DNA from: Waddliaceae bacterium
Lineage (GTDB): Bacteria > Chlamydiota > Chlamydiia > Chlamydiales > SLFE01
Length of the DNA stretch: 64,000 nt
NCBI GenBank assembly: GCA_963783885.1
Contig: CAWAPJ010000008.1
Coordinates: 64,001 to 128,000 of the forward strand
Direction: 5' to 3'
Made by a program: the position numbers and the translations under genes
The notes under the pieces: generated by a model
The model's database searches: none
What the model was told of the DNA's origin: nothing
What the model saw: only the letters and a program-made list of their open reading frames with translations
In this document: piece after piece, positions 1 to 64,000 of the stretch
Position numbering within the stretch: position 1 is the first letter of the stretch
How the letters are laid out: each line of letters starts with the position of its first letter

Positions 1-252
1 GATGTGATGACGACCTACGATTTTAAGAAGAAAAAATACCTCAAACAGCCCAAAGATATTTACGAAGAGCAGGTAAAGCTGCTTAAGGAAGCTAAGAAGG
101 GTAATCCTAAACTAAAAGTTTACACTTTGGATTATTGGTATCCCGATAAGGCCGAATATATTAAGAAAATTTACCAGACAGAGAGGGAGAACGGATTTAT
201 CCCTTATGTCGGAACAATCGAACTGGATAAAATTGTCCCGGAGCCGAAATGA
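1..252 (+). CDS. C-terminal part of a PelA-type glycoside hydrolase (endo-alpha-1,4-polygalactosaminidase-like), cut off by the window start
   Basis: Tail VYTLDYW...GFIPYV...LD resembles the end of the PelA hydrolase domain; stop overlaps the start of the pel deacetylase gene (ATGA). Confidence 0.7.
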   Translation, partial: DVMTTYDFKKKKYLKQPKDIYEEQVKLLKEAKKGNPKLKVYTLDYWYPDKAEYIKKIYQTERENGFIPYVGTIELDKIVPEPK

Positions 253-2513
253 ACAAAAATTTTATCTTTATCTGCCTCATGCTTCCTTTTGCCTTGTTTG
301 GGCAAAACGTTCCCCGAAAGATTATCGCGCTCTACGATAGCAATATTCATAGGGACCTTTATTTTACTAAAACGCACCAGCTTGCCGAAATGCCTCTGAA
401 TCATTTGGGTTATATTTTTGAATATCATGATATTCGAAGAGAGCTTCCCGACTTAGGAGATCGCGAAGATGTTGTTGGGGTCATTGCCTGGTTTGATGAA
501 GAGACGCAATTATCTTTGGATGTTGCGAAAAAATTATTTGACTGGTCTTTACGTAGTCTGGATTTGGGAAAAAAGTTTCTTCTAATGGGGCAGCCGATTT
601 TTATTCCCGAAAACACGGGCCTTCCTCTAGAAAAAATGAACACATTTTGGGAAAAGCTAGGTCTTAGGATAACAGGCGATTGGGTCGCAAAAACTTATTC
701 AGTGAAACTTGTAGAGCCCCATCCTTACATGACCGGCTTCGAACGATCGTACAAAGAGCCTTACGACACTTATGTTGAAGTGCTTAAAACTTCTGACAAG
801 ACGACAAGCTACCTCAGCGCCATTGCCGAGGGGCGCGAGTATCCCAAATCGGTTTTGATGGCGATAGCTCCAAATGGAGGGTATGTAGCCAATGATTATG
901 CGGTTTTTTTTCTGTTTGAGGAGGGGAAAAGCACCCGGAAGTGGTATATTAATCCCTTTTTGTTTTTTCAAAAGGTGTTTGACCGAAATAATATTCCCAA
1001 GCCCGACACGACAACAATCGCGGGTAGAAGGATTTACTACAGTCAAATTGACGGCGATGGATGGAACAACCAAACTGAAATCAAAGAGTACCCCTTTGGA
1101 ACTATCTCCGCCAGGGTACTTGCCGAGAGCATTATTGAAAAGTACCCCGATTTGCCGGTAACCGTCGGGCCAATCGCTGCTGATGTTGATCCCGACTGGG
1201 TGGCTTTGAGCGATTCTCGTGCCGAGGCTAAGAAAATTTTCAGCCTTCCCAATGTCGAAGTCGGATGCCATACTTTTACCCATCCGTTCGACTGGGAATT
1301 TTTCAAAGATTATAAACCTGCAGATGAAATTCCTTTTTTATCCCGATATCCCAACGGCAGCTGGCTCGGCAAGGGGTTTATCGCTCGGGTTCGAAGCGCC
1401 TTTGAAGGGTACAGTTTTTTTACAAGAAAGGACACTACGGTTGAAGATGAAGAGGTTAAGGGTAAAAAGAAAGAAGCGAAAGCTTTTGACGACAGCTATA
1501 GTGTTCCGAGGGCCTATGCCTTAAAGCCTTTTAACTTGGAACTTGAAGTGAAAGGAGCGATCAAATATATCGACGCGCTCGCTCCCAAGGGGAAAAAAGT
1601 CGCTCTTTACCAATGGTCTGGCAACTGCCGCCCTTTTTATGCGGCGTTAAAAGATGTTATCCAATCCGGGGTTATGAATATCAATGGCGGCGATACTCGG
1701 TTTGACAATGTTTATGCATCTTATGGATGGGTGGCGCCGCTTGGCCGCGAGGTGCGCGACCTGAGGCAGATCTATTCTTCCAATGCCAATGAAAATCTTT
1801 ATACGAACCTTTGGAGGAGCGATTTTTTTGGGTTCAATATTCTTCCTCAGACATTTAAAAATACCGAAATCCCGATTCGCATACGCCCTATGGATGTGTA
1901 TTACCATGTCTACAGCGCTCAAAAATATCCCAGCCTCAAAGCTGTGCAGCAAAATTTGGATTATGTGAAGACGCAAAATCCCTCTCCAGTGAGGACCAGC
2001 GAGTTTTCATCGATCGTTTATGGATTTTACTCAGCCGATATCGTTCAAAAGGACCGGCGTGCATGGGAATTTCAAGACCGGGGCGATTTGCAGACGATCC
2101 GCTTCGATCGCGCGACCTTGGAGTCTGTCGACTTTTCCAAATCCCAAGGAGTGATTGGCCAGAGATATTTACAGGGAAGCCTTTATGTTTATCTCGATTC
2201 GAAAATCGACAATGCTCTTATAGCCTTGAAGGACAACAAAAATTATTTCTCCTTGCCGGGAGAACCCTTATTTTATCTTATCGAGAGCCGCTGGCAAATT
2301 TCAAATTTGCAAAGGAGCGGGCAGGGCATCGAGTTTACAGCTGCAGGCTTTGGTCCCGGAGAGATGACTTGGAACGTTCCGAGCGAAGGCAAATATGAGG
2401 TGAGCGTGGACAAGGGGGAAAATCTTCTCGCTGCTTCCAAAAATCGGAAGATCAATTTTGTGATCAATCAATCGGCAATAGAACCGGTTTCGATTAAAAT
2501 TAGAGGAAAATGA
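249..2513 (+). CDS. pelA: PelA-like polysaccharide deacetylase (CE4-like) with signal peptide
   Basis: Signal peptide; PDTTTIAGRRIYYSQIDGDG, EVGCHTFTHPFDW, WSGNC, NINGG, ANENLYTNLW and PMDVYYHVYS motifs typical of the PelA deacetylase half. Confidence 0.85.
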   Translation: MNKNFIFICLMLPFALFGQNVPRKIIALYDSNIHRDLYFTKTHQLAEMPLNHLGYIFEYHDIRRELPDLGDREDVVGVIAWFDEETQLSLDVAKKLFDWSLRSLDLGKKFLLMGQPIFIPENTGLPLEKMNTFWEKLGLRITGDWVAKTYSVKLVEPHPYMTGFERSYKEPYDTYVEVLKTSDKTTSYLSAIAEGREYPKSVLMAIAPNGGYVANDYAVFFLFEEGKSTRKWYINPFLFFQKVFDRNNIPKPDTTTIAGRRIYYSQIDGDGWNNQTEIKEYPFGTISARVLAESIIEKYPDLPVTVGPIAADVDPDWVALSDSRAEAKKIFSLPNVEVGCHTFTHPFDWEFFKDYKPADEIPFLSRYPNGSWLGKGFIARVRSAFEGYSFFTRKDTTVEDEEVKGKKKEAKAFDDSYSVPRAYALKPFNLELEVKGAIKYIDALAPKGKKVALYQWSGNCRPFYAALKDVIQSGVMNINGGDTRFDNVYASYGWVAPLGREVRDLRQIYSSNANENLYTNLWRSDFFGFNILPQTFKNTEIPIRIRPMDVYYHVYSAQKYPSLKAVQQNLDYVKTQNPSPVRTSEFSSIVYGFYSADIVQKDRRAWEFQDRGDLQTIRFDRATLESVDFSKSQGVIGQRYLQGSLYVYLDSKIDNALIALKDNKNYFSLPGEPLFYLIESRWQISNLQRSGQGIEFTAAGFGPGEMTWNVPSEGKYEVSVDKGENLLAASKNRKINFVINQSAIEPVSIKIRGK

Positions 2514-2641
2514 TTTAACAAAGCCAAGATGGAGCTTTTTTAATTGCCATCTAATACCTTCAAAATCTTTTTAGAGTGCTCGCTTTTCTCATGGGCGGAC
2601 ACTCATCTTTGAGAAGCCCGGCCTGTGTGGGATATTTCTCC

Positions 2642-2933
2642 TTATGATGATTCAGGATAAACATCACTTCGTGATAATAATGAGTCGACTCTTTTTTCGA
2701 GTATATTTTTTAACTCATTGTCCTCAAAATTCAGTTGCTCTTTTCTAAAATAGGCAGTTTTTAAAAATCGCGTTTTCCATCGTGCCATAGCTTGATAATG
2801 AATGGTCATAAGTTCTCTCCATTCTTTTGTAAACAAAGAGTTTACGAATAAAATTTTTATTGGAAACGCTTAACTTGACACCATTGATAAGCAGGTTTGC
2901 CACCCTAAGACAGTTGTAGTATTCTACTCTCAT
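2642..2933 (-). pseudogene. Possible small frameshifted hypothetical gene, antisense, inside the pel operon
   Basis: Two overlapping minus-strand ORFs (2745-2933, 2642-2836); AAAGGGGAA precedes the ATG at 2933; AT-rich. Confidence 0.3.
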
Positions 2934-2994
2934 TTCCCCTTTACATTATTAATAATTAAGCAATAATAAAATTTTTGATAATAACTTTGACTTT

Positions 2995-5900
2995 ATGGAT
3001 CGCAAGACTTATTACATTGTCGTCTCAGTATTTGTTTGTGTAGCCTTGATTTTAAGCTACATATACTTTCCTTCCTCCGAAGATGTCGCCTGGATGTATT
3101 TTTACGACCGGCAATATGCCAGGTCCTCGAGAAAATTCTATGAATACTTTATGGAAAAAAAAGGGACGCGAAAAGCCATTGTTCCAGAAGTATTGCTGGA
3201 CCTTGAGTTTGCCAATGTCAATCAGGCCATTGATACTGTCGAGGCTTATGTGAAAAAACATCCGAAAGATTTGGAAGCGCGCATATTTCTCGGAGAGCTG
3301 TATAAAAAAGCCAGCCGCCCGTATGCCTACCTCCGTAATCTGGAAGTGATTTACAGGTTGGCTCCTGATGTTAAAATCCTAAGGGAATTGCAGGAATCTT
3401 ATAAGAATCTCAACAAAAAAGCGAGCCAGCTTCGGGCTTTGCAACAGCTGGTGAATCAAAAAGCGGCTACTGTTGAAGATTTTCGCACGCTGGCCCAGCT
3501 CTATGCTTCTCGGGGTCAAATGGCCCTCGCCCTAGAGACGGTCCGAGAGCTGCTCAAACGGTTTGCTCCTACAAAGCTTGATGAACAGACAACGATTTTT
3601 GCTGTTAGCCTTTTTCTGGACAACAAATTAAACTCCGAAGCCTTTTTGCTCGCGTCAAAGTATGCGATAGCCCACCCGAAGGATCTGGAAGCCACCCTCA
3701 CCCTTTCCTATAAAATGCTCGAAACAGGAAACTATGATGAAGCGAAATATCTTGCCGACCTGATACCCAATTCTAAAAAAGACCAGCCGAAAGTTCTGGA
3801 ACTCTTGATGACGATTTTAATCTCCAAAGAAGACGATCGAGAGGTTTATGAGACTCTCAAGACGGCTTTTGACAACGGCAAGCTCCCTGCGAGGTTTTAC
3901 ACCCGTTTAACTCTTTTGGCCATCACATTCAAAAACGAGTGGCTTCCGCAAAAGATGCTGAAAAAACTCAAATACGCAAAAGTTCCCCAAGCCGATTTAG
4001 TCAACCTCATCGACAGTTTGATCGGATTAAAAAAAACTGTTCTTGCTAAAGAACTGCAAAAAAATCTGGGCGAAGACTATATCCAAAACCATCCTCTCAT
4101 AAAACTCGGTCTTGTTCTTGCAGAGAAGGAAAATATCAAAGAATTGAACCTTTCCGAACTCGAAGAGACATACTCTCCTCAAGATCGAATTCAACTGGCT
4201 CAGTTTCTTTTCTCATCGGGGAATCAGGATATCGCGAAAAATCTCGCCGAGTCGGTCAAGACACTTGAGGGAATTAGTGCGGAAAATATCGACAATGTTG
4301 TGGAACTTTATATAGATCTGGGTCTTCTTGCTCAAGTTGATGGAATGCTCGCCGAATACAAGCTGCGGCCGGGCGATCCTAGGGATGCTTATATAAATTC
4401 GCAGCTTTATGTTCTGGCGGCAAAAGGGGATATTGAGGAATTGAAAAGACGCTTTCTCATCATGGGCAAGGTTCCAAATCAACTTCTTCAAGAGCTTTTT
4501 TATATTGCCGAGAAGGCTAAGAAAAATAAGACCGCCTATCAGCTTGCCCAGCGTCTCAATAGGCTCTACCCATCATCTTTAAACGAAATGCTGATGGCAA
4601 GGGCGCTTGCTCTAAATGGCAGACCAAGAGATGCCTTGAAGATTATTAGAAGACTGAAAAGGGATGGCGTCAATGTTCGAGATAATTATTTCTACGTTCT
4701 CGTTTTGGCAGCGGAGCAGGATGAGCTTTATAAAATGGAACTCAAAGAGTTTATCAAAAGAGTGCTGGCTGATAAGTCGATTGCAGAAAATAAAAAACGC
4801 GATTGGGGCTATTCTCTGATAGGCAATCATCTGCGTGATTTGGCGGTGCCGATTTTTCAGGTCCTGGCAGAAGGTAAAAACTTCAGCAGCGGCGATGTCC
4901 AAACCTTGCTGGACCTTTGGGGTAAAGACCTTTCAGATAAGCAGGTCGAATGGATTGTAAAGCAGGCAGAAAAATCGCATGGGGAAGAGCTTGCGGGTTG
5001 GATCGCTCATCTTGTCTATAATAAACACCCTGCCGAAGGAGCTCTTCTCGCTGAAAAAATGGGGTGGGATAACCCGAAAGTCGCCGAAATTTATCTGGAG
5101 GCTTTAGAAGGGGCAAAGGAGAGGCAAAAATTGAAGAAGGCGCTTGTTGTTATGGTCGATAGGGAAACCAATCCCGAGCGTCTCGACAAAATTGGAAAAC
5201 TCTCTTACGGTCTTGGCATATATCCTACAGCAGAAAAAGCTTATCAAAAAGTCCTGAATATTGAACCCGAAAAAGCCGAGCCCTGGAAATATCTGGGAAT
5301 GATTAAATTCGCCGAGAGCAATTTTCACGGCGCTCATTTTTATTTGCAAAAATATTTGCAAACCGATGATCCCGACTATTTGGGGTACTATTATTACGGT
5401 GAAATCTACTGGACTTATAACCACTGGCAATGCGCTAGGAGATTTTTCCATACCGCTTTACATTTGCTGACAGACAAAGAGAATCTCAATCCTTATTCGG
5501 AATTGATCGAAGCTGAACTCTATTATCGAATGGGCTGCGTGACCAAGGCCCTTTGCCTTTTTGAGAGGTTGATTGAAAGAAACCCTAAAAATTCCTCTTT
5601 CCGCATTGATTACGCCAATATTTTAATTATCCTGGAGAAATACTGCCGGGCGAACTATCTTTTGAGGACCGCAAGACCAGAAGACAATAAAGATCTCGAC
5701 CCGGAGCAGTTAAAAAATCTGGTGGTTGACCTGGAGCTGACAAAATCTCAGCTTTTGCAGGAACTTAACCGATTTAGGGCCGCCTGGAGGCTTGTGGGAA
5801 AGCTGCTCAGGCAATATCCGAACGAGCCAAGAATCATGGCGATGCAGGCTCAGCTGGAACTTCTTCTCGGCAGATGGCAGCTGGCGGCAAAGTGGTATAA

Positions 5901-6903
5901 CGCAGCGATTCAAAGGCAGCCGCAAAATGACACATGGAAAAAAATTCGGAGGGAAATTTTCTGCGACAAGGCCAGGCATATCTTCATGCAGAAGGAGTAT
6001 AAGCTGACGGGAACAAGGCAAAGGGAAATCAAAGACCTGCTGCTCGTTTATCACAGAATCAACCCGCTTTATGTGTTCAAATTCAGAGCCGATTCGGATC
6101 AGTTGTCTCTGCCGGACGCCTTCAACCCTTTTACCGGGGAAACTTTCCGATTCCTCGGCACCCGCTATCGAGGGGAGATCGCCCTCGAGTGCGATTGCAT
6201 GAACGGCCTGGTTGCCGAGTTTAGGGGATTTTTGGCACGAGAGGGATTGGGGGCGGGGCTGGATACAGTAAAAAAAGATTTTTTTGGCCAGTCGCGCATG
6301 CAGCTTTGGTATCACAGGCAGACGTGGGAATTTACCCAGTCGATTATCGATTTCGGTTTGGAAGACAGGATCGATTTCTACCGCTCTTTTAACTTAGGTC
6401 CCAGAACGGAGATTTTTGGCGAAGGGGGGTATCGGTGGTATTACCTGGCGCATTTTGGACTGTCTGGAGCAACCTATACGTTCACAACCGGCGTGAATTA
6501 TCGTTTGAATAAGAGGCATATTATCACCCGGCAGTTTGGGGACGGGGCGAACGTTTATTTGAATTTTTATGTCGATGCCCAGTATCCGACCTTTGTAAAA
6601 AAGGTGTTTAGTCCGGTACTTGGACAGGAAGTGATCCCTCTTGATATCGAAAAGCGCGAAACGTGGGTATGGCAGATGAGTTTCAACAAGATTTTTTGTC
6701 CGACATTTTGGATGGAGGGGTTCGCCGGGGCTTCGTGGGATAGGGCCTTTCACAGCGATGTGGCGCCTATAGGGGGATTTGCGACCTATATCGGTACGAA
6801 ATGCGGTCCCCAGCTCCGTTTTCAATACTTCCGTACATTTAGTTCGCAGTTTGAAAACCAGTCGGTCGATCGTTTTATCGCTGACTTTAAAATTCCTTAT
6901 TGA
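2995..6903 (+). CDS. pelB: PelB-like TPR protein with C-terminal outer-membrane beta-barrel
   Basis: N-terminal hydrophobic anchor, long TPR-like helical repeats, C-terminal alternating beta-strand region ending in an aromatic residue (DFKIPY); position in the operon. Confidence 0.75.
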   Translation: MDRKTYYIVVSVFVCVALILSYIYFPSSEDVAWMYFYDRQYARSSRKFYEYFMEKKGTRKAIVPEVLLDLEFANVNQAIDTVEAYVKKHPKDLEARIFLGELYKKASRPYAYLRNLEVIYRLAPDVKILRELQESYKNLNKKASQLRALQQLVNQKAATVEDFRTLAQLYASRGQMALALETVRELLKRFAPTKLDEQTTIFAVSLFLDNKLNSEAFLLASKYAIAHPKDLEATLTLSYKMLETGNYDEAKYLADLIPNSKKDQPKVLELLMTILISKEDDREVYETLKTAFDNGKLPARFYTRLTLLAITFKNEWLPQKMLKKLKYAKVPQADLVNLIDSLIGLKKTVLAKELQKNLGEDYIQNHPLIKLGLVLAEKENIKELNLSELEETYSPQDRIQLAQFLFSSGNQDIAKNLAESVKTLEGISAENIDNVVELYIDLGLLAQVDGMLAEYKLRPGDPRDAYINSQLYVLAAKGDIEELKRRFLIMGKVPNQLLQELFYIAEKAKKNKTAYQLAQRLNRLYPSSLNEMLMARALALNGRPRDALKIIRRLKRDGVNVRDNYFYVLVLAAEQDELYKMELKEFIKRVLADKSIAENKKRDWGYSLIGNHLRDLAVPIFQVLAEGKNFSSGDVQTLLDLWGKDLSDKQVEWIVKQAEKSHGEELAGWIAHLVYNKHPAEGALLAEKMGWDNPKVAEIYLEALEGAKERQKLKKALVVMVDRETNPERLDKIGKLSYGLGIYPTAEKAYQKVLNIEPEKAEPWKYLGMIKFAESNFHGAHFYLQKYLQTDDPDYLGYYYYGEIYWTYNHWQCARRFFHTALHLLTDKENLNPYSELIEAELYYRMGCVTKALCLFERLIERNPKNSSFRIDYANILIILEKYCRANYLLRTARPEDNKDLDPEQLKNLVVDLELTKSQLLQELNRFRAAWRLVGKLLRQYPNEPRIMAMQAQLELLLGRWQLAAKWYNAAIQRQPQNDTWKKIRREIFCDKARHIFMQKEYKLTGTRQREIKDLLLVYHRINPLYVFKFRADSDQLSLPDAFNPFTGETFRFLGTRYRGEIALECDCMNGLVAEFRGFLAREGLGAGLDTVKKDFFGQSRMQLWYHRQTWEFTQSIIDFGLEDRIDFYRSFNLGPRTEIFGEGGYRWYYLAHFGLSGATYTFTTGVNYRLNKRHIITRQFGDGANVYLNFYVDAQYPTFVKKVFSPVLGQEVIPLDIEKRETWVWQMSFNKIFCPTFWMEGFAGASWDRAFHSDVAPIGGFATYIGTKCGPQLRFQYFRTFSSQFENQSVDRFIADFKIPY

Positions 6904-6910
6904 TGAGGTG

Positions 6911-8282
6911 ATGGAAGTGGCAGAGGAAATAGAAGAAGAAATAAAACATTGGACGATTTTCAGGGTCAGAGTTTCTGCGATTATCGAAACGATTATCTTT
7001 CTCGGGATACTACTGTTTTTCGATTATATTTTGGGGGAGGGTAAACATTATACCGACGTCAGTCCCCATCCTTTCTGGATCATTGTCCTGGTCATTTCCG
7101 TGCAGTACGGTACTGCCGAAGGGGTCATTGCTGTCTTTCTTTGCACTGTTGCTCTCTATGCGGGCTACATTCCCGAAATCAAATTCAATGAATCTCTATT
7201 CGACTATCGCGTCCGTCTGGCTCTAACGCCCACACTTTGGCTTATCGCCTCTGTTGTTCTGGGAGAAATGAGAATGCGGATCGACTACGATCGAAAAAAA
7301 TACAAGGAAATGGCATTCGATGCCCAAAAAAGAGGCGGAGAAGATAGCCGATAATTATAACGATTTAAAGGAAAAGAAAGAACGCATTGAAGTGCGCCTG
7401 GCGTCGCAAATGAGGAGCATTGCTTTCACTTACCGGGCTTTGAGGCATTTAGAATCGATGAATCCAGCGCAGATTTTGCTATCGATGACCGACATGGTCA
7501 AGGAAATTATCGGCCCTAGAAAATTTTCTATCTATTCATTTTCCTCTGCAGGATTTGAGGCCATGGTTAGCGAGGGATGGGAAAAGGGAGACAGATATTT
7601 GCGCCGCTTCCCTGCAGAACATCCCCTTTGCCAGGCCATTACAACAAGAAAAGGGGTAGTTTGCGTGATCAATGAAGAAGATGAGGCCATATTATCCGGA
7701 GAGGGGTATCTGGCTGTGCCGATACTCGATGCCGATAGTGGGGAGATCTATGGGATGCTAAAGATTGAAGAAATCGATTTTACAGAGCTCAATATCAGCA
7801 ACCTGGAATTGACAGAAACATTGGCCGAACTTGTGGGCACGGCTTTTTCCAATGCTCAAAAGTATAATCAGCTGCAGAGACACTCGATTTATGCTTCAGC
7901 AGAAAAGGAGGCATACTCTTACTTTCTTTATCAGCTGAATAAAGATCTTCTAGCAATGATTTTATCGAAGGCCGGTCAGACCTTAATGGAAATCGATGTG
8001 GTTGTTGAACCCGAAAGCAGGCATCTGGATAAAGATTTTTTGAGCAGGCGGCCGTCTTTGGTTCAGATTTTGAAACAATGTCTTTCGCATTTGGACACAC
8101 TTTATCAGATGGGAAGGGATGAGCTGCACTATGCGGTTCTTCTCCCCTTGGCATCGGCTGAAGATGCCGAAAAAATAAAGCGGAACATCGAAAAGGAAGC
8201 CGGTCAAAATCCTTTTCTTTCCAATAAAAAATTAGCTGTAAAGATCACATCTTTGGGCAAGGGAGCGGCAAAGAATGCGTGA
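6911..8282 (+). pseudogene. pelD: PelD-like membrane protein (TM domain, coiled coil, GAF, degenerate GGDEF), split by one extra base in an A6 run
   Basis: PHPFWIIVLVISVQYG TM motif in the first ORF; GAF and GGDEF-like region in ORF 7320-8282; deleting one A at 7326-7331 joins them (DAQKEAEKIAD). Confidence 0.75.
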
Positions 8283-9369
8283 ACAGGTCAATCCACTGAG
8301 ATATTTCAAAACGTCTTTTATTTTTACGACTTTTTTTTTGTTTGTCGAACTCTTTATCTGGTGGGAATATATTCTAGGAGAGCTTTCCTTTTCGGTTCTT
8401 TTGGGTTTGCATGCTCTTTTAACCGTCATCTCCATAGGGCTGCTTTTCTTTTTTGTCAAAATAGGGTGGGGTATCAGATTCATCATCATCACAACACTAT
8501 TTTTGGCTTTGATGGGGCCTTTCGGGGCGGCTATGTCCCTTGCCATCATAATTTTGTATGGCGGTTATGTTTTTTTTGTCGATCCAATTGCCAATTTGAT
8601 GAAAATGCTGATGCCTCTTCTGATGAAAACAAAAAGTACCGAGCTCTATGAAAGGATTCAATACGGAATGGAAAGCTATGATATCTCAGCCGATCCCGTC
8701 CCTCTTCATGAAGTCATCAAATTCGGTTCAGTAAAGCAAAAATTATCTGCGATTGAAAAAATGCTGAGATTTTATCATCCAGAATTCATTCCCGCATTGA
8801 AGTTGGCTTTAGCCGACACCAATAATTCCGTTAGGGTTATGGCCGCTACTGCTATCTCGAGCCTTGAAGATCGCTTTCACAAAATTTATGTGGAACTGGA
8901 AAATAAATATACAAACGATCCCGAAGATCCGGGCATCATTTTGGCATTGGCCGATCATTGCTATGAGTATGCCCACGCGACAGTTTTTGATGAAAACCGC
9001 TTAAACAAAATGAAGCGTATCGCAGCCGGCAAATATGAAGAATATTTGAACCTTAGACCAGACGACAGTCAGGCCATGATGAAAGCTGGGCAGCTGTATT
9101 TTGAGCTTGGCGACTATGATTCGGCGGAAAAAGCGGTGACAAAACTTTCCGAGTCGGATGAGACCCTGACGAGGGATGTCTATCTTCTCTTGATGCGTGT
9201 ATATTACGAGAAAAAGGAGCTTTCCAAGATGCATCGTCTCACCGGCGACCATTATGCCCGCCTAAGCGAACTTGCGGAAAAAGGGGGATATCACGAATTC
9301 GAGGACGTGCTTTTTGCATGGGGGGGAGTCTCTGCTGCCGCAAAGTTTTTAGAGGAAGCCCATGGATGA
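8275..9369 (+). CDS. pelE: PelE-like membrane protein with HEAT/TPR repeats
   Basis: N-terminal TM helices, LKLALADTNNSVRVMAATA motif, TPR; lies between pelD and pelF. Confidence 0.75.
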   Translation: MREQVNPLRYFKTSFIFTTFFLFVELFIWWEYILGELSFSVLLGLHALLTVISIGLLFFFVKIGWGIRFIIITTLFLALMGPFGAAMSLAIIILYGGYVFFVDPIANLMKMLMPLLMKTKSTELYERIQYGMESYDISADPVPLHEVIKFGSVKQKLSAIEKMLRFYHPEFIPALKLALADTNNSVRVMAATAISSLEDRFHKIYVELENKYTNDPEDPGIILALADHCYEYAHATVFDENRLNKMKRIAAGKYEEYLNLRPDDSQAMMKAGQLYFELGDYDSAEKAVTKLSESDETLTRDVYLLLMRVYYEKKELSKMHRLTGDHYARLSELAEKGGYHEFEDVLFAWGGVSAAAKFLEEAHG

Positions 9370-10855
9370 TGAAGCCGATATCTGCTTGATTCTGGAAGGA
9401 ACTTACCCTTATGTCTCAGGAGGAGTGGCAAGATGGGCGCATGACCTTGTGACAACCCATAAAGAGCGGTCTTTCACATTAGTTTGCATTTTGCCCCCTG
9501 ATGAAAAAAACCCAGAGCAAAAGTATGAACTTCCGAACAATATTGTCGGAGTTAAAAACCTTTGGCTTCAGGAACTTCCCGAGGGAAGCTTGTTGCTCAA
9601 GCAGAAAAAGGATCTGTTTCAAAACCTCGAAATGGCCATTCTTAATTTGCAGCACGACAAAAACGCCCTTCAGTGGCTTCAAAAAGGCTTAGAAGCCATC
9701 AAAGCAGCACGAGTACCCCTTGGGAGCCGGATATTGCTCAACTCTCCGGAAGCCTGGCAGATGCTTTTAAGAATGTATAATGAAACGATGTGGGAGAGCA
9801 GTTTTTTAAATTTCTACTGGAGCTGGCGCTGTCTGCTTTCGGCATTTTATTCCATTTTACTTCCCGAACTTCCGAGGGCCAAAATGTACCACTCTCTTTG
9901 CACCGGATATGCCGGGGTGCTTCTTGCCAGAGCCCATCTGGAAACCGAAAAGCCCTGCCTCTTGACCGAGCATGGAATTTACACCAATGAGAGGAGGATA
10001 GAAGTGACGGCATCCGATTGGCTTAGCGACCAGCGGACAATGGATTTGTCTGTGGAACAGATTTTTAATATTCGGGACCTTAAGGATTTTTGGATTGATA
10101 CTTTTTCCGGTTTTTCCAGGGCCTGCTACTCCTCTTGCGAAAAAATCGTCACACTTTTCGAAGGGAATAAGGAATTTCAAGTTCTTGACGGCGCTGACCC
10201 CGATAAGATTCTGATCATACCCAACGGAATTGATTTCGAACACTTTTCAAGTTTGCCAAGAGATGATTCCCATCCTCCAACCATCGCCCTTATCGGCAGA
10301 ATCGTGCCGATAAAAGATATTAAAAGCTTTATTTATGCCGTTAAAATCCTCAAAGAGAGAATCCCTAACATAAGAGCGTGGGCTCTCGGAAACGTCGATG
10401 AGGATCCTGAATATTTTGAAGAGTGCCTGGCCCTTGTCAATCGCAACAATTTGACTGAGACGATCTCATTTACCGGAAAGGTAAATGTCGAAGACTACCT
10501 GCCCCATATCGATCTTCTTGTCTTAACCAGCATCAGCGAAGGACAGCCCCTCTCGATTTTGGAGGGAGGGGCGGCCGGTATCCCATGCGTGACGACCGAT
10601 GTCGGCTCATGCAGCGAAATTATCTATGGAAGAAGCGATGAAGATCCCGATTTGGGAATAGGGGGAGCTTCATGCCCACTGTCTAATCCTGAGTCTGTTT
10701 CCGATGAGTGTTATCATCTTTTAACCGATCGGAAGCTTTATAATAAATGCAGCGCGGCCATTCGAAAAAGGGTTGAAACTTATTACAATCAAAAGGATCA
10801 GACAATAGCTTATCGAAAACTTTATGGAGAATTGATTTCAAGTAAGGAAAAATAA
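9362..10855 (+). CDS. pelF: GT4 glycosyltransferase PelF
   Basis: DICLILEGTYPYVSGGV, HSLCTGYAG, LTEHGIYTNER, GRIVPIKDIK, TSISEGQPL. Confidence 0.93.
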   Translation: MDDEADICLILEGTYPYVSGGVARWAHDLVTTHKERSFTLVCILPPDEKNPEQKYELPNNIVGVKNLWLQELPEGSLLLKQKKDLFQNLEMAILNLQHDKNALQWLQKGLEAIKAARVPLGSRILLNSPEAWQMLLRMYNETMWESSFLNFYWSWRCLLSAFYSILLPELPRAKMYHSLCTGYAGVLLARAHLETEKPCLLTEHGIYTNERRIEVTASDWLSDQRTMDLSVEQIFNIRDLKDFWIDTFSGFSRACYSSCEKIVTLFEGNKEFQVLDGADPDKILIIPNGIDFEHFSSLPRDDSHPPTIALIGRIVPIKDIKSFIYAVKILKERIPNIRAWALGNVDEDPEYFEECLALVNRNNLTETISFTGKVNVEDYLPHIDLLVLTSISEGQPLSILEGGAAGIPCVTTDVGSCSEIIYGRSDEDPDLGIGGASCPLSNPESVSDECYHLLTDRKLYNKCSAAIRKRVETYYNQKDQTIAYRKLYGELISSKEK

Positions 10856-12237
10856 TGGCGGGAATTGGATTTGTATTAAGAAAATTGACTAAAAGGGGAG
10901 ACCTCTCAGGGGCGATTGAAGCTTATTTTCACGCGATCTTTGCCTCGACGGGCCCCTGGATTTTGACTATACTGACTGTCTGGGCTTTCTTTTTTGTTGG
11001 AGATTATTGGCGGCTCTCCGAATATGTCGAAGAATTTAGGATCATCATTCTCTATAACTTTTCATTTTCCCTTGTATTCACCGCTCCGCTGACGATGATT
11101 GCGACAAGATATCTCGCCGACTGTTTTTTCCGGATGGATGTGTCCAAAGTCTCGGGACTTCTGCTCGGCACCTTGTCTGTTCAGCTGACCGCCTCTTTCC
11201 CGGTCGCCGCCTATTTTTACTTTGGCGTGGTTTCCATGAGCCATGCGATGGCTTTTTTATCCGTCATCAATTTTTTGCTCATTTCAGGCATATGGCTCAC
11301 GATGGTTTTTATCTCTTCGCTGAAATATTATTCTGCGATCACTTTTTCTTTCTTGACCGGTATGGCCCTTGCCATCTTTTTAGCCTATGTACTTTCCGGA
11401 ATTGTCGGCCCTGAGGGTATGATTCTCGGTTTTGATATCGGGATAGCTTTTATCTTAAGCTCCTTCATATCGGTTATCCTGGCCGAATATCCCCACAATG
11501 TGGAAAACCCCTTTCTTTTCCTCAAATACGGAAAAAAATATTGGCAGGTGGCCTTATCGGGAACCTGTTACAATTTAGGTATCTGGGTCGATAAATGGAT
11601 TATGTGGTTCTCTCCGGAAAGGCGGCAGCTTCCAAACGGCATGATTGTCTATCCCGAATATGATGTGGCCATGTTCGTCGCTTATCTCACGATCATTCCG
11701 GCAATGGCCCTATTTTTGATACAGCAGGAAACCTCGTTTTTTGAAAGGTATGTCGCTTTTTATCGCGGCATACTCGGGCATGACTCTTTTCGAAAAATTC
11801 AGAAAAACCACAGAAGCATGGTGGACAACATCATGGAAAATGGGAGAAACATCATTCTCCTTCAATCAATCATTTGCGTTGCCTGCCTCTTTCTAGCACC
11901 GTCTATTATGGGACTTTTGTATATGAATCTCGTTCAGATTTCTGTCTTTCGCTTCGGCGTATTGGGCGCGTCCTTTCAAATCATCAGTCTTTTTCTCATG
12001 ATCCTCCTCTCATATTTCGATGATCGTAAGGATGTTGTGATTATAGCTTTGGTCTTTGTTACAAGCAACGCGCTCTTTACATGGATAGGGATGCATCTGG
12101 GCTTCGCTTTTTACGGATATGGCTATTTTCTTTCGACAATTGTGACTTTTATCGTTTCTGCCGTATTAGCCGAAAGATATATCAGTCAATTAGTCTACCA
12201 TACATTTGTGACGCGAAACCTTGCTGAAATTGGATAA
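10855..12237 (+). CDS. pelG: Pel transporter PelG
   Basis: MAGIGFVLRKL start, GPW, WVDKWIMW, YDVAMF, LSYFD, YGYGY; many TM helices. Confidence 0.93.
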   Translation: MAGIGFVLRKLTKRGDLSGAIEAYFHAIFASTGPWILTILTVWAFFFVGDYWRLSEYVEEFRIIILYNFSFSLVFTAPLTMIATRYLADCFFRMDVSKVSGLLLGTLSVQLTASFPVAAYFYFGVVSMSHAMAFLSVINFLLISGIWLTMVFISSLKYYSAITFSFLTGMALAIFLAYVLSGIVGPEGMILGFDIGIAFILSSFISVILAEYPHNVENPFLFLKYGKKYWQVALSGTCYNLGIWVDKWIMWFSPERRQLPNGMIVYPEYDVAMFVAYLTIIPAMALFLIQQETSFFERYVAFYRGILGHDSFRKIQKNHRSMVDNIMENGRNIILLQSIICVACLFLAPSIMGLLYMNLVQISVFRFGVLGASFQIISLFLMILLSYFDDRKDVVIIALVFVTSNALFTWIGMHLGFAFYGYGYFLSTIVTFIVSAVLAERYISQLVYHTFVTRNLAEIG

Positions 12238-12260
12238 ATTAAGTTAACATAATGCCAAAG

Positions 12261-12418
12261 CTCGGCTTTGTACAATTTTTGAACGAAGATGCTAAGGGAG
12301 AGGTAAAATCCAGCGTAATGAATTTCGAGGGATGGGTATTTTTACCCTTCCCGAGAAATTCATCTAGCTGGATAAAGCCTCTCTTAGCAGATGAGTTCAA
12401 AAATTGTACAAAGTCGAG
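12261..12418 (+). mobile_element. 158-nt rod-hairpin MITE with 5-bp target duplication CAAAG
   Basis: 24-nt terminal arms ctcggctttgtacaatttttgaac / gttcaaaaattgtacaaagtcgag; pairing continues to a gggta-tttt-taccc apex; caaag at 12256-12260 and 12419-12423. Confidence 0.85.
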
Positions 12419-12433
12419 CAAAGGAGCCCCGAG

Positions 12434-14485
12434 ATGGAAGTTGAAACAAAATCAAAAGAAGAGAGTCCCATGAAGGAAGATTGGCAGCCGGAAAAACTTG
12501 ATGATACCACAAAAGAAGTTCTCAGAAAAATTGCCGGGACAATACGTCAATTCGCCATGGACGCGACCCAAAAGGCCGATTCGGGACATCCCGGACTTCC
12601 TATGGGGTGCGCGGAAATTGGAGCCTATTTATGGGGCCTCGGCTTGCGCTATAATCCTAAAAATCCCGACTGGGTCAATCGCGACCGCTTTTTTCTTTCC
12701 GCGGGGCATGGATGCCTGCTTCCCTATACCTGTCTGCACCTCAGCGGATACGACCTTTCTCTAGAAGAGATTAAACGTTTTCGCCAACTCCATTCCAAAA
12801 CTCCCGGCCATCCGGAAAAATTGGACACTCCGGGAATCGAAACAACGACAGGACCTCTCGGACAGGGTCTGGGCAACGCCGCAGGAGCCGCCCTCGGAAT
12901 GAAGCTTCTTTCCGAGAAATTCAACACCGAAAAGCATCAGATCATCGACAACAAAGTAATCACGCTCGCCGGCGACGGCTGCATTATGGAGGGCGTCACA
13001 TCGGAAGCCTCATCTCTGAGCGGCCACTTAAATTTGGACAACCTCATTGTCATCTATGATTCCAACAAAGTCTCTCTCGACGGCCCTCTTGACCAATCGT
13101 GTTCCGAGGACACCGGCGCCAGATACCGGGCTTATGGCTGGGACGTAATCGAGATCGACGGCCATAATTTCGACGAGATCCACAGCGCTTTGAGCCGCGT
13201 GCGCCACCATCAGACCAAGCCGACGCTGATTATTGCCCACACAATTATCGGCAAAGGGGCCCCGACCAAGGCCGGCACTCACAAGGCTCATGGGTCTCCT
13301 CTTGGCGAGGACGAAGTGCGCGCTGCCAAACAGGCTCTCGGTCTTTCGGAAGAAGAATTCTTTGTTCCAAGAGCCGTGACCAATTATTTCGAGGGCAAGC
13401 AGCAAGAATGTGCAAAGTATGAATCTGATTGGAACGATTTGTTTGGAAATTGGGCAAGCGAGAATCCCGAGAAGGCCAAAGACTACGAGACTATGCTGCA
13501 GAAGACCCTTCCACCTAATCTTGAAGAACAGCTCGATAAGCTTGAAATCAAAGCACCTAATGCGGGAAGAAGCGCTTCGCAGGATGTGATCAACATGCTG
13601 AGTCAAGAACTTCCCTTTCTGTACGGCGGATCTGCGGATCTATCGGGTTCGGACAAAACAATGATGAAAGAATTCCCTGTGGTTTCACCGGGAATTTTTA
13701 CCGGCCGTAATATCAAGTTTGGAGTGAGAGAATTCGGAATGGCGACCATGGCTATCGGCATGTATGAAACACAGCTCATCATCCCTTTTATTGGAACCTT
13801 CCTGACCTTTACCGATTATATGCGAAACGCTATCCGGCTTTCGGCCCTCCAAAAAACGCGGATCATTTATCAGATGACTCACGACTCCATTTTTTTGGGG
13901 GAAGACGGGCCGACTCACCAACCGGTCGAACATTACGCGACATTAAGGGCTATACCCAACTTGCATTTTATCCGTCCTGCCGGCAACCACGAGGTCAAAA
14001 TGGCCTGGATTGCCGCTCTCCGTTATCAGGGACCGACAGTCATTGCGCTGAGCCGGCAAAAAATTCCGGATATGCCGGAAACCGTCGTCCCTTTTGCGGA
14101 AGGTTTGGGAAAAGGTGCCTATATCGTGAAAAAAGAGAACGGCTCCAAACCGGCTTATACATTGATCGCCACAGGATCAGAACTTTCTCTTGCCCTTGAT
14201 GTTGCCAAAGAGCTCGAAAAAAGAGGGCACGCAACCCGCGTCGTTTCCATGCCTTGCTGGGAGCTTTTTGAATCTCAACATCAGAGTTACAAAGACAGCA
14301 TTTTCGGAGGCGATATCGGAAAGCGAGTTGCGATCGAAGCCGGGGTCGATCAGGGCTGGCACAAGTATATCGGAAGAGACGGCATTGCCGTCTGCATGGA
14401 ATCATTTGGAACTTCGGCACCACTTAGGGATGTTCAGGAAGAGTTCGGCTACACAGTCGACGCCGTTCTCGAGCGTATCCTGTAA
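12434..14485 (+). CDS. tkt: Transketolase
   Basis: SGHPGLPMG, NRDRFFLSAGH, TTGPLGQG, GDGCIMEG, GEDGPTHQP; AGGAG ribosome-binding site before ATG 12434. Confidence 0.97.
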   Translation: MEVETKSKEESPMKEDWQPEKLDDTTKEVLRKIAGTIRQFAMDATQKADSGHPGLPMGCAEIGAYLWGLGLRYNPKNPDWVNRDRFFLSAGHGCLLPYTCLHLSGYDLSLEEIKRFRQLHSKTPGHPEKLDTPGIETTTGPLGQGLGNAAGAALGMKLLSEKFNTEKHQIIDNKVITLAGDGCIMEGVTSEASSLSGHLNLDNLIVIYDSNKVSLDGPLDQSCSEDTGARYRAYGWDVIEIDGHNFDEIHSALSRVRHHQTKPTLIIAHTIIGKGAPTKAGTHKAHGSPLGEDEVRAAKQALGLSEEEFFVPRAVTNYFEGKQQECAKYESDWNDLFGNWASENPEKAKDYETMLQKTLPPNLEEQLDKLEIKAPNAGRSASQDVINMLSQELPFLYGGSADLSGSDKTMMKEFPVVSPGIFTGRNIKFGVREFGMATMAIGMYETQLIIPFIGTFLTFTDYMRNAIRLSALQKTRIIYQMTHDSIFLGEDGPTHQPVEHYATLRAIPNLHFIRPAGNHEVKMAWIAALRYQGPTVIALSRQKIPDMPETVVPFAEGLGKGAYIVKKENGSKPAYTLIATGSELSLALDVAKELEKRGHATRVVSMPCWELFESQHQSYKDSIFGGDIGKRVAIEAGVDQGWHKYIGRDGIAVCMESFGTSAPLRDVQEEFGYTVDAVLERIL

Positions 14486-15469
14486 ATGAGAACTTCACCT
14501 TTTCTAGACGCTCTGCTTTGCAGGAACCTGGGTAGGCCGCCTGTGTGGATTATGCGCCAGGCAGGCCGTTATATGCCCGAGTACCGTGCACTCCGGGAAA
14601 AATATTCCTTCAAAGAGATGATACGGACTCCAGAAATCGCCTCTAAAGTCACATTGATGCCAATCGAACAATTTGGAATGGACGCCGCCATCATTTTTTC
14701 CGACATCCTGACCATTCCCGAAGCGCTCGGATGCTCCTTTGATTTTCACGAAGGCATCGGCCCGGTTTTTGAAAAGCCACTGACCTCGCCTGATGTCCGC
14801 AATTTATCTGTTATTAATTCCCTCGATTATGTCGGCGAAGCCATTCGTATGGTCAAACCTCTTCTTGATGTTCCTTTGCTCGGTTTTTGCGGCGCTCCTT
14901 TTACAGTTGCCAGCTATATGACAGGGGGAATCAAACAGGCAAAAAAGTGGCTTTTTCAAAATCCCGAGACCTTCCACAAACTCCTCGACGTGATCACTGC
15001 TGCATCGATTGATTATCTCAAAATGCAAATTCACGCCGGAATTGACGCTTTTCAAATTTTTGAATCCTGGTCCGGATCGCTTGGCTACCCCCAGCTTCAG
15101 GAATTTTCCTTTCCCTATATGAAAAGGATTATCGACGCCTCCAGCGTTCCTGTGATTCTTTTTGGAAAGGGGACAGCGGGCTACGTTAGAGACCTTGCCG
15201 CCCTTTCACCTCAAGCACTCAGCCTCGATTGGAATTGCGATCTTTCCGCTGTTAGAGGGCAGATTCCCGAAGGCATTGCCCTGCAGGGAAACCTGGATCC
15301 CCACGTTCTTTATGGATCTGCCGAGACCATAAGAAAAGAGTGCCGGCAGCTTCTTGATAAAATGCGCCATGACAAAGGTTTTATCTTCAACCTTGGCCAT
15401 GGCATTCTTCCCGATATACCTCCCGACGCCGTCAAAGTGTTAGTGGACACCGTCAGAAGTGCCGGATGA
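14486..15469 (+). CDS. hemE: Uroporphyrinogen decarboxylase
   Basis: PVWIMRQAGRYMPEY, DAAIIFSDIL, GFCGAPFT, QGNLDP, FNLGHGI. Confidence 0.96.
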   Translation: MRTSPFLDALLCRNLGRPPVWIMRQAGRYMPEYRALREKYSFKEMIRTPEIASKVTLMPIEQFGMDAAIIFSDILTIPEALGCSFDFHEGIGPVFEKPLTSPDVRNLSVINSLDYVGEAIRMVKPLLDVPLLGFCGAPFTVASYMTGGIKQAKKWLFQNPETFHKLLDVITAASIDYLKMQIHAGIDAFQIFESWSGSLGYPQLQEFSFPYMKRIIDASSVPVILFGKGTAGYVRDLAALSPQALSLDWNCDLSAVRGQIPEGIALQGNLDPHVLYGSAETIRKECRQLLDKMRHDKGFIFNLGHGILPDIPPDAVKVLVDTVRSAG

Positions 15470-15607
15470 CCAAAAATATTATTGCTGTGCGCAAGCGTCA
15501 GGAATCTCATCAGGATCAGCTTCTCGGAGCTGTCCATCTGGAGTCATCATCATAACAGTAACTCTTGTGTTTAAGGTAAATTTATATGAATGTATTCCAA
15601 TATTATC

Positions 15608-15712
15608 TTAACACCCGCTCGCTAAAGCTCGCTCAAGACTCAAAGGCACAGAGAAATTTGTAAAAACTCTGTGCCTTCGTGTCTTGAGCGAGCTTTAGCG
15701 AGCGGGTGTTAA
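15608..15712. repeat. 105-nt near-perfect palindromic element bounded by TTAA
   Basis: ttaacacccgctcgctaaagctcgctcaagac (32 nt) is perfectly complementary to gtcttgagcgagctttagcgagcgggtgttaa; inner aaggcacagag/ctctgtgcctt stem; AT-rich flanks. Confidence 0.85.
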
Positions 15713-15788
15713 TAATAAAAAAATTACTGAATATCTCATACCTTAATGAATATATAAGACTTAAATATTTTAGAAAAACTTGATGCAG

Positions 15789-16307
15789 CTAAAATCTCAA
15801 CAAGCTCTTGAAGTATTTAAAGATTGAGATAAAAAGAGTGGCTAAAGTTCTCAAAAATCCTGAAATTCTTCCCATGAATCCTTTACTGTCATCAGGTATC
15901 TTCAGGGGCTGATCGGTAGAGTCCGCAATTGCTTCCGGAAGTTTGGAGGACACTTCATCGGAATAAGAATTTCTGTCCTCCTTTTTCTCTCGAGCCGCGA
16001 GAATATTCTGAATGAGGTAATCTTCGGCAGGAGGCAGTTCGTAATATGCAGTGGCATCGCCTTCCACATTATAGGCATTAATGTCGACTTCAAAAAAGAC
16101 TCTATTTGTTTTGAGTTCTTCATCAGTCAAATCATTCAATTTTATGTGAAATTCCTTTCCTGAAATCTGATTATGATGCCTCGTGATTGCAAGAATACCC
16201 GAGGACAGTTTGTGTGGTCCGTCGCTAAAGGGAATATCGGCAAATTTTGTCATCCATAAATTTTTTTTGAGTTCATCCGTTTGTATTATCAGCATGTAAA
16301 ACTCCAA
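15789..16307 (-). CDS. Hypothetical protein with C-terminal amphipathic/hydrophobic helix
   Basis: 172-aa ORF downstream of ndh; no recognisable family. Confidence 0.55.
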   Translation of the reverse strand: MEFYMLIIQTDELKKNLWMTKFADIPFSDGPHKLSSGILAITRHHNQISGKEFHIKLNDLTDEELKTNRVFFEVDINAYNVEGDATAYYELPPAEDYLIQNILAAREKKEDRNSYSDEVSSKLPEAIADSTDQPLKIPDDSKGFMGRISGFLRTLATLFISIFKYFKSLLRF

Positions 16308-16323
16308 ATTTCAATCAACAGCA

Positions 16324-17595
16324 TCAGCTGAATTTGGTATTTTTAGGATGGGCTACCGGTTTGAGAATGAGCCTGGATCCCCGTTTTTCCGTGATGTACC
16401 AAAACATCCATTCCACCATGACAACTAGACGATTGCGAAAACCGATTAAAAACGCGATATGGACAAAGCACCAAATCAGCCAGGCATAAAAACCTGTTAC
16501 TTTCTTTTTCCCGATGACTCCGACGGCATGGGCTTTTCCAATTGTCGCCAAGGTTCCTTTATCTTTGTATTTAAATGGAGGCCGCTTGTCAGGACTGATG
16601 TTTTTCGCTATGATAGTGCCAACATATTTACCTTGCTGGATGGCTAAGGGAGCTAAACCGGCATGAAGATCTCCTTGAGCATCTTTTAGATGAGCGGCAT
16701 CTCCAATGACAAAGATTTCCGGATGATCGGGAAGCGACAGGTCGGGTTTGACGATAACCCGATTTTGAGGGTCCAAGGGTGCCCCTAAAGAAGCTACGAG
16801 TTCCGAAACCCGGTTTCCTGCGGCCCATACGATGTTTGTGGAATTGATTTTTTTATTTTCGAGATGAACTCCTTCTTCATCGATATTGGTCACAGGATGA
16901 TTTGTCATCACGGTAACGCCGAGTTTTTTCAGGTCCTGCTCGGCATGGCGCGAAAGGGATTCCGGATATGAAGGGAGTATGCGATCGCCGGCTTCAATCA
17001 GGTAAACTTTGGCCCAGGAAGGGTCGATATGCCGGAAGTTTTTGAGCATTGTCTTGTGGGCCATCTCCCCGATAGTGCCGGCAAGCTCGACTCCTGTCGG
17101 ACCGCCTCCGACGATGACAAAGGTCAAAAGCTGCTCGGCTTTTGCTCGGCTGTCAACAGACTCTGCCTGTTCGAAAGCATAAAGGATATGGCTCCGAATA
17201 TTGATGGCGTCCTCAAGGGTCTTGAGTCCCGGAGCGAACCTTTCCCATTCCGGGTGGCCGAAATAGGTATGGCTCGAGCCTATGGCAACGATTAAATAAT
17301 CATATTCAAGGCGCCTTCCCGATTCGAATAAAACAGCTTTTTCTTTCGGAAGTATTTGAGTGGCCTCGTCCATGATCACTGTCGTATTTTTTTGATGTTT
17401 CAGAATTTCACGAATGGGAAAGGCAATGTCTCTTGGAGCCAGAGTCGAGCTTGCCACCTGGTAGAGAAACGGTTGGAAAAGGTGGTGGTTTGTTTTGTCG
17501 GCAAGAGTGATTTTAACGGGAGCGTTTTTTAGGGAACGGGCCAGCCGAAGCCCTCCAAATCCTCCCCCTAAAATTAACACCCTTGGAAGCCCCAT
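16324..17595 (-). CDS. ndh: Type II NADH dehydrogenase (FAD-dependent); start codon uncertain
   Basis: ILGGGFGG, HHLFQPFLYQVA, VGGGPTGVELAG, WAAG, IGD motifs. Confidence 0.92.
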   Translation of the reverse strand: MGLPRVLILGGGFGGLRLARSLKNAPVKITLADKTNHHLFQPFLYQVASSTLAPRDIAFPIREILKHQKNTTVIMDEATQILPKEKAVLFESGRRLEYDYLIVAIGSSHTYFGHPEWERFAPGLKTLEDAINIRSHILYAFEQAESVDSRAKAEQLLTFVIVGGGPTGVELAGTIGEMAHKTMLKNFRHIDPSWAKVYLIEAGDRILPSYPESLSRHAEQDLKKLGVTVMTNHPVTNIDEEGVHLENKKINSTNIVWAAGNRVSELVASLGAPLDPQNRVIVKPDLSLPDHPEIFVIGDAAHLKDAQGDLHAGLAPLAIQQGKYVGTIIAKNISPDKRPPFKYKDKGTLATIGKAHAVGVIGKKKVTGFYAWLIWCFVHIAFLIGFRNRLVVMVEWMFWYITEKRGSRLILKPVAHPKNTKFS

Positions 17596-17658
17596 AGTAC
17601 GACCATCCATAACAAATAGTTGATTAAAACCCAAGGCCCTTGAGATACTGCGTAAGAT

Positions 17659-18444
17659 ATGACACAGCAGATCATCGCTTTCTTAAAGGAATTAAGAGAA
17701 ACCATTATTGGCGCTTTTGAAGACTTTGAAACGTCTTATGTGTTTGAGCGCAGGCCCTGGACTTATCAAAAAGGCTTTGGAGGGGGAGAGATCGGCCTTA
17801 TCCGCGGCGATGTTTTCGAAAAGGCTGCCGTCAACTTTTCCGAGGTGAAAGGGGAGACGTTTCCCGGTTCCGATGCCAAAGGGCCGTTTTATGCGACAGG
17901 CGTGAGTCTGATCACCCATATGAAAAACCCCCACGCCCCTACGGTCCATTTCAACATACGCTACATTGAAACTCCCGGAAAAACCTGGTTTGGCGGCGGT
18001 TATGACCTCACCCCGATGGGGTTTCCCTACAGCGAAGATACGGAGCATTTTCATGGTGTTGCGAAAAGAGCGCTGGATCCTTTCGGTCCAAAACTCTATG
18101 AGGAGTTTTCTAAGAATGCAAAAGAGTATTTTTTTATACGTCATCGAAATAAAGAAAGGGGGGTCGGGGGCATTTTCTTCGATCACTACAACACAGGGAC
18201 ATTCAAGGAAGACTTTGCGATGTGGAAAAATGTCGGGACGACTTTTTTAGACGCGATCATTCCCATTTATCATAGGAGAATTGAGGCCTTGTATACGGAG
18301 GCGGATCGGAAGAAACAATGCGAGATGAGAGGCCACTATGCCGAGTTCAACCTCCACTATGACAGGGGAACGAAATTCGGCTTCCTCTCGGGAGGGAACC
18401 CCGAGGCGATTCTCTGTTCGATGCCTCCTTTAGCAAGCTGGTAG
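17659..18444 (+). CDS. hemF: Oxygen-dependent coproporphyrinogen III oxidase
   Basis: FEKAAVNFS, HMKNPHAPTVHFNIRY, WFGGGYDLTP, ERGVGGIFFD, EFNLHYDRGTKFG. Confidence 0.95.
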   Translation: MTQQIIAFLKELRETIIGAFEDFETSYVFERRPWTYQKGFGGGEIGLIRGDVFEKAAVNFSEVKGETFPGSDAKGPFYATGVSLITHMKNPHAPTVHFNIRYIETPGKTWFGGGYDLTPMGFPYSEDTEHFHGVAKRALDPFGPKLYEEFSKNAKEYFFIRHRNKERGVGGIFFDHYNTGTFKEDFAMWKNVGTTFLDAIIPIYHRRIEALYTEADRKKQCEMRGHYAEFNLHYDRGTKFGFLSGGNPEAILCSMPPLASW

Positions 18445-18445
18445 C

Positions 18446-19698
18446 ATGGAAAAAAAGAAAGCCATCATCATCGGCGGAGGGATTTCAGGGCTTGCCGCTG
18501 CGTGGTATTTGCAAGATCGTTTTGATACGGTCCTTTTTGAAAAAGAGCCGAGGGTCGGAGGATGGATTCAAACCGGGAATGAGGGCGGTTTCCTTTTTGA
18601 AAAAGGGCCGAGAAGCCTCCGCAGGGGAAAGGCTTTGGATCTGGCTTTAGAGCTTGGCCTCGAAAATGAAATCATTTATGCCGACAAAGCGGCCCGGAAA
18701 AGATTTTTGTATTCTGGAGGACGGTTGAAAAATGTCTCCTCGTTTCTTTGGCGTGCTCTGCCGGGACTGATGACTGAATGGATGAAAGAAAAAAGCCGGG
18801 GAGATGAATCGGTCAAGAGTTTTATCTTGAGAAGGTTCGGCCGGTATGCTGCCGAGATGCTGATGGATCCTTTGATTAGCGGCATCTATGCCGGCGACAG
18901 CGGGCGGCTTTCCTTCAAGTCCTGCTTTCCCGGGCTTTATGAGATGGAGCAAAAGTACGGATCGATCACAAAAGGTTTTTTGTTTCGCTCAAGAGAATCA
19001 GGGAAAGGGATCTATACTTTCAAAAACGGACTTGAAACACTCGTTCAGGCTTTAGAGAAGAAAGTTTCGGCAAAAATCCATTTATCGACCCCTGCTCAAA
19101 AAATTGCCGTTCATGAAGATCATATTCGGGTGCTGGCAAAAGGGGGGTGGTGGAAAGCTGATCATGTCATATTGGCGCTGCCGTCCAGCCACTTGTCTCG
19201 ATTAATGACTGAACACGATCACCAGCTGGCCCGGCTTCTAAATGAGATGCAAAGCGTCTCGGTCGCGGTTGTCAATGTCGGCTATAAGCAGCCGGTTTTA
19301 TCCCTGAAAGGTTTTGGTTATCTCATTCCAAGCCGGGAAAAGGAGCCGGTGCTTGGGGTGGTGTGGGATTCGAGCGCTTTCCCGCAGCAAAACGCATCGC
19401 CACAAGAGACTCGCCTGACCGTGATGATCAGGGGGGGGACAAGGATTTTATCGGCATAGCTCTTAAGGCGCTTGATCAACATCTTGGAATCAAAAGGCAT
19501 CCCGATTTTATCGCGTGCAAGCTCGCCGAAAATGCGATACCTCAATACACTGTGGGGCATGATGAACGTCTTCACGAGATAAAAAAAAGACTTTCTACGC
19601 TGACCGGCCGCATTCACATTCTCGGCAACAGTTTTGGCGGAGTTTCGGTCAATGATTGCGTCGCCGGAGCTGAAAGCCTTTCAAATTCATTATTTTAA
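18446..19698 (+). pseudogene. hemG: Protoporphyrinogen oxidase (HemY-type), frameshifted at a G8 run
   Basis: IIGGGISGLAAA, FEKGP, GIYAGD, GFGYLIP; C-terminal AIPQYTVGH and GVSVNDC lie in another frame after G8 at 19431-19438. Confidence 0.85.
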
Positions 19699-19715
19699 GC
19701 AATTCCCTCTTTAAT

Positions 19716-19744
19716 TTGCTCTAAAAAGAGAACCGCTTTACAAT
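19716..19744 (+). promoter_or_regulatory. Sigma70/66-type promoter for clpC
   Basis: TTGCTC-N17-TACAAT, 35 nt upstream of the ATG. Confidence 0.55.
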
Positions 19745-19779
19745 TAAGATAGGAAATAGCTTAAAAAGAGAGCACTTTC

Positions 19780-22314
19780 ATGTTTGATAAATTCACCAAT
19801 CGCGCAAAACAGGTCATTAAACTCGCCAAAAAAGAGGCCCAAAGACTCAATCATAATTATCTGGGAACCGAACACGTTCTTTTAGGATTATTGAAACTGG
19901 GCCAGGGCGTGGCAGTCAATGTTCTGAGAAACCTCAACATCGACTTTGAAACCGTGCGCCAAGAAGTTGAAAAGCTGGTCGGTTTCGGACCTGAAATCCA
20001 GGTTTACGGAGATCCGGCTTTGACGGGCAAAGTCAAGAAAGTGTTCGAATACGCCAATGAAGAGGCCGCCAACTTAAGCCACAATTATGTCGGAACCGAA
20101 CATTTGCTTTTAGGGCTTCTTCGTCAAACTGACGGAGTCGCCGCCCAGGTGCTCGAAAATCTCAATGTCAACTTAAAAGAGGTTAGGAAAGAGGTATTAA
20201 AAGAACTTGAGACCTTCAATCTGCAGCTTCCTCCTACAGGAGCTCCGCCGGTAGGCTCGGGACAGGGAGCCAAAGCCCAGTTTGAAAAAGGGAGCTCCAT
20301 ATCCGATAAAATGCCGGCGCTGAAAGCCTATGGCTATGATCTGACCGAGAAGTGCCGGGAAGGGAAAATGGACCCTGTTATCGGCAGGAAAGATGAAATT
20401 GAACGGCTGATTCTGATCCTCTGCCGCCGCCAAAAAAACAACCCTGTTCTTGTCGGAGAAGCGGGAGTCGGAAAGTCTGCGATTGTCGAGGGACTCGCTC
20501 AGGCTATCGTCAGGGGGGATGTTCCGGACAACCTGCGGAAAAAGCATCTCATCACTCTTGATTTGCCTCTGATGATCGCCGGAACAAAGTACCGCGGGCA
20601 ATTCGAAGAAAGAATTAAAGCGGTCATGGATGAAATTAAAAAGCATGGAAACATTCTGCTTTTTATCGACGAGCTTCACACAATTGTCGGCGCTGGAGCC
20701 GCCGAAGGGGCGATAGACGCTTCCAATATTTTAAAGCCACCCCTTTCAAGAGGGGAAATTCAATGCATCGGCGCGACGACTGTCGACGAATATCGGAAAC
20801 ACATCGAAAAAGACGCTGCTCTGGAAAGGCGTTTCCAGCAGATTCTTGTTCCGCCGAATAGCGTTGAGGAGACTATCCAGATCCTGGGAGGGCTCAAAGA
20901 GAAGTATGAAGAGCATCACCATTGTGTTTACACCGATGAGTCTCTCGATTCGGCCGCGCGGCTTAGCGACCGTTATATTTCGGGCCGTTTTCTGCCTGAC
21001 AAGGCCATCGATTTGATCGATGAGGCGGGAGCAAAATCCCGCCTGGCTGTGATGGATCAGCCGGAAGAGCTGATTCAGTTGGATGGCGAGATCGAAGAAA
21101 CGCGTCTGGCAAAAGAAGATGCCATCAGCAAGCAGGAATATGAAAAAGCGGCAAAACTTCGGGATGAAGAAAAAACTCTGAGAGAAAAACTTCAGGATAT
21201 CAAAGCTGATTGGGAAAGCTCAAAAGAAGATCAGACCGTTGTCATCGACTCCGACGAAGTGGCTGAAGTCGTCGCCAAGCAGACCAGGATTCCGCTCTAC
21301 CGCTTAACAGAGGGAGAGACCCGGAAAGTTCTCCATATGCAAGAGGATATGCGCAGAGAAATTGTCGGACAGAATGACGCCATCGACACTGTCACAAGAG
21401 CTATCAGGAGAAGCCGCGCCGGAATTAAGGACCCGAACAGGCCGATCGGAGCGTTTATGTTCTTAGGCCCCACAGGCGTTGGAAAAACCCTCCTTGCAAA
21501 ACTCTTGGCCCGCATTATGTTCGGCGGCGAGGACGCATTGATCCAAATGGATATGTCCGAATACATGGAAAAATTCGCTGTCAGCCGCATGACAGGATCG
21601 CCTCCGGGATATGTCGGACACGAAGAGGGCGGTCAGCTGACCGAGCAAGTGCGCATGCGCCCTTACTCTGTGGTTTTATTTGATGAAATCGAAAAAGCCC
21701 ACCCCGATGTTATGAATATGCTCTTGCAGATCCTTGAAGAGGGACGCCTCACCGACGCTCAGGGACGCAGGGTGGATTTCCGCAATACAATCATCATTAT
21801 CACCTCGAATATCGGGGCCGACCTGATCAAAAAGCAAACTGAAATCGGTTTCGGTGTTGACACGCATCAAATGGATGATGCGACGATTAAGGACAAAATC
21901 CTGTCCGAAGTGAATAAAAAGCTCAAACCAGAGTTTATTAACCGTCTTGACGGACTGGTCATCTTCCACCAGCTGACAAAAGAAAATCTCAAAGGGGTTT
22001 TGGAAATCGAGATCAGAAAGGTTCTCGACCGTTTGAAAGGGCGCGATATTGAAGTGCATTTGGATGACAAAGCCAAAATGTTTCTCATTGAGAAGGGGTT
22101 CCAGCCTGAATTCGGCGCCAGGCCGCTCAGGCGAAAAATCGAAGAGTTTCTTGTCGATCCCTTAACCGATGAGATCCTCACATCCGGCGACGAGCCAAAA
22201 AGTTTTCAGGTTACTGCGGATAAAGAGAAGCTTGTTTTCAAAGGGAAGGTTCTCGAGAAGAAAGAAGAAAAGAAAAAGAAGAAGCCGCCTGTTAAAAAAA
22301 CCGCAAAAAAGTAA
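19780..22314 (+). CDS. clpC: ATP-dependent Clp protease ATPase ClpC
   Basis: Two Clp-N repeats, Walker A GEAGVGKS and [11 protein letters not shown]-like middle coil, GARPLRR. Confidence 0.97.
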
Positions 22315-22387
22315 GCATTTTTACTGCTTTTTGGGTATTTGCAACAGAGACCTCAAAAGATTTCTCGTGGTATTCACAGCGCCCCTC

Positions 22388-23056
22388 TTAACTGCTGATT
22401 TGGGATTCGCAGTTCCGAATATATTTTAGAATTTCATTTTTTGTCGGTTTGGATTTGAGCAGATTGAGAGTTTTTTGATCCCTGCTGAAGTGGGCGATTT
22501 TGGCCAGCAGGTTTAAATGGCGCTTATCGTCGCAAGCGAATAAAAAGAAAAGGGTATGGACAGGCTCTTTATCCAAAGCGCCGTACTCAATCGGTTCTTT
22601 AGGAAAAATAATGGCGACCGCATCGTAGTGCTTATTGAACGTAATTTCACGGGTGTGAGGGACCGCGATTCCATGATTGAGGGCAGTCGACATGAGATTT
22701 TCCCTATCCAGGAGGAGGTCGGCCATCATATCGGGATCAAAGTTGAGATCCCGGGATAGAAGCTTTGTCGTGTTTTTGATAATCTCCTCTTTGTCCTTAC
22801 CGGGAACGTTGTGATAAACACCCCCTTTGTGAATAGCGCGGAAGAGGGCGTAATGCCGAAGCCCGCTTTGACCGTTTTTGCTCTCTTCATCATCTAAAAA
22901 TTCGTGGCTCACCAGCCAGTCTTCAATTTCATGGCGGCTAAAACGGTACTGGTCGTTGAGTTGGTAGGAGGGAATTTTGCCATCCGTCAGCCATTGGCGT
23001 ATCGTTGTTTCCGATACATTGAGCAACTCGGATACTTCTTCAATTTTCAGATCCAT
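22388..23056 (-). CDS. ptsN: PTS IIA (Ntr-like) protein with N-terminal excisionase-type HTH
   Basis: MDLKIEEVSELLNVSETTIRQW HTH; RENLMSTALNHGIAVPH IIA motif. Confidence 0.9.
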   Translation of the reverse strand: MDLKIEEVSELLNVSETTIRQWLTDGKIPSYQLNDQYRFSRHEIEDWLVSHEFLDDEESKNGQSGLRHYALFRAIHKGGVYHNVPGKDKEEIIKNTTKLLSRDLNFDPDMMADLLLDRENLMSTALNHGIAVPHTREITFNKHYDAVAIIFPKEPIEYGALDKEPVHTLFFLFACDDKRHLNLLAKIAHFSRDQKTLNLLKSKPTKNEILKYIRNCESQISS

Positions 23057-23073
23057 ACAATGCCTCCTATTAT

Positions 23074-23231
23074 CTCGACTATAGGATTTTTATCGACCCG
23101 CTGACTTCAGAGAGAATGCTGATCTTTAAATTATTTTCACGGATTAGGTAATTTACCTGAACCCGTGAAAATAATTTGAAGCTGAGCGCCCTCTCTATTG
23201 TCATCGAATCGATAAAAATCATAAAGTCGAG
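23074..23231 (-). mobile_element. 158-nt rod-hairpin MITE with 5-bp target duplication ATTAT
   Basis: Ends ctcgact/agtcgag; stems gatttttatcga/tcgataaaaatc and aaattattttcacgg/ccgtgaaaataattt; apex aggta-att-tacct; attat at 23069-23073 and 23232-23236. Confidence 0.85.
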
Positions 23232-23235
23232 ATTA

Positions 23236-23685
23236 TTAAATTTCCTTAAATAATTTGACTACCTGCTCGGGAGAGTCGGCGGTCAATATTTTTTTCCGTC
23301 GTTCCGGGTCTTTCAAGGCTAAAGTCAGGCTTGAAAGGATTTGCAGATATTCCGTTTGCTTATCATCCGGTCCTCCGATCAGAAAAACCAGGCGGACAGG
23401 ATTGCCGTCAAGCGCATCCCAATCGACACCCTTGTCTAAAATTCCGACTGCGATAAAAAAATCGTCGTAATCCTGCAGCTTGGCGTGTGGAATAGCCACT
23501 CCCATGCCGATGCCGGTCGTGACGATTTTTTCCCTTTCAATAATGGCATCAAAGAGATGGGATTCTTCATCAATTTTATTTTCCTTTTTTAAAAGGGAGA
23601 CTAAAGATTTGATGACATTATCGCGTGTGTCTTTGCTTAAAAAGATGATCAGTTTAGAGTCGAGATATTTTGTGACATTTACCAT
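23236..23685 (-). CDS. ptsN: PTS IIA domain protein
   Basis: EREKIVTTGIGMGVAIPHAK, DWDALDGNPVRLVFLI. Confidence 0.92.
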   Translation of the reverse strand: MVNVTKYLDSKLIIFLSKDTRDNVIKSLVSLLKKENKIDEESHLFDAIIEREKIVTTGIGMGVAIPHAKLQDYDDFFIAVGILDKGVDWDALDGNPVRLVFLIGGPDDKQTEYLQILSSLTLALKDPERRKKILTADSPEQVVKLFKEI

Positions 23686-23693
23686 AAAGCTTC

Positions 23694-24140
23694 TTAATTA
23701 GTTCCAGTATGCCCAAAACCCCCGCTGCCTCTTGTGGTGGCTTCAAGCTCGCTGCAAACGATAAATTGAGCCTGCTTGACTTCAGCGAGAATCATTTGGG
23801 CAATTCTCATTTGAGGTGTTATTTCAAAATCTTCATTTCCCAGATTAATGAGGATGACTTTCACTTCTCCCCGATAATCGGAATCGATGGTTCCCGGGGT
23901 GTTCAGGACAATGACTCCGTGTTTTAGGGCAAGTCCGCTTCTCGGCCGGATTTGAATCTCATATCCGGCGGGTATGGCGAATTTCAGACCTGTTGGAATG
24001 AGGGTTCTGCATCCCGGCTTGAGCAATACAGAAGCTTCAATGTTGGCTTTTAAATCGGCGCCAGCGGCTTCAAGAGAGCTGTATTTGGGAAGAGATGATT
24101 CGTTTTCACAGGTCGTGAGAACTTCGATGATGTCTTGCAT
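23694..24140 (-). CDS. dut: dUTP diphosphatase
   Basis: [37 protein letters not shown]. Confidence 0.97.
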
Positions 24141-24170
24141 TGTTAAACCTTTAAAGTCTTGTGAATCAGA

Positions 24171-25130
24171 TTAAGTCTTTTTCAGTCCCGAGCTGAAAGC
24201 CAGTCTCATGGCCATGGGCTGCAAAGAAGTTTCACGTTTGCGATTTGTGTTTGGGCGCTCTGCCGGTGTCTCTTCCTTGGTGTTTTTCTCGTTGTCGCAT
24301 AAATAGGTCAGCAAAACCGAGAGTTTTGTTTTCAGCTCGCGTCTTTTCACAATACAATCAATCATTCCATGTTGCAAGAGAAATTCAGCTTTTTGTGCCC
24401 CTTCCGGCAATTTCTGACTGATTGTTTGTTCGATGACCCTGGGACCGGCAAAGCAGATCAAAGCTCCAGGTTCAGCGACAATGATATCGCCTAAAGAGGC
24501 AAATGAAGCGGTCACTCCCCCCGAAGTGGGATTGGTTAAGATTGAGATGAAGGGAATTTTGGCTTCATGAAGTTTGGCAAGCGCACCTGATGTTTTGGCC
24601 ATCTGCATGAGAGAGAAGATTGACTCTTGCATTCTGGCTCCTCCTGATGCGGAGACAATCAGAAGGGGGAGGCTGGTGTGCAAAGCGTATTCGATCAGCA
24701 GGGTCAGCCTTTCACCGACAACCGAGCCCATGGATCCTCCCATGAATTTAAAATCCATAATGCCCAAAGCGACGCGCCTGCCGTTTAGAAGGCAAGTGCC
24801 GACAAGCGCTGCCTCGTTTCTCCCGGTTTTTTCCCGGGCTTTCTTCAAGCGGTCGTCATAGGGCTCGGTATCATTGAAGCTGAGGGTGTCTTGCGGGCAA
24901 ATATCGCCGAACAGCTCTTCAAAGGAATCCGGATCGGCAAGGGTGCCAAGCCTTTCCTGTACCGACAGACGGTAGTGATAGCCGCATTTGGGGCAGCAGT
25001 TTTCATTTTGGGAAAGCTCGTTGCTGTGAATGAGCTCCTGACAATCACTGCATTTGATCCAGCCGCTAAAGCCGTCTTTTTTAGTTGTTTGAACTTTAAT
25101 TTTTGGTTTATCTCGAGAAAATAATCTCAT
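24171..25130 (-). CDS. accD: Acetyl-CoA carboxylase carboxyltransferase beta subunit
   Basis: Zinc finger CSDC...CPKC, FMGGSMGSVVGE, SGGARMQE, FAGPRVIEQT. Confidence 0.97.
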   Translation of the reverse strand: MRLFSRDKPKIKVQTTKKDGFSGWIKCSDCQELIHSNELSQNENCCPKCGYHYRLSVQERLGTLADPDSFEELFGDICPQDTLSFNDTEPYDDRLKKAREKTGRNEAALVGTCLLNGRRVALGIMDFKFMGGSMGSVVGERLTLLIEYALHTSLPLLIVSASGGARMQESIFSLMQMAKTSGALAKLHEAKIPFISILTNPTSGGVTASFASLGDIIVAEPGALICFAGPRVIEQTISQKLPEGAQKAEFLLQHGMIDCIVKRRELKTKLSVLLTYLCDNEKNTKEETPAERPNTNRKRETSLQPMAMRLAFSSGLKKT

Positions 25131-25230
25131 ACTTCACCAATTAATCGGTTTTTCATAATTTTAATTGATAATAGACCTTAATGCAAGAACTATTAATAGT
25201 ATGAGTTTTAAAAGCTTAGGATTTTTTTAT

Positions 25231-25260
25231 AAAAACCCGCAGAAAGGGCTTTTCTGCGGG
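25231..25260 (-). terminator. Intrinsic terminator downstream of sod
   Basis: cccgcagaaa/tttctgcggg stem followed by a U tract on the minus strand. Confidence 0.7.
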
Positions 25261-25314
25261 ATCGGCTCGCATTTTCCCATTGAATCGTGCTCATGCACGA
25301 TTTTTTTAAAATAA

Positions 25315-25923
25315 TTATTTGGCTTTTTCGTATCGTTCGGCGACATTGGCCCAATTGACCACGTCCCAGATTTTTTCCAGATATTTCGGCCGGGCATTCT
25401 TATAGACCAGATAGTAAGCGTGCTCCCAGACATCTATGCCGAGCAGGGGGATTTTTCCCGTTATGGCAAGGGGATCTTGATTGGAGCATGTTTCGATATC
25501 AAGCCTGTCTTTTTCTTTATTGTAAGCGAGCCATCCCCATCCGGATCCCTGAATGGCAGCCGTTTTCGCACTGAATTCGGTGATAAATTTGTCTAAAGAA
25601 CCGAAATCGCGGTCGATGGCTTCGGCGAGAGGTCCTTTGGGGCCTTCGCCGCCCCCCTGGTCTTTCGGGGCCAGATTTGTCCAAAAAATGCTGTGGTTGA
25701 TATGTCCGCCCCCATTGAATTTGATTGCTGAATGAAGAGCGATCATTGAAGAAATATCGTTTGCGGAGTCGGCGGATTCGTATTTTTCTAAAGCAGCATT
25801 TAAGTTGTTGACATAGCCTTGATGGTGCTTGTTGTAGTGAAGATCCATGATCTCAGCGCTGATAACAGGCTCGAGAGCATCGAGATCATAGGGTAGGGGA
25901 GGTAGTTCGAATTTTTTTGGCAT
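25315..25923 (-). CDS. sodA: Superoxide dismutase, Mn-type signature
   Basis: [37 protein letters not shown] before ATG 25923. Confidence 0.92.
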
Positions 25924-25954
25924 TTGCAACTCCTTTGTTTGTTTACATCTATTG

Positions 25955-26551
25955 TCACTCATTCAAAATTTTGTGTAAAGCTGCGGCGGTTACAGGTCCA
26001 ATAGAAGTTAAAACTTTGTCTTTTGGTATTGAGCCGTAAGCGTCTATAAATCCGCGTATGGTTGAAGGGCTTGTAAAAACGATCTCATCTATCTTTGTTA
26101 AGGGGGGGAGCTCATCGGGAATGTTCGATACGGTATCATAAAGAATGCAGTCATAATAACTTACATTATTGTGCATAAAAAAATCTGTCAGTACGGGCCG
26201 AGACAAAGCTGAATGGGGCCAAAGAAAAAAGGAACCGTTTATGTCTTTTATAAGGTCGACCAACCCTTCGGCAGTTTCTTTTTCCGGAGTCAGAGCCGGA
26301 TAGGGAATTTCTTTGGCTGTTGCTTTTCCAACAGCTATAAAGGTCTTATTTTCAAGAGAGACGTCTACGAGGGAGAAAAAAAGTTTTGCGGCCTGGCCGC
26401 TGGTAAACAGCAGGTGAGTGGCGCTTGGCAAGAGAGATATCATCGTGTTGATTGACGGATCGCTTCGAGGGCGTGGGACAATGCGGATCAACGGGCAGTG
26501 AAAGCCATTGAAATTATTCGGAGGGGTCAGCCCTGTGTAGAGAGTGCGCAT
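25955..26551 (-). CDS. hemD: Uroporphyrinogen-III synthase
   Basis: LFTS, AVGKATA, FTSPSTI, IGPVTA; follows hemC. Confidence 0.88.
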
Positions 26552-27192
26552 AAGCAGGAAAAGAGCTCTTTCATTTCACTATCGTCATCCCGCACTAAAA
26601 CCGCGAGTTTCCCTTGCAGGGGAGCCGTATCTCCCGGCAGCTTGAAGCGGTTTAGGTGAGTCAGGTTCAGTCGGATGATTGCCGCTTCGGCAATAACAAC
26701 GCCGTGGACGGTTCCACTATCGATTTTTTTCAATCTCTCTTCGATAGTGCCTCTAATATCGACAAAAGTAAAATCCTGCCTCAATTTCCTGACAGATTCT
26801 TCGCGTCTAAGGGATGAGGTTGCGATAACTGCCCCGGACGGCAAAGAATCCAGAGTTTCTCCTTGTTGTAAAACCAGTGAGTCGGAAGAATCGACTCCTT
26901 GCGTGAGTGCCGCCACAGTGAGTCCATCAGCAAGAGGGTCGGGCAAGTCTTTTGCAGCATGGATTACTGCCCGGCATTTTCCCTGAAGGAGCATGCAGTC
27001 GAGCTCCCGCGTGAAAAAATCGGTCTTGTCCATGTTGCGAAGGGAGGTTAAAAGATCTTTGTCCCCCATTGTTTTTATCAGAGTAAGATCGAACTCGACT
27101 TCAGGATGAAATTTTTTCAGCTCGGCTAAGACTTCCTGAGTCTGGATATAGGATAAGGGGGATTCTCTTGCCGCTAAAGATATGTGCCTCAT
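26527..27192 (-). CDS. hemC: Hydroxymethylbilane synthase (short form)
   Basis: ARESPLS, KTMGD, FTRELD, HAAKDLP, TSSLRR, IRGTIEERL. Confidence 0.92.
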   Translation of the reverse strand: MRHISLAARESPLSYIQTQEVLAELKKFHPEVEFDLTLIKTMGDKDLLTSLRNMDKTDFFTRELDCMLLQGKCRAVIHAAKDLPDPLADGLTVAALTQGVDSSDSLVLQQGETLDSLPSGAVIATSSLRREESVRKLRQDFTFVDIRGTIEERLKKIDSGTVHGVVIAEAAIIRLNLTHLNRFKLPGDTAPLQGKLAVLVRDDDSEMKELFSCLCALSTQG

Positions 27193-27230
27193 AGAGATCC
27201 CAATCTAAAGAAATCGGGAAATGATGGCAA

Positions 27231-27911
27231 TCAATAATACTCGTCGGGAAGCTCCCATTCCCAACCTTCGGTTTCGGAATTTTCATTTTCGTCAAATTCT
27301 TCCTCCTTTTCTTGAATGTTCAGGAACCTGGCAGAATTTTGCTGGGATTGCATTCCCTTGGCAATGACGCTGGCAATATTTACCTGGTCATTGTTTTTAG
27401 ACGATCCCCTATTTCCAGAAGAGTTATCAATGACAGGTGTTGATACCCTGCTAGGTATCGGAGGTTTCCAGTCTTGAGGCGGCAGTGGCTGAGCAAGCGG
27501 TATGGGTTCTTTAGCAAGTGCAGATGAGCGTCTTGCATAGGAAATCAGAGGAGTTTGCTCTGTTTCTTTCATAGGGTCACATTTCTTCCAGTCTTCAGAC
27601 TTTTGAGCCTCTTCTTTCCCATGAGAAAATGGGCCGTTTTTCTTAAAAATGGCCGTGTATACCTTATAAGGAATGTAAGATGAACCTATGACTCCAGCGG
27701 ATATCGCTGCAACAATTATCCAAGGGAGCACACCGATGATGGCAACGGGCACTGCCAAACCCACTGCAGCTACATAGCCCAGAGGTTTCCAGGGGAATTG
27801 CTTTGCGAAATCATCTACCTTAGTAGCTGTTGTTTTGCCGGCCTTGCCCAAAGATTTTCCATAATCCGGCAGGGTATTTAATTTTAAATGTAAACTTTTA
27901 ACGCCTGGCAT
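27231..27911 (-). CDS. Inc-like membrane protein with Pro-rich region and acidic Trp-containing tail
   Basis: About 40-aa hydrophobic segment (LGYVAAVG...YTAIF), PLPP/PPIP region, tail EEEFDENENSETEGWEW; AAGGA ribosome-binding site; AT-rich upstream. Confidence 0.7.
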   Translation of the reverse strand: MPGVKSLHLKLNTLPDYGKSLGKAGKTTATKVDDFAKQFPWKPLGYVAAVGLAVPVAIIGVLPWIIVAAISAGVIGSSYIPYKVYTAIFKKNGPFSHGKEEAQKSEDWKKCDPMKETEQTPLISYARRSSALAKEPIPLAQPLPPQDWKPPIPSRVSTPVIDNSSGNRGSSKNNDQVNIASVIAKGMQSQQNSARFLNIQEKEEEFDENENSETEGWEWELPDEYY

Positions 27912-28086
27912 TATTATTCCTTATTTGGTTTTGAATAGTTAAATATTAAAATATATTTATTAAGATTATATAAAATTTAGGTGAAAAATAATAAAATAAA
28001 TAATTACTATTAAGAAAATTTTTTACTGGCCAAAAACCCCCTATTTTGAGAAGATAACCTTTGAATAAATGATAGGAGATAAGGAA

Positions 28087-28416
28087 ATGAGCGATAAGAT
28101 TAAGCATCTAGATGACGAGAACTTCTCTGAAGTGACCTCAAACGGTGTGACTCTAGTGGATTTTTATGCTGACTGGTGCGGTCCTTGCCGTATGATGACC
28201 CCAGTCATTGAGGAATTTGCCGAAAAGAAATCCGGAGAGATCACAGTTGGCAAGCTGGACATCGACGCTTCGCCATCGGTTACTCAGCAATTTCAGGTGA
28301 CATCGGTCCCCACCTTGGTTCTCATCAAGGATGGCAAGCCTATCGGCACCTATGTGGGGCTGAAAGATCTGTCTCAGCTTGAAGAGCTTGTCAAATCTTC
28401 TCTCGATAATTCGTAA
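28087..28416 (+). CDS. trxA: Thioredoxin
   Basis: VDFYADWCGPC. Confidence 0.96.
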   Translation: MSDKIKHLDDENFSEVTSNGVTLVDFYADWCGPCRMMTPVIEEFAEKKSGEITVGKLDIDASPSVTQQFQVTSVPTLVLIKDGKPIGTYVGLKDLSQLEELVKSSLDNS

Positions 28417-28868
28417 ATTGAAGTCTGTCTTAGCGCTTCGTAGAGGCCGATTCCTACCGATGTGGCTAAGTTCAGACATCTTGAGCTCGGAAGCATCGGA
28501 ATTCTCACGCATCGGTCCGGCCATTTTTTAAGCAATTTTTCCGGAAGTCCTTCTGTTTCCGAGCCGAATACCAGTTGAACGTCGGGGGAGAAGCTGGCGT
28601 CGTAAAGAGATCGCTTCGCTTTGCTTGAAAAAAAATAAAAAAAACGTGCGCTTTCCAATAGATATTTCTCAAGATCTTCTTGTTCAGAGATTTTGACTTC
28701 GTTCCAGTAGTCAAGACCGGCTCTTTTCAGCCATCTGTCGCTCGTTTTAAAGCCAAGGGGGGTGATCAGGGTGAGAGAAGAGCCTGTCACCGAGCAGGTT
28801 CTGACTATGTTTCCGGTATTTTGCGGAATTTGGGGCCGATAGAGGATAATTTCAATATTATGATTCAT
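28374..28868 (-). CDS. trmL: tRNA (cytidine/uridine-34 2'-O)-methyltransferase, SpoU family
   Basis: PQIPQNTGNIVRTC, KRAGLDYW, FGSETEGL, RIPM, LNLA. Confidence 0.93.
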   Translation of the reverse strand: MNHNIEIILYRPQIPQNTGNIVRTCSVTGSSLTLITPLGFKTSDRWLKRAGLDYWNEVKISEQEDLEKYLLESARFFYFFSSKAKRSLYDASFSPDVQLVFGSETEGLPEKLLKKWPDRCVRIPMLPSSRCLNLATSVGIGLYEALRQTSIYELSREDLTSSSS

Positions 28869-28909
28869 TTTAGCTTCAAATTATAGTAAAAAACGATTAA
28901 ATGTGAAAT

Positions 28910-29533
28910 ATGGACGAAAACTCTAAGAAGCCGGTAAGCGGAAAAGTTGAAAAAGAGAAAGAAGAGGAGCTTGCGGGCCTTGGCGACTTAAGCGCTATGG
29001 GCGGACTTGTCGACCTCTTTAGCGGATTGTTTACCGGCGGACGTGAAGAAGGAGCAGGGGCGGTAATCACCCCGTCAGAAATTTCCGGAAAGTCTTTTTT
29101 GCATTGGACAGATTTGCCGCATGTCAAAGAGCTTAAATTAAAATATTGCACGAACCTGTCGGATAAAGAGTTGAAGTCTCTTCTTAACCTCTCCAATTTG
29201 GAAGTGCTGGATTTGAGCGGATCGCATATTACGGGAGATGCGTTCAAATACACGAAGGATTTTACGTCGGTACGGGAATTGATCTTATTCAACTGCCCTT
29301 TTTTAAATGATAAGGGCTTGAAGCATTTGAGCCACCTTCCCAATCTTGAAGTGCTTAAAATTTCAGGGGCGCTGATCACCGGCTCCTGCTTTAAGGAATG
29401 GAAGCCTTTAAAAAATCTTAGAGAACTGGTGATTGCCGGCTGTCCGAAGCTTGTCGATAAGAATCTACGTTATCTCAATGAACTCACTGCCCTTGAAAAG
29501 ATTGATCTGTCAGCTCAATCCCCAGCTCCATGA
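28910..29533 (+). CDS. Leucine-rich repeat protein (cysteine-containing, AMN1-like)
   Basis: Alternating repeats LxxLxLxxCxxLxD and LEVLDLSGSxITG. Confidence 0.8.
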   Translation: MDENSKKPVSGKVEKEKEEELAGLGDLSAMGGLVDLFSGLFTGGREEGAGAVITPSEISGKSFLHWTDLPHVKELKLKYCTNLSDKELKSLLNLSNLEVLDLSGSHITGDAFKYTKDFTSVRELILFNCPFLNDKGLKHLSHLPNLEVLKISGALITGSCFKEWKPLKNLRELVIAGCPKLVDKNLRYLNELTALEKIDLSAQSPAP

Positions 29534-31286
29534 ACTGCTGACGGTCAACAGTTGAGGGGCTGTCCATCATCAGGTCGGCGGCTTTTTGTGTTTTCGGAAA
29601 CGCAATCACATCCCGAATATTATCAGTATTAGTCAGGATCATCATCACCCTGTCGAAGCCTAGGGCAATGCCAAGATGTGGGGGAGTTCCGTATTTCAGG
29701 GCCTCGATGAAAAAGCCGAAGCGATGCACGAGGTCCTCTTCGGAAAGATTCAACAGCTCGAAAATACGGTGTTGAAGATCACTGTTGTGGATCCTTTGCG
29801 ATCCGGAGGCGATTTCATAGCCGTTTAAGACCAGGTCATAGCTCGATGACCGCACCTTAAGCGGATCGGAATCCATCAGCGGGATGTCCTCTTCCAGGGG
29901 GGACGTAAATGGGTGGTGCTCGGTTTCCAGCCGGTGTGCCTCTTGGTCCCATTGAAAAAGAGGAAAATCGGTGACCCAGAGAAACTCGTAGCGGGTCTCG
30001 TCGATTAGATCGCGATCTTTGGCGATTTTCCGACGAAGGTGGTCGAGGCCCTGGTTGCTGCGTCTCTTTTCGTCTGCAATCATGAAAATCAGGTCGCCGG
30101 GGCAGCATTGAAATCTTTTTATCAACTCGCTTTGAAGTTCTTCGGAGAAAAATTTCACAATGCTGGAAGTAAGCGAGCCGTTTTCGGACACTTTCATCCA
30201 GGCCAGCCCTTTGATTCCGAAATGACCGACAAACTCGGTGTACTGGTCGATCTCCTTTCGAGAGATATCCGCCCCTCCTTTGACGCAAAGTCCCTTGACA
30301 ATGCCACCGCTCTTCAGTTGTTCTTTAAAGACGGAAAATGTCGATCTTTCGGCGATATCACCGACGTTGACAAGAGGCATATCAAATCGCAAATCGGGTT
30401 TGTCGGTTCCGTAATTGTCCAGGCACCAAGCGTACGTTTGCTGTCTGAATTTCGCAGGAATGGATGCTCCTTTGCACTCCATAAAAATTTTTGCGCAGAG
30501 GGTTTCAACGAGAGGAAACAGCTCCTCTCGGGTGCTGAAGCTCATTTCAAGGTCGACTTGTGTAAATTCAGGTTGCCGCTCGGCCCTCAAGTCCTCGTCG
30601 CGAAAGCAGGAGGCGATTTGAAAGTAGCGGTCCATGCCCGAGATCATCAAAAGCTGTTTAAAAATCTGGGGCGATTGAGGGAGGGCATAGAAATTTCCCG
30701 GGTAGATGCGAGAGGGTACAAGGTAGTCGCGAGCTCCTTCCGGTGTTGATTTTCCCAAAATGGGAGTGGCTATCTCGAGAAACCCTTCCGAGCTTAAGTA
30801 ATTTCTTGCGGTCTGCAAAGCTTTGTGGCGCATGATGAGCTTTTTGGCGATATCTCCGCGGCGCAGATCCAGGTAGCGGTATTTTAAACGTATTTCCTCA
30901 TTGACATTGATGAATTCATCGGAAATTGAAAATGGAGGAGTTTTGGATTTCGAGAGAACTTCAATCTCTGCTATCGCCACTTCGATTTCGCCGGTATAGA
31001 GGTTGGGATTGGTCATCCCTTCAGCGCGGGGAATCACCTCTCCTTTGACGGCGATGACATATTCTGAACGGAGTTTTTCCGCTTCTTTATGGGCCTCGGG
31101 ATTCTTTTCGGGATCAAAGACAAGCTGCGTGATTCCATATCGATCTCTTAGGTCGATAAAGATGAGCCCTCCGTGGTCGCGCCGGCGGCTCACCCATCCA
31201 GCCAAAGTCACTTGCTGGCCGATCATGGAGGCGGTCAAAGTTCCGCAGTTATATGTTCTAATTTTTTTCACTGTCTTTCGGTTCAT
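29484..31286 (-). CDS. aspS: Aspartate--tRNA ligase
   Basis: RRDHGGLIFIDLRD, TPEGARDYLVPSR, LPQSPQ, FRDEDLR, GTPPHLGIALGFDR. Confidence 0.97.
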   Translation of the reverse strand: MNRKTVKKIRTYNCGTLTASMIGQQVTLAGWVSRRRDHGGLIFIDLRDRYGITQLVFDPEKNPEAHKEAEKLRSEYVIAVKGEVIPRAEGMTNPNLYTGEIEVAIAEIEVLSKSKTPPFSISDEFINVNEEIRLKYRYLDLRRGDIAKKLIMRHKALQTARNYLSSEGFLEIATPILGKSTPEGARDYLVPSRIYPGNFYALPQSPQIFKQLLMISGMDRYFQIASCFRDEDLRAERQPEFTQVDLEMSFSTREELFPLVETLCAKIFMECKGASIPAKFRQQTYAWCLDNYGTDKPDLRFDMPLVNVGDIAERSTFSVFKEQLKSGGIVKGLCVKGGADISRKEIDQYTEFVGHFGIKGLAWMKVSENGSLTSSIVKFFSEELQSELIKRFQCCPGDLIFMIADEKRRSNQGLDHLRRKIAKDRDLIDETRYEFLWVTDFPLFQWDQEAHRLETEHHPFTSPLEEDIPLMDSDPLKVRSSSYDLVLNGYEIASGSQRIHNSDLQHRIFELLNLSEEDLVHRFGFFIEALKYGTPPHLGIALGFDRVMMILTNTDNIRDVIAFPKTQKAADLMMDSPSTVDRQQFMELGIELTDQSFQGQ

Positions 31287-32727
31287 TGATTAAGGTTTTG
31301 ATTTCTTCTAGCCGCTGATGAAATTTTTCCGTCATTTTTCTCGTTTCTTTCAGAGAGTTTTGGATGTCGTCCAAAAAGAATCCGGCTGTTTCGCTATCTT
31401 CAAACGGGCGATCCATTTCCTCCCAAAGGGCTATAAAGGCTTGCGTTCTTTCGACAATCTTTAAAATATTCGGCAATGAGCGGAGGGGGGTTGTTTGAGT
31501 TTTTCCAGAATCCATGTGCTTCAATTCAACAGTATGGCTCTCGAGTTCGGCATCGCCGATAACAGCGGTATACTTGGCCCTGATCTGATTGGCAAGCTGC
31601 ATGGCTTTGCCGAGCTTGCGGCCGGAAAAGTCCATTTGAGTCGAAATGCCTTCTTGCCTCAGCCTGTGAAGCAGTTGAAAAGAGAAATTTTTGGCATCGT
31701 CTCCAATCGGAATAATGTAGAGAGTCGGGCGAACTTTTTCTGGGATATAGGCTCCCTGCTTGATCATGGTCTGAATGATTCTTTCCATTCCCGATCCGAA
31801 GCCGGCGGCGGGAAGGTCGGAACCCTTCATCATTTTGAGCATGCCGTCATACCGTCCGCCTCCGCCAAGGCTGCTTTGAGCGCCAATATCCGAGGTAATC
31901 ACTTCAAATACCACTTCATTATAGTAGTCAAGTCCTCTGACGAGCAAGGGATTGACGGTATAGGGGATTTTAATCGCGTCAAGTTTTTCTCTGACAGCTT
32001 TGAAATGATCGCTGCTTTCGCTGTCTATGAAGTCGAGTATGGAAGGGGCATTGGCGACAAGCTCTAAGTCTTTTTCATCTTTGGAGTCCAGGATGCGGAG
32101 AGGATTGATTTCAAAGCGTTTTTGGCTCTCTTTTGACAGTTTGTCGAAATAAGGCTTCAGATAGTCCTTCAAGCTCGCGGCGAATTTGTCTCTGACGTTT
32201 TTGTCTCCGATGCAGTTAATGTGGATGTCGAGGTTGTTCAGCCCCAGGCGCTGAAGGAGAGTATACAGCAGGTCGATCACTTCGACATCCTGTTCGGGTG
32301 ACCGGTTGCCGATGGTTTCTACTCCGAATTGATGGTGCTGCCGGTACCGTCCTGCCTGCGGACGGTCGTAGCGGAACATGGGAGCGATATAAAAGAATTT
32401 TTGGTGCTGCCCGAGATTAGCCAGGTTGTTTTCGATAAAAGAGCGCATAACGGGCGCTGTTCCTTCAGGCCTCAAAGCCATCAGGCGGTCTCCTTTGTCC
32501 TTAAAGAGATACATTTCTTTTGAAACGATGTCGGATTCCTCTCCGGAGCTTCTGGTAAACACCTCGGCTCGTTCGAAGATCGGGGTGCGGATTTCGCTAT
32601 AGCCATATTCCCGGGCTGTCATCCGAATGATCATTTCAACATAATTCCAGACATGACTGCAGCGCCAGAGTTCCTTGGGATCTTCGGGGAGAATATCAAA
32701 AAGGCCGGTGGGAATCTTGTAACTCAT
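31258..32727 (-). CDS. hisS: Histidine--tRNA ligase with C-terminal helical extension
   Basis: KEMY, LRPEGTA, FRYDRPQAGRYRQ, LVRGLDYY, GGGRYD. Confidence 0.97.
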   Translation of the reverse strand: MSYKIPTGLFDILPEDPKELWRCSHVWNYVEMIIRMTAREYGYSEIRTPIFERAEVFTRSSGEESDIVSKEMYLFKDKGDRLMALRPEGTAPVMRSFIENNLANLGQHQKFFYIAPMFRYDRPQAGRYRQHHQFGVETIGNRSPEQDVEVIDLLYTLLQRLGLNNLDIHINCIGDKNVRDKFAASLKDYLKPYFDKLSKESQKRFEINPLRILDSKDEKDLELVANAPSILDFIDSESSDHFKAVREKLDAIKIPYTVNPLLVRGLDYYNEVVFEVITSDIGAQSSLGGGGRYDGMLKMMKGSDLPAAGFGSGMERIIQTMIKQGAYIPEKVRPTLYIIPIGDDAKNFSFQLLHRLRQEGISTQMDFSGRKLGKAMQLANQIRAKYTAVIGDAELESHTVELKHMDSGKTQTTPLRSLPNILKIVERTQAFIALWEEMDRPFEDSETAGFFLDDIQNSLKETRKMTEKFHQRLEEIKTLINEPKDSEKN

Positions 32728-32773
32728 AGTTCATCGATATTACAAAAATTTGCATTTATTATGAAGAGGGAAT

Positions 32774-34564
32774 TTAGTGAAGAGCCGTTCCTGGTGTCAC
32801 CTTGCCTTCAGGCGATAGGATTTTTCCGGAAGCTTGAATGAGGGGGTTGTAGGGCAGTTTCATTTTTCTGTTGATAGAAGTCTTTTTCATATATGCCAGG
32901 AGGCCTGAAGATTTCAGGCTGAAGATAAATTGTTTTTTCGTCAGAGTCTTTCTGCGGAGCACGTATTCTTTATAAAGGCGGCTTAAACTGTGACTGATCG
33001 TGCGCTGCTGGCTGAGGTCGGTTTCCTGGTATTTTTGCAAGTAGCTGACAAGCTTTTCTTTAAAATTCTTATTCGGCTGATCGTTGTTGCTGCTGATTAA
33101 CTCGTAAATTTTCACACCGATCTCTTTTAAGGCATGTTTTCTTGCCTTGTTCAGATTCGCCATTTTCTGATTGAGTTCCGAATGGAAAGTGATCGAAGGG
33201 AGGCTTGTATTCAGTGCGATTTGTTTTTGCGGCTCAGCGTTCCGGCTCATGACAAGGAGTTCGGTTTTGCCGGGAAGATGGGTTTTTTTATCATAGGTAA
33301 AGTAGCCGACTAAAAGGCGCTGGACATCGATGTAGCCGCTGAGATTTTTATAGGCTTTCACTGCGGTCTTCATCCCTTCGGTTGTGTAAAAGACCAGGTT
33401 GGGCGTTGAGATCATGCGGTTTAAGTCCTGCAGATAATCGCTTGTGATCCCGCTTTCAAGAGCGTCGATCAGCAAAGGTTCGGTAATTTTGTAGTAGCGG
33501 GGGGCATTATAGACCAGATTTTGCGCTCCGGGGGCGATGATTTTCAACTCTTCCGGAGGAGTGAACTGAGCTTTCGGATCGGATTTGCCCAGCCTGTCGA
33601 TGGGAATGAGCCTCCCTTCATTGACAAGCAGCGCGATCCGTTTCATTGTCGCCGCGTTCAAGTCGTTGGCGTTGAAAATAATCCTGTTCAACGGTTGGAT
33701 ATCCCTTACTTTCCTAAGCTCCATCTGAGTCGAGTCGATGACAATCGAATCTTTAGGGCTGAACCATCTGATGAAACTGGGTTTGGGCTGCGCGAGGAGG
33801 AGAAAGCGCGACGCGTCATGGTTTGTGTAGATTCTGAGGATATAGGGGAAGTCGGCAAAGTTCCCTTGAGAATCTATGTTGCAGCAGGTGCGGGAGGATT
33901 TGGGGATGATCTGCCCCAGGATTTGTTCGAGGAATATAGGGTCCGACCAATTGCGGTTGGGAGGTTTGATGCTTTGGGTTTTGGCATAAAAAAGGGCCAT
34001 CGCTGCGTCGGAAAGTCCTCTTGCAGCTCTGAGCTCCTCTTCATCGGTTTTGGCGTGGCTGCTGAAGTAAAGAGTGAACGCCGCAGCACTGACAAGGAGT
34101 AAAATCGCCGCGGCAGAGACGCTTACCCAGAAAGGACCCTTGGGAGGATTATCGCCGCTTTTGTTTTCTTCGGGAGCCTCTTCGAGAGAATCGACTTCTT
34201 TCATCAGTAGCGAGACATCGCCGGCAGTCGATTGTGCGGCTTTTGTCGAAACGGAGCCTTCCTGGACAAGGTCGTCAATTTTATGAACAACCACTTCCAC
34301 ATCGTGAAACATCAAAATAGTGCCTTCTCTGAGAGTGCGCCTTCCGAAAGGAAAGTCGTTGTATTTAACGAGGGGATCGTTGGCCAGATTATGGATGGTA
34401 TAGCGTCCTCCCTCTTCAATGATCTTGGCATGAGGCGTCTCGAGTTTTTCTAGGGGCAAAGGGATATCGACATCGGATGAGGATTTCGGACCAAAGGTGA
34501 TCTCGCGTTTTGCAGAGCAAAATTTTTTTTCGCTTTCATTATGCTTAATTATCAGCGTGATCAT
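32774..34564 (-). CDS. Membrane protein with N-terminal FHA-like domain
   Basis: ITFG...HAKI...YTIHNL...N...L.EG beta-sandwich pattern; one TM helix; large C-terminal domain; GAGGGG before ATG 34564. Confidence 0.65.
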   Translation of the reverse strand: MITLIIKHNESEKKFCSAKREITFGPKSSSDVDIPLPLEKLETPHAKIIEEGGRYTIHNLANDPLVKYNDFPFGRRTLREGTILMFHDVEVVVHKIDDLVQEGSVSTKAAQSTAGDVSLLMKEVDSLEEAPEENKSGDNPPKGPFWVSVSAAAILLLVSAAAFTLYFSSHAKTDEEELRAARGLSDAAMALFYAKTQSIKPPNRNWSDPIFLEQILGQIIPKSSRTCCNIDSQGNFADFPYILRIYTNHDASRFLLLAQPKPSFIRWFSPKDSIVIDSTQMELRKVRDIQPLNRIIFNANDLNAATMKRIALLVNEGRLIPIDRLGKSDPKAQFTPPEELKIIAPGAQNLVYNAPRYYKITEPLLIDALESGITSDYLQDLNRMISTPNLVFYTTEGMKTAVKAYKNLSGYIDVQRLLVGYFTYDKKTHLPGKTELLVMSRNAEPQKQIALNTSLPSITFHSELNQKMANLNKARKHALKEIGVKIYELISSNNDQPNKNFKEKLVSYLQKYQETDLSQQRTISHSLSRLYKEYVLRRKTLTKKQFIFSLKSSGLLAYMKKTSINRKMKLPYNPLIQASGKILSPEGKVTPGTALH

Positions 34565-34675
34565 TGACCCCTCGGATCGATACAAAATTAGTGCTTAGTT
34601 CTACCACATTTTATATTTTAACGAAAAGCGGCATGAGGAGTTTGACAAAAAGCGCAATTAGAGAACAACGCCTAG

Positions 34676-34831
34676 ACCCTGATTGCTACCTAAACCTCAG
34701 CTAGAGCTTACACGAGTATTCCAGATACAACTGTAGCGTCGACGGCAAGGGTAATCCCTTGCCAAGTCGCTACACGCAGTAGATGGTGTGCTCGTGTAAG
34801 CTCTAGCTGAGGTTTAGGTAGCAATCAGGGT
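34676..34831 (+). mobile_element. 156-nt IS982-derived hairpin MITE with 5-bp target duplication CCTAG
   Basis: 41-nt perfect inverted arms matching the IS982 right end with one substitution; apex ggcaagggtaatcccttgcc identical to 42578-42597; cctag at 34671-34675 and 34832-34836. Confidence 0.93.
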
Positions 34832-34921
34832 CCTAGAGCCATTAACGAAACGAAATACTTATTTTAAAATTCTTAAGTTGTGAATCTAAACAATTAGAAG
34901 GCACTGCAAATCAATAAACTA

Positions 34922-34950
34922 TTGACAATAAATGTGATATATAGTAAATT
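34922..34950 (+). promoter_or_regulatory. Sigma70/66-type promoter
   Basis: TTGACA-N17-TAAATT followed by AAGGAG and ATG 34977. Confidence 0.55.
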
Positions 34951-34976
34951 TTTATTGTTAAATAAGGAGATTATTT

Positions 34977-35693
34977 ATGTATTTGACTCCCCCGCATTCA
35001 CCAAAACATACTGAAATTGAAAGACCAAGACGAGGTCAAAAGAGGGCTCCGTCTCATAGACTGAATCTCTACACAGATCCGAAGACGAATAAGAAAATTT
35101 TGAAAACCAAAACTTCTACTCTGGTCCTGAAGTCATTTGCCGATGGGGAATTTCATAAGGTTTGGGAAGTCGAGGGGAAGCCGGGCATTTTGATTAAGAC
35201 GCCGCATTTTAAAAGGCGCAGGCAAGAGATCGAACAGTGTTCAAAAGACACAAAATCAGCCTATGATACCCTTTCAAAACGAACAGATCTTCGGGTTGCC
35301 AAAATTACTACATGGATCGAGGACGAGGGTTATTCCATAGTCGAAAGAGTCGATGGAATTCCACCTTTAGCAAATATACGTCCTCTTCTTGCGAAAATGA
35401 TCACAGATCCAAAGCAATGCTATATAGAGGATTTCATGCCGAGAAACATTCGTGCCGACAGCAATGGGACAGTTGTTGTCATTGACCCTACCAGAAACTA
35501 TAACGAGCTGTCATCACAAGATGATAGGGAAGAAATGGCGCTGAAGATCGCCGATTATTATAGAGCTTGGGCTGATGAAAATGCCAAAATCTATCTAAAA
35601 GAGGATATTAACGTCAATGTGCTGTTAGAACTTTCAAAAGATCTCTTCAATCGTGTTGATCAGAGGCTATCAATCGTGAAAGGGTGTTCTTGA
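34977..35693 (+). CDS. Atypical protein-kinase-like protein, possible effector
   Basis: FADGEFHKVW (Gly-loop-like), ILIK, DFMPRNI (catalytic-loop-like), VVIDP. Confidence 0.6.
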   Translation: MYLTPPHSPKHTEIERPRRGQKRAPSHRLNLYTDPKTNKKILKTKTSTLVLKSFADGEFHKVWEVEGKPGILIKTPHFKRRRQEIEQCSKDTKSAYDTLSKRTDLRVAKITTWIEDEGYSIVERVDGIPPLANIRPLLAKMITDPKQCYIEDFMPRNIRADSNGTVVVIDPTRNYNELSSQDDREEMALKIADYYRAWADENAKIYLKEDINVNVLLELSKDLFNRVDQRLSIVKGCS

Positions 35694-35831
35694 TCAATCC
35701 TCCTTCCTACTCTTGAAGCATGTCTCACCAAATACTTACGTCGGAAAAATAAAAATTGCCCGATTGAGGGTGGAATTTTTTGCTAAAATTTCTTATACTG
35801 TAGAATGTTTAATCATAATTTTTAAGGGAAG

Positions 35832-37184
35832 ATGATTACTCAGGTTTTTGGTTTCTTCAAGGCGGCAAGCCCTGCCCGGCCGATAAACGACGAAGCTGCG
35901 GTTAAAAACCAATACCGCTATTGGCGCCTACGCATTTTCTACTCGATGTTTATCGGCTACGTATTCTACTATTTCACCCGCTACAGCTATATTGCCGCCC
36001 TTCCCGCTCTGATGGCCGATCTTGGATATGAAAAAGTGCAGCTTGGCCATTTGGGGACAGTTTTTGCCCTCACTTATGGGCTGAGCAAATTTGTCAGCGG
36101 CATCCTTTCAGACCGGTCCAACCCCCGCTATATAATGGCTGCCGGGTTGATTGTCACCGGCTTTGTGAATATTTTCTTCGGCATGTCTTCTTCCATCGTG
36201 ATTTTTGCTCTGCTCTGGGGAATTAACGGATGGTTTCAAGGCTTCGGCTGGCCTCCCTGCGCCCGCCTCCTCACCCACTGGTATTCTCAAAACGAGAGAG
36301 GGGGATGGTGGTCGACGTGGAATGCCTCGCACAATGTCGGAGGGCTCGCGATTCGTTTTCTGGCCGCGGGATGCACCGCGTATCTCGGCTGGCGCTATGC
36401 TATGTATGTTCCGGGAGTTTTGTGTGTTTTGATGGGATTTTTTCTGATCAACCGATTAAGAGATACTCCTCAGTCTTTGGGGCTTCCCTCTATTGAAAAG
36501 TTTCGAAATGATTATGGTGCTCTCTCGGAAAAAGAAGTTGAAGAGGAAGAAAGGGAACTTTCAACTAAAGAAATTCTTTTCGGGCATGTTCTGCTGAACC
36601 CCTATATTTGGCTTTTGGCCCTTGCGTATTTTCTCGTTTATGTCGTTAGGATCGGCGTTGTCACCTGGGGGGTTCTTTTTCTTGTCGAATCAAAGGGGTA
36701 TTCCAATATATCGGCGAATTTCTGCTTGTCACTTTTTGAAATTGGAGGGTTTTGCGGAAGCTTGTCCGCCGGCTGGATCTCTGACAGGATTTTCAGGGCC
36801 AGACGAGGTCCGGTCAATGTTCTTTTTGCGCTGGCGATGCTCATTTCCATAGGTTTTTTATGGTTTGTTCCACCAGGTTTTTATTGGATGGATTGGGCCG
36901 GAATGATTCTTGTTGGATTTAGTGTTTTTGGTCCGCAAATGATGATCGGAATGGCCGCCGCCGAGCTGGCGCATAAAAAGGCTTCGGCGACAGCCACAGG
37001 ATTTATCGGTTGGTTTGGCTATTTGGGAGCGGCCGCTGCGGGATATCCGCTTGCCAGGATTGCTCAAGATTGGGGGTGGGGAGGTTTTTATTTTGCCTTG
37101 GCATTTTGCTGCCTGGCTTCTATTCTCTTTCTCCTTCCTCTTTGGCCGGCGGGCGCCCGCAGGGCAGAGCCGACGCCGGCTTAA
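35832..37184 (+). CDS. uhpC: Hexose-phosphate:phosphate antiporter, MFS OPA family
   Basis: YWRLRIF, YYFTR, YGLSKF, SDRSNPR, FQGFGWPPC, WNASHNVGG, FGPQMMIG. Confidence 0.93.
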   Translation: MITQVFGFFKAASPARPINDEAAVKNQYRYWRLRIFYSMFIGYVFYYFTRYSYIAALPALMADLGYEKVQLGHLGTVFALTYGLSKFVSGILSDRSNPRYIMAAGLIVTGFVNIFFGMSSSIVIFALLWGINGWFQGFGWPPCARLLTHWYSQNERGGWWSTWNASHNVGGLAIRFLAAGCTAYLGWRYAMYVPGVLCVLMGFFLINRLRDTPQSLGLPSIEKFRNDYGALSEKEVEEEERELSTKEILFGHVLLNPYIWLLALAYFLVYVVRIGVVTWGVLFLVESKGYSNISANFCLSLFEIGGFCGSLSAGWISDRIFRARRGPVNVLFALAMLISIGFLWFVPPGFYWMDWAGMILVGFSVFGPQMMIGMAAAELAHKKASATATGFIGWFGYLGAAAAGYPLARIAQDWGWGGFYFALAFCCLASILFLLPLWPAGARRAEPTPA

Positions 37185-37200
37185 CATTTAGGGGGGAAGT

Positions 37201-40200
37201 ATTTCGTTCGTACATCTACACAATCACTCGCAGTATTCGATACTGGATGCTCTGTCTCCCGTGGATATCATTGCAAAAAGAGCCTCTGAATTTCAAATGC
37301 CGGCGGTCGCTCTAACCGACCATGGCAATATGTTCGGTGTCGTCGAATTCTACAAAGCCTGCAAGCAAGAAGGTGTGAAACCCATTATTGGATGCGAGGT
37401 CTACCTGGCTCCCGGCTCCCGCTTCGAAAAAAAGAAGGGTGCTTACAATAAAGCTTCCTACCATTTGACGCTTCTCGCAAAAAATCAGCAGGGCTATCAC
37501 AATCTTTGCAAGCTCTCGTCAATCGGTTATCTCGAAGGGTTTTATTACAACCCTCGGATTGATTGGGAAGCTTTAGAAAAATACCATGAAGGGTTGATCT
37601 GTTTATCGGGTTGCCTTAGCAGCGAAATTTCCCAGACGATCATCCACGGCTGCGAAGAAGAGGCGCTAGCAAAAATCAGACAGTACCGGGAACTCTTCGG
37701 CGACGATTTTTACCTCGAGATTCAGCGGCATCAAATGTCGGAGGAGGCCATAGAGACGGACGGGCTGAGGAAAGAGGCGTGGCTTGAGCAGTTTTATCAC
37801 GACTTTTTGTCGAAGCAGCTTCAGGTGTCTGAAACTTTGCTAAAAGCCGCAAAAAAGGAAAGCATTCCCCTTATTGCAACAAACGACTGCCATTATATCG
37901 ATAGGGATGACTGGATGTCGCACGAAATTCTCCTCAATGTCCAGTCGGGAGAACCGTGCGAGATTTGGGAGATGGACTCGCTGGGCAATCCAAAATTTCG
38001 AAAGCCCAATCCCAAAAGGCGCACCTATCCCTCCCACGAACTCTACTTCAAATCAAAAGAGGAGATGCATAGCCTTTTTCACGATCTTCCCGATGCTATT
38101 GAAAACACAGTCAGAATCGCCGAAATGTGCGATGTGGAGCTGGACTTTAAGACAAAACATTATCCGGCATACATCCCTCCTTCGCTCGAGGGAAAAAAAT
38201 ACACGAAGAAAAAGCAGAAAGAAGAAGCGGAAAACTATCTTCGCCAGCTATGTGAAAAGGGGATTGCGCGGCGCTATACTCCCGAGAGGCTCGCGGAAGT
38301 GGAAAAAATTTATCCCGGACAGGATTCCATGCAGGTGGTTCAGGACCGCCTTGAGCTTGAAATGAGCATCATCGCCCCGAAAGGGATGTGCGACTATCTC
38401 CTCATTGTTTGGGACTTCATCAACTGGGCCAAGGGACAGGGAATTCCCGTGGGGCCCGGACGGGGATCGGGGGCCGGATCGATTGTCTGCTATCTGATCG
38501 GGATCACCGATATTGAGCCGCTTCGCTTTCAACTATTCTTTGAAAGATTTATCAATCCGGAGAGGCTCTCATACCCCGATATCGACGTTGACATCTGCAT
38601 GTCAAGGCGCGGCGAGGTCATCGCTTATACTCTCAACAAATACGGCAAGGATAACGTCGCGCAGATTATCACATTCGGCACAATGAAAGCTAGGATGACC
38701 GTTAAAGATGTCGGCCGTGTCCTAAATGTCCCTTTGAGCAAAGTGAATCAGATCTGCAAACTCATTCCCGAAGATCTCAACATCACTTTGGAAAAAGCTC
38801 TGGAAAAAGATCATGAACTTAAGAGTATGGTCGACAGGGACGAAGACACGCGGCGGATCATGGAGCGGGGAAAGAAACTTGAAGGCTCCATCCGCAACAC
38901 GGGCATTCATGCTGCCGGCATTGTCGTCTGCGGAGATCCTCTGACCGATTATATTCCGATTTGCAATGCCAAAGATTCCGAGCTTCCCGCAACGCAGTTT
39001 TCCATGAAGCCGGTCGAACAGGTCGGAATGCTCAAAATGGACTTTTTGGGGTTGAAGACTCTGACCTGCATTAAAATGTGTGTCGATGAGATCAGGGAAA
39101 ACCATAGCAGGGAGATCGACTGGGTTAACCTTCCTCTCGACAACGAAGCTGCCTATGAGATTTTGAATCAGGGCAAGACGATGGGGATATTCCAGATGGA
39201 ATCTGGAGGCATGCAGGAACTTGCCCGGAAACTTCATTTGGACCGCTTTGAAGAGATTTTTGCCGTCGGCGCCCTTTACCGCCCCGGTCCCATGGATATG
39301 ATTCCCTCGTTTATCAATCGCAAACATGGACGGGAGCCGATTGAATACGATCATCCCTGGATGGAAAACATTCTTTCCGAAACCTATGGAATTATGGTCT
39401 ACCAGGAACAAGTGATGCAGATCGCTCAAAAAATGGCCGGATACACTCTCGGCGAAGGTGATGTGCTCCGAAAAGCCATGGGGAAAAAAGACCATGACGA
39501 GATGACAAGGCAAAGGGAAAAATTTAGAAAAGGGTGCATTGAAAACGGAATTGACGAGGAGACAGCGACCCTTGTCTTCGACAAGATGGAGAAATTTGCC
39601 TCTTACGGCTTCAATAAATCGCACGCCGCCGCTTATGGCTATATCACATACGTCACTGCTTATCTGAAGGCAAACTACCCCAAAGAGTGGCTTGCCGCTC
39701 TGATGACCTGCGATCGCGACGATACAGCCAAAGTGGCGAAATTCATACGGGAGAGCCAGGCAATGGGGATTGCGGTCCTCCCTCCCGACATCAATGATGC
39801 CGGGGATACATTTGCCGGGGCAGAAGAAGGGATCCGCTTTGCTATTTCGGCGATTAAAGGGGTGGGATCGGGAGTCGTGGAATCCATCTGTGAAGAGAGA
39901 CAAAAAAATGGCCGTTATCAAAGCCTGTACGATTTTATTAAACGAATCGATACAAAACGTGTCGGAAAAAAAGTGATCGAATGTTTAATCGACGCCGGAT
40001 GCTTTGATTTTACCGGCTGGAGCCGCGATGCCCTCCGGGAAAGCGTCGAACCGATGTACGATGCCAGCTCGCGGGAGCAAAAGGATAAGGCTTTGGGATA
40101 TATGAGCCTTTTCGACAATCTCGGCGACACGCGGGAGGATCAATTTGCCAATCCCCCAAAAGTTTTGCATCCCACTTCAAAAAACGAGCTCCTTTTTAAA

Positions 40201-40914
40201 GAAAAAGAGCTATTGGGATTCTTTTTGACAGGACATCCTATGGATGCGTACAAGGACATCATGCAGAGGCTCTCTTGCGTGGCGCTTCGCAATATAGAGG
40301 AAATGGACAATAATTCTGTCTTTCGTTCCGCTGTCCTCATTGAAACTGTCGGTATCCGTTTCTCCAATAAGACGCAGAAGAAATTCGCCATACTCAATAT
40401 CAGCGACGGCATGGTGAGTTATGAGCTTCCCATCTGGCCCGACATTTACGAGCAGAAAAGCCATCTCTTGAATGAAAACCAGCTTCTCTATGCTGTCTTA
40501 GAGTTGGAAAAGGACGGAGGCGACGTGAAGCTGTCATGCCGTTGGCTGGACGATCTCACTCTCGCATCCGAGGAGATGATTGCCGAGTGCGACAAAGCAT
40601 TTGATAAAGCGAAATTTTTTTCCACGAGGAAAGAACAAATGAAAGACAAGCAGCCAAAACAGCCGAAGAAAGAAAAGAAAGGGCCAAGCCAATTTCAAAT
40701 AAAAGTCGACGCCGAAAACTTTCGGCACACCCATGTCTTGAAGCTCAAAGAGCTCTTTGAAAAAAGCCGGGGCGAGACGAAGGTCTCTATCAACTTCTTC
40801 ACAGGGGATAAAAAAATAGCCTCCGTCCATATAGACCATCCTTGGGGAATCGACGTCAGTCCGTCGCTCAAATCCCAGGTTAAATCGCTTGACGGCGTTC
40901 TTGATGCGGGTTAA
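37201..40914 (+). CDS. dnaE: DNA polymerase III alpha subunit; apparent ATT start
   Basis: (M)SFVHLHNHSQYSILDA from 37201, ALTDHGN, GPGRGSGAGS, PDIDVD, YGFNKSH. Confidence 0.97.
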   Translation: MSFVHLHNHSQYSILDALSPVDIIAKRASEFQMPAVALTDHGNMFGVVEFYKACKQEGVKPIIGCEVYLAPGSRFEKKKGAYNKASYHLTLLAKNQQGYHNLCKLSSIGYLEGFYYNPRIDWEALEKYHEGLICLSGCLSSEISQTIIHGCEEEALAKIRQYRELFGDDFYLEIQRHQMSEEAIETDGLRKEAWLEQFYHDFLSKQLQVSETLLKAAKKESIPLIATNDCHYIDRDDWMSHEILLNVQSGEPCEIWEMDSLGNPKFRKPNPKRRTYPSHELYFKSKEEMHSLFHDLPDAIENTVRIAEMCDVELDFKTKHYPAYIPPSLEGKKYTKKKQKEEAENYLRQLCEKGIARRYTPERLAEVEKIYPGQDSMQVVQDRLELEMSIIAPKGMCDYLLIVWDFINWAKGQGIPVGPGRGSGAGSIVCYLIGITDIEPLRFQLFFERFINPERLSYPDIDVDICMSRRGEVIAYTLNKYGKDNVAQIITFGTMKARMTVKDVGRVLNVPLSKVNQICKLIPEDLNITLEKALEKDHELKSMVDRDEDTRRIMERGKKLEGSIRNTGIHAAGIVVCGDPLTDYIPICNAKDSELPATQFSMKPVEQVGMLKMDFLGLKTLTCIKMCVDEIRENHSREIDWVNLPLDNEAAYEILNQGKTMGIFQMESGGMQELARKLHLDRFEEIFAVGALYRPGPMDMIPSFINRKHGREPIEYDHPWMENILSETYGIMVYQEQVMQIAQKMAGYTLGEGDVLRKAMGKKDHDEMTRQREKFRKGCIENGIDEETATLVFDKMEKFASYGFNKSHAAAYGYITYVTAYLKANYPKEWLAALMTCDRDDTAKVAKFIRESQAMGIAVLPPDINDAGDTFAGAEEGIRFAISAIKGVGSGVVESICEERQKNGRYQSLYDFIKRIDTKRVGKKVIECLIDAGCFDFTGWSRDALRESVEPMYDASSREQKDKALGYMSLFDNLGDTREDQFANPPKVLHPTSKNELLFKEKELLGFFLTGHPMDAYKDIMQRLSCVALRNIEEMDNNSVFRSAVLIETVGIRFSNKTQKKFAILNISDGMVSYELPIWPDIYEQKSHLLNENQLLYAVLELEKDGGDVKLSCRWLDDLTLASEEMIAECDKAFDKAKFFSTRKEQMKDKQPKQPKKEKKGPSQFQIKVDAENFRHTHVLKLKELFEKSRGETKVSINFFTGDKKIASVHIDHPWGIDVSPSLKSQVKSLDGVLDAG

Positions 40915-41016
40915 CCGCTCTCAAATCTTTGGCAGGTTACAGTTCCCCAAAAGCAAACAGTTTGAGTAGAATTTTTTTTGGTTATTTGTAAAATTAACAT
41001 AAATCAGCAGAGGTTT

Positions 41017-41796
41017 ATGAAATTGAGATTGGTATTTCTGTCTATTCTATGTTTTTTCCAAATCCATGATTTAAAATGTGTCGATATAAAACCTCGGGAG
41101 GAAGTTTACACAATTACATCGAACGATTTAGTCGCTACCATACCGAAAACCGGGACAAATTTATTGCTAAAGTGCCTGAAGCTCATTAAATTAAAACATG
41201 GAGATAGCAGCTTGACATCCTGGCGGCATGAATGGCGAAGTGATGACACAGATATTGTGTCTATAGGTCCGACTCAGTCAAAAATAGACTTCATTCAGAA
41301 AAACCACATGAATTTGGTACTTATCATTCGCGATCCAAGAGACCTAGTCACGGCAATCGCCAGATGTGAAACGAAAAAGATTACCTCAGAACTTATTGAC
41401 GACATTATTAACTTTCCCGGAAAGCATTTATCTAAAGTGGCTTGCGATTTTCCCTACTTTTTAAAGTATTCTTCCTTTTTGGAAGTCTATGAAGAATATC
41501 TCGAATGGGATCAGTATCCTTTTGCCTACATTGTCCGTTTTGAGGATCTGATTGGCGAAAAGGGCGGAGGAAGCAAAGAGAGGCAGATTCAGGAAATCTT
41601 GAATATCGCCAGTCATATCGGAAAACCTTTAAGCTTTGATGAGGCCTGTTCGGTAGCGAGTGAATTATTTGGAGGGACTCCGACTTTCAAACAGGGAAAA
41701 ATTCAGGATTGGAAGAAACATTTTTCAGAAGAAAACCTGAAAACATTTAATCGTTTGAATGGAGATCTGCTTGAGATTATCGGCTATGAAGATTAA
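41017..41796 (+). CDS. PAPS-dependent sulfotransferase-domain protein with signal peptide
   Basis: TIPKTGT (5'-PSB loop), IIRDPRD (3'-PB), RFEDL, TFKQGKIQDWKKHF. Confidence 0.85.
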   Translation: MKLRLVFLSILCFFQIHDLKCVDIKPREEVYTITSNDLVATIPKTGTNLLLKCLKLIKLKHGDSSLTSWRHEWRSDDTDIVSIGPTQSKIDFIQKNHMNLVLIIRDPRDLVTAIARCETKKITSELIDDIINFPGKHLSKVACDFPYFLKYSSFLEVYEEYLEWDQYPFAYIVRFEDLIGEKGGGSKERQIQEILNIASHIGKPLSFDEACSVASELFGGTPTFKQGKIQDWKKHFSEENLKTFNRLNGDLLEIIGYED

Positions 41797-42244
41797 ATTA
41801 TTGCTGGCATTTTTATTTTTGCAGGGATTCATCAATCTTACTGAGGCGGTTGATGCTGCGGAGATTGAAGAGTGTCTTGTGATCACTATCCCAAAGGCAG
41901 GAACGCACCTTCTAGTTAAATATTTCCAGATTCTCCTAAGACCCTGATTGCTACCTAAACTTGTTGTCAGGTTTGAAGATATCGTCGGGGATAAGGGGAA
42001 GGGGAGCCGTTTGATGCAGCTGCAAACCTTCCAAGCTATCAATGAATATCTAAATATCTCTGTCGAGGAAGATGAATTTGTCGAGATAGTCGATTCTCTG
42101 TGGGGAAAAGATGATCCCGAACAGATACATCAGCCCACTTTTTTCAAAGGTTATATAGGAAGATGGGAGGAGGAGTTTGACGATCTCGATAAAGCCATCA
42201 TGGAAGACTTTTATGGCCGGCTCATTTCCGAACTGAGATATTAA
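41786..42244 (+). pseudogene. Second sulfotransferase paralogue, disrupted and internally deleted
   Basis: N-part TIPKAGT and C-part VRFEDIVG...TFFKGYIGRW are joined across an IS end; the RDPRD region is absent. Confidence 0.85.
41941..41967 (+). mobile_element. Solo IS982 left-end remnant
   Basis: accctgattgctacctaaacttgttgt identical to 42509-42535; preceded by ctaag (CNNNG). Confidence 0.9.
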
Positions 42245-42508
42245 GCACATTTATAGAGACTCAAGCATCCTAATTGCTGACCATAGCAACCAGATTTTGC
42301 AGAGCTTCAGGGATTGCTTTTCTTAGCTTAAGCCTAATAGTAAAAAAGAGAAGAGGAGCGAGAAGGCCTTTGACCCTTAAATTGTGTTGAATCCGAACCT
42401 GCGAATCACTGATTTTTTCAAGCTGGTGTGTGAAGACCAACTTCGTTCGGGGCATTTTTGTGATGTTGACATGAGATGTTTGGGTTAAATCAGAAATGCA
42501 CCCCTTTG

Positions 42509-43548
42509 ACCCTGATTGCTACCTAAACTTGTTGTTAAAGTCTTTCGTTGGATTCAGATGCGTAGACTCGATTTGAAGGCAAGGGTAATCCCTTGCCGAT
42601 AATCGAGGCTTAGCAGATGAATTCAATGAAAGATTTTAACGACAATAGTCTCTATGATACTTCCTTAGCCAAAAAAAGGGGGCATCATGGAAACTTACGC
42701 AACAACAGTTTATGTCATCAGCGAAGAAATCCTTCGAATTTTGGGGATTAAAGACGATCCTCAATCTCAAATGTCCAACGCAGAAGTGATAACTTTTGCT
42801 ATTTTATCAGCAAAATATTTTTCTTGTAACTATAAAATGTCCAGATATTTATGTAAAAGATTACGATTATTCAGAGCTATTTTAAGCAATAGCCGGCTAA
42901 ATCGCCGAATTCATAAAATTCCTTGGATTTGTTGGAACGCCATTTTCCGTTTTTTAGCTCTATTTTTTAAGCAAATAAATAAAGATCAGGGTTTTGCTAT
43001 AGACAGCTTTCCAGTTTCATGTTGTCAGAAAAATAGAATCGATAAACGGAAGGTTTTTCTAGAACGAAGGTATTTAGGTTTCGCAGCTTCTAAAAAGCGT
43101 TACTTTTGCGGCATAAAAGTTCATATGATTGTGACGAGCGAAGGCAAGCCGGTTGAAGTTCTTTTCAAGCCAGGAGCAGTAAGCGATGTAAAGGTGCTCT
43201 GGGAAATGAAACTGGACATTCCACCAGATTCTAAACTTTATGCAGATGGTGCGTATAATTGCTTTGATTTAGAAGACATCTTGAAAGAAGAACAAATTAC
43301 ATTGCTTGCAAAACGGGGATGTAAAGCAAAGAATAGAGTCCGAACACCAATTGAAGAGAGGGAAATTAGCAGCAAGCCACAGATTGTCGAGACGACATTT
43401 AGCTGCATAACAAACCTTTTCCAAAGAACTTTTAAGTTCTGCACTGAACAAGGCTTTTTGATAAAAGTATTCTGTGCAATTCTTGCCTATAGTGTTTCGT
43501 TTTTATGCTCGTGTAAGCTCTAGCTAAGGTTTAGGTAGCAATCAGGGT
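42509..43548 (+). mobile_element. IS982-family insertion sequence, 1040 bp, 20-bp perfect terminal inverted repeats, 5-bp duplication CTTTG
   Basis: accctgattgctacctaaac (42509-42528) / gtttaggtagcaatcagggt (43529-43548); ctttg at 42504-42508 and 43549-43553. Confidence 0.93.
42687..43523 (+). CDS. IS982-family DDE transposase
   Basis: MSNAEVIT, SRLNRR, IDSFPV, GFAASKKRYFCGIKVH, LYADGAY, IVETTFS. Confidence 0.92.
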   Translation: METYATTVYVISEEILRILGIKDDPQSQMSNAEVITFAILSAKYFSCNYKMSRYLCKRLRLFRAILSNSRLNRRIHKIPWICWNAIFRFLALFFKQINKDQGFAIDSFPVSCCQKNRIDKRKVFLERRYLGFAASKKRYFCGIKVHMIVTSEGKPVEVLFKPGAVSDVKVLWEMKLDIPPDSKLYADGAYNCFDLEDILKEEQITLLAKRGCKAKNRVRTPIEEREISSKPQIVETTFSCITNLFQRTFKFCTEQGFLIKVFCAILAYSVSFLCSCKL

Positions 43549-43791
43549 CTTTGGTTTCAGACAGCCAGTCGTTCCTTTTGCAAAATCTCCATTGAGATGA
43601 CTCCACTCAAGGTCTTTATCCCACTTATGCCAGTTTGGGACATCTTTCCAAATATTCCAAACCTCATCGGGTGTGGCATTTGCTGTCATTTCAACATTGA
43701 TTTCCCAATTAAACATAATGAATCTCTTTTGATAAATGATTTTATCCATCTAGGAAGTGTTTGTCTAAAGAAATAACTGTATAAAAAATAT

Positions 43792-44412
43792 TTATCTAAA
43801 TGAATAAATGATAAAGAAGGCGCCGAAAGCGATAATGGCGCCGCCGACAAACTTGCGGATGAGGTTTAAGTAGCGGAATTTGATGCGGGTTCTTAAGAGA
43901 GAGGCTGTGAGAGAAAGCAAGGTCCACCAGACCATGGATCCCCCAAAGACACCGGCGACCAAAATGGACGTTTCGGTATGAGTCCTTCCCCCTTCAGTAG
44001 CTGCAAGACAGGCGAACAGCGTTCCGAATAAAATGATGGTCAGGGGATTCGATATGGTAAAGAAGAATGTCGAGAGGAAGGCCTGTAGTTCGGTCGTGTA
44101 GGCTGCCCCGGAAAAATGTTCGATCGGCGGGGCTGTGAAAATGCGCCATCCTATGTAGCACAAAAAACTTCCTCCGAAAATACCGAAAATAAGATAATGT
44201 TCGAGGAGCCATACTGAGATGGACGTGAGGCCCCAGCCCGCCAGCGCCGAGTAAAATGTATCGGCGATAGCGGCCCCGAGGCCGGCGAGAAGCGCGACGC
44301 GAAATCCTTGGGAAAAGCCGTAATTAAGGCATAATATACCTATGGGCCCCAGAGGGGCCGAAACTGCCAGACCAATCACGATACCGTTGAGCGCTTCGTA
44401 CATAATTCCCAT
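43792..44412 (-). CDS. LysE/RhtB-family exporter
   Basis: SAPLGPIG, GLGAAIAD, TISNPLTI, GVFGGSMVWW. Confidence 0.88.
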   Translation of the reverse strand: MGIMYEALNGIVIGLAVSAPLGPIGILCLNYGFSQGFRVALLAGLGAAIADTFYSALAGWGLTSISVWLLEHYLIFGIFGGSFLCYIGWRIFTAPPIEHFSGAAYTTELQAFLSTFFFTISNPLTIILFGTLFACLAATEGGRTHTETSILVAGVFGGSMVWWTLLSLTASLLRTRIKFRYLNLIRKFVGGAIIAFGAFFIIYSFR

Positions 44413-44462
44413 AATGTTAAGATACTGCGAAGGGAATTACAAGGGAATTCCTATCTTTGATC

Positions 44463-44491
44463 TTGACAGTTAGAAACTTGTTACTTACTCT
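44463..44491 (+). promoter_or_regulatory. Sigma70/66-type promoter for the bamD operon
   Basis: TTGACA-N17-TACTCT. Confidence 0.55.
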
Positions 44492-44514
44492 TATTGTAAA
44501 TTGAAGGGATTTTC

Positions 44515-45492
44515 ATGATAAGACGAACTTTTTTTCTTGCCATTTTCCTCTTGGGGCTGTCGTTTCAGCAAGTTTATGGAGGATACACGATACATAATTG
44601 GAACATAGTCGATGTCGATAATTTGGCCACCCTGACTCCAGAGAAGCATTACCAGTATGGATGCGAGGCCTACCACTTTCAGGACTGGAAAGAGGCGGCC
44701 CGCCACTTTCAGATTGTCTCTCACAATTTTTCCCATACTCAGATGGGCATCGAATCAAAATTTTATTTAGGGATATCTCATTTTTATTTTGGCGAGTATG
44801 AATTCGCGAATGAGGCATTCTCAGACTATTTGCGATGCACCAATAATCCCGAGCATCTCGAAGACGCAATTGAATACAAATATCTGATAGCGCAAGCGTT
44901 CCGCGCCGGGGCAAAACGGCATATCATGGGGTCCAAACACCTGCCCGCCTGGCTGGACGCCACGGAGCAGGCCATCGAAACTTATGATGAAATCATCACC
45001 GCTTTTCCCTGCCACCGCCTTGCTGTGGAAGCTTTGTATGATAAAGCCTGCCTCCTCTGGCAGATTGAAGACTACCGGGGAGGGGTTGAGTCGTTTACGA
45101 CATTGATCAGGCGGTTTCCAAAGCACGAGAAGGCTCCTGAAAGTTATTTGATGATCTGCCGCCTCTATTTGGCACAGGCTTCAAAGGAATTTCAAAATCC
45201 CGATATTTTGGCTTTGGCAGAACTTAACGTGAAAAAATTCGAAAATGATTTTCCGACAGATGAACGTCTGGAAGAAGCCAGGGGGTATGTGCAAAAGGTG
45301 AAGGAAACTTTTGCTCAGGGACTTTATGATACGGGAAGGTTTTTTCAGAGGTGCCGTCAGCCGGAGGCATCTATTCTCTACTACCAAAGCGCCATTGATC
45401 AGTTTCCCGAAACACATGTTGCGGATCATTGCCGCATGAGGATGGACCGCCTTGGCGTTAAAGTCGCCGCTGAAGATGAAATCGATTATTAG
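44515..45492 (+). CDS. bamD: BamD/ComL-like TPR outer-membrane assembly factor
   Basis: Signal peptide; TPR repeats with the FP.H..A pattern; GRFF..C.QPEASILYY. Confidence 0.75.
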   Translation: MIRRTFFLAIFLLGLSFQQVYGGYTIHNWNIVDVDNLATLTPEKHYQYGCEAYHFQDWKEAARHFQIVSHNFSHTQMGIESKFYLGISHFYFGEYEFANEAFSDYLRCTNNPEHLEDAIEYKYLIAQAFRAGAKRHIMGSKHLPAWLDATEQAIETYDEIITAFPCHRLAVEALYDKACLLWQIEDYRGGVESFTTLIRRFPKHEKAPESYLMICRLYLAQASKEFQNPDILALAELNVKKFENDFPTDERLEEARGYVQKVKETFAQGLYDTGRFFQRCRQPEASILYYQSAIDQFPETHVADHCRMRMDRLGVKVAAEDEIDY

Positions 45493-46039
45493 AAGGTTGT
45501 TAGCGATTGCCCTGATTTTCACCCTTCCCGGCTGCGGATACCGGATGGGGTATGGGGAGATTCCTGCTTCTTATCACAGTATAGCCGTCCCCTTTGCCGA
45601 AAATGACGCTACGGGGGCCTTCACTGCTGAATTGGTTCATGTCCTTTCAACTTCAGGGGCTTTTGTTTATGATCCCTGCCGTCCGGATCTCATTCTCAAG
45701 GTAAAGATACTGGAATATTATGATGAAAATATCGGCTTTCGGTATGATCGCAATAAACAGGGGAATATAGAAAAGACCTTGGTCCCTTCAGAGACTAGGC
45801 GGTTTGTCAAAGTGGAAGTGGCTCTCTTCGACACCAGCAGCCGTTGTTTGGTTTTAGGACCCGATATTTTGCGGGCTAATGTGGAATTCGATCATGAATT
45901 TAACTCCAGCCGGGATGCTGTAAACGTTTTCTCGTTGGGCCAGGTGACTGATGTTGATGGGGCTATCGATGCGGCTTCCAAACCGTTGAATGCCGCGATG
46001 GCGAAAAAGATAGTCGATTACATCGTTAACGCTTGGTGA
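45476..46039 (+). CDS. lptE: LptE-like lipoprotein
   Basis: Lipobox LPGC followed by GYR; SIAVPF; C-terminal MAKKIVDYI..AW. Confidence 0.65.
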   Translation: MKSIIRRLLAIALIFTLPGCGYRMGYGEIPASYHSIAVPFAENDATGAFTAELVHVLSTSGAFVYDPCRPDLILKVKILEYYDENIGFRYDRNKQGNIEKTLVPSETRRFVKVEVALFDTSSRCLVLGPDILRANVEFDHEFNSSRDAVNVFSLGQVTDVDGAIDAASKPLNAAMAKKIVDYIVNAW

Positions 46040-46485
46040 GGAAATCGGTGCCTATTCGTCAAAATGTAATCAAATCCTTTGAGGCTAAGTTGGATAGCCT
46101 ATATTCTATGCTGAACCTCATCAAATCCTACGCCGAAGCGATGGGCTTTGAAGATAAGGATCTGTCCCGGATAGAGCTTGCTTCCGAGGAAGCTTTAGTC
46201 AATATTATCGAATATGCTTATTCTGAAAAAGAAAACGGAGTCGTTGAGATTTCCCTAGCCGGCGCTAGTGCCGGGGAACTTCAGATAAAAATAATCGATG
46301 AGGGGATTCCCTTCAATCCACTGTCAAATTCCAAAAAATTTAAAATCAAATCATTCGAAACCAACCCAACTATCGGGGGCTATGGGACTTATTTTATTAT
46401 CGAGCTGATGGATAGGGTTGAATACGAAAGGCAGGGAAACGCCAACATCTTGACTTTGATCAAGCAGCTTCCTGGTAGGACCTGA
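46033..46485 (+). CDS. rsbW: Anti-sigma-factor Ser kinase, RsbW family
   Basis: ELASEEALVNIIEYAY, DEGIPFNP, GGYG, LMDRVEY. Confidence 0.9.
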   Translation: MVRKSVPIRQNVIKSFEAKLDSLYSMLNLIKSYAEAMGFEDKDLSRIELASEEALVNIIEYAYSEKENGVVEISLAGASAGELQIKIIDEGIPFNPLSNSKKFKIKSFETNPTIGGYGTYFIIELMDRVEYERQGNANILTLIKQLPGRT

Positions 46486-46900
46486 TAAGCTGCTCAGTCT
46501 CATGAATTTCGTCGAGTATTTTTTCCAGCACCCTTAGAACAAGCCAGGAAGTGTTATAGACGCCGGATGTCACAAAGGCCATCTCCAGGGTAGGCAGCGG
46601 TTTTTTATTGAGGGCGATGAGAACGCTTGTCCTTTGATCTTTTTCATCCTGATTCGGGACAATCCATACAATGAATTCATCGTTGATAAGAGTGATTTTT
46701 TCTTGGGTTTCAACGACATGAAAATAACGTGTAATGACCTCATCTTCGATAGATCTGACATCGGAAAAATGAAGTAAATCCATGTCCTTTAATATCTTAA
46801 GATTTATATCTAAAATTCCTTCATGCAGCAAATGAGGCAATTTTCTTATAAATCTCTTGTAACACTCTTCTATGACGGATAAATTATGCATATTTGTCAC
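46460..46900 (-). CDS. Conserved chlamydial hypothetical protein
   Basis: 146-aa ORF (FHVVETQEKITLIND, GVYNTSWLVLRVLEK) convergent with rsbW. Confidence 0.7.
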   Translation of the reverse strand: MTNMHNLSVIEECYKRFIRKLPHLLHEGILDINLKILKDMDLLHFSDVRSIEDEVITRYFHVVETQEKITLINDEFIVWIVPNQDEKDQRTSVLIALNKKPLPTLEMAFVTSGVYNTSWLVLRVLEKILDEIHETEQLIRSYQEAA

Positions 46901-47024
46901 CTAAAAGCTCATTCTCAAATCTTTCTAATTATATTTTACACTATAAGCAAATAATATGCCACTCGATGGATTTGCCTTAATTATCTCAAATAGGCTATGA
47001 TAGGTGTTTTCTTAAGGCGAGAAT

Positions 47025-48125
47025 ATGGTGATTAGACGTTTTTTTTACTTTTCCTTGATTTTAAGCGCATTTTGGCAGTGCGCGCTATCCGGTCAGCAGG
47101 CTCCGCTGATCTTTGAAAAAGAGAAGCCAAAGCCCCAAATTCGCATTCATAACAGGGTGCTTGCGAAAGTGAATCAAAAGCCGATCACAGTCCTAGACCT
47201 CATGAAAAAGATGGATATGGTCTTCTATCAGCAATATCCGCAATATACCTCAATCCCGGAGCTTCGTTATCAGTTTTATATGGTCAGCTGGAAGCAGGTT
47301 TTGGAAGAGCTGGTGGATAAAGAGCTGATAATGGCAGACGCAGGCGAGGTGCATATGGAGGTCAGCGGCGCCGACATCCGGCAGGAAATGGAAGAGCTTT
47401 TCGGGCCGAATATCATTTTAAACCTGGATAAAGCCGGCTTGACCATGACCGAAGCGATGAAGATTGTCGAAGAAGAGATTACTTTGCGGCGCATGATGTA
47501 TGTGAGGGTGCAGTCGAAAGCGATCAAGGATGTTACGCCTCAGGAGATACGGCGTGCCTACGACCGCTACATTCAAGAGTATGAACCTTCCGACCAATGG
47601 CTGTACCGCATTATCACAATTCGCGATCCCGATCCCAAGAAGCTAACCAAGATTGCAGACAAAATCAGCGAAAAAATAAACGTAGAATCTGTCAGCATTG
47701 ATGATGTCTCTTTATGGGTAAAAGGCATCGAAGGGGTGAATTTGTTCACTTCGGTAAAAGTCTCTGACCTCTACGAGCAAAACGACAAAGACCTTTCTCC
47801 CAAATACCGGCAGCTTTTGAGCGGGCTTGCTCCCGGCCGGTATAGCCTCCCGCAGAAACAGGTCAAGGAGAATGCCGAAATTTACAAAATTTACTTCCTT
47901 GAAAATTATGTCGCCGACAATCCTCCCGAGTTTTATGATATGGCGTCGAAGTTGAAAAAAGAACTAATGATGAAAATTGCGGATGCGGAAACCGCCGAAT
48001 ATAAAAAGCGCCTCAGAAAACAATTTCCCGTATCCTTGATAGACAATTTAATCTCCAATAATTTTGAACCGTTCACACTTGAGGCCAATGGGAAGAAAAT
48101 TGAAATTCCTCTCCCTAACAGCTAA
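47025..48125 (+). CDS. SurA-like periplasmic chaperone
   Basis: Signal peptide; NRVLAKVNQKPIT SurA-N pattern; upstream of ksgA. Confidence 0.7.
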   Translation: MVIRRFFYFSLILSAFWQCALSGQQAPLIFEKEKPKPQIRIHNRVLAKVNQKPITVLDLMKKMDMVFYQQYPQYTSIPELRYQFYMVSWKQVLEELVDKELIMADAGEVHMEVSGADIRQEMEELFGPNIILNLDKAGLTMTEAMKIVEEEITLRRMMYVRVQSKAIKDVTPQEIRRAYDRYIQEYEPSDQWLYRIITIRDPDPKKLTKIADKISEKINVESVSIDDVSLWVKGIEGVNLFTSVKVSDLYEQNDKDLSPKYRQLLSGLAPGRYSLPQKQVKENAEIYKIYFLENYVADNPPEFYDMASKLKKELMMKIADAETAEYKKRLRKQFPVSLIDNLISNNFEPFTLEANGKKIEIPLPNS

Positions 48126-48997
48126 TGTATAGGCCGTCCGATCTTCACAGACTTCTTAAGGAATGGGGCGCACAGCCGAAAAAAAGCCTTTCTCAAAATT
48201 TTCTCATCGACGGCAATATTATCCGCAAGATTGCGGATGCGGCAAATGTGCAGCCGGGAGATTTTGTTCTGGAAATCGGTCCGGGCCCGGGTGCGTTGAC
48301 GCAGGATCTTTTGCAAAGAGGAGCCCGCGTGATCGCTGTTGAAAAGGATCGGGTGCTTGCAAACAGATTGACAAGGCTGCAAGGGGAACTGACAGTTTAC
48401 AATGATGATATCCTCGAGTTTGATTTTGCCCAAAAACTCGATCCCTTTTTAAAAGGCCAAAAGGCCAAGGTCATCGCCAACCTGCCGTATCACATCACCG
48501 CTCCTATTCTTACAAAGTTTGCATGCATGCATGATCGAATCGATTCAATGGTGTTTATGGTGCAGCATGAAGTGGCCAGGAGAATGACAGCAAATCCGGG
48601 AAGCAAGGATTACGGATCTTTAACGCTGTTTTTGAATTATCACTGTCTGGCCGAGTACGTTTTCAAAGTGAAGCGCACCTGTTTTTACCCGGTACCGAAA
48701 GTCGATTCCGCCGTTGTGCGTCTGCAACTGAGGGACCCCCCTTCTGTTTCAGATCCCGAAAGTTTTCTCAATATTGTTCGCCAAGCATTTGAAAAGAGGC
48801 GGAAAATGCTTCGCAATTCTTTAAGCGGCGAATATGCCCCGGAGGCTGTTGTTCGGGCTTTGGAGCAAAGCGGACTGAATCCCAAGGCTCGCCCCGAAGA
48901 ACTTTCTCTCGATCAGTTCATCCGATTTTATGAACAATTACGGGCCTCTATTCACCCACCACATGCGGAAAATAATGAGGAAGGCTATGGCGATTGA
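48125..48997 (+). CDS. rsmA: 16S rRNA adenine dimethyltransferase
   Basis: KKSLSQNFLID, LEIGPGPGALT, ANLPYHIT, FYPVPKVDSAV. Confidence 0.96.
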   Translation: MYRPSDLHRLLKEWGAQPKKSLSQNFLIDGNIIRKIADAANVQPGDFVLEIGPGPGALTQDLLQRGARVIAVEKDRVLANRLTRLQGELTVYNDDILEFDFAQKLDPFLKGQKAKVIANLPYHITAPILTKFACMHDRIDSMVFMVQHEVARRMTANPGSKDYGSLTLFLNYHCLAEYVFKVKRTCFYPVPKVDSAVVRLQLRDPPSVSDPESFLNIVRQAFEKRRKMLRNSLSGEYAPEAVVRALEQSGLNPKARPEELSLDQFIRFYEQLRASIHPPHAENNEEGYGD

Positions 48998-50215
48998 GAC
49001 AAAGCCATACTCTGCGATGGAGGACCTTCCCTTGAAGAATCTTCGGGCACTTTCGGCAAAAGAATGCCCGATGTTTTTTTGAGCCAAAAGAGGAACTCGT
49101 TTCAGGATTTTTCTTTGGCTGTCAGCGAAGACGATCTCTCCTACTTTCTGATCTTTGGCGACGGGCAGCGCCAGGTTTTTCACCCATACGAGCCAGGCCT
49201 TGACATCGGGGTCTTCTCCTTTGTGGTATTCGAGCCGATAGTTCTCCCGGGAATGAGTATGAATGGGACCCGAAGCTCCCTTCAATTTTAACGTATACCT
49301 CTGTGGTCCCGATTCCAGGAGTGTTTTTGCAAGCTTGGGCTGTTTGAAAGCTTCTTCAAACAGGGCTACGGCGTCTTCAAAATTGTGGCGCCTTTCTTTA
49401 GCGTGCATGAGAACAGCGATCAAAGTGCGGTCTTTATATTCGGCTGCTGCAACAAGGGTTTCTTTGGCGTGGGAGCCATGCCCGGTTTTAATGCCAATGG
49501 CCTTGTCATAATAGTAATTCGACGAGGGTCTTATCAGTTTATTCGTCTGCACGAGGGTCACAGGGTTTTGTTTGTTTGTTTTCGGGCGGCGGTATTTTTC
49601 CGTTGAAACGATTTTCCGAAAAACAGGGTTTTCCATGGCCTTTTTGGCAATCAGGGCCATGTCATAAGCCGTGGTGATGTGATCGGGATGGTGATGGCCA
49701 TGAGCGCAGACGAAATGAGTGTCTTTGGCCCCAAGGTTGCCCAGATAATTGTTCATCTCACCGATGAAACGGTCGACCGAACCGTCACCGGCATACTGGG
49801 AGATCACATTGGCAGCATCGTTTCCCGAAGCAATCATCATGCCGTAGAGGAGAGCTTCGAATGGCAGGGATTCACCCGACTTAATGCCGATATGAGAGCC
49901 GCCGACTTCGATCCAATGGGGATTGATCTTGAAGTTGGCCCTTTCCCTTTGTTTTTCTGTGACCGAAGCGACGGCCTCTCTTTTCGCTTCGATCATTTCA
50001 TCCAGATGATCCCCTTTTTTTTCTAGGGCATAGAGGGCGGTGGCGATTTTTGTGATGCTGGCGGGGTAATGGGGATCATGGGAATTTTTATCAAAAAGAA
50101 TCGCACCAGTTTCGGCATTGATGAGAATAGCGGAATCGGCCCTCACATCGATATCGAGCTGTCCATGCAATGCGGAGAGCAAGAAGCATAATGAAATTAT
50201 GAGATAGCGAAACAT
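48938..50215 (-). CDS. D-alanyl-D-alanine carboxypeptidase (S11)
   Basis: PASITK (SxxK), SGNDAA (SxN), GIKTG; C-terminal TM anchor. Confidence 0.93.
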   Translation of the reverse strand: MFRYLIISLCFLLSALHGQLDIDVRADSAILINAETGAILFDKNSHDPHYPASITKIATALYALEKKGDHLDEMIEAKREAVASVTEKQRERANFKINPHWIEVGGSHIGIKSGESLPFEALLYGMMIASGNDAANVISQYAGDGSVDRFIGEMNNYLGNLGAKDTHFVCAHGHHHPDHITTAYDMALIAKKAMENPVFRKIVSTEKYRRPKTNKQNPVTLVQTNKLIRPSSNYYYDKAIGIKTGHGSHAKETLVAAAEYKDRTLIAVLMHAKERRHNFEDAVALFEEAFKQPKLAKTLLESGPQRYTLKLKGASGPIHTHSRENYRLEYHKGEDPDVKAWLVWVKNLALPVAKDQKVGEIVFADSQRKILKRVPLLAQKNIGHSFAESARRFFKGRSSIAEYGFVSIAIAFLIIFRMWWVNRGP

Positions 50216-50225
50216 ATTTGAGATA

Positions 50226-51365
50226 TTACTTCACCGGCTTTTTAAATGCCACACCGTAAAAGCCGTCCATTTCCCCTTTTTGGGGAAGGCTTTGAAACGG
50301 CTCGTCTGCGAGCTGAAGGCCGTAAGTGTTTAGAAAATGATCGAGCTGGTTTTGATTCTCTTCTTGCAGCAGGCTGCAGGTGGCATAGACGATATGGCCG
50401 CCCGGTTTGACAAAGCTGAGCCCGCGTTCAAAAATGACTCTTTGCTCGGCGGCCAGGCGCTCGAGCATTTCATTTGTGAACTTCCATTTCATATCGGGAT
50501 TCCGTCTCAGTGTCCCTGTTCCCGAGCAGGGGGCGTCGACTAAAACCCAGTCCATTTTTTTCTTCAGCTTGAAAAGCCTTTGCGATCCGGCATTGATGAC
50601 TTGCGCATTTTCCACTCCGGCCCTTCGAAGCCTTTTTTTTGCCTCTTGCAAAGCTCTTTTGCGAATGTCGTGAAGATATATTTGTCCCCGGTTTTTCATT
50701 TCTGCGGCAACAGCCAGAGATTTTCCTCCCGAGCCGGCGCAATAGTCCATAAACTGATCGCCGGGTTTTGCGCGGACCAGTTCGGCTAAAATTTGACTCC
50801 CTTCATCCTGAACTTCGAAATACCCTTTTTTAAATTCATCTAAGCTGAAGAAATTCATTTTTTTATCGAAAATGATACCGTTTCTTGATGTAGCTGCCTT
50901 TCTGACGGGAAGATCTTTCCACAATCTGAGAAGTTCGCATCGCGAGATTTTCAGAGTGTTTGCCCTCACGAAAGTCGGGGCCTGCCGATTAGACTGTAAG
51001 CAAAGCTCGACAGCTTTAACCTTTCCGAAAGAGAGGGTCAGGCGGTCGAAAAGATCTTTAGGAAAGCTAACGCAGCTGTGAAGCGGCAGCGATTCCCGAT
51101 AATAAAGAAGAGGATTTTCAAGACGGCCTTTCACACTTTGATATGTCTTCAGACGCTCTTCCCACGTCGTTTTTTGAGAAAGGGCGTCTAAAAGTCCCAG
51201 CCACCGAACCATATCATAGGCGGTTTGGGCGACAAAGGCGCGGTCTTTTGATCCCAATGCCTTATTGGAACGAAAGTAGTGATTCATCAGAAGATCGAGC
51301 GGCAAAGATTGCCGGCTATACTCGTCTAGCATTTGGAGGAGGTGAAATTGTCGAAATGGGATCAT
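50226..51365 (-). CDS. RsmB/NOP-family RNA cytosine-C5 methyltransferase
   Basis: EVQDEGSQ, DYCAGSGGK, LVDAPCSGTG, YATCS. Confidence 0.92.
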   Translation of the reverse strand: MIPFRQFHLLQMLDEYSRQSLPLDLLMNHYFRSNKALGSKDRAFVAQTAYDMVRWLGLLDALSQKTTWEERLKTYQSVKGRLENPLLYYRESLPLHSCVSFPKDLFDRLTLSFGKVKAVELCLQSNRQAPTFVRANTLKISRCELLRLWKDLPVRKAATSRNGIIFDKKMNFFSLDEFKKGYFEVQDEGSQILAELVRAKPGDQFMDYCAGSGGKSLAVAAEMKNRGQIYLHDIRKRALQEAKKRLRRAGVENAQVINAGSQRLFKLKKKMDWVLVDAPCSGTGTLRRNPDMKWKFTNEMLERLAAEQRVIFERGLSFVKPGGHIVYATCSLLQEENQNQLDHFLNTYGLQLADEPFQSLPQKGEMDGFYGVAFKKPVK

Positions 51366-51443
51366 GCATCCATTATAACAGAAAAGAATTATTGGCAAAT
51401 TAAACACTTGTGTGTAAATACTTATTTTTAAAAGGGGCCATCA

Positions 51444-52571
51444 ATGCAGCAGACCAATATTTATACAAAAAAGAATTCAGGCGACTATTTCAAGGACAAT
51501 TGCCGCGATAGTCTGACCGGAAAATTACTTGGGGAAGGGTTTGCATCTCATGTCTCCAATTTCAAAACCGAGGAAGTCGTCATTAATTTTGCAGACAAGT
51601 CCCTAATCGGCACGGTCAATGATAAAGAGTATGACAATTCTCCCATTTGCTCGCCAATCAATCTTTTTTGCTACTATCCCAAACAGCGTCTGCAAAATGT
51701 CAAACCTGGCTGGCTCAAACATCTTTTAACGGCCTTCACTTCGATGTTTTCCCTGGTTTTTAAAAAGGCGAAGTTTAACAGGGTTGTCCAAGTGAATAAT
51801 AAGCCTTCCGATGCAATTGCTTATCCCGGGCTCAGCTTGCGCGAGGTCCGAAACTGTTTGCAAAACCTTATTTCTCACTTTCCAAACCATGCGATTATTT
51901 TTCCCAGAATTGATAAAGTTTCTTCGAAAGAACTTTATGAAAATTTATTGAAGGCGGGATTTTGGATGGTGCCCACCCGCACCGCTCATATCTACTTTCC
52001 CGATGGCAGCCACTTCAAAAGAAGCCATACGAAAAGGGATTTTTCTTTTTTAAAAAAACAGGCCTACACATTTGTGCCGCATAAGCAGATTTTTGAAAAC
52101 GACCTTGAACGGATTCATGAGCTCTATCAATTGCTTTTTTTGGAGAAGCACAGCAGGGAGAATCCCGATCTGACACTCAAATTCTTTAAGGAAAGCCACC
52201 GGCACTGTTGGTACAATTTCTTCGGAATCAGAAATGAAGAGGGGATAATCGATGGATTTTTAGCCTATGAAGTTCAAGACGGGGTCATGGCCTGCGGCCC
52301 TTTGGGGTACGACACGTCGATGCCGCAGGACAAGGGGCTGTATCGAATGATATTCGCCCATAGCTTAAAAATCGCTGAGGAAAACGGCTGGATATATAAC
52401 TTTGGCGGGGGCAATGAAACCTTCAAAATGAATCGGGGAAGCCATCGTGCAATCGGATATACTGCCGTTTATTGCAAGCACCTTCCTCTCTATCGACGGT
52501 TCCCCTGGTGGGTTCTCGGCAGGCTGGGTCATAAAATCACCGTCAAAATCTTAAAGTCCGTTTTGTTCTAA
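51444..52571 (+). CDS. GNAT/FemAB-like fold hypothetical protein
   Basis: LYQLLFLEKHS..NP, GYDTSMPQDKGLYR, GGGNETFKMNRG. Confidence 0.6.
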   Translation: MQQTNIYTKKNSGDYFKDNCRDSLTGKLLGEGFASHVSNFKTEEVVINFADKSLIGTVNDKEYDNSPICSPINLFCYYPKQRLQNVKPGWLKHLLTAFTSMFSLVFKKAKFNRVVQVNNKPSDAIAYPGLSLREVRNCLQNLISHFPNHAIIFPRIDKVSSKELYENLLKAGFWMVPTRTAHIYFPDGSHFKRSHTKRDFSFLKKQAYTFVPHKQIFENDLERIHELYQLLFLEKHSRENPDLTLKFFKESHRHCWYNFFGIRNEEGIIDGFLAYEVQDGVMACGPLGYDTSMPQDKGLYRMIFAHSLKIAEENGWIYNFGGGNETFKMNRGSHRAIGYTAVYCKHLPLYRRFPWWVLGRLGHKITVKILKSVLF

Positions 52572-52606
52572 CAATTTAATTACAAGCTCTTCTATAGTAA
52601 ACAGAC

Positions 52607-53953
52607 ATGGAAGCGAAACTGACCAACGGTCCTGTCGGCAGAACTTTAATGAGGCTCACAAGCCCTATGGTATGGGGTCTGCTGGCTGTCATCTCGCTTA
52701 ACCTCGTCGACACGTATTTCGTCGCCAGGCTCGGTACAAAAGAACTTGCCGCGGTCAGTTTTACTTTTCCCATTGTGATGATTTTAATGAACCTGACGCT
52801 CGGCCTTTCAATCGGCGCCGGCTCCGTCATTTCCCGTGCCATAGGCGGGGGAGACAAAGAGAGAGTCAAGAGACTGACATCCGACAGCCTCATTTTTGTT
52901 TTCTGTCTTATGTTGGTTTTGATGTATCTCGGACAGATTTCAATCAGTCTTCTTTTCGGCCTTATGAACGCACCGCAGGATCTCCTCCCTTACATCCAGT
53001 CTTATATGAGGATCTGGTATTACGGGCTTCCGCTTATGGCAGTGCCGATCATCGGTAATGCAGCCATCAACGCCACTGGCGATATGAAGCTTCCCGGATT
53101 GATGATGCTGGCCGCCGCACTCATCAATCTCATTATGGATCCTTTGCTGATCTTTGGCTATTGGGGATTTCCACGACTCGAAGTTGCCGGAGCTGCGCTG
53201 GCGACTCTGATATCGTATGGGACGGCCTTTTGTATTTCTCTTTTGGATCTTAGGTTAAGGAAGAAGATGCTGACCTTTCACCTTAAATTCTCTGAAATGA
53301 TCGAATCCTGGAAAGACCTTCTTCGGGTAGGGCTTCCCGCCGCCGCTTCGCAAATGATTGTCCCTTTGACCAGTTCGATTACGGTATGGATGCTGGGATT
53401 TTTTGGTCCGGCCGTAGTCGCGGGGTATGGGGTTGTTTCCAGGCTTGAGGCTTTTTCTTTAATCGTTGTAATCGGCATGGCAACCAGTTTGTCTGCCTTC
53501 GTCGGCCAGAATTGGGGAGCAGGGCATTACCAGAGAGCCTTGAGGGGAATTAGGATCGGGTATGTGTTTGCCGTTTTGTGGGGGCTGATCATTGCGTTTG
53601 TCCTTTTTATGGGTTCACAGTTTCTCCCTAAATTTTTCAATCCCGATCCCGACGTTGCCGGAACTGTGGCTCAATATCTCCTTTACGTCCCTTTAAGCTA
53701 CTGCGCTGCAGGGAGCCTTTTTGTGACCAATTCCTATCTGAATGCTATCGGAAAATCGCATGCCGTGGCGATTATCTCTTTGCTCAGGTATTTTGTGCTC
53801 TATCTCCCTCTCGCCATACTCGCCATGTCCTATATCGGCCCCATAGGGATTTTCGGGGTCATCTCTCTGGTCAATTTCGTTGCCGGAATCGGGGCTTATT
53901 TTTGGGGAAAGAGCTTCCTGGCCAAAAAGATTGATCTGCTTGCCTCTTCTTGA
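52607..53953 (+). CDS. MATE family efflux transporter
   Basis: NLVDTYFVARLG, ATGD, NLIMDPLLIFG..GFPRLEVAGAALAT, GQNWGAG. Confidence 0.93.
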   Translation: MEAKLTNGPVGRTLMRLTSPMVWGLLAVISLNLVDTYFVARLGTKELAAVSFTFPIVMILMNLTLGLSIGAGSVISRAIGGGDKERVKRLTSDSLIFVFCLMLVLMYLGQISISLLFGLMNAPQDLLPYIQSYMRIWYYGLPLMAVPIIGNAAINATGDMKLPGLMMLAAALINLIMDPLLIFGYWGFPRLEVAGAALATLISYGTAFCISLLDLRLRKKMLTFHLKFSEMIESWKDLLRVGLPAAASQMIVPLTSSITVWMLGFFGPAVVAGYGVVSRLEAFSLIVVIGMATSLSAFVGQNWGAGHYQRALRGIRIGYVFAVLWGLIIAFVLFMGSQFLPKFFNPDPDVAGTVAQYLLYVPLSYCAAGSLFVTNSYLNAIGKSHAVAIISLLRYFVLYLPLAILAMSYIGPIGIFGVISLVNFVAGIGAYFWGKSFLAKKIDLLASS

Positions 53954-53985
53954 TATAATGATAACTTTCTTTAGGGAGGAAATGA

Positions 53986-54384
53986 ATGAAATTTTTTCAA
54001 TCGATACTGATGCTTATCGCACGAATTGCGATCAGCGTCATCTTTTTTGCCGCGGCATATGATAAAATTACCCATTGGGAGACGACAATCAGCGATATGG
54101 CCTTAAAAGGAATCGGGCAGACATCTATATTTTTATTTTTAGCTTGCATGATCGAATTTATTGGCGGGCTTTCTCTTGTCTTCGGGTTTAAAATTCGATG
54201 GGCCGCCGGGATATTAGCTTTATTTTTAATTCCCGTAACTCTCTTATTCCATAATTTTTGGAGTTACAGCGGAGCCGAAGCCAGTCTGCAAATGATTATG
54301 TTCATGAAAAATCTTGCCATATTCGGAGGGCTTCTCTACGTGTTGGTATCCGGCGCAGGATTCCTCTCTGTTGATAAAAAATGA
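53986..54384 (+). CDS. DoxX family membrane protein
   Basis: EFIGGLSLVFG, FHNFW, FMKNLAIFGGLL. Confidence 0.9.
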   Translation: MKFFQSILMLIARIAISVIFFAAAYDKITHWETTISDMALKGIGQTSIFLFLACMIEFIGGLSLVFGFKIRWAAGILALFLIPVTLLFHNFWSYSGAEASLQMIMFMKNLAIFGGLLYVLVSGAGFLSVDKK

Positions 54385-56009
54385 CAACAATTTTATTTGT
54401 TTTATCCTTTTTGATAGCTGCCTTCGGGCAGCCTAACTTGATTCCCTGGATCGGCCTCATAGCCGCAATTTGCGGTTTCACCCTCTTTTTTCGTCTTCTG
54501 CTCGAGATACCCTCCTGGAAAAAGCGGTTTTGGCTGGGAACGCTGTGGTTTTCTCTCGTTCAGATGGTTCAGCTCTACTGGTCGCTTGGGCATCCCTTTT
54601 ATTATATTTATCTTGCCTACGCCCTCCACGTTTTTTTTCTCGGGCTGCAATTCGGCATTCTTTCCCTTTTCATAACACCTGAGAAAATCCGGAAAATTCG
54701 CTTTATCTTAGGGCTTTCGGGATTATGGGTTCTTTTCGAATGGTCACGCCTTTATTTTTTTTCGGGCCACCCCTGGAATCCTGTCGGTCTTTCCCTTAGC
54801 AGCAGTCTTTATGCGCGTCAGTTCGCTTCGTTCTGGGGAATTTACGGGCTGACCTTTTGGGTGATGCTTGTCAATCTGTTCTGTTTGAGAGCCTGGTATC
54901 GTTTCAATCTTTCCGGATGGGTCTCGGCCGCAGCTTTAGTCCTTGTTCCTTATCTTTACGGATTTATCCACCTCCAAACTCATTCTTTACAGGATCATGA
55001 AAACCTCACAAAAGTCGCTCTCATTCAAACCAACTTTCCCATTGAAGAATCTTTAGGCAAAGATAAAAACGACTTTTTTTCTCTGATTAAAAGCGAATGG
55101 CGCCAGATACTTGAACTGGGAAAAAAAGTTCAGGGCAAAAATGTCGATCTTATTGTTCTTCCTGAGCTTGTCGTTCCTTACGGCACCTATTTTCTCGTTT
55201 TCGACTATGAGGAAACTGTTCAGGCGTTTCGGGAAATTTTAGGTCCTGAGGCCGTCGAAAAACTTCCAGAAAAACGGCAGCATCTTGCTATGGAGGTTGA
55301 TGGAAAGTGGCTGGTTAACAATGCCTTTTGGGTTCAGGGGCTTGCCAACGCTTTAGAGGCGAATGTGATAGCAGGCCTCGAAGACCGCGATTATCTGGCT
55401 GAAGGGGAGTATCGAAATTACACTGCAGCTTATATGTTCAAACCCCAAAGATATTCCCTTCAACGTTATGAAAAAAGGGTTCTTGTTCCCATGGGGGAAT
55501 ACATCCCCTTCGCTTTTCTCCGGGATCTTGCGGCAAAATATGGAGTGTCGGGATCTTTTTGCTGCGGAAAATCTGCTAAAGTTTTCCACGGCTGCAAAGT
55601 TCCTCTTGGCATTTCCATCTGTTATGAGGAAACCCTAGGCCATATGATGCGCGAAAATCGCCTGCAGGGAGCCGAAATGCTTGTCAATATCACAAACGAC
55701 GGATGGTTTCCCGATAAAGGGTTGGCAAAAAGCCATCTTGAACATGCAAGACTCCGCCCTGTTGAAATGGGCATTCCACTAATCCGCTCCTGTAATACCG
55801 GGGTGACCTGTGCTATAGACTCCTTTGGACAGGATATCGCTGTGCTTGGATCCACACCGTATGAACAGGAACACGCGCAAGATGTTTTGATCGCCGATGT
55901 TCCCGCATACACATACCGGACTCCCTATACATGGTTTGGGGATCACCTGATCATCGCACTGAGCGCGGTACTTTTTGCCTTCGCTGTTTGCAGCGGTCTA
56001 TTCAAATAG
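54381..56009 (+). CDS. lnt: Apolipoprotein N-acyltransferase
   Basis: GHPWN, LIVLPE, YEKRVLVPMGEYIP, ICYEE, NITNDGWF, RSCNTG. Confidence 0.95.
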   Translation: MTTILFVLSFLIAAFGQPNLIPWIGLIAAICGFTLFFRLLLEIPSWKKRFWLGTLWFSLVQMVQLYWSLGHPFYYIYLAYALHVFFLGLQFGILSLFITPEKIRKIRFILGLSGLWVLFEWSRLYFFSGHPWNPVGLSLSSSLYARQFASFWGIYGLTFWVMLVNLFCLRAWYRFNLSGWVSAAALVLVPYLYGFIHLQTHSLQDHENLTKVALIQTNFPIEESLGKDKNDFFSLIKSEWRQILELGKKVQGKNVDLIVLPELVVPYGTYFLVFDYEETVQAFREILGPEAVEKLPEKRQHLAMEVDGKWLVNNAFWVQGLANALEANVIAGLEDRDYLAEGEYRNYTAAYMFKPQRYSLQRYEKRVLVPMGEYIPFAFLRDLAAKYGVSGSFCCGKSAKVFHGCKVPLGISICYEETLGHMMRENRLQGAEMLVNITNDGWFPDKGLAKSHLEHARLRPVEMGIPLIRSCNTGVTCAIDSFGQDIAVLGSTPYEQEHAQDVLIADVPAYTYRTPYTWFGDHLIIALSAVLFAFAVCSGLFK

Positions 56010-56071
56010 GTTGCTCAAAATCGGATTTTTACCTATTATTACCTCTTTTAGACACTATTATTAGCTTTTAC

Positions 56072-56953
56072 GTGGTAGTTTTAGATCCAGAATTAGAAAT
56101 CCTTACACGAAACCAGCGAACACTTTCACAGCCGGTTGAATATTCGGGTATCGGCATTCATTCAGGAAAGGAGGTGACAATTCGGTTTTGTCCGGCTGAA
56201 CCCGGAACCGGTGTCTTCTTTCAAAGGATCGATCTGCCCGGAGAGCCGACGATCAAAGCCTCTGTTGATAATGTCATCGACACGACAAGAAGCACTACGA
56301 TAGGGGGATTGGGAGTCTTTGTCAGTACTGTCGAACATGTTCTTGCGGCGATCAAAGCCTATGATATAGACAATGTTTTGATACAAGTATCGGATAAAGA
56401 GCCTCCAATAGACGATGGAAGTTCGCAGATTTTTGTCGATATGATCGAAAAGAGCGGCATCAAGCAGCAAAATCAACCGGCTCCGATCATTAAAATCAAA
56501 CATCCGGTTTATTGGTCCCGCGGCGACGCCCACCTAGTCGCCCTCCCGTACGAGGGGTTCAGGGTCAGCTACTCGCTGCACTATCCTGACGACAAAGCTC
56601 TTCAAAATCAATTCTTTTCCTCATTAATCACTCCGGAAAATTTTAAAAACAACATGGCTTGCTGCCGCACTTTTTCCCGGTACGCCGAGTTGGAGTATCT
56701 GATTGACCGCGGATTGATCAAAGGGGGAAGCATGGCAAATACACTTGTTGTCAAAGATAATGTTGTTTTCAGCAAAGGGGGGCTTCATATAAAGAACGAA
56801 ATGGCCGGGCATAAAGCCCTGGACCTGGTTGGAGATTTAAGCCTTCTCGGCTATAGTTTATACGCCCATGTGATTGGATACCGGACAGGACATGAAGCGA
56901 ATGTTTTATTTGCCAAAGAATTACTTAATTCCATTATGACGGAGAAAAAATAA
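56072..56953 (+). CDS. lpxC: UDP-3-O-acyl-GlcNAc deacetylase; start codon approximate
   Basis: QRTL, GIGIHSG, TVEHVLAA, HKALDLVGDL. Confidence 0.95.
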   Translation: MVVLDPELEILTRNQRTLSQPVEYSGIGIHSGKEVTIRFCPAEPGTGVFFQRIDLPGEPTIKASVDNVIDTTRSTTIGGLGVFVSTVEHVLAAIKAYDIDNVLIQVSDKEPPIDDGSSQIFVDMIEKSGIKQQNQPAPIIKIKHPVYWSRGDAHLVALPYEGFRVSYSLHYPDDKALQNQFFSSLITPENFKNNMACCRTFSRYAELEYLIDRGLIKGGSMANTLVVKDNVVFSKGGLHIKNEMAGHKALDLVGDLSLLGYSLYAHVIGYRTGHEANVLFAKELLNSIMTEKK

Positions 56954-57420
56954 TGGCGGTTAACACACATAAAGATATTCCAAAAGAGCTTAGCTATAAG
57001 GAGATTTTGAACATCCTTCCCCATCGCTACCCTTTTCTGCTTGTTGATAAGGTTATAGATGTGAATCTGGAGGAAAGACTGATCGTAGGTCAAAAGAATA
57101 CCAGTATAAATGAACAGTTTTTCCAGGGGCATTTTCCCGATATGCCTATAATGCCTGGGGTCCTCATCCTGGAAGCTCTCGCTCAAACGGGGGGAATATA
57201 TATTTACCTCAAAGGATACGATAAACTTTGCGCCCTGCTCAATATCAATAACGCAAAATTCCGCAGTCCTGTCACTCCCGGCGATATTTTAACTCTTCAT
57301 GTCTCAGAAAAACACCTAAGCGGAAAAGGAGGTAAATTTCAGGGGCGGGCTATGGTGGGCGAAAAATTAGCCGCCGAAGCAGAAATTGGTTGCGTTTTGA
57401 TAGAAAAAGATACAATTTAG
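56953..57420 (+). CDS. fabZ: 3-hydroxyacyl-ACP dehydratase
   Basis: LPHRYPFLLVD, FQGHFP, MPGVLILEALAQ. Confidence 0.96.
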   Translation: MAVNTHKDIPKELSYKEILNILPHRYPFLLVDKVIDVNLEERLIVGQKNTSINEQFFQGHFPDMPIMPGVLILEALAQTGGIYIYLKGYDKLCALLNINNAKFRSPVTPGDILTLHVSEKHLSGKGGKFQGRAMVGEKLAAEAEIGCVLIEKDTI

Positions 57421-57447
57421 GATTTAAATCGTTAAAAAGAGAGTAAT

Positions 57448-58320
57448 ATGACTCAAGCTAGGATTCACCCGGCCGCTTATGTTGAAGAGGGGGCCAAAAT
57501 TGGAAAAAATGTCACGATAGAACCTTACGCTGTCATCAAAAAAGATGTCGAAATTGGAGATAATGTCCTCATCAAATCCCATGCCTATATTGAAGGACTG
57601 ACCAAGATAGGGGAAGGTACTGTCATTTACCCGGGAGCCAGCATCGGCTGCCCGCCTCAAGCTATCAGATATCGCGGTGAAAAATCGGTGATTGAAATCG
57701 GCAAAAATTGCCAGATTAGAGAATATGTCACAATCAATTCTTCACTTGGAAGCGATTCCATAGTCCATATAGGTGACAACTGCATGATTATGGCTTATTG
57801 CCATCTGGCTCACAATAGCTGGCTAGGGGATCATGTCATAATGAGCAACAACGCCGCATTGTCCGGGCACGTTGTCATTGAAGATCACGCCATTATCGGC
57901 GGAAAAACCGCCATTCACCAGTATGTCCGCATAGGCAAATACGCGATGATCGGCGGGTTCAGCCCTATCGGCCAGGATGTTCCGCCATTTACTATCGGGC
58001 GAGGGGAACCTTTCAGGTTCGGCGGACTCAATTTAGTCGGCTTAAAGCGTCACGGGTTTCCCATTGAGACTCGAAGGGAGCTCAGCCGGGCTTTCCGTTT
58101 GATTTACCGCTCTAAACTTAAGCTGGATGAAGCCTTGAGCCGCATTCAAACCGAATTGGAGCCTTTGCCAGAAATTAAATATTGGCTTGAATTCTGCAAA
58201 ACTTCCAAGCGCGGTTTGATCGGTCTTGGCGGTGTTCACAAAAATCAAAACATTCACAGCGATTACTACCTCGAAGACGAGCTCGAAGAAGTAGGTGAGT
58301 GTATGGCAACCTCTGTATAG
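57448..58320 (+). CDS. lpxA: UDP-GlcNAc O-acyltransferase
   Basis: Hexapeptide repeats; IREYVTIN, MAYCHLAH, HQYVRIG, LNLVGLKR. Confidence 0.96.
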   Translation: MTQARIHPAAYVEEGAKIGKNVTIEPYAVIKKDVEIGDNVLIKSHAYIEGLTKIGEGTVIYPGASIGCPPQAIRYRGEKSVIEIGKNCQIREYVTINSSLGSDSIVHIGDNCMIMAYCHLAHNSWLGDHVIMSNNAALSGHVVIEDHAIIGGKTAIHQYVRIGKYAMIGGFSPIGQDVPPFTIGRGEPFRFGGLNLVGLKRHGFPIETRRELSRAFRLIYRSKLKLDEALSRIQTELEPLPEIKYWLEFCKTSKRGLIGLGGVHKNQNIHSDYYLEDELEEVGECMATSV

Positions 58321-58328
58321 AAGTTTTC

Positions 58329-59276
58329 ATGAAGATCGTTTTTTTCGGCACGCCTGTATTTGCAGCAAAAACCCTTGAGTATTTGATTGATCAGGGAGTC
58401 GAGGTTGCAGCGGTTGTTACAAAACCCGACAAGCCAAAGGGGAGATCGGGCCGTCCATTGCCGCCGCCTGTCAAAACAGTCGCACAGGAAAAAATCCCCG
58501 ATGTTTCTGTTTTCCAACCTCAAAAAGCTTCATCTCCCGAATTTATCAGGACTCTGTCCCATTTTTCGGCAGATGTTTTTGTTGTCGTCGCCTATGGGGA
58601 AATCATGAAGCAGGAGCTGCTCGATATGCCAAAGCTTGCCTGTGTCAACGTCCACGCCAGCCTCCTTCCTAAATACCGGGGCGCAGCGCCTATCCAACAG
58701 GCTATCATCAGCGGAGAAAAAGAATCCGGAGTGACGATCATGTACATGGTCAAAAAACTCGATGCCGGCCCTATGATCAAACAGGCAAAAGTCAAGATCG
58801 GCCCCAATATGACCGCCGGAGAGCTGCATGATCTGCTTCAGCAGGCCGGCGCCGAAATCCTTGTGGCGGCGCTCAAGGAAATGGACCGCGGTGTCATAAC
58901 CGAGGTTCCTCAAGACGACTCGCTTGCCACATACGCAAAAAAAATCGAACCTGAGGACTGCCGGGTGTATTGGGAGAAATCGGCCCGCAGCCTATTCAAT
59001 TTGATCAGGGGAACCGCTCCTGTTCCCGGCGCTTGGTGTCCTGTCCTCATAAAAGGGGAGCAAAAGCGGATGAAAATCTTATCCGCCAGAGTTGTTCAAG
59101 GGTACACAGAAACTCCCGGCAACATACTCGCCTATGGGCCGGACGGTATTATTGTCGCCTGTGGCGAGGAGTCACTTCGACTTCTTGAGCTTAAGCTTGA
59201 AGGTAAAAAATCCATGACTGCCGAAGAATTTGCGCGCGGAATCCCGCAAAAAGATATTCAATTTATTTCTCCTTAG
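58329..59276 (+). CDS. fmt: Methionyl-tRNA formyltransferase
   Basis: MKIVFFGTP, VVAYG, NVHASLLPKYRGAAPIQ, LDAG. Confidence 0.97.
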   Translation: MKIVFFGTPVFAAKTLEYLIDQGVEVAAVVTKPDKPKGRSGRPLPPPVKTVAQEKIPDVSVFQPQKASSPEFIRTLSHFSADVFVVVAYGEIMKQELLDMPKLACVNVHASLLPKYRGAAPIQQAIISGEKESGVTIMYMVKKLDAGPMIKQAKVKIGPNMTAGELHDLLQQAGAEILVAALKEMDRGVITEVPQDDSLATYAKKIEPEDCRVYWEKSARSLFNLIRGTAPVPGAWCPVLIKGEQKRMKILSARVVQGYTETPGNILAYGPDGIIVACGEESLRLLELKLEGKKSMTAEEFARGIPQKDIQFISP

Positions 59277-59292
59277 TATATGATCGCTTCCA

Positions 59293-59895
59293 ATGATGAA
59301 TATATCGAGCTTGATCACACGCATTCCCACTATTTTTAATAACCATGCTCCGAAAGGAGCGCTAGTGGCGGTGCTCGACATCACCCAAAAGGTCTTGCTG
59401 CTTGCTTTGAAATATATCGGTCCTATCCGGCAGAGCGGTTTCTTTATTATGGGAGGGCAGGATCTCTTTTTAGGAGCCAAAAAAACCATTCGCCGCTGGA
59501 AGCATATAGGCAGGGATGCAAAAGTCACCCGAGCCTTCTGTAAAGTCTTAGCCGGCTCCACTCTCATTATGTCTGGCATTTTCGGTCTTTGGTCTTCGCT
59601 CGATTTTATTAAAAAGGGTTTCAATACATCTTTGAATCACCAACTCTTCGCCGCCAGCAATATCTTTTTTCTGTTTTCCAGCATATTAAGACTGAAGACA
59701 TGTCTCGACGATTACCTGGAAGCAAAAAACCAACCTGCGGAAATTTCCGCCATGATGGGAATCGGCGCCAACTTGTATTACATCATCGCCGCCTCTTTGA
59801 TGCTTTTCACTGCTCCCACCGCTTTTGTCATCATCCTCTGCTGCGTTGGAACTGCAACATCGTTTCTGCAAGCGATATACGACTTTTCTCATTGA
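59293..59895 (+). CDS. Hydrophobic hypothetical membrane protein
   Basis: 200-aa ORF with several hydrophobic segments. Confidence 0.6.
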   Translation: MMNISSLITRIPTIFNNHAPKGALVAVLDITQKVLLLALKYIGPIRQSGFFIMGGQDLFLGAKKTIRRWKHIGRDAKVTRAFCKVLAGSTLIMSGIFGLWSSLDFIKKGFNTSLNHQLFAASNIFFLFSSILRLKTCLDDYLEAKNQPAEISAMMGIGANLYYIIAASLMLFTAPTAFVIILCCVGTATSFLQAIYDFSH

Positions 59896-59956
59896 TTATT
59901 TTCGCATTTCTGTGCTAATGTCTCCTTCAAAACTTTCAACTTCAAGGCGGAAAACT

Positions 59957-60745
59957 ATGTCATCATCACCTGCACTATCGAGTTGTCTTTATAACGGCAT
60001 TAAAGAATACATGGGTTCCCAACAGGGAATGTACGACGCCATCCAAGGCTTAGGTCTTTTTTGTGGAACAGTTCCCTTATTTAGCGGTTTAAACGAAATC
60101 GTTCAAGATCACTTAAGCTTACAGGATGCCTTCCAGATGCTTCCCGACAGCATGGATGCTCTTGCGGATCTGAAAAAGAGCTTCAGCGATTTTGGAAAGC
60201 AAGACGGCATTTTGAACAAATTAAAAAGCATCAAGTTCGATTTCCTTTCCATTGTGTTGAATGCAAGCGTATTGACTTTAGACGGGCTCACTATTGTCGC
60301 AGTTTGCAGCGCGGCAAAACTTATGGATTTCGGCAAGCTGGCATCAGGCATCGGGGCCTTTCAAATATTTGGCATCGCTCCTTTGGCATTTGTGGCTAAA
60401 ATTGCTCTTAGTCCCGCAATACGCGTCGTCTATATTGTTGTCCTCACCTCAAGTACACTTTTAGAGATCCGAAAAATAGCAGCGGCAAAAGGAGGACATG
60501 AAGCCAAAAGGCTGGAAAACAGTCAAATCCGTCGTGAGGCTCAATTCAAAATCTCAAGAAATGTCACAAGAATCGCACTTCAGGTTCTGGCGCTCTCAGC
60601 TCTTGCAAATCCCATCCTTTTAGTCGGCATGGGTGCGGTGGCCGCGATTACAGGGACGGCAGAAGGAGTGATGAAGACTAATGCCATGAGGAAATACTTC
60701 AATCCTGACTACAATTCCACCCCCACATATGCTCCCAGAACATAA
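59957..60745 (+). CDS. Hydrophobic hypothetical protein, possible inclusion-associated
   Basis: Ser-rich N-terminus, long Ala/Gly-rich hydrophobic stretches; lies between fmt and rplC. Confidence 0.6.
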   Translation: MSSSPALSSCLYNGIKEYMGSQQGMYDAIQGLGLFCGTVPLFSGLNEIVQDHLSLQDAFQMLPDSMDALADLKKSFSDFGKQDGILNKLKSIKFDFLSIVLNASVLTLDGLTIVAVCSAAKLMDFGKLASGIGAFQIFGIAPLAFVAKIALSPAIRVVYIVVLTSSTLLEIRKIAAAKGGHEAKRLENSQIRREAQFKISRNVTRIALQVLALSALANPILLVGMGAVAAITGTAEGVMKTNAMRKYFNPDYNSTPTYAPRT

Positions 60746-61229
60746 AGAATCCCGTCTGCCGCCTCATGAATGGGCGGCAGTCATCCTCATTCTCGCCTCT
60801 CTTGTTTCTTTAGCCGCATTTGCCGCAATGAAAAGCCCGCCTTTGCAGGCTCCCGAGCTGCAGAATGTTATAACCGTCAAAGTTCGGGGTGATGTTGAAA
60901 ATCCCGGATACTGCACGATTCCTAAAGGAGCTCTCCTTAAAGCTATATATCCCTTAGTCAAACCAAAATATGAAACCGAGGCTGTTGGCCTTCATTCTGA
61001 CTCAAAACTCTACGACGGACAAAACATTAAATTCAAAAGTTTACTTGTCAATGTAACAGTGAAAGGGGCGGTTCGCAGGACGGCAAGCCTGAAGCTGAAG
61101 AAAGGAGCGGTTCTTGCCGAATATCTGGATTGCCTTGAGCTTGAGCCTGATGCCGATGTGGAAAAAGTGAAGAATCGCCTGATACGGAGACAAAATCAGA
61201 CAATTACCATACCCCGTAAGAAGGTTTAA
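60729..61229 (+). CDS. Membrane-anchored protein with two SLBB-like domains
   Basis: TM helix; ITVKVRGDVENPG...PKGA and VTVKGAV...KKGA repeats. Confidence 0.7.
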   Translation: MLPEHKESRLPPHEWAAVILILASLVSLAAFAAMKSPPLQAPELQNVITVKVRGDVENPGYCTIPKGALLKAIYPLVKPKYETEAVGLHSDSKLYDGQNIKFKSLLVNVTVKGAVRRTASLKLKKGAVLAEYLDCLELEPDADVEKVKNRLIRRQNQTITIPRKKV

Positions 61230-61393
61230 CCCGGATTTTGATCACTATTTGGCAAATCTATACAGATTGTTTGGCGATCCTGTCATAAACTGCTCCTTGC
61301 CAACACGTAAAACATATTGGATTCGTCGCAATTTTGGCAATATCATCCAAAAATTCTGCATATCTTACCCCAAATAGTGTGCGAAATTCGGGC
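61229..61393 (-). mobile_element. About 165-nt degenerate rod-hairpin element with ACCCG-type ends
   Basis: cccggatttt/gaaattcggg, cactatttgg (61243-61252)/ccaaatagtg (61370-61379), further stems to apex ccaacacgt-aaa-acatattgg; flanked by tta on both sides. Confidence 0.65.
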
Positions 61394-61420
61394 TTAGGTG
61401 ATTTTTTTTTATTCCTTCTA

Positions 61421-61449
61421 TTGCGCATAAATCCGTCCTTTGCTATTCT
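61421..61449 (+). promoter_or_regulatory. Promoter of the rplC operon
   Basis: TTGCGC-N17-TATTCT with a TG extension. Confidence 0.6.
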
Positions 61450-61454
61450 AAAAC

Positions 61455-61633
61455 CTTTCAAATTCATTAAGTCCGCTGTGCATTGCGAAATGCGCTAGCT
61501 GCCTAAAGATTTAGCAAAATCCGGGAGGTGTCTAGTTAAGCGGTACGGCGAGTTTTGGATGTTTACTAATAGATATGCGAGGAAGTTTCTCCCTGATAGT
61601 GCGGAGAACCCTAACTGATGAAGGAACTAGTGT
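61455..61633 (+). promoter_or_regulatory. Long structured 5' leader of the rplC operon
   Basis: gtgcatt-GCGA-aatgcgc GNRA hairpin at 61478-61495 within a ccgct/agcgg closing stem. Confidence 0.45.
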
Positions 61634-62299
61634 ATGGGACGTAAACTGATGGGTAAAAAGCGCGGTATGATGCAGATGTTCGATGACAGCGGAAATGTTG
61701 TTATCTGCACCGTCATAGAAGCCGAGCCGAATGTCGTGACGCAGATTAAAACAGTCGAACGCGACGGCTACGATGCGATTCAGCTGGGCTTTGAGGAAAT
61801 TAAAGTGAAAGATCCTCGAACAATGGATAAGCGTGTTAAGAAGCCTCAGCTTGGACATTTTAAGAAAGCGGGACTCGCTCCCAGACGATATCTGACAGAG
61901 TGTCGGATTGACAATACGGGCGAGTATGAGGTTGGTCAGGAAATTGGCGTCGGCATGTTTGCCGATGTGCCTTTTGTCGACGCGACGGCAACATCGATCG
62001 GAAAAGGGTTTCAAGGATTGATGAAAAAATATAATTTCCGCGGATACCCAGCAACCCACGGTACCGGTCCGGTTCACAGGCACGGCGGTTCTACAGGAAT
62101 GAGAAGTACGCCGGGGCGTTGCTTGCCGGGCGGAAAAAGAGCAAGTCAGATGGGTGGAAAACGAACAACTGCTCAGGGGCTTGAGGTTGTTATGGTGAAT
62201 GTTGAAGATAACCTGATCATTGTCAAAGGTTCGGTTCCTGGCCCAAAAAATGGCCTGGTCACCCTTCAGGAAGCAACAAAAAAAATGGCTATGAAATAA
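61634..62299 (+). CDS. rplC: 50S ribosomal protein L3
   Basis: GKKRGMMQ, DGYDAIQLG, GKGFQG, KGSVPG. Confidence 0.97.
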   Translation: MGRKLMGKKRGMMQMFDDSGNVVICTVIEAEPNVVTQIKTVERDGYDAIQLGFEEIKVKDPRTMDKRVKKPQLGHFKKAGLAPRRYLTECRIDNTGEYEVGQEIGVGMFADVPFVDATATSIGKGFQGLMKKYNFRGYPATHGTGPVHRHGGSTGMRSTPGRCLPGGKRASQMGGKRTTAQGLEVVMVNVEDNLIIVKGSVPGPKNGLVTLQEATKKMAMK

Positions 62300-62312
62300 T
62301 CGGGAGTAAGCA

Positions 62313-62996
62313 GTGGCAAAGCTAAAAAAATACAATCTTTCCGGGAAGGAAATTGGTGCGGTAGAAGTCGACGATCGCTTGGCCAAGGCTGAAGCCAACA
62401 GCCAGTCGATAAAAGATTATATAATTGCGATAAGAGCCAACGCAAGACAGTGGTCGGCAAATACGAAGAATCGGTCGGAAGTGAAACACACTACCAAAAA
62501 GCCAAGGCCTCAAAAAGGGACCGGCCGCGCTCGGCAGGGTTCTCTTGTAACTCCTCAATATCGAGGAGGGGGAATCGTGTTTGGCCCCAAACCGAAATTT
62601 GATCAGCATGTACGGATAAATAAAAAAGAAAGGCGGGCAGCGATACGTTATCTGCTTGGCGAGAAAATTCGTCAGCAGCGTCTGTTTGTCATTGACGCTT
62701 TAAACATGGAGCAGCCAAAGACAAAAGCGATCGTTCAGTTCATGACGGCGCTTGGAAAGAAGGAAAGGGCTCTGTTTTTGGGCGAAGTCAACGAGCGGGA
62801 AGTCGAAGTGGAAGGCGAGAAATCGAAAGTATCGATTCATGACGAAGGTCATAGAAACTTTGCGAAAAGCGTCAAAAATCTTCCAAAGGCTGAATTTAAA
62901 CTAGCGAAAAATATTAGTGGCTATGATCTCATGCTTGCCGGTGATTTGTTTATCACCGAAGCAGCATTGCAGCAAGTAGCGGAATGGTTATTGTAA
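62313..62996 (+). CDS. rplD: 50S ribosomal protein L4
   Basis: KPRPQKGTGRARQG, GGGIVFGPKP. Confidence 0.97.
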   Translation: MAKLKKYNLSGKEIGAVEVDDRLAKAEANSQSIKDYIIAIRANARQWSANTKNRSEVKHTTKKPRPQKGTGRARQGSLVTPQYRGGGIVFGPKPKFDQHVRINKKERRAAIRYLLGEKIRQQRLFVIDALNMEQPKTKAIVQFMTALGKKERALFLGEVNEREVEVEGEKSKVSIHDEGHRNFAKSVKNLPKAEFKLAKNISGYDLMLAGDLFITEAALQQVAEWLL

Positions 62997-63008
62997 GAAG
63001 GTTAGCAT

Positions 63009-63353
63009 ATGAAAAAACGTAATCCAAGGCAAGTTGTCAAGCATAGGCATGTGACTGAGAAGTCGACAATTTTGGAAAGCTTGAAAAATGCCGACAGTAA
63101 CCCATGTATCTCACGTTGCGATAAGCCGAAATATGTGTTCATTGTTGACAGGCTTGCCAACAAGAAAGAGATCGCTCAGGCAGTTGAAGAAATTTATAAA
63201 GATAAAAATGTAAAGGTCACGTCGGTCAATACAATCAATGTGAAACCTAAATCAACCAGACTTCTCCGTACACGCAGGGGAATTGGGAAAAAAAACGGCT
63301 TTAAGAAAGCGATTGTCACCTTAGAGCCTAAAGATACATTGGAAAATGTTTAA
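63009..63353 (+). CDS. rplW: 50S ribosomal protein L23
   Basis: VTEKS, ANKKEIAQAVE, VTSVNTIN, KKAIVTL. Confidence 0.96.
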   Translation: MKKRNPRQVVKHRHVTEKSTILESLKNADSNPCISRCDKPKYVFIVDRLANKKEIAQAVEEIYKDKNVKVTSVNTINVKPKSTRLLRTRRGIGKKNGFKKAIVTLEPKDTLENV

Positions 63354-63371
63354 TGGAGCTTAGGTAATCAA

Positions 63372-64000
63372 ATGTTAAAGAAATTTCGACCAAGAACTCC
63401 TGGGACTCGGCGGCTGATTCTGCCCGCTAATGAAAAGTTGACAAGAGTTAACGAGAAACTTCGTAAAAAAGTGAAGCCGACCAAAAGCTTGCTGCTCAAG
63501 AAAACGCGGACAAACGGCCGCAACAATAAAGGGCACATCACCTGTCGTCATCGCGGCGGAGGCCATAAACGGCAGTATAGAATTGTGGATTTTAAAAGAG
63601 ATAAAATAGATATCCCGGCTCGAGTAGCGTCTATCGAATATGATCCCAATAGATCCGCCTACATTGCCCTTCTAAATTACAGAGATGGCGAAAAGCGATA
63701 TATTTTGGCCCCTCAAGGCTTGAAAGAGGGCGACACGGTGCAAAGCGGCGACAAAGTTCCTTTTAATATAGGGTGCTGCATGATGCTGAAACAGATGCCG
63801 CTTGGCTCGGTTATCCACAACATAGAAATCAGGCCCGGGCAGGGTGGAAAGCTTGTCAGATCCGCCGGACTCTTTTCACAGCTTGTCGCCCGAAGCGACG
63901 GAATGGCGACGATCAAGATGCCGTCCGGAGAGATCAGAACAGTGAACGAGAATTGTCGAGCGACATTCGGCGCAGTATCAAATCCCGAGCACAGTCTTCG
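63372..64000 (+). CDS. rplB: 50S ribosomal protein L2, runs off the window end
   Basis: [40 protein letters not shown], translated by hand. Confidence 0.96.

Follow-up and report, generated by a model that had tools for sequence, protein, structure and literature searches.

A chlamydial miniature transposon that joins the right-end hairpin of an IS982-family element to a second terminal repeat

The space between two divergent open reading frames of a Waddliaceae bacterium (minus strand, 32774-34585; plus strand, 34977-35693) holds a short and highly symmetrical element. Positions are those of the window, the 64,000-nt stretch of DNA that was analysed (C8:64001-128000 of the 46-contig, 2.16-Mb assembly that was scanned for related copies). 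The element proper runs from A34676 to T34831 (156 bp), starts with ACCCTG and ends with CAGGGT, and is bordered by two unstranded copies of a target-site duplication, CCTAG, at 34671..34675 and 34832..34836; the limits of 34671..34836 set in a preliminary description therefore span both duplications. Direct 5-bp repeats of the CNNNG type border most copies in the genome. The interval 34676-34831 has no open reading frame that reaches 50 aa, and an Rfam scan of 34400-35100 (E <= 1) found no family at its gathering score, the lone match being a plant microRNA-precursor model (27.8 bits against a gathering score of 79), which is a generic hairpin match. An empty site was sought in a genome of the same genus, G001, where nothing aligns to 34628-34959; both flanking genes are retained there at 91-94% identity, and because about 2.8 kb, with an 816-codon open frame, separates them, this comparison could not demonstrate the insertion.

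From its left tip the element comprises a terminal inverted repeat (34676..34695, plus strand), the first arm of a long hairpin, or rod (34696..34743, plus strand), an apex hairpin GGCAAGGG-TAAT-CCCTTGCC (34744..34763, plus strand), the second arm of the rod (34764..34811, plus strand), and a second terminal inverted repeat (34812..34831, minus strand) that caps the far base of the rod. Folded as single-stranded DNA, 34677-34833 gives a single extended hairpin at -67.8 kcal/mol, compared with a mean of -18.0 (sd 2.8) for dinucleotide shuffles (z -17.65; 0 of 200 fold as well). The outermost 41 nt on either side (34676-34716 and 34791-34831) are perfect reverse complements. Beyond this base the arms differ, with TATTCCAGATACAAC... 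on one side and CACACCATCTACTGCG... from the other tip, and the rod carries a tandem G.A/A.G mismatch, formed by g-a at 34724..34725 (plus strand) facing a34783 and g34782, that is unpaired in folds.

The same window contains an insertion sequence (IS) of 1040 bp at 42509..43548 on the plus strand, flanked by CTTTG duplications (42504-42508 and 43549-43553). Its transposase of 278 aa (42687-43523) matches NF033520 ("IS982 family transposase") at 149.8 bits against a cutoff of 130, and PF13612 at 55.2 bits against a cutoff of 27. Copies of this parent IS have ends that read ACCCTG..., lengths of 1040-1148 bp, 20-nt repeats and 5-bp CNNNG duplications; with respect to the consensus AC(N)6T(N)5TT, T9 is present and positions 15-16 (CT) agree in part. 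On these domain-level Pfam and NCBIfam matches and end features the parent IS is assigned to the IS982 family. A rod also lies at the left end of the window IS (42529..42645, plus strand; the RNA fold of 42509-42700 reaches -88.6 kcal/mol, z -10.1). At the right end this copy lacks 104 bp of the corresponding rod: inner arm and apex are gone, together with most of the outer arm, and the deletion junction lies between 43507 and 43508. The features on which the preliminary description was built were confirmed by sequence comparison: in addition to the 41-nt arms, the right arm of the small element matches the right end of the window IS (43508-43548) at 40 of 41 positions, the lone mismatch being g34809 (a in the IS), which is complemented by its partner c34698; the apex is identical (20/20) to the left-end apex of the IS at 42578-42597; and the distance from apex to tip is 68 nt in the small element and 69 nt in the IS. 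A reader with the window alone was nonetheless misled as to the origin of these parts, because the window IS has lost its right-end hairpin by the 104-bp deletion.

The rest of the genome supplies the missing reference. A scan for the 20-nt repeat, allowing up to 3 mismatches, located 83 ends. Pairing of these ends yielded 18 elements of IS size (628-2644 bp), 12 that measure 115-159 bp and a few mini forms of 39-45 bp. In each of the 18 IS-size copies one end is of the left type and the other of the right type, and a sibling IS with the right-type arm at its left end is absent among them. A complete right-end rod is present in 11 of the 18 (ten of 1144-1148 bp, one of 2644 bp), as it is at 3 further right ends located at contig ends; the remaining IS-size copies comprise 4 without the rod, 2 with partly deleted rods and one 628-bp derivative. 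In full-length copies this rod measures 116 nt and consists of inner arm, apex and outer arm, as at C1 88977-90122, where the sequence reads ...TTTTTATGCAAAGGGGAG, then the inner arm CTCAGCTAGAGCTTACACGAG CACACCATCTACTGCC..., the apex, the outer arm ...GGCGCACTCGTGTAAGCTCTAGCTAAGG and the right repeat (IRR). The full-length open reading frame encodes 279 aa and stops where the inner arm has its base, at the TAG within CTC AGC TAG, so that the description of the small element's arm as holding the last transposase codons and stop applies to the shortened IS of the window only. Of 16 IS copies that were translated, 11 keep a 278-279-aa frame free of interruptions. The junctions of the rod-less copies are of three kinds, TTATG/CTCGTG, GGGGAGCT/CTAGCT (C2) and CAAAGG/TAAGCT (C11), the last of which is matched by CAATAG/TAAGCT in the IS copy at C1 98866; three distinct junctions fit independent, repeated deletions of the hairpin. 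Related loci were found in Chlamydiae metagenome-assembled genomes and in a Parachlamydiaceae isolate. Two of these, L011 and L014, at 68% and 55% transposase identity, bear hairpins built to this same design at either end, though with other stem sequences, and in L011 the longest frame stops at the right rod's inner base, 136 nt short of the right end. Since such distant relatives have rods at both ends, the right-end rod is ancestral.

Against this reference the parts of the small element can be named. Thirteen IS right ends, 11 of them with the complete rod, were aligned with six small elements built on the right rod (R-R). The first terminal repeat of the window element is the native IRR read inward, identical at 20/20 positions to the IS terminal repeats and starting with AC in the manner of IS982; the first arm is collinear with the IRR-adjacent sequence of the 11 rod-complete rows and is thus the outer arm of the right-end hairpin; the apex is common to both rods of the IS; and the second arm is the inner arm, collinear with the IS to ...GCTCTAGCTGAG. 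All five full-length (156-bp) R-R elements align without gaps to the IS rod up to this same point (...CTAAG in the copy on C35), past which the small elements have a terminal repeat and the IS runs on into CTCCCC... / CTCCCCTTTGCAT, the antisense strand of its transposase gene. The cap at 34812..34831 is the sole part of the window element with no matching place in the full-length IS. The element is therefore, with high confidence, the right-end rod of the IS plus one added repeat, and from each tip it resembles a genuine IS right end over 41 nt.

By type, the elements of 115-159 bp comprise 6 R-R, 4 L-L and 2 L-R. The four L-L elements (157-159 bp) consist of the left repeat, the whole left rod and an added repeat, and in R-R and L-L elements of this genome alike the base of the rod meets the added repeat without microhomology. 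The two L-R elements (C1 93451 and C5 72964) consist of the outer right arm, the apex and the outer left arm, with one loop reading ATTA and the other TAAT, and read as plain apex-to-apex deletions; that the window element is not an ordinary derivative of this left-arm-plus-right-arm kind had been correctly noted. Identical direct duplications surround 3 of the 6 R-R copies (CCTAG on C8, CTTTG on C19, CTAAG on C31) and 2 of the 4 L-L copies (C3 and C36: CTTTG, CTAGG). Because these flanks are direct, whereas fold-back in situ would give inverted ones, R-R and L-L elements appear to have moved as units. The duplications, together with the 11 uninterrupted frames among 16 IS copies, suggest that the IS transposase moved them in trans. 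Being under 300 bp and free of transposase, sharing the repeats and the duplication length of the IS, and occurring in dispersed copies, the window element has the features of a MITE, or miniature inverted-repeat transposable element. The MITEs are 93-97% identical to resident IS rods and are accordingly recent derivatives.

Substitutions within the arms bear on whether one arm has been copied from the other. In the IS the pair at the base of the rod is T.G (outer CTTAG, inner CTGAG on the inward-read strand). In the window MITE and in the R-R copies on C19 and C31 it is C-G, through one T-to-C change, c34698 in the outer arm of the window MITE, that turns G.T into G-C; since these three copies also share two apex-adjacent changes and represent one lineage, the change counts once. 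The right end of the IS copy at C1 98866-99908 reads ...AAACCTCAG and carries the same base, so the variant exists in an IS as well. What had been taken for a substitution mirrored in both arms is therefore a single change. Other R-R copies have T-A at this pair (C35 and the short element at C1 66787) or keep T.G (C43), and shared substitutions suggest at least two R-R lineages. The window copy differs from the nearest IS rod at 7 positions, two of which turn G.T into a Watson-Crick pair, one the reverse, and four create mismatches; a34718, t34719 and t34720 are private to it and unmirrored. None of the 7 has a changed partner, and no pair altered on both sides occurs among the MITEs of this genome, so the prediction that arm substitutions would always be mirrored across genomic copies does not hold here.

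Arm-to-arm copying does occur in the family. Relative to sibling copies, 9 changes in the IS copy on C16 (21325-22468) are clustered in a single block of the right rod's inner arm (positions 100-115); in the copy on C2 (83630-84669), the left rod's inner arm has a single block of 7 (positions 100-119). Each block renders the inner arm an exact mirror of the outer arm, leaving 53/55 Watson-Crick pairs in C16 and 51/53 in C2. These blocks bear the signature of template switching at a quasi-palindrome; they lie in sibling copies, not in the window MITE. The suggestion that one arm can be copied from the other in this family thus finds support in these blocks and in the excess of paired changes in a further genome (below). 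A strand asymmetry is also evident. Rods of the IS hold 3-6 G.T pairs each on the inward-reading strand, while the other strand has none in 19 of 20 folded rods and one in C12; the window MITE is without this bias, each of its strands holding 2 G.T pairs.

A pattern of two repeat cores spaced 110-140 nt apart, which has 11 matches in the source genome, was used to survey a sample of 401 Chlamydiales genomes. MITEs made of a rod and two repeats were found in 9 of the 401, source genome included, at 1 to 13 copies per genome; the reversed pattern, run as a control, had no match. Those survey copies that were folded form long imperfect hairpins with repeat caps. In genome G042, an R-R MITE on contig C117 (locus L020, 243-399, duplication CTCCG) again has an exact junction of rod and repeat with no microhomology, and both of its repeats carry C at repeat position 12, where the ends of that genome have T in 4/4 L-type and C in 6/8 other R-type cases. 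In G176 the two repeats agree at this position (T/C) in 2 of 4 R-R copies and are mixed in the other 2, and the resident IS copies are fragments. Elsewhere, the resident IS of G091 does not match the MITE families of that genome, the left repeat of G077 is polymorphic at the sole diagnostic position, and in the fragmented assembly of G041, the genome of L011, IS fragments only and no R-R or L-L MITE were seen. Genome G067 has 13 rod MITEs, of which 10 were aligned, the other 3 having no locus. In this family 9 of 65 pairs are changed on both sides, as against 4.3 +/- 1.2 in shuffles (0 of 500 reach 9) and 0-3 in slid controls. Selection for pairing could explain the changes in the stem; it explains less easily a G-to-C transversion that, in one copy, is mirrored in both terminal repeats.

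The overall explanation that we favor, with a probability of roughly 0.6, is that the window element is a non-autonomous MITE of a chlamydial IS982-family IS whose second repeat was made by template switching, or palindrome extension, on the folded rod. In this scheme, a DNA strand synthesized from the tip inward would snap back upon the rod; paired there at the stem base, its 3' end would take the terminal repeat on its own 5' side as template. Such a quasi-palindrome template switch would place the second 20-nt repeat exactly at the inner base of the rod, and the IS transposase, acting in trans, would then insert the repeat-rod-repeat unit and generate the 5-bp CCTAG duplication. That the second repeat came from template switching is, taken by itself, somewhat better than an even bet, and an origin of the window MITE by this route appears plausible. 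Several sequence features favor it: junctions that fall exactly at the symmetry boundary in the R-R and L-L elements here and in the R-R element of G042; the block conversions in sibling copies; and the concentration of G.T pairs on the inward-reading strand, which is the strand that would snap back. The G042 MITE, with the right-type C at position 12 of both repeats, suggests that the right repeat was copied in mirror image rather than a left repeat kept. Against it stand the absence of G.T strand bias from the window copy and of pairs changed on both sides from the MITEs of its genome, and the fact that the repeat-type diagnostic comes from one MITE in one other genome, with the two repeats agreeing in 2 of 4 R-R copies of G176 and mixed in the other 2.

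The most serious competitor, which we nevertheless consider unlikely, is a plain deletion of about 990 bp that removed the left rod and the transposase gene, with its breakpoints at the left repeat's inner edge and the right rod's inner base. Because left and right terminal repeats are identical in the source genome (20/20), the product would be exactly the MITE sequence, and the outcomes of deletion and of template switching are indistinguishable there. Deletions are frequent in the family, as the 2 L-R elements, the 4 rod-less and 2 partial-rod copies, the 628-bp derivative and the 39-45-bp minis attest, and rare precise events could be enriched by selection, since both tips would then resemble native ends. 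Deletion would, however, have had to place both breakpoints exactly on symmetry boundaries, with no microhomology, at least 3 times (R-R, L-L and the G042 R-R), and in G042 the capped side has the right-type C at position 12, where all 4 left ends of that genome have T.

The reverse order of descent, in which the MITE is older and the IS arose by capture of a transposase gene between left- and right-type rod MITEs with later loss of the inner repeats, draws on the 13 rod MITEs of G067, a genome with 0 transposase matches at E <= 1e-10. We judge it very improbable, as relatives with protein identity as low as 55% possess both rods but lack inner repeats, the MITEs are nearly identical to resident IS rods, and both inner repeats would need to have been precisely lost.

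Still less credence can be given to the model of the preliminary description, in which two mirror copies of the right end, one arm made from the other, enclose an apex taken from the left end. It had in its favor the perfect 41-nt mirror arms, the left-end apex match and the block arm copying seen in two IS copies, and is contradicted by the full-length IS: the arms are the native outer and inner arms and differ inside the 41-nt base, the right rod has the same apex, and the lone "mirrored" base is the G.T-to-G-C change that is also found in an IS right end. Equally far-fetched is recombination at the apex between two inverted IS right ends, on tail-to-tail copies or sister strands, to give repeat, outer arm, apex, outer arm and repeat; the apex stems are 8-nt repeats in both orientations and the L-R derivatives show that apex-to-apex joints form, but two outer-type arms are predicted, and in 5/5 full-length R-R copies an outer-type arm is combined with an inner-type one. 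Intramolecular transposition, like the insertion of another IS into CTCAG at the inner base of the rod, was rejected on reasoning: either would join the tip of a repeat to the target, and in the MITE it is the repeat's inner end that meets the rod.

Miniature derivatives of IS982-family elements are already known, so that the window MITE is ordinary in kind. MITECca01 of the Cardinium endosymbiont cOegib derives from ISCca4, of the IS982 family, and is about 240 bp long (PMC9769881). It resembles the window MITE in being gene-less, below 300 bp, multi-copy, equipped with the repeats of a resident IS982-family element and presumably mobilized in trans by intact parents; as described it is a shortened ISCca4 that keeps a short sequence adjacent to the left repeat, which sets it apart, and the text that introduces it does not speak of a body formed by the hairpin of a single end, or of a second repeat positioned by symmetry (PMC9769881). 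In Orientia tsutsugamushi, mISOt4 is the cognate of ISOt4, with which it shares repeats and near-identical regions (PMC2575882), and ISOt4 is listed in the IS982 family (PMC7335449). This too is a MITE with IS982-family repeats in an obligate intracellular bacterium; its description, in the passages on the element, states no hairpin body or one-end origin (PMC2575882). The IS982 family itself is characterized by two repeats around a transposase gene, repeats that begin 5'-AC, a length of about 1 kb and short direct repeats of variable length, and its mode of transposition is given as unknown (PMC7335449). Like other members, for example ISPasp3 of Parachlamydia, the parent IS has AC ends, 20-nt repeats, a length of about 1 kb and a duplication within the range; it differs in the hairpins of about 117 nt just inside each repeat, which go unmentioned in the family description (PMC7335449).

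REPINs, mobilized by RAYT proteins, are likewise small, non-autonomous and hairpin-forming, with two inverted copies (PMC3116915, PMC3337134). They rely on tyrosine (HUH-type) transposases and are without DDE-type terminal repeats and target duplications, whereas the window MITE has IS982 repeats and a 5-bp duplication. Template switching is reported to correct and expand imperfect inverted repeats, and quasi-palindrome mutagenesis by this route is described from the model of Ripley (1982) and from work in E. coli and yeast (PMC13100816, PMC7202029). As in the C16 and C2 blocks, one arm templates the other in these systems and the resulting changes are clustered and perfect the palindrome (PMC13100816). 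Known cases concern short repeats in ordinary genes or promoters; in the proposed history of the window MITE, unlike these, the extension would duplicate a transposase recognition end and thereby create a new mobile unit. A literature search, with subscription journals and ISfinder outside its scope, found no paper on a chlamydial rod MITE or on the birth of bacterial MITEs from one end or by template switching.

What is unusual about the window MITE is thus its build: it is not a shortened IS but the hairpin of one end with a second recognition repeat exactly on the symmetry axis. This design arose for the left and for the right hairpin, and again in another genome, and the block conversions in sibling copies offer, in quasi-palindrome template switching, a testable route from a transposon end to a new mobile element. 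A single rod seems to suffice for both ends of the MITE, which makes rod MITEs handy natural substrates for probing the function of the conserved rods in the IS982 family. A bolder proposal, which we regard as speculative and doubtful, is that the true end of the element in this IS982 clade would be the repeat together with a strand-specific, single-stranded rod bearing a conserved tandem G.A, and that snap-back replication would repeatedly give birth to mobile units; if this were so, rod MITEs would be natural minimal substrates and would point to a single-stranded hairpin-end transposition pathway in a DDE family. At the tandem mismatch, the arrangement of CAGAT facing AGATG recurs in both rods of the IS and in its relatives, and in the G067 family the tandem G.A (columns 48, 49, 108 and 109) is invariant or nearly so.

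The rods of this IS982-family IS, long hairpins of outer arm, apex and inner arm lying just inside each terminal repeat, are interrupted by a tandem G.A/A.G mismatch. Within the rod of the window MITE, CAGAT faces AGATG at 34721-34728 with 34779-34786. The mismatch occupies the same position in the rods of either end, left or right, and is shared by distant relatives, including the rods of L011 and L014, the loci of IS relatives with 68% and 55% transposase identity. It also recurs in the MITE family of G067, another Chlamydiales genome, at columns 47-50 with 107-110 of alignment A1, and is invariant or nearly so across 10 copies. It is gone from both of the block-converted IS copies (C16 and C2), those having an inner arm that exactly mirrors the outer arm. 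Conservation of unpaired bases such as these is intelligible only where the folded form of the single strand is of importance. The two strands of the rods also differ in their pairing. Among 20 IS rods folded from the window's genome, the strand reading inward from the tip contains 3-6 G.T pairs per rod, and its fold is 2-10 kcal/mol more stable than that of the complementary strand, on which G.T pairs number zero in 19 of the 20 rods and one in C12.

The rod-MITE family of G067 comprises 13 copies with CCCCTG tips (for example, L046, 1496-1652), and its 5-bp duplications are T-rich, including TTTAA, TCTGA, TATTA, and TTCCA. The family persists in this genome, in which a transposase query returned no match at E <= 1e-10. 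Two rod elements in a further Chlamydiales genome, G042, share approximately 100 bp of identical left flank ending at the same CTCCG (L020 on C117 and L021 on C73). One begins with an inner-type arm and the other with an outer-type arm, an opposite order that reflects either a flipped rod or two insertions into a duplicated site.

In the same-genus genome G001, homology to the window ends at window position 34627 (locus L063, C4:1952900-1956000). A palindrome of approximately 40 bp with an IS982-like repeat core, CCGTGATTGC...GCAATCACGG, is found at this break, roughly 150-200 nt from the start of the locus when reverse-complemented. Beyond the palindrome comes an 816-codon open frame; the window has no such frame.

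Solo and composite IS ends are also present in the window's genome. A solo left-type end, consisting of the 20-nt repeat plus TTGTTGT with CTAAG directly before it, lies at 41941-41967, upstream of the IS in the window by approximately 570 bp, and its likeness to that IS stops after these 27 nt. On contig C35 (2683-2998), the first 160 bp of an IS, up to the 5'-leader CTTAG, run directly into an R-R element, a whole right rod with the 20-nt terminal repeat on both sides, and CTAAG stands at both flanks of this composite. Approximately 800 bp beyond it is a rod-deleted mini element of 45 bp (3812-3856), the right flanks of the two being nearly equal (CTAAGGGAAT[A/G]GAC). A similar arrangement occurs on contig C1 (66370-66901), with the left part of an IS extending to CCTTGG and then a short R-R element. 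Contig C19 (58023-58128) has a right-type end that entered the left rod of a different copy at its CTTAG, and preferred target sites are therefore present in the rods themselves.

Follow-up and report, generated by a model that had tools for sequence, protein, structure and literature searches.

The window, by which we mean the whole stretch of 64,000 nucleotides analysed here, contains an insertion sequence (IS) of the IS982 family with a 117-nt hairpin between its left terminal repeat and its transposase gene, and the question raised by this locus is what such a structure does in a family that is treated as minimal, as 'two repeats and a gene'. In the part of the 2020 review that was available, members of the family are described as two repeats flanking a gene, with a length of 845–1282 bp, a 5'-AC start and short direct repeats, and for the transposition pathway the same part of the review only lists possibilities (PMC7335449). 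The hairpin, hereafter called the rod, had been noted in a preliminary description of the locus as a left-end feature that may be under selection on one strand and mobilized without the transposase gene. As reported below, a chlamydial IS982 subgroup and its MITEs are defined by two mirror-image subterminal hairpins, and the rod is one of these.

Layout of the window copy and fold of the left rod

The features of the window copy and of the related elements are collected in Table 1. The element has the characteristics of the IS982 family, namely 20-nt repeats starting with ACCC, 5-bp duplications and copies of 1040–1148 bp. Its transposase matches PF13612 (DDE_Tnp_1_3) at 1.1e-14 with a score of 55.2 bits (cut-off 27), the tblastn matches of this protein are annotated 'IS982 family transposase', and a fragment 97% identical to it is present in a 'Waddliaceae bacterium' MAG. 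The rod-bearing and rod-less transposases are colinear, and no rod-specific domain or insertion was found in the protein. In the window copy a P stands four residues before the catalytic E, at a position that is occupied by R in all 16 of the other transposases aligned, and the codon of this conserved R is CGA in the other copies of the genome; the transposase gene of the window copy is probably defective.

The hairpin folds as one rod, as had been described. The RNA minimum free energy (MFE) of 42529–42645 is −71.4 kcal/mol, compared with −31.1 ± 4.0 kcal/mol for 200 shuffled sequences (z = −10.2), none of which folds as well. The rod consists of a 28-bp outer stem, a tandem G·A loop in which AGAT faces AGAT, an inner stem, a GAA/GAT purine loop and a GC-rich apical stem closed by a 4-nt loop. 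The tandem G·A mismatch (caGAtgc/gcaGAtg) and the apex lie where the preliminary description had placed them, and its statement that all mismatches of the outer stem are wobbles is also correct: when the 28-nt arms are compared by hand there are four non-Watson–Crick positions, all of them G·T or T·G on the plus strand. Over the whole left rod of the window copy there are five G·T oppositions and no A·C opposition.

Table 1. Positions of the features in the window (numbered from its first letter) and identifiers of the related elements.
Feature	Position or identifier	Strand	Remarks
IS982-family IS	42509–43548		1040 bp; two 20-nt repeats and transposase gene
Target-site duplication, left copy (ctttg, 5 bp)	42504–42508		Recurs at 43549–43553
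Left terminal inverted repeat, 20 nt, IS982-type, begins ACCC	42509–42528	+	Exact inverted copy at 43529–43548
Left subterminal rod hairpin, 117 nt	42529–42645	+	Fold z −10.2; covariation; covariance model R1 115.8 bits
First conserved AGAT, 5' arm, 47 nt from IS tip	42556–42559	+	Column nearly invariant in 40 rods
Apex stem-loop, 8 bp and 4-nt loop	42578–42597	+	Common to right-end rod
Second conserved AGAT, 3' arm, facing first AGAT	42615–42618	+	Conserved column
−10-like hexamer TATGAT, candidate transposase promoter	42653–42658	+	7 nt past rod
DDE transposase gene, IS982 family, 278 aa	42687–43523	+	Pfam DDE_Tnp_1_3, 1.1e-14
Right-end rod remnant (3' arm only)	43509–43528	+	Comparison with C14:24130–25273 and 15 other copies
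Right terminal inverted repeat	43529–43548	−	Reverse complement of left repeat
Right-type MITE, 156 bp: repeat, right-type rod, repeat	34676–34831	+	cctag duplications on flanks
Solo left end, truncated: repeat and first 7 nt of rod	41941–41967	+	
Left-type MITEs, 157 nt	C3:6995, C10:81367, C12:48700		
Left-type MITE, 159 nt	C36:18519		
Rod-bearing loci	L031/L042, L041, L043, L044, L045, L046, L049, L050, L051, L052, L053, L058, L064, L034, L038, L033		
Classical members scored (from plasmids)	IS982B; ISEfm1; Acinetobacter element; Pseudanabaena element		999 bp; 1041 bp; 992 bp; 929 bp

A second rod at the right end

The IS of the window was compared by blastn with its own genome (2.16 Mb in 46 contigs, GC 44.8%), and most genome copies were found to hold 104 more bases than the window copy at IS position 1000. 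In a typical copy of 1144 bp (C14:24130–25273), a second rod of about 115 nt, made complete by these additional bases, lies directly before the right repeat, with the same apex as the left rod and internal loops of the same kind. Complete copies were counted by pairing the terminal repeats across the genome, the 20-nt repeat being present at the ends of every copy. There are 16 complete copies: ten of 1144–1148 bp, which have both rods, four of 1040–1043 bp and two of 1093–1094 bp. All 16 retain an intact left rod, and the six short ones have deletions in the right rod, with at least five different junctions. The window copy is 104 bp shorter than the 1144-bp copies and is without the left arm and the apex of the right rod; because most of its right rod is lost, the window copy is a decayed, atypical one. 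The rod at the left end is as first described, but it is not restricted to that end, as most copies, and the relatives too, have a mirror-image rod at their right end.

The IS copies are flanked by their own 5-bp duplications of the form C-N-N-N-G, and one copy (C16) shows arm conversion to a perfect duplex. When four metagenomic DNA contig sets were compared with a full copy, only rod deletion and flip variants were obtained, and no circle junction of the IS was found in these sets.

Selection on structure and on one strand

The right-end rods were reverse-complemented so that each rod reads inward from its own repeat, an orientation that was set before any model was built. Read in this way, the left and right rods align over their full length (alignment A1, 17 rods). 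RNAalifold gives 48 pairs for the 17 rods, and compensatory double changes are seen in 44 of them. Of the cells, 93.1% pair, the observed values are reached by none of 500 shuffles, and pairing falls to 37–48% in slid controls in which the partner is shifted by 1–3 columns. Within one IS, the left and right rods are unrelated in their outer stems, which are identical at 11–29 of 52–54 positions, whereas the cores are identical at 30–50 of 61–64 positions. Across 40 rods, near-invariance is seen at columns that are unpaired or form non-canonical oppositions, namely AGAT on both arms, the GAAG/CGAG purine loop and the apex, and the facing AGATs oppose as A–U, G·A, A·G and U–A. As judged from these alignments, selection on the structure of the rod, and not on its sequence, is shown, the stems having been replaced by compensatory changes.

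The rod starts 0–2 nt past the terminal repeat. In 19 IS-anchored rods of other lineages, the distance from the tip to the first AGAT is 46–49 nt and that from AGAT to AGAT is 58–61 nt, and this tip register is kept across lineages with transposases that are only about 32–37% identical. Exceptions to the G·A loop are found in L072, C35:5881 and the C16 copy, in which AGAT faces ATCT and the duplex is perfect.

With RNA parameters, all 17 rods fold better as the inward strand than as its complement (mean of −76.9 versus −59.7 kcal/mol), and with DNA parameters 16 of the 17 do so. In an arm-versus-arm comparison of 40 rods, G·T exceeds A·C (137 versus 64), G·A exceeds C·T (191 versus 15) and purine–purine oppositions outnumber pyrimidine–pyrimidine oppositions in each rod, the choice of strand being independent only for the 27 IS-anchored rods, since the other 13, from MITEs, were oriented by model score, which is circular. 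The reading of the one-strand bias as selection on the fold is thus supported by both the folding energies and the kinds of mismatch.

Distribution among relatives

Within the phylum of this environmental chlamydia, relatives of the transposase were found in 54 of the 401 genomes sampled. Rods of 115–150 nt at both ends, directly inside the repeats, are present in loci with a transposase 32–78% identical to that of the window (Table 1), the rod-bearing relative elements being about 1070–1165 bp long, and both rods are oriented inward in all ten relatives for which both ends are available, as in the copies of the own genome. As the relatives carry rods at both ends, the hairpin belongs to the IS and is no one-off nested insertion. 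Rods are absent from eight chlamydial relatives of 29–35% identity and 934–974 bp (L055–57, L061–63, L067 and L069), and also from four classical IS982 members, among which the best score with covariance model R1, with filters off, is 13.7 bits; true rods score about 100–118 bits with this model.

In the own genome, R1 finds about 50 canonical rods, and all but C35:5881, a divergent rod, lie in this IS or its MITEs. A search of the phylum sample with R1 gave rods in 37 of 151 genomes, with none in the 27 genomes (1.0–1.2 Mb) of one family (f4). A genome of the same genus (G379) has 16 rods, and among three genomes of the same family rods are present in two and absent from the third (G014). On the assumption that the 150 rod-searched genomes are G001–G150 of the transposase survey, rods and a transposase match occur together in 13 genomes, a transposase match of at most 34% identity occurs without a rod in ten, and rods occur without a transposase match at E ≤ 1e-10 in 23. 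In a transposase tree of 23 rows, from which rows of less than 230 aa were left out, the rod-bearing proteins group into four lineages, which share a polytomy with two rod-less ones; the tree is compatible with a single origin of the rods but does not establish it.

Gene-less MITEs

The genome contains four left-type MITEs (repeat, left rod and repeat; 157–159 bp) and five right-type MITEs of 156 bp, including that of the window, plus one deleted to 115 bp. Two chimeric MITEs of 156 bp combine the left half of the left rod with the right half of the right rod, joined at the apex. These elements are short and non-coding, with the repeats of the parent IS, target duplications and several copies, as is characteristic of MITEs, and most of those in the genome bear 5-bp duplications of the same C-N-N-N-G form as the IS copies. 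It had been stated that the left repeat, hairpin and right repeat add up to 157 nt, the size of the free hairpin elements in the window. This size is indeed that of three left-type MITEs elsewhere in the genome (C3:6995, C10:81367 and C12:48700), but the free element of the window measures 156 nt, and its rod is of the right-end type and not that of the left end. Its RNA MFE is −122.2 kcal/mol on the plus strand and −115.1 kcal/mol on the other strand.

MITEs of exactly repeat, rod and repeat recur in many chlamydial lineages, in up to about 20 copies, and those of other lineages also have 5-bp target duplications; the suggestion that the hairpin can be mobilized without the transposase gene is thereby supported. 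Such MITEs also occur in two assemblies, one with 20 rods (G074; 96% complete) and one with nine (G138; 93% complete), in neither of which the IS982-type transposase domain (DDE_Tnp_1_3) gave a match. With ORFs of at least 90 aa taken as crude flanking genes, 29 MITEs were oriented with respect to the nearest ORFs as eight sense, eight antisense and 13 convergent or divergent; as there is no orientation bias, there is no apparent selection for a function in host mRNA. An origin of the MITEs by fold-back was compared with one by deletion using L045 and L050, which have unlike repeats, and the extra rods proved to be another IS end and an unrelated MITE.

The left rod and transcription of the transposase gene

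With the left repeat on one side, the start codon on the other and a well-folding sense strand, the left rod is placed as would be expected of a 5'-UTR riboregulator that, from the leader of the transposase mRNA, controls stability or translation. We consider this very unlikely. An equivalent rod on the other strand occupies the right end, and two rods in mirror orientation are a poor fit to a regulator of one gene. A TAnnnT hexamer is found 0–9 nt past the left rod, about 25–35 nt before the ATG, in the window copy and in ten of the 13 relatives listed; because this −10-like box directly follows the rod, the transposase mRNA probably starts past the left rod and does not include it. The TATGAT box of the window copy was not called by a generic sigma-70 promoter scan of 42300–43700. 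In addition, 41 nt separate the rod from the ATG (the SD/ATG region is at about 42675–42689), and the rod does not contain the Shine–Dalgarno (SD) sequence, which pairs within a small hairpin of its own, one also present in rod-less IS982 elements. Of the earlier proposal that the fold regulates or takes part in transposition, the conserved fold and its selection on one strand are retained, whereas the narrow version of a 5'-UTR regulator is contradicted by the right-end twin and the −10-like box.

Other identities at the level of transcription were tried and rejected. A leader acting by fold-back inhibition does not apply, as the rod does not cover the SD/ATG and it is the different small hairpin that pairs the SD. 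There is no intrinsic terminator: no U-tract is present past the rod, which is followed by tagtctctatga, and a scan of 42300–43700 called none at the rod. An Rfam 15 scan of the same interval (E ≤ 10) gave chance-level matches only, the best of which, MIR5070, is a generic long-hairpin match with 29.2 bits against a threshold of 100. Hand inspection for an inward promoter within the repeat, or for a circle-junction promoter, gave no convincing hexamer pair.

Role of the rods

The explanation that we regard as the best, with a confidence slightly short of even, is that the rod works in cis at the transposon end, where it would be recognized as a folded single strand during transposition. It is favoured because of the mirror symmetry of the two rods, their fixed register to the tip and their retention in gene-less MITEs. 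Recognition as a duplex is disfavoured by the covariation together with the strand asymmetry, and a symmetric cruciform is disfavoured because G·T exceeds A·C. The folding strand is the one with its 5' end at the tip, which by DDE chemistry is the non-transferred strand and which is equally the sense of read-in transcripts. In the proposed mechanism, a nick at the end would be followed by displacement of the strand that has its 5' end at the tip, through replication that uses a 3'-OH of the flank or of the target as primer, as happens in replicative or copy-out transposition. The displaced strand would then fold into the rod, and the folded rod would act as an assembly or priming site, akin to the single-strand origins of rolling-circle plasmids; MITEs would retain one rod because it is needed for mobilization in trans. 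In an alternative DNA version, which is less supported, an extruded cruciform would bend the DNA beside the transposase-binding repeat. In its most specific form, which we put forward only tentatively, the proposal is that an obligatory folded ssDNA signal may have evolved at each end in this IS982 lineage. Located on the strand whose 5' end forms the tip, the signal would provide a site for priming or assembly in replicative or copy-out transposition and would let the 157-bp hairpin MITEs be copied.

Several observations weigh against a cis-acting folded end. The share of G·T is high, and some of these oppositions are recurrent beside AGAT, so that RNA fits at least as well as DNA. As the transposase has no extra domain, no dedicated rod-binding module is visible. 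The right rod has been lost from six of the 16 resident copies and rod-less IS982 relatives are mobile, and thus the rod is not universally required; similarly, the perfect AGAT/ATCT duplexes of L072, C35:5881 and the C16 copy indicate that the G·A loop is not indispensable for persistence.

A function in RNA is the main alternative, albeit one that we think rather doubtful. The rods may act as insulators, in that host transcripts reading into the element at either end would fold into the rod and the outer stem would be cleaved by RNase III or serve as a protein-binding site, so that transposase translation at the left end and antisense interference at the right end would be uncoupled from the insertion context. 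Read-in transcripts would have exactly the inward polarity that the rods show at both ends, G·U-type positions are frequent and tolerated, and the rod, being upstream of the candidate −10 box, would be contained only in foreign transcripts. An RNase III substrate needs about two helical turns, for which the 28-bp outer stem is long enough, and IS10 and IS50 are known to guard against read-in transcription. In addition, transcripts of the Correia MITEs of Neisseria are bound or cut by RNase III, according to the available part of the report (PMC2649163). However, an RNA insulator has no need to adjoin the repeat or to stay 46–49 nt from the tip, and it gives no reason for MITEs, unbiased in their orientation to ORFs, to keep exactly one rod. 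Neither a U-tract past the rods nor a called terminator is present, and, judging from the conserved purine loops, specific recognition is more likely than recognition of generic dsRNA. The rods could also be selfish palindromic passengers, MITEs that were fused to the ends of the IS and are kept by arm-to-arm conversion or fold-back synthesis, without use to the IS. The rods do behave as unstable palindromes, as seen from the deletion junctions (at least five in six copies), the one arm conversion, the apex-to-apex chimeras of 156 bp and the similar rod variants in metagenome contigs; moreover, the transposase tree does not group the rod-bearing lineages as one clade, and rod-less relatives are viable. 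This origin is nevertheless improbable. Arm conversion should erase mismatches, whereas the non-complementary AGAT/AGAT and GAAG/CGAG oppositions persist, with their strand and their distance from the tip unchanged, at about 32% transposase identity; the stems have changed by compensation and not by decay, and both rods are always inward, in ten of ten two-ended relatives as well as in the own copies.

The rods suggest that a single-stranded intermediate, of DNA or of RNA, matters, and the exact nucleotides to mutate can now be named, which makes the rods a concrete handle on the transposition pathway of the family. They also account for widespread long palindromic repeats of environmental chlamydiae that are otherwise unannotated and that break assemblies, and covariance model R1 can be used to annotate these repeats.

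Comparison with known systems

The element resembles other members of the IS982 family (IS982B, ISEfm1, ISPasp1–3 and ISAba825) in its DDE_Tnp_1_3 transposase, its length of about 1 kb, its short direct repeats and its terminal repeats of about 20 nt, which have an AC start and contain TTG. It differs from the four classical members scored (929–1041 bp), which are without rods and reach 13.7 bits at best. The chlamydial IS982 members of ISfinder, as given in the available part of the review, are 952–1023 bp long with a CDS start at 105–128, and at that size they would have no room for two 117-nt rods; in the same part of the review nothing was found on structured IS982 ends under the terms hairpin, palindrome, stem, secondary structure or MITE (PMC7335449). 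An IS982-derived MITE of Cardinium has a length of 240 bp and, as far as the available part of its description goes, no such hairpin. No published description of structured IS982 ends was found in the text of the articles searched, and an unpublished database annotation may exist; in the literature found, the rod-bearing IS982 subgroup and its MITEs are not described for this element family.

The Correia elements (CREE) of Neisseria and the ERIC elements of enterobacteria are similar to the MITEs in being elements of 100–160 bp with terminal repeats and a long end-to-end hairpin, and the folding of ERIC is strand-dependent. CREE is described, in the part of the report that was available, as binding RNase III and IHF (PMC2649163). 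In contrast to both, the parent IS is known here and is itself rod-bearing at both ends, the internal purine–purine loops are conserved and there is no orientation bias to neighbouring ORFs; RNase III processing like that of Correia transcripts would be putative here, where the long outer stem is what the fold shows. IS10 and IS50 have, close to the left end, a leader structure that affects incoming transcripts and pairs with the ribosome-binding site, whereas the rod spares the ribosome-binding site, ending 41 nt upstream of the ATG, and a separate small hairpin pairs the SD.

In the IS200/IS605 family, imperfect hairpins inside both ends are recognized on one strand as folded ssDNA, and the subterminal position of the hairpins at both ends is shared with the present element. 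However, IS200/IS605 elements have a Y1 HUH transposase, neither terminal inverted repeats nor target duplications, and hairpins on the same strand, whereas a DDE transposase, repeats with 5-bp duplications and rods on opposite strands are found here, and ends of the IS200/IS605 type were therefore rejected. Single-strand origins (ssoA, G4- and phiX-type) are imperfect palindromes of roughly 100–200 nt that act in one orientation on a displaced strand and have conserved unpaired motifs. The strand-specific fold of the rod is similar to these, its priming role being putative, although it has no sequence relation to them and no Rfam match. To our knowledge, no such priming site is known in a DDE insertion sequence. 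If the reading as folded ssDNA is correct, the rods would represent a new mechanism class for DDE elements, one that has so far been tied to HUH elements and rolling-circle replicons.

Transposase and leader of the window copy

Focusing on the transposase gene of the IS982-family copy in the window, a proline codon, CCA, was found at positions 43379-43381, where every other copy in the same genome (G000) carries CGA, encoding arginine. Arginine also occupies this position, four residues N-terminal of the catalytic glutamate, in the other 16 aligned IS982 transposases. The window copy, besides being without a right rod (the subterminal hairpin), is probably inactive. Immediately upstream of its transposase start, the Shine-Dalgarno region is base-paired within a small hairpin (see table), and such a hairpin is likewise present in the leaders of loci L041, L042, L044, L045, L049, L055, L061, L069 and L089-L092. 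It is shared by IS982 elements with and without rods, IS982B, ISEfm1 and an Acinetobacter element among them, and may serve translational control across the whole IS982 family.

Positions of the hairpin, variant rods and related elements
Feature	Location	Remarks
Shine-Dalgarno hairpin	window 42660-42689	immediately upstream of transposase start
Chimeric elements, 156 bp (n = 2)	G000 C1:93451-93606; C5:72964-73119
Variant right rod	IS copy G000 C16:21325-22468	inner 5' arm swapped for exact complement of 3' arm
MITE subfamily, ten copies	L095-L104	genome G074
Solo left repeat and first 7 nt of rod	window 41941-41967	+ strand
Divergent rod, 70.6 bits	G000 C35:5881-6000	adjoins different IS982-type repeat

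Rearranged rods and relics

Each of the two chimeras fuses halves of both rods at the apex, taking the left half from the left rod and the right half from the right one, and the rod fold is lost. They result from a deletion inside the IS, in which the two palindromic apexes recombined. In the variant right rod on contig C16, the exchanged arm turns the G·A loop into a perfect duplex; at L004:2530, contigs from the two metagenome runs X1 and X3 show the same junction as a loose end. The most numerous MITE (gene-less repeat-rod-repeat) subfamily of G074, a genome in which no IS982-type transposase was found, carries about 12 purine-purine oppositions per arm in place of the inner stem but preserves the outer stem, AGAT and apex.

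The solo left repeat, preceded by ctaag and 568 bp from the downstream IS of the window, is a truncated relic of a separate insertion. The divergent rod on contig C35 probably belongs to the end of another rod-bearing element within G000, a second and older one, and the repeat beside it is similar to that of the rod-bearing locus L053.

Target sites

Across all IS and MITE insertion sites in G000, the 5-bp target duplications follow the pattern C-N-N-N-G, with CTAAG, CTTAG and CTATG being frequent, a preference that recalls the CTAG-like targets of IS5-type elements.
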